Source: a bacterium (GTDB lineage Bacteria > SZUA-182 > DTGQ01 > JAFGSM01). From it: 10,414 bases of DNA. The stretch is from NCBI GenBank assembly GCA_049472355.1, contig JBLIRP010000111.1, positions 1-10,414 on the forward strand. The letters are read 5' to 3'. This document shows, piece after piece, positions 1 to 10,414 of the stretch. Position numbers and translations under genes: made by a program. Positions within the stretch are counted from its first letter, which is position 1. Every line of letters starts with the position of its first letter. The notes under the pieces were generated by a model. It did no database searches. It worked only from the letters and a program-made list of their open reading frames with translations, and was not told the DNA's origin.

Positions 1-166
1 AGTTGCAGTTCTTTCCGCTCGGGAGGAGATGCTATACAGGCAAGCAACCACATTCATGAAGTGGTCAACCATAGCCTATTCACCTGCTGCTTTGCAGGTA
101 TATAAAGGATAAACGAAGAAGGTTGAGATCATGACCCGGAGAAGTCCATAGCAAAAGCGAGGTTTG

Positions 167-746
167 AAATGGCTTTGATAAAATGCCCGGAGTGCAGCAG
201 ACAGGTCTCGGATCGTTCAATGTCGTGCCCGCAATGTGGCCATCTTTTGGGTAAATCAGCCGCCCCCCCCTTAGGCGACCTGCCCCAGGCGATGGCCAGA
301 AAGCCTACACCCAAAACAGGGAAATTGCTGCAGCTTATCGGTATCGTTTTCTTCCTTCTCGGCTTCTCTTTTTGTGGTGTGAGTATGGAAGCGAACAATC
401 CTGATGTGCTAATAACGGCGGAGATTTGGATGGTCTTGTCCTATGTATTGGGTACCATGTTCTTTGCCGGGGGCAGATTCCTTGCAGGGAGAAGTGCGAT
501 GCTTAAAATGGCCTCAGTAAAATGCCCGGAGTGTGGCAGACAGGTTTCGCTGCCTAAGGTACTGGCCAGCAAACCTGCGTCCAGAACAGGGAAAGTACTG
601 CAATACATCGGCCTGGTCCTCTTTTCACTCGGAGTGTCTTCTTGTGTGCTGGCTATTGGCTTTGATCTGCAGGGATCGTTCTGGTCGTCGTCTGTGCAAT
701 TATCAAGTTTCTTCGGCTTCGTGTCCTTTGTCGGCGGCAGATTCCT
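167..746 (+). repeat. Internal tandem duplication (unit 1 about 167-483, unit 2 about 506-746)
   Basis: aaatggctttgataaaatgcccggagtgcagcagacaggtctcg vs aaatggcctcagtaaaatgcccggagtgtggcagacaggtttcg. Both units share aacagggaaa and end in ggcagattcct. Confidence 0.9.
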
Positions 747-768
747 CGAATGGTGGTACACCGAATGA
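169..768 (+). CDS. Zinc-ribbon domain membrane protein built from two tandem modules
   Basis: GAGG RBS upstream of ATG169. N-terminus MALIKCPEC..VSD....CPQCG is a typical zinc-ribbon signature. A second KCPECG follows, and there are four hydrophobic segments. Confidence 0.85.
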   Translation: MALIKCPECSRQVSDRSMSCPQCGHLLGKSAAPPLGDLPQAMARKPTPKTGKLLQLIGIVFFLLGFSFCGVSMEANNPDVLITAEIWMVLSYVLGTMFFAGGRFLAGRSAMLKMASVKCPECGRQVSLPKVLASKPASRTGKVLQYIGLVLFSLGVSSCVLAIGFDLQGSFWSSSVQLSSFFGFVSFVGGRFLEWWYTE

Positions 769-873
769 GCGTCGGAGGTACCAAGAAGGGTCAATGATTT
801 GATCTTCTCTTTCGGAGTGATCTCAAAGAGTAACCGGCTGATAAGCTGATAAGGAATTGCTTTTCTGGGCAAA

Positions 874-903
874 ATCATAGGCAGGGTTTTCGATTTTTGT
901 CAA
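874..903 (-). promoter_or_regulatory. Sigma70-like promoter facing antisense into the zinc-ribbon gene
   Basis: Minus strand TTGACA (903-898), 18 nt spacer, TATGAT (879-874). Confidence 0.45.
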
Positions 904-1019
904 TGCATATATTCAAGCAAAACTGAGCAGATGGTGAGGCGGGGGATAGTGTAGCTGAGAAGGAAAAAGCCGGAGAGGAAAAGTATCCTCAAAAAGGGCG
1001 TAACAACTCCATCCTGCCT

Positions 1020-1640
1020 TTAAATCCGCCCTTGCTTCTTGAGATCCTTATACCATCTGGGATGGTGGAGGCGCGCCCAGGCTTTCGAGACCCTCCCGGT
1101 AAAGAGCAACTGAATGGACCCTGGTGCCCCGATGGTGGACAGATACACATGGGCCACAAACATGAGCACCACCATCGCCATGGCAAGATCATGGACGATA
1201 TACATCACGCGAACCAGTTCCGGAGGCATTCTGCTCGCCTGCCACATGATGAACCCGGAGACGATAAAGAGGATGCCGCTTGCGATGGTATTGTAAAAGA
1301 AGAGCTTCTGTCCCGCATTGAATTCCCCGGCCTCAGGTGCGCCCTTGAACAGACTCCCCAGATATCCCCCGGCCTTGGTGATCCATTTGAAGTCTCCCTC
1401 CTCCCACCGGCAGGGCTTCCAGAACATCCAGATCAGGAACGGGAGGAATAGGGCAAAGGGTATGGCAAAGACGTGGTGGAGCGTCTTCGTCAGGCTGGAC
1501 CCCTTGAGTATCCCGCTCACAAATGGGAACCTCGGAAGAAACAGGAGGACCCCGGTGACAAGCAGGATGCAAAAACAGATCAAATGGAGCCAGTGGATGA
1601 TGATCTCATGGGGCTTCATCCTCAGAATCTCGTCATTCAT
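1020..1640 (-). CDS. FdnI/PhsC-type di-heme cytochrome b membrane subunit
   Basis: Four TM helices with candidate heme-ligand His (HWLH, LHH, VHD, AHVY). FNAGQK motif and C-terminal GRVSKAWARLHHPRWY match formate dehydrogenase gamma subunits. GAGGTG RBS. Overlaps the upstream gene by 8 nt. Confidence 0.93.
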   Translation of the reverse strand: MNDEILRMKPHEIIIHWLHLICFCILLVTGVLLFLPRFPFVSGILKGSSLTKTLHHVFAIPFALFLPFLIWMFWKPCRWEEGDFKWITKAGGYLGSLFKGAPEAGEFNAGQKLFFYNTIASGILFIVSGFIMWQASRMPPELVRVMYIVHDLAMAMVVLMFVAHVYLSTIGAPGSIQLLFTGRVSKAWARLHHPRWYKDLKKQGRI

Positions 1641-2382
1641 CGGTCTTCACCTCGTATTTCTTCTCCTTTTTGGGCCCGATAATAAAATAGTGGGCCATGG
1701 CAGCCAGGACGGCCCCGATGATCCCGTATGTCCCGATGGGCTGAATAAACTGCTTCCACACGATGACCGACAGCGGTACCTTCGGGTCCCTGTTCAGGCC
1801 GTAGTGCTCCGGTTCCCTTTTGATGGCGTAGAGCACGTGGGTCCCCTGCAGAAAGGATTCCCCGTAGAGCCCCCCTTCCACCCCATTGGAGGAGGCGAGG
1901 ATCTCGCCGCCCTGCGTCTTGAGATCCTCAATGGTGCCGTACCGCAAGGCCCCGGTGATGCAGGTGGACACGCAGGCGGGCTCCTTTCCCTCTGCAGTGC
2001 GGTGCTCACACAGGTTGCACTTGTAGCTCTTGCCCAGGCTGCGATTGAATTGAGGCACCGAAAAGGGGCAACTGATGACGCAATACTGGCACCCTATGCA
2101 TCGCTTCTCATCCAGCACCACGGTACCGTTCGGCCTCCGGGTAATGGCGGACACAGGGCATGCCATCATGCAGGCCGCCTCTGAACAATGCATGCATGCC
2201 TTCCTGACAAAATTCTTCTGCACCGCGGGGAACACACCCTGCTCAAAGGGTTCGACCCGTACGATGAAATGCCCCTCGGGCCAGCCGAACTCCGCCTTGC
2301 ACGCCATGGCGCAGGCGTTGCATCCGACGCACCGTTCTACATCAAAGAGTATCCCGTATGAATCCTTCGCCTCATCTGGCAT
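1633..2382 (-). CDS. FdnH-like 4x[4Fe-4S] electron-transfer subunit with C-terminal membrane anchor (249 aa)
   Basis: Start reassigned to ATG2382 (MPDEAKDSYGILFD), preceded by GGAGG. Motifs CVGCNACAMAC, CMHCSEAACMMAC, CIGCQYCVISC and KCNLC..PACVSTC. C-terminal helix GIIGAVLAAMAHYFIIGP resembles the FdnH anchor. Confidence 0.93.
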   Translation of the reverse strand: MPDEAKDSYGILFDVERCVGCNACAMACKAEFGWPEGHFIVRVEPFEQGVFPAVQKNFVRKACMHCSEAACMMACPVSAITRRPNGTVVLDEKRCIGCQYCVISCPFSVPQFNRSLGKSYKCNLCEHRTAEGKEPACVSTCITGALRYGTIEDLKTQGGEILASSNGVEGGLYGESFLQGTHVLYAIKREPEHYGLNRDPKVPLSVIVWKQFIQPIGTYGIIGAVLAAMAHYFIIGPKKEKKYEVKTDE

Positions 2383-3229
2383 TTTTTTCCTCCACCGCCA
2401 CCACCCTGAAACCGGTAAAGCCGTTGCGGAATGTCGCATCAGCGCCATACCGGTTGGACACCCTGAGCATGTCCGGATAGAAGCACCACGCCCCTCCCCG
2501 GACCACCCTGAGTCTTCCTGAAGAGGGGCCGTTCGGGTCCTTTGCGGGACTCTCCTTATAGTACGTCGCACAGTACCAGTCCTGACACCACTCCCAGAGA
2601 TTTCCCGCCATATTGTAGAGGCCGAAGCCATTTGCAGGGTATGCCCTGGCAGGTGCACAAAAGGCATAACCGTCCGTGATGTTCTGGTCCGCCCAGATAT
2701 CCTTCTCCTTCTCAAACTCAAGGCGATCCGCGAAATTACACTGCGTGCCGTCGGGTTTCCGGTCGCCCCAGGGGAATGATGTGCCCTGCAGTCCGCCCCG
2801 TGCAGCATATTCCCATTCCGCCTCCGTGGGCAGGCGATAGGTTCGGCCCTCCTTTTTGCTCAACCAGGCGCAGAATTCCTGTGCATCCTCCCAGGAGACA
2901 AAACAGACCGGATACTCATCCGCAGGGGAATAGGTCTTTACGTCATTCCACTTATTCCATCGGGTGCGGCTTTCATCATAAAAGGCCTTCCATTGGGCAA
3001 CGGTCACCTCCGTCTCACTGATATGGAACGGGCTCAGGGTCACCTCATGGGCCGGCATCTCGTCCTCCCCTCCCCTGCCGTCTTCCGCGCCCATGACAAA
3101 GCTCCCCCCCTTGATCGGGACCATGTTCATCCCCAGGGAGTTTCGAAATGCCGATGCAGGCGTGGAACAAAGGAGCAGCATGGAAAGGATAACCACCATT
3201 GTGACCCATTGCTTAGAGGGCATTGTCAT
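2372..3229 (-). CDS. Exported FGE-sulfatase (SUMF1/formylglycine-generating enzyme-like) domain protein
   Basis: Motifs GGSFVMG, E.PAHEV, TEVTVAQW, VSWEDAQEFCAWLS, RLPTEAEWEYAARGG, PANGFGLYNMAGNLWEWCQD, VVRGGAW and GFRV. Signal peptide ends ASA. Start is ATG3229 (better RBS spacing) or ATG3235. Confidence 0.92.
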   Translation of the reverse strand: MTMPSKQWVTMVVILSMLLLCSTPASAFRNSLGMNMVPIKGGSFVMGAEDGRGGEDEMPAHEVTLSPFHISETEVTVAQWKAFYDESRTRWNKWNDVKTYSPADEYPVCFVSWEDAQEFCAWLSKKEGRTYRLPTEAEWEYAARGGLQGTSFPWGDRKPDGTQCNFADRLEFEKEKDIWADQNITDGYAFCAPARAYPANGFGLYNMAGNLWEWCQDWYCATYYKESPAKDPNGPSSGRLRVVRGGAWCFYPDMLRVSNRYGADATFRNGFTGFRVVAVEEKNAR

Positions 3230-3345
3230 AGGCATATCCCTTTTAACGTCAGTGCATTAATGAACATCAATATCCCTCCAAAGTTTCAAGGGATTGTATA
3301 ACGCATCGCTTTTTTTGATCTCCTGAGAATGGATTTCGGGAATCA

Positions 3346-4035
3346 TCAATCAATACCTTTTCTTTCACCATCAAAGAAGATCTTGGAAAACAGGCCCGCC
3401 TCCCGGTACAAGGGATGCCGGGTGTGAACATACACCCTATCCGAAAAATCCCAGGCCCAACACAAGAGGTGCTGCTGGAGAAAGCGTATCTGGGCATCCC
3501 GAAACCGCTCCGCCTTTTTGAGCTCCCCGTCAGTGTATGCCGCCAACTCCTTCTCGATAAGGCATGCCATGAATTCCGTTTCAATGGCGATGTGATCGGC
3601 AGGCTCCGGATGATGCTCCCCCAGATCAACGCCGAACTGCCGGTAGAACTCCCTGACCCTTACTGTGGTCTCGCCGATCACCAGATGCCCCTTGTTTACG
3701 TGGACTGATTCATAGGGCTTTGCAGGCGTCCCGTTAAAGGAATTTATAAAGAGCCGGGTATATTCCACCTCAAGGTCCAGCAGCAAATCGGCAATGCCCC
3801 GATGCACCATATCCGCAATGGACTCGAAGGCCTTTTGGGCATCCCTGCCCGCAAGGCCCATCAAATCATGGGACTCGGGTGAAAGGGTAAACGCCTTCAA
3901 GAAATGCACCGTTTCGGGTCCCGGATAACTATAGATGGTATGCAGAAGGCGATATGCAGCACACCGGGCAGTCTCCTGTTTCATCAATTCACCTGAATAG
4001 ACTATTTCCTTTTCCATAGACGAAACCATGTGCAT
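3346..4035 (-). CDS. TorD/DmsD-family molybdoenzyme maturation chaperone
   Basis: EYTRLF, PYESV and EPADHIAIETEFM motifs. TGATG overlap with the catalytic-subunit stop codon. Confidence 0.92.
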   Translation of the reverse strand: MHMVSSMEKEIVYSGELMKQETARCAAYRLLHTIYSYPGPETVHFLKAFTLSPESHDLMGLAGRDAQKAFESIADMVHRGIADLLLDLEVEYTRLFINSFNGTPAKPYESVHVNKGHLVIGETTVRVREFYRQFGVDLGEHHPEPADHIAIETEFMACLIEKELAAYTDGELKKAERFRDAQIRFLQQHLLCWAWDFSDRVYVHTRHPLYREAGLFSKIFFDGERKGID

Positions 4036-6245
4036 CAGACCTTGGAAATCCTGACCAGTATGTCGGAGTCAGCGGCGTTGGCCGAGGGGTCGTTAATTTT
4101 TATCATTTCCTGCAATGGGATATCATTCATGAGGTCACCATCATTGGCGCCATGGTAAGCGGCCCTGGTCAGGAATTTGGACCAGTGGCCATACCCATGG
4201 GGCACGCATACCGTGTCCGGACGTATTCCCTCGGTGAGAAAGGCCTTGAGAACGATCTGCCCGTACATGGATTCCACCCGCACCCTGTGCCCCTGCTTGA
4301 TCCCCAGCTCCCGTGCCTTGGCTGCGTTGATCCACACCATATTCTCAGGGACCATCTCATGGATCCAGGGGATATTCTCTGTGGTGCAATGAAAATTAAG
4401 GGGCGACCGGGTGGTGGTAAAATAGAAGGGATAGTCCTTCGTGGGTGTCAGCACCCACGCCTCCCTGAAAACAGGCAGCGGGTCGTATCCATGCTGATCG
4501 AAAAGCTGGGAATAGACCTCGATCTTGCCCGATACCGTGGGAAGCTTTGTGAGGTCCTGGGGCCGGAACCGCTTCCTGAAGGTCAAAAGCCCCATGCCCT
4601 TCAACTCCTGGTAGGTCATCTCCAGGTATTTCAACTGCTCGTTCAACGCGGCCTCACCGTGCTCCGGCATATACTCGGCGATACCCATGCGCTCTGCGAT
4701 TCCCGCCTTGATTTCATCCAGTTCCCTGGCCTCGTACAGGGGCTCCACCACCGGCTGAAACACGGAGATCTGAGGTGACTTTGCATAGAGGTTCCTCGCG
4801 TTGAGCTCCTTCCGCTCAAGATAGGTCCTATCCGGCAGAACTATGTCGGCAAGGCATGCCATCTCATCCGGATATATATTGATATTCACCACAAACGGGA
4901 CCTTTGCGAATGCCTTGGCCACGCGATTCGGGTTTGAAAAGGCAAACAGGCTCTGTTTGTAAACGATCAATGCCTTCAGGGCATAGGGGTCCTCGTTCAG
5001 GATGCCCTCGGCGATGGTGTGAATCAGTCCGTCCCCGGAAAGGGGATGGGGATTCAGCACAGGGAAATTCTCAGCCCCGTCGATCCTGAGATAGGTGTCC
5101 AGCTCCGGGGGCTCCTTTTTGGGCCGGTTCCTGACCACCCTGGGGGTGCGGGGAAAAAACATGCCTCCCACAACCTCGATGTTTCCGGTGATGGCGCAGA
5201 GGATATTCTCGGCGTGGACCAGGGAAAGGCCTTCCCGTCTCATGACATGAACGCCCCGTTTGTAGTGGGGAAGGCATGCGGGCTTGGTGGTGGCGAATTC
5301 CCGGGCGATCCTTTCGATGGTTTGCGCAGGGACGTCGCTTACGAGGGCAGCCCACTTTGGGGTTTTATCCCTCACCGACTCCGCCAGGCGGTCGAATCCG
5401 TACACGTTTTCTTCAACAAAGGCCTTGTCATAGAGCTCGTTGCGGATGATATAGTGGATCATGGCAAGGGCCACGGCAATGTCCGTGCCGGGACGGATGG
5501 GGATCCATTCCGCAGCCATGGCAGCGGTGGCGGATTGCCTGGGATCGAAGATCACCGCCTTGGCGCCATTCGCAATCCCCTCGGCAAACGGTCCGGCAAA
5601 TACGTTTTTCGCCTTACCGGGCATATCCCAGCCAAATCCGAGGATATACCTGGTTTCACTCAGATCAGGGGCCAGATAGCGCTGCCCGAACACCCCCATA
5701 TTGCCGATAACCCTGGCGCTGTTGCACTTGGTGTGATGGCATAGATCATTGGGACTCCCCAGGGCGCGCAGCAGGTCCTTGCCCACATGATATCCGAGCC
5801 ATGCGATGCTCCGTGCACCGAACTGATCCCTGGCTGTGGTGAGTTCGGCCGCAATGGTATCCAGTGCCTCATCCCAGGAGATACGCTTCCATTTCGGGTC
5901 CACCCCAACACCCTTTTCGGGGTTGGTGCGTTTGAGGGGATATTTCAACCGGTCGGGATCATACAGGAGGCTGATTCCGGCATTCCCCTTGCCGCATAAA
6001 CGGCCACGTCCATGTTGATCATCCGGATTCCCCTCCAGTTTGATCAGCCTTCCGTCCTTCACCGATGCGATCATCGCGCAATGGCTGGCACACATGCCAC
6101 AGGTGGTGTACAGCGTTGCAATTCCGGATGCATCCTGCGAGGAAGATGCCCCTTCCTGAAGGGCTTGTGCAGGCAAGGGGATAAGGCCGAGGGTGCCCGC
6201 CCCTGCGCCCATGATTTGAAGAAATCTTCGCCGTGTCAATTCCAC
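4035..6245 (-). CDS. Tat-exported Mo/W-bisPGD oxidoreductase catalytic subunit, thiosulfate/polysulfide reductase (PhsA/PsrA)-like
   Basis: GTG start with AAGGGGA RBS. Tat motif TRRRFLQ. FS0 motif CGMCASHC...LCGKG. Also YDPDRLKYPLKR, ISWDEALD, IRPGTD, ADIVLP and SGKIE. Putative metal-ligand Cys in HHTKC (compare PhsA/PsrA HxSxC). 736 aa. Confidence 0.93.
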   Translation of the reverse strand: MELTRRRFLQIMGAGAGTLGLIPLPAQALQEGASSSQDASGIATLYTTCGMCASHCAMIASVKDGRLIKLEGNPDDQHGRGRLCGKGNAGISLLYDPDRLKYPLKRTNPEKGVGVDPKWKRISWDEALDTIAAELTTARDQFGARSIAWLGYHVGKDLLRALGSPNDLCHHTKCNSARVIGNMGVFGQRYLAPDLSETRYILGFGWDMPGKAKNVFAGPFAEGIANGAKAVIFDPRQSATAAMAAEWIPIRPGTDIAVALAMIHYIIRNELYDKAFVEENVYGFDRLAESVRDKTPKWAALVSDVPAQTIERIAREFATTKPACLPHYKRGVHVMRREGLSLVHAENILCAITGNIEVVGGMFFPRTPRVVRNRPKKEPPELDTYLRIDGAENFPVLNPHPLSGDGLIHTIAEGILNEDPYALKALIVYKQSLFAFSNPNRVAKAFAKVPFVVNINIYPDEMACLADIVLPDRTYLERKELNARNLYAKSPQISVFQPVVEPLYEARELDEIKAGIAERMGIAEYMPEHGEAALNEQLKYLEMTYQELKGMGLLTFRKRFRPQDLTKLPTVSGKIEVYSQLFDQHGYDPLPVFREAWVLTPTKDYPFYFTTTRSPLNFHCTTENIPWIHEMVPENMVWINAAKARELGIKQGHRVRVESMYGQIVLKAFLTEGIRPDTVCVPHGYGHWSKFLTRAAYHGANDGDLMNDIPLQEMIKINDPSANAADSDILVRISKV

Positions 6246-6303
6246 AATCGTATCCCCTTATCGATCTTCTCCACCGCCCCGGGTGGAGGGCTCATGTGCC
6301 TTA

Positions 6304-6615
6304 TCACCCGGACTCCGCCGCCTCGTTGATAATACCGAGTTTTTTAAGGGTGATTGCCTTTTCAAGCCAATCCCTGGCTTGAGCGGAATCCCTGCTGATG
6401 TCAAGGGCCATGCGGAAATTTTTGACTGCCGTTTCATAGTAGCTGTCGGAAACCGAGAGCTTCCCGCGGGCCATGAAAAGATTGAACCGATACTCAGGCG
6501 TGACCGTTTGATCGGACCGCGCCCGGACGCGTGGAGACGATACGAGAATGAGTGAACACACAATGGAAATAACAAGGACGAGCCTGATCGTGTTGAGCCT
6601 ATTGTTTCGTGTCAT
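6304..6615 (-). CDS. Small exported TPR-like helical protein
   Basis: Basic N-region, hydrophobic core and VRA cleavage-like site. ARGK....YYETAVKNFRMALDISRDSAQARDWL fits a TPR pattern. Start uncertain (6615, 6639 or 6645). Confidence 0.7.
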   Translation of the reverse strand: MTRNNRLNTIRLVLVISIVCSLILVSSPRVRARSDQTVTPEYRFNLFMARGKLSVSDSYYETAVKNFRMALDISRDSAQARDWLEKAITLKKLGIINEAAESG

Positions 6616-6695
6616 CGAATTTACCTGATCGAGCGTCATCGTCAATGATTCGGATGGTTACCCTGACCGGAACATGTCACGGATGACTATGTGTC

Positions 6696-6751
6696 AAAAA
6701 AATTCATCAGGGGGACCGCAGGGGTGCAACATCCCGGACAGCCCCCCTGAT
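6696..6751 (-). terminator. Probable intrinsic terminator/attenuator after the rhodanese gene
   Basis: Perfect 9-bp arms ATCAGGGGG (6706-6714) / CCCCCTGAT (6743-6751) with an inner GGGATG/CACCCC stem. Followed on the minus strand by GAA and a T7 run. Confidence 0.6.
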
Positions 6752-6766
6752 TCATCATAATCGTTG

Positions 6767-7342
6767 TTACGGCCTGTCCGGGGAATAGATATACTGGGGA
6801 TCAAGATCCTGAACCTTCATCATATAATCCACGGGAAGTCTTTCCGCCTTCCAACCATTCTCCTCTTCCAGTCCGCCTAGAATATTGATCACGTCCTTAT
6901 ACCCGGCCTTGACCATCTCATCCGCTGCCTTTGCGCTCCTGCTTGAGGTGCCGCAATAAACGATGATGGTTTCATCGGGCTTTGCCAATTCTTTGACATA
7001 TTTCATGAAGTCCTGATTTTTCACGAACTGGTATCTGTTCATGGGCGCCTTCATCATCTCACCCGGGGCATACTCAAACTCCTGACCCTTCAACATGAAT
7101 TTCTCGGTCATGAACCAGTAGGGTATGTTATAGGCCCCCTTGATGTAACCCTGAAACTGGAATTCGGTCGGGGTCCTGACATCGATCACCTTTATTTTGG
7201 GGTCCTTCGCAAGCATCTCGGAGACCTCTTGAGCGCTCATATTTTCAGCAAGCTTCGCACTTGCCGCCCACACGACATCCATTGAGAAAGCTATGAGCAT
7301 TATAACCACTGCCACAATCATCCATCGTCTTAAAGACCTCAT
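6767..7342 (-). CDS. Exported single-domain rhodanese (sulfurtransferase)
   Basis: AGGAGG RBS and a signal peptide ending VWA. IDVRTPTEF...GYIKGAYNIP, active-site loop YCGTSSRS, and NILGG...W....LP. Confidence 0.93.
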   Translation of the reverse strand: MRSLRRWMIVAVVIMLIAFSMDVVWAASAKLAENMSAQEVSEMLAKDPKIKVIDVRTPTEFQFQGYIKGAYNIPYWFMTEKFMLKGQEFEYAPGEMMKAPMNRYQFVKNQDFMKYVKELAKPDETIIVYCGTSSRSAKAADEMVKAGYKDVINILGGLEEENGWKAERLPVDYMMKVQDLDPQYIYSPDRP

Positions 7343-7523
7343 GACATCCTCCTGTTTGTTTTAGGAACACTTCGATCCATGCACCCGGAAAAAATACAAT
7401 CAATGCCCGAATACGCTGTCACATGCCCTTCCTACATATTCCCGCCCCCTCTCACATGGCGGTCAATATTTTTTATTCTATAATTGAAAGGGGTATAAGA
7501 TTGGATAATTAATGAATTAATAT

Positions 7524-7552
7524 ATACTAATATAATCTTACATCCCTGTCAA
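7524..7552 (-). promoter_or_regulatory. Sigma70 promoter for the rhodanese/molybdoenzyme cluster
   Basis: Minus strand TTGACA (7552-7547), 17 nt spacer, TAGTAT (7529-7524), in AT-rich DNA about 180 nt upstream of the start codon. Confidence 0.65.
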
Positions 7553-7661
7553 CCCCCATAGGACACAATATCAGATTGAACATAATGATTCTTTGGCGAA
7601 TGGGCCCCACCAGTTCACGCACAGGGGTATTGCCGGAATGGCCCCTCTTAATGGCATTACC

Positions 7662-7711
7662 TTGACATATCAAAAAATATTGTTTAGGCTATACACATTG
7701 GGAGGTGTATA
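7662..7711 (+). promoter_or_regulatory. vapBC promoter with inverted-repeat operator
   Basis: TTGACA (7662-7667), 17 nt spacer, TAGGCT (7685-7690). Inverted repeat TATACAC (7690-7696) / GTGTATA (7705-7711) brackets the GGAGG RBS. Confidence 0.65.
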
Positions 7712-7714
7712 ACT

Positions 7715-7918
7715 ATGCGCACAAATATCGTCCTGGATGAAAAACTTGTTCAAACGGCATTCAAATACGCACATGTAAAAACCAAGAAGGATCTGATTAC
7801 CTTGGCCTTGAAGGAATTCGTGGAAAACCACAGCCGATTGGATCTCCGTGATTTGCAAGGAGAGATTGAATTCAGCAAGGATTATGATCATAAAAAGCTG
7901 CGACAAGGAAAAATGTAA
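7715..7918 (+). CDS. vapB: Type II antitoxin, VapB family
   Basis: MRTNIVLDEKLV..A......TKKDLI..ALKEFV signature. GGAGG RBS. TAATG overlap with the PIN gene. Confidence 0.9.
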   Translation: MRTNIVLDEKLVQTAFKYAHVKTKKDLITLALKEFVENHSRLDLRDLQGEIEFSKDYDHKKLRQGKM

Positions 7919-8316
7919 TGGTCTTGGTTGATACATCTATTTTTATCGATTTCTTTAAAAAAATTAGAAACAAGGGCGTTGAAAAATTCAGTGACATCCT
8001 GTCCAGAAATATCCCTTATGGAATAAATACCTATATCTATCAAGAACTATTACAGGGAACTGCGTCAGAAAGGGACTATACATTATTAAAAAGGTACCTG
8101 GATACGCAAGTATTTTATGAATTACACAACGGAAGGGAATCATTTGCCGAGGCCGCCATGATATATTTTAAATGCAGGAGGGCGGGTTTTACCATACGCA
8201 GCACCATAGACTGTTTGATCGTACAGACCGCGGTGGAAAACAATGTGGCATTGCTGCACAACGATTCTGACTTCGATCGCATACAAGGGATCATCAATGG
8301 ATTGACGATCTATTAA
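7918..8316 (+). CDS. vapC: PIN-domain toxin VapC
   Basis: LVDTS, QELLQG, STIDCLI and LLHNDSDFDRI; the acidic catalytic residues are intact. Confidence 0.93.
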   Translation: MVLVDTSIFIDFFKKIRNKGVEKFSDILSRNIPYGINTYIYQELLQGTASERDYTLLKRYLDTQVFYELHNGRESFAEAAMIYFKCRRAGFTIRSTIDCLIVQTAVENNVALLHNDSDFDRIQGIINGLTIY

Positions 8317-8874
8317 TTAACCGATTACCAGTCTTTCCCCGAGAACGCGTGCCTGCGCAAGGCTCGCCGGCTTCTTCAGGACGTCGCCCTTACCACCTAC
8401 CCCCGGCACCAGGACCTTGCCTACGAGATCCATCTCCAGATACGCAAGGCTCTTCTCAAAGAATACCACCACAGGCCCTGCCATCTCCGCACCCTCCTCT
8501 TCATACGGAACGGCTATGGCTGCACGCGTGCCCCGTATCCCGGCGTGATTTTCAGGACAGTTGAAGTACACGAACCGGTCAACAAATCCCTTCATCAATG
8601 CCGTTGGCCCATACCAGTAAACCGGCGTCCCGAAAACAAGTGCATCAGCCTCGATGATCCTCGGGTAGAGCGTATTCATGTCGTCCTGTTTGCTGCACCC
8701 CTTCCCCCTCCAGCAGGCATGACACCCGTCACACTCCTTGATCTCGAGGTCATCGAGGAAAAGGACCTCCGTCGCGGCCCCATGCGCTGCCGCACCTTCC
8801 AGAATCGTGGAAACCAGGATATGGGTGTTTCCGTTCCTGCGCGGACTCCCCACAACCCCGAGTATCTTCCTCAT
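8317..8874 (-). CDS. Iron-sulfur flavoprotein (Isf-like flavodoxin / NADPH-dependent FMN reductase family)
   Basis: GSPRRNGNT FMN loop, compact CDGCHACWRGKGC [4Fe-4S] motif, GTPVYW and MKGFVDR. Start probably ATG8874 after GAGGA; alternatives are 8889 and 8895. Confidence 0.92.
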   Translation of the reverse strand: MRKILGVVGSPRRNGNTHILVSTILEGAAAHGAATEVLFLDDLEIKECDGCHACWRGKGCSKQDDMNTLYPRIIEADALVFGTPVYWYGPTALMKGFVDRFVYFNCPENHAGIRGTRAAIAVPYEEEGAEMAGPVVVFFEKSLAYLEMDLVGKVLVPGVGGKGDVLKKPASLAQARVLGERLVIG

Positions 8875-9051
8875 CCGATCCTCAGACATGTTCACATTGC
8901 CCCATCATGTAAGCATGAGTACCATTCGCAGCAACCCCATCGCCTGCAATTCTGAGAGCCTGGGACACCTTCCTGCATCAGTGACCATAGCAGGGAACAT
9001 GAGTAAGGAACATGCCGTAAGACGAGCGCATACCGTTTTTTCAAGCCCTTA

Positions 9052-10047
9052 TCACTCCATTGTGAGTATGTGTAGGCCCTTGTCTCCGTCCGCCACATAG
9101 ACGTATTTATCATCAGCGGCGATCCCCCTGGCGGTCCCCGGGGTATCGAATCCGGCAATGAATCGCGGCGATGCCGGGCTGCTTATATCGAGCACCTGCA
9201 CCCCTGCCTCGCAATCGGCTACAAAGGCACGATCCCCCATGATCGCAACCTCGCAGCTATTTCCCGGCGTATCATATGCACCGATAATTGCAGGGTTCTT
9301 CACATCATGAATGTCCACCACCTGCACGCCCGAGTCCCATGAGGCAATGTAGGCATATTCACCCTTTAAGGCAACCTTGTGTGGTCGCCCCGGTATCTTC
9401 AGCAGTCCCATCGGCCACGGGACCTCAGGTTTCTTTACATCCACGATCTGGAGGCCCTTATCCTTATCCGCAAGATACAGAAGGTCCCCGTGCAAGGAGA
9501 TCCCACAGGTGTCACCAGGTGTTTCACATTCACCGACAAAGACGGGTGCCGCCGTATCCTTGACATCTATGATCTGCAGTCCCTTTTCGCTGTCCGCAAT
9601 GTACGCATAATCATTCCGAAAGGCCACCCCGCATGCATAGCCGCCGGTTTTATGCTGCGTGATACCCTGTGGTGCCGAGGGGTTGGTCACATCCACGATC
9701 TGAATCCCCGCGCGGCAATCGGCTATGACCGCCGTATTCCCGGAAACGACCACGTCACAGGCGTACCCCGGGGTGTCATACGTGCCGGCAAGGCGAGGCA
9801 ATGTGGGAGTCGAAACGTCGATAATCTGGAGCCCGCCATCACCATCCCCCACATAGGCATACGAGCCCATGATGGTTACCGAGCGGGCGTCTCCAGGGGT
9901 ATCGTACCCCCCTACCCTGCGCAGTACGGCCGTTTTTTCACCTGAGGTTGATTCAGCCCGACATGCATAATGGAAGGAAACATACGAATAACATACGACG
10001 ACCACAACTGGAAAAACGACAACTGACAAAGAGATTCTTCGTAACAT
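9052..10047 (-). CDS. Exported/anchored LVIVD-repeat 7-bladed beta-propeller protein
   Basis: AGGGG RBS and an N-terminal hydrophobic segment. Seven 42-aa repeats of the type GxYDTPGxAxxVxxxGxYAYxADxxxGLQIIDVxxPxxP. Confidence 0.92.
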   Translation of the reverse strand: MLRRISLSVVVFPVVVVVCYSYVSFHYACRAESTSGEKTAVLRRVGGYDTPGDARSVTIMGSYAYVGDGDGGLQIIDVSTPTLPRLAGTYDTPGYACDVVVSGNTAVIADCRAGIQIVDVTNPSAPQGITQHKTGGYACGVAFRNDYAYIADSEKGLQIIDVKDTAAPVFVGECETPGDTCGISLHGDLLYLADKDKGLQIVDVKKPEVPWPMGLLKIPGRPHKVALKGEYAYIASWDSGVQVVDIHDVKNPAIIGAYDTPGNSCEVAIMGDRAFVADCEAGVQVLDISSPASPRFIAGFDTPGTARGIAADDKYVYVADGDKGLHILTME

Positions 10048-10188
10048 GGCAGATACCCCTATTTAGTCCTTACGGCGTCTGAAATGTTCGGATAACCATA
10101 GAATGGGCTTCACGAATGGGCTTTCCTTACCAAAAAAATGATTTCCCTTGAGCAATCGCATTGGATTGTATTCAGCCTTAACACATTC

Positions 10189-10414
10189 TTAAAATATCTT
10201 GAGCGCCCAATGTCTTTCCCCGATTCTGACCAGTTCTCCGGAGGCCATCATCCTTTGCCGTCGCTTTTTGTCAAGCGCCAGAAAGAGCCTCTCCTCCAAC
10301 TCATCCCGGGGCCTGTCCCTTACCGATCTCGTTTTAAAGGCGTTTCGAAAACTGCATAGCATAGCTGTATACTTGATGCGATTGTTCCGATAATATTCAT
10401 CGAATCGCACCTTC
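10189..10414 (-). CDS. Hypothetical protein, probably the C-terminal part of a gene starting beyond the window
   Basis: Frame is open to the right edge and co-oriented with neighbours. The sequence is protein-like (ELEERLFLALDKKRRQRMMASGELVRIGERHW) but no family is recognised. Confidence 0.5.
   Translation of the reverse strand, partial: KVRFDEYYRNNRIKYTAMLCSFRNAFKTRSVRDRPRDELEERLFLALDKKRRQRMMASGELVRIGERHWALKIF

Follow-up and report, generated by a model that had tools for sequence, protein, structure and literature searches.

A conserved seven-gene operon combining a Psr-related molybdoenzyme with a formate dehydrogenase-type membrane anchor in the bacterial phylum SZUA-182

The window (the whole stretch of DNA analysed here, 10,414 nt) from a bacterium of the phylum SZUA-182 carries a conserved operon of seven co-oriented ORFs, all on the minus strand and spanning 1020..7342, in the order rhodanese, TPR-like protein, catalytic subunit A, TorD/DmsD-type chaperone, FGE-fold protein, Fe-S subunit B and cytochrome b subunit C (Table 1). 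Subunit A belongs to an apparently uncharacterised clade beside the polysulfide/thiosulfate reductases, and the enzyme is proposed, at a probability of roughly 0.5, to be a menaquinone-linked polysulfide/thiosulfate reductase that is pushed by the proton motive force (pmf) and fed by the rhodanese. A sulfur substrate, one of the options raised in the first-pass annotation, is the best guess on the basis of the PsrA and PhsA best matches of A, the rhodanese cysteine and the sulfur-carrier neighbours of related loci.

Table 1. Features of the operon and its flanking DNA in the window.
Feature	Position	Strand	Description
Candidate sigma70-like promoter	7524..7552	(-)	TTGACA-17-TAGTAT; ~180 nt upstream of the rhodanese start
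Rhodanese	7342-6767	(-)	191 aa; Pfam Rhodanese
GC-rich hairpin	6707..6751	(-)	in the rhodanese/TPR-like spacer; without T-tract
TPR-like protein	6615-6304	(-)	103 aa from ATG; 113 aa if TTG at 6645
Catalytic subunit A	6245-4035	(-)	736 aa, GTG start; Pfam Molybdopterin
TorD/DmsD-type chaperone	4035-3346	(-)	Pfam Nitrate_red_del
FGE-fold protein	3235-2372	(-)	287 aa; Pfam FGE-sulfatase
Subunit B	2382-1633	(-)	249 aa; Pfam Fer4 + Form-deh_trans
Subunit C, cytochrome b	1640-1020	(-)	206 aa; Pfam Ni_hydr_CYTB

The seven co-oriented genes and their overlaps, as described earlier, were borne out by the ORF coordinates (A/TorD 1 nt, FGE/B 11 nt, B/C 8 nt), the remaining intergenic gaps being 151, 58 and 110 nt. 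Among 41 related loci, the same gene order was complete in three and partial in one, and since it recurs in this way the arrangement is not due to chance. The order was kept in relatives whose A is 70-89% identical, and the ortholog was present in 5 of the 20 genomes of the phylum. GC3 of the operon genes (0.62-0.76) falls within the genome range (0.67 +/- 0.10) and thus gives no sign of recent transfer. The operon is conserved, and the earlier view that no known operon matches this combination was upheld in that no matching named system was found. It had also been asked whether close homologues lack the accessory genes; this was not so at A identities of at least 70%, whereas the rhodanese/TPR/FGE trio was absent in every clade member at or below 51% A identity with a visible neighbourhood. 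Among the neighbourhoods visible, the three genes were found in this lineage only, the trio being an addition specific to it rather than a mark of the family.

Sites resembling the promoter candidate numbered 5 against 5.5 expected in shuffles, its position alone being suggestive, and a scan for promoters and terminators gave no excess over shuffled sequences. The hairpin region (66 nt) folds at -32.6 kcal/mol, a value without shuffle control, and one related locus (L002) lacks the spacer that carries the hairpin in the window. No convincing common regulatory motif emerged when the upstream DNA of five loci was aligned.

Subunit A has a TRRRFL motif at its N-terminus, in line with the Tat signal claimed for it, and displays the traits of the Cys-ligated chalcogen/arsenic branch of the DMSO reductase (MopB) superfamily, including Mo-bisPGD domains, the Tat motif, an FS0 cluster (ligands C49, C52, C56 and C84) and a cysteine as predicted Mo/W ligand. 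This residue, Cys174, aligns with the cysteine of PsrA and ArrA and was found in all 109 homologues; His170 and Lys329 are likewise invariant. A is the sole Psr-like enzyme among the four PF00384 matches of the host genome, and PsrA and PhsA came out as its best matches by sequence, HMM and structure. With the AlphaFold model (pLDDT 93), Foldseek ranked 2vpw_A first (TM 0.86, rmsd 2.6) and ArrA was the second-best structure (TM 0.86). The PhsA HMM (NF012032) gave 455 bits, below a cut-off of 694 that is itself narrow, canonical Psr-like proteins scoring 429-629. The active-site loops differ, with WDxxGKxKN and YKR in A versus HHIGEDTHN and TRH in 2vpw. Operon-type A proteins have Lys173 and Tyr152 near the active site; among 109 homologues each of these residues occurs 6 times, which leaves room for another substrate.

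The trees included one quick tree and an LG+G4 tree of 21 sequences used for the AU test, all without SrrA, Thermus PsrA and Wolinella PsrA. A had previously been linked to the PhsA/PsrA/SrrA clade on the strength of its sequence; it falls instead in a neighbouring clade, which is separate, well supported, includes the Thermosyntropha protein and is marked by the motifs HxxxC, WDxxGKxKN and [H/Y]KR. Consistent with the 455-bit score, the AU test rejected a grouping of A with PhsA (p about 1e-55), and the trees did not join A with Salmonella PhsA. A also lay outside the group with 2vpw_A-like motifs, this canonical group being unresolved in the 21-sequence tree. No clade member of tested activity was found. 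The clade spans Bacillota, Deltaproteobacteria, Chloroflexota, Thermoproteota and SZUA-182, and its members bear the database label 'thiosulfate/polysulfide reductase'. The idea that characterised archaeal thiosulfate/sulfur reductases belong to it received no support, indirectly, from two proteins: no named protein of Pyrobaculum or Acidianus appeared in the 120 best matches to the archaeal member L020, and the only named crenarchaeal match, Pyrofollis P0209, was placed on the canonical side in the quick tree and outside A's clade in the LG+G4 tree.

The resemblance to ArrA raises the reading of an arsenate or antimonate reductase, which we consider very improbable. In addition to the structural match, A and ArrA have His at -4 from the ligand Cys in common, the A + ArrA grouping was not rejected by the AU test (p=0.08), and in the other subclade the ArrA position is occupied by Arg (56/109 homologues), one locus of that subclade (L099) adjoining ArsP. 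However, the arsenate-binding Gly-Arg motif of ArrA/ArxA (R165; PMC12949373) reads Gly151-Tyr152-His153 in A, and the window's subclade is without the arsenate-binding Arg. The ArrA HMM scored A at 269, far short of the 974-1176 reached by 23 full-length ArrA-like proteins, A and ArrA came together in none of three trees, and no ars genes were seen, by eye, beside the operon in L001-L004.

In A's subclade, a sulfur-carrier gene was adjacent or a few genes away in 7 of the 10 bacterial loci outside the phylum that had visible gene context. YeeE neighbours L090 (plus TusA) and L190-L193, tandem rhodanese proteins neighbour L188 and L189, and no sulfur-carrier neighbour was seen at L009, L171 and L187. 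The Psr-like protein P0028 of Thermosyntropha lipolytica is 44% identical to A and falls in the same subclade, but its locus is arranged as A-TorD-B-NrfD with a tandem-rhodanese protein downstream and has no TPR or FGE-fold gene. Among bacterial sequences near the archaeal PsrA/PhsA/SrrA homologues, P0028 has been noted to branch deepest (PMC7331816), and no functional data on it were found. Of the proteins placed in the trees, P0007-P0012 (49-54% identical) were the closest sisters.

Subunit B has cysteines for four 4Fe-4S clusters, 16 in all, ends in a Form-deh_trans helix, and scored 171 against TIGR01582, under the cut-off of 335. Subunit C has four TM helices and scored 147 bits against TIGR01583, over the cut-off of 115.85; its four haem histidines (His16, 55, 150, 164) and Asn108 align with His18, 57, 155, 169 and Asn110 of E. 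coli FdnI. The best PDB matches were 1kqf_B for B and 1kqf_C for C. By homology, the B/C module is of the FdnH/FdnI type and related to the host's formate dehydrogenase, with B and C grouping with host FdnH and FdnI (FastTree support 0.995 and 0.896, 10 sequences each). This grouping, together with the identities at L003 (B 50% and C 48% identical to host FdnH and FdnI), suggests that a dehydrogenase anchor was recruited repeatedly. Beyond the B and C type shared with formate dehydrogenase-N (FdnGHI), FdnG and A are unrelated except for the common superfamily fold.

Among other known systems, Salmonella PhsABC also has a Tat-exported Cys-ligated Mo enzyme with His at -4 from the ligand Cys, a four-cluster B and a dihaem cytochrome b, but PhsA is 31% identical to A, B here has the C-terminal membrane helix, and the present operon adds TorD and three exported accessory genes. 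PhsC is of the 5-TM type, whereas C is of the 4-TM FdnI type with dihaem ligands, 22% identical to PhsC and scoring 17.8 bits against its HMM (NF011582, cut-off 204). PsrABC with Sud (Thermus, Wolinella) shares the 2vpw_A structure match and a periplasmic single-domain rhodanese partner; PsrC, however, is an 8-TM haem-free anchor of the NrfD type (PMC12949373), while C is a PF01292/TIGR01583 protein. The FdnH/FdnI-type module argues against selenite or arsenate as substrate, and an Srr-like respiratory selenite (or tellurite) reductase is accordingly judged improbable. SrrABCDEF of Bacillus selenitireducens likewise comprises a Psr-like A with chaperone and rhodanese-domain genes in its operon (PMC12481199, PMC12949373), and L013 of the other subclade lies near a YedE selenium transporter scoring above cut-off. 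Yet the number and size of accessory proteins and the anchor size differ (srrE/srrF 38 and 45 kDa and anchor 43 kDa, against a single 191-aa rhodanese and a 206-aa cytochrome b here), no TPR or FGE-fold gene is reported for Srr (PMC12481199), and a pmf-consuming anchor would probably waste energy on a higher-potential acceptor.

Hydropathy revealed N-terminal hydrophobic stretches in all three accessory proteins, read by eye as putative Sec signals, in agreement with the signal peptides claimed for them. The rhodanese has a single domain with catalytic Cys130 in the loop CGTSSR; the Cys is invariant in its orthologs (4/4), whose loop reads CG[T/S]SxRS, and a beta-strand insertion (residues ~76-108) is conserved. 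Wolinella Sud, the periplasmic rhodanese partner of polysulfide reductase, is among its top matches by sequence and by structure. For the small protein named 'TPR', one TPR-like repeat plus a tail was recovered (ESM Atlas feature score 0.96), with a conserved C-terminal KKLGxxxExxxxG, but no match in Pfam or NCBIfam. The term 'FGE-like' is correct for the fold, which is SUMF1/PvdO-like with an operon-specific EKxKDxWA segment and Cys166/Cys193, but not for FGE catalysis, which depends on a cysteine pair: the RGGS..C....C loop is three residues shorter and without the second Cys, and the remaining Cys251 is substituted in 2 of the first 15 alignment rows. An ergothioneine link based on the rhodanese and the FGE fold was rejected, the 287-aa protein matching EgtB models C-terminally only and far under cut-off. 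FGE matches near the clade members L106 and L146 were also set aside as 780-aa opposite-strand proteins, that of L106 being an FGE-lyase fusion. For the TPR-like and FGE-fold proteins, the most likely role is that of periplasmic helpers in assembly or substrate binding, without catalysis of their own, which is the weakest step of the proposal. Alternatively, the enzyme might be an oxidoreductase acting on some other small compound, organosulfur or not, that has gone unrecognised and that the FGE-fold protein binds or pre-processes. The FGE-fold gene lies inside the core, overlapping B, its orthologs above 500 bits were found in this operon only, and Lys173 and Tyr152 accompany the trio at every locus where both are visible; still, this reading is unlikely, as the FGE catalytic cysteine pair is missing and FGE-fold proteins are abundant in the phylum (12/20 genomes at E<=1e-40), which makes generic periplasmic recruitment easy.

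For the favoured polysulfide/thiosulfate reductase, TorD would mature A in the cytoplasm, and A would take B out via Tat. Electrons from menaquinol would enter at the site of C that faces the cytoplasm and travel by way of two haems and four Fe-S clusters to the Mo centre; there, cleavage of an S-S bond would release HS-. The exported rhodanese likely brings sulfane sulfur to the enzyme. In Salmonella Phs, uphill reduction is paid for by the membrane potential. Here the step would be ~150-200 mV uphill for S0, a cost the membrane potential would cover (menaquinone -125/-70 mV, S0/HS- -275 mV, thiosulfate -402 mV; PMC12949373). An FdnI-type anchor is profitable solely with low-potential couples. 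The host genome encodes Fdh-N and a cytochrome b-linked hydrogenase; the host's formate dehydrogenase and its uptake hydrogenase would supply fresh quinol, so that the operon would serve mainly as an electron sink. MenD was over cut-off in 5/5 other genomes of the family. Counting against this reading, YeeE, MenD, MqnA/D and MqnC gave no match in the host genome (87.5% complete), dsrA was over cut-off in 0/20 genomes of the phylum and an asrA-like match sits in an apparent Hdr-Flx cluster, so sulfite from thiosulfate would not be obviously respirable.

As far as sequence goes, the direction of electron flow is left free. Run in reverse, the complex could tentatively be seen as an electrogenic sulfide dehydrogenase, in which HS- would be oxidised in the periplasm, sulfane sulfur would go to the rhodanese, and electrons would go to menaquinone on the cytoplasm side and onward to the host's multihaem cytochrome chains, with Fdh-N and formate as the analogue. 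The grouping of B and C with host FdnH and FdnI suggests a recruited dehydrogenase anchor, transfer from HS- to menaquinone would be downhill by ~150-200 mV, and the genome has 32 ORFs with at least three CxxCH motifs (maximum 60) and no DsrA. However, Phs, the characterised precedent with a dihaem anchor, runs as a reductase, the Bacillota relatives (Syntrophomonadia) carry NrfD/PsrC-type anchors, and the putative chain is without a demonstrated terminal acceptor.

The clade is large and comprises one branch beside sulfur-carrier genes and another with an arsenate-type Arg, sometimes beside arsenic/selenium genes. In the genome of L002, phsABC and psrABC are blank in a published sulfur-gene table (PMC9040765 Table S2), so enzymes of this kind can be overlooked in screens of that type. 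As Thermosyntropha is cultured, the clade is testable, and the operon provides a small system in which to test how direction and energy yield are set by the choice of anchor. It offers a first handle on the energy metabolism of the phylum SZUA-182 and places an FGE-fold protein within a respiratory operon. It is conceivable, if doubtful, that a deep Psr-related branch with an adopted formate dehydrogenase anchor forms an energy-conserving periplasmic sulfide dehydrogenase with the three accessory proteins as new subunits; if true, this would mean Dsr-, Sox- and Sqr-independent life on sulfide via multihaem-cytochrome respiration.

The seven-gene operon lies on a window that is one entire contig of 10,414 nt, from a host genome of 3.49 Mb that is 87.5% complete. 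The co-oriented, overlapping genes described by the first-pass annotation were recovered on the minus strand, and the features of the window are listed in the table. By family scans A, the catalytic subunit, is a molybdopterin oxidoreductase that carries FS0; B is an Fe-S protein with four clusters and a tail helix of the formate-dehydrogenase-N kind; and C is a cytochrome b that exceeds the TIGR01583 cut-off. The other genes recognised in this way encode the rhodanese, a chaperone of the TorD type and the FGE-fold protein (FGE-sulfatase domain). The remaining protein, of 103 aa, gave no HMM match in these scans and was assigned as TPR-like on an ESM Atlas feature score of 0.96. Export signals were called from hydropathy and by eye.

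Features of the window
Feature	Position	Strand	Remarks
Membrane protein, two zinc-ribbon and helix-pair repeats	169-768	+	
Short non-coding element	about 846-964		downstream of operon
Seven-gene operon	7342-1020	-	overlaps 1, 11 and 8 nt
VapB/VapC toxin-antitoxin pair	7715-8316	+	AT-rich stretch, directly upstream of operon
Flavodoxin-like FMN reductase	8317-8895	-	
LVIVD-repeat protein	9052-10047	-	

The FMN reductase and LVIVD genes adjoin the operon in its 99% identical relative and not in further relatives. LVIVD paralogs occur on 7 other contigs, and partial copies of the non-coding element (83-93% identical) on contigs C3, C56, C144, C93 and C1.

The same gene order was searched for in relatives, as had been proposed, and was complete at 3 of 41 related genomic loci (A 89, 74 and 70% identical); at a further one of the 41 (A 99% identical) the contig ends inside TorD. 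Of 20 genomes from the host phylum, 8 held A matches at E<=1e-60 and five, from three families of one order, held an A ortholog, four of these being the same loci as the operon relatives L001-L004 and counted once. For one of them, the genome of L002, Table S1 of PMC9040765 gives the phylum as SZUA-182, to which the host too would most likely belong. Rhodanese and TPR models matched in the same five genomes, and the FGE model exceeded 500 bits in four (the fifth contig is truncated) and reached at best 196 bits elsewhere; four of the five positive genomes had supplied the sequences for these models, so it is the lack of matches in the remaining 15 genomes, several of them incomplete, that is informative. 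Conservation is supported independently by the metagenome fragment L142 (1 of 80 loci), in which the TPR gene stands immediately ahead of an A 76% identical, and by three A/FGE pairs that agree in longest-contig size. The order rhodanese-TPR-A-TorD-FGE-B-C was held to match no named operon, and this agrees with the literature covered, which excluded most subscription journals and yielded no description of it.

The rhodanese retains its catalytic Cys, carries a conserved beta-strand insertion and has Sud among its best matches. Against 1.84 billion cluster representatives it gave few good matches: 16 reached E<=1e-30, and multi-repeat proteins made up about half of these. A stand-alone rhodanese paralog at locus L173 (2026-2697, minus strand) has the catalytic Cys replaced (YGRDS), as does P0375. 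The catalytic cysteine pair is missing from the FGE-fold protein, which belongs to a small operon-type group. TPR and FGE orthologs turned up at the operon loci and L142 alone when every ORF of L001-L168, L170 and L187-L193 was searched with profiles; flanks were wide enough on both sides to reveal them in 19 of 43 other clade loci, and L169 and L171 were judged from ORF lists.

The top match of A was Thermus PsrA (phmmer E 2e-96; Foldseek TM 0.86), followed by ArrA, and identity to Salmonella PhsA was 31%. Placement of A with PhsA was not sustained: A fell in a separate clade in FastTree (144 sequences), quick IQ-TREE (52) and careful IQ-TREE under LG+G4 (21), with support of 1.0, 100 and 87/99, respectively, and grouping with PhsA was rejected by the AU test (p about 1e-55), whereas grouping with ArrA was not (p=0.08). 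FastTree placed this clade as sister to canonical Psr/Phs (0.98), a relation resolved in neither IQ-TREE run. The clade apparently has no characterised member, a claim limited because SrrA, Wolinella and Thermus PsrA, AnrA, TtrA and SreA were outside the trees. Among 109 homologues, His170, Cys174 and Lys329 were found in all, Lys213 in 107, Trp206 and Asp207 in 106 each, and Lys211 in 104.

Two branches make up the clade. That of the window contains Bacillota, including Thermosyntropha lipolytica (44% identical to A), and some Thermoproteota, and its members listed have no Arg at the ArrA R165 position; the other mostly carries this Arg (56/109 homologues overall) and includes loci adjoining ArsP or the YedE selenium transporter. 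In the text of Wells et al. 2020 covered here (PMC7331816), the T. lipolytica protein figures only as the most deeply branching bacterial homologue near archaeal PsrA/PhsA/SrrA sequences. Five Arg-bearing loci with A-TorD only (L099, L101, L110, L111, L119) adjoin ArsR-like, ArsP and SBF/Acr3-like genes (Pfam scan in L099 and L101 only), and these members are possibly arsenic enzymes. Archaeal members of about 850 aa (L018 8001-10547, L020 4121-6694) share with formate dehydrogenases a His right behind the ligand Cys (TTCH). Multihaem c-type cytochrome genes precede clade members at L032 (6020-10826; enzyme of 944 aa) and L171 (3825-4487).

The best PDB matches of B and C were E. coli FdnH and FdnI, and His16/55/150/164 and Asn108 of C align with FdnI His18/57/155/169 and Asn110, the haem and quinone residues of FdnI. 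In small trees B and C cluster with the host's own FdnH/FdnI. Against these host proteins the identity is 50% and 48% in L003 and 36% and 32% in the window, which suggests that the anchor was recruited more than once. Elsewhere in the clade, NrfD anchors occur at L009, L012, L018, L020, L090, L155 and L188, other cytochrome b anchors at L093 and L169, and no anchor gene was found near L006-L011. The neighbours of A-TorD-B at L006, L007 and L010 are a phosphonate-binding-protein two-component system as well as UGSC-family genes (Pfam check in L006). At L169 (2161-7950), a same-family genome carries a second enzyme, from the other branch (40% identical), likewise with an FdnH/FdnI-like anchor; a probable outer-membrane barrel gene follows. 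Behind a canonical Psr-like enzyme at L157 (9943-11298), a cytochrome b anchor is fused to a YeeE-type sulfur-transport domain.

The FdnI-type anchor would exchange quinone electrons at the cytoplasmic side, so each electron would cross the membrane. With reported potentials of -125/-70 mV for MK and -275 mV for S0/HS- (PMC12949373), the gap would be about one membrane potential, and the enzyme would thus work close to equilibrium and be able to run both ways. Outward flow, with polysulfide or thiosulfate reduced and pmf spent, is our leading reading (probability about one half); absence of a sulfite sink favours polysulfide over thiosulfate. Phs likewise reduces at the cost of pmf. Inward flow, with sulfide oxidised and pmf built, we consider rather unlikely. 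A substrate of another, unrecognised kind is a slightly fainter prospect, for which there is scope given Lys173 and Tyr152, both specific to the lineage, and the FGE-fold gene. Selenite would waste energy with such an anchor and is improbable; arsenate would do the same, A lacks the arsenate arginine, and this substrate is very improbable.

A relatives occur in 8 of 125 Syntrophomonadia genomes; YeeE genes or a tandem-rhodanese protein lie near A in 6 of 7 widened loci there, and adding L090, which has them, and L009 and L171, which do not, gives 7 of 10. YeeE had no match in the host genome and matched in 17/20 phylum genomes, and dsrA exceeded its cut-off in none of the 20. The host encodes a TGA-interrupted, probably selenocysteine-containing Fdh-N, a cytochrome b-linked NiFe hydrogenase, Sat, apparent CODH/ACS and Hdr-Flx (read from genes) and 32 ORFs with at least 3 CxxCH motifs; very large multihaem cytochromes (CxxCH up to 60 and 49) lie on contigs C92, C67, C136 and C80. 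An asrA-like gene lies inside an apparent HdrABC-Flx cluster (C83, 64811-71820), and the 'asrABC' call beside hdr genes tabulated for the L002 genome (PMC9040765) may be the same arrangement. The host genome, at 87.5% completeness, matched neither MenD nor MqnA/D. MenD exceeded its cut-off in 6/20 phylum genomes, among them every one of the 5 further genomes in the host's family, and MqnA/D was found in 11/20; MenD occurs in families f1 and f3 and MqnA/D in most others, and the two menaquinone routes look mutually exclusive across the phylum.

The operon anchor differs from the published definitions of Psr (8-TM haem-free PsrC) and Phs (5-TM PhsC), and the operon falls outside that of Srr too (PMC12949373). 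Judged from its sequence, the operon would function most like Phs, or Psr with Sud, yet belongs to neither. It is a real, lineage-conserved operon of an architecture not found described, in which known parts surround an enzyme of an apparently untested clade.
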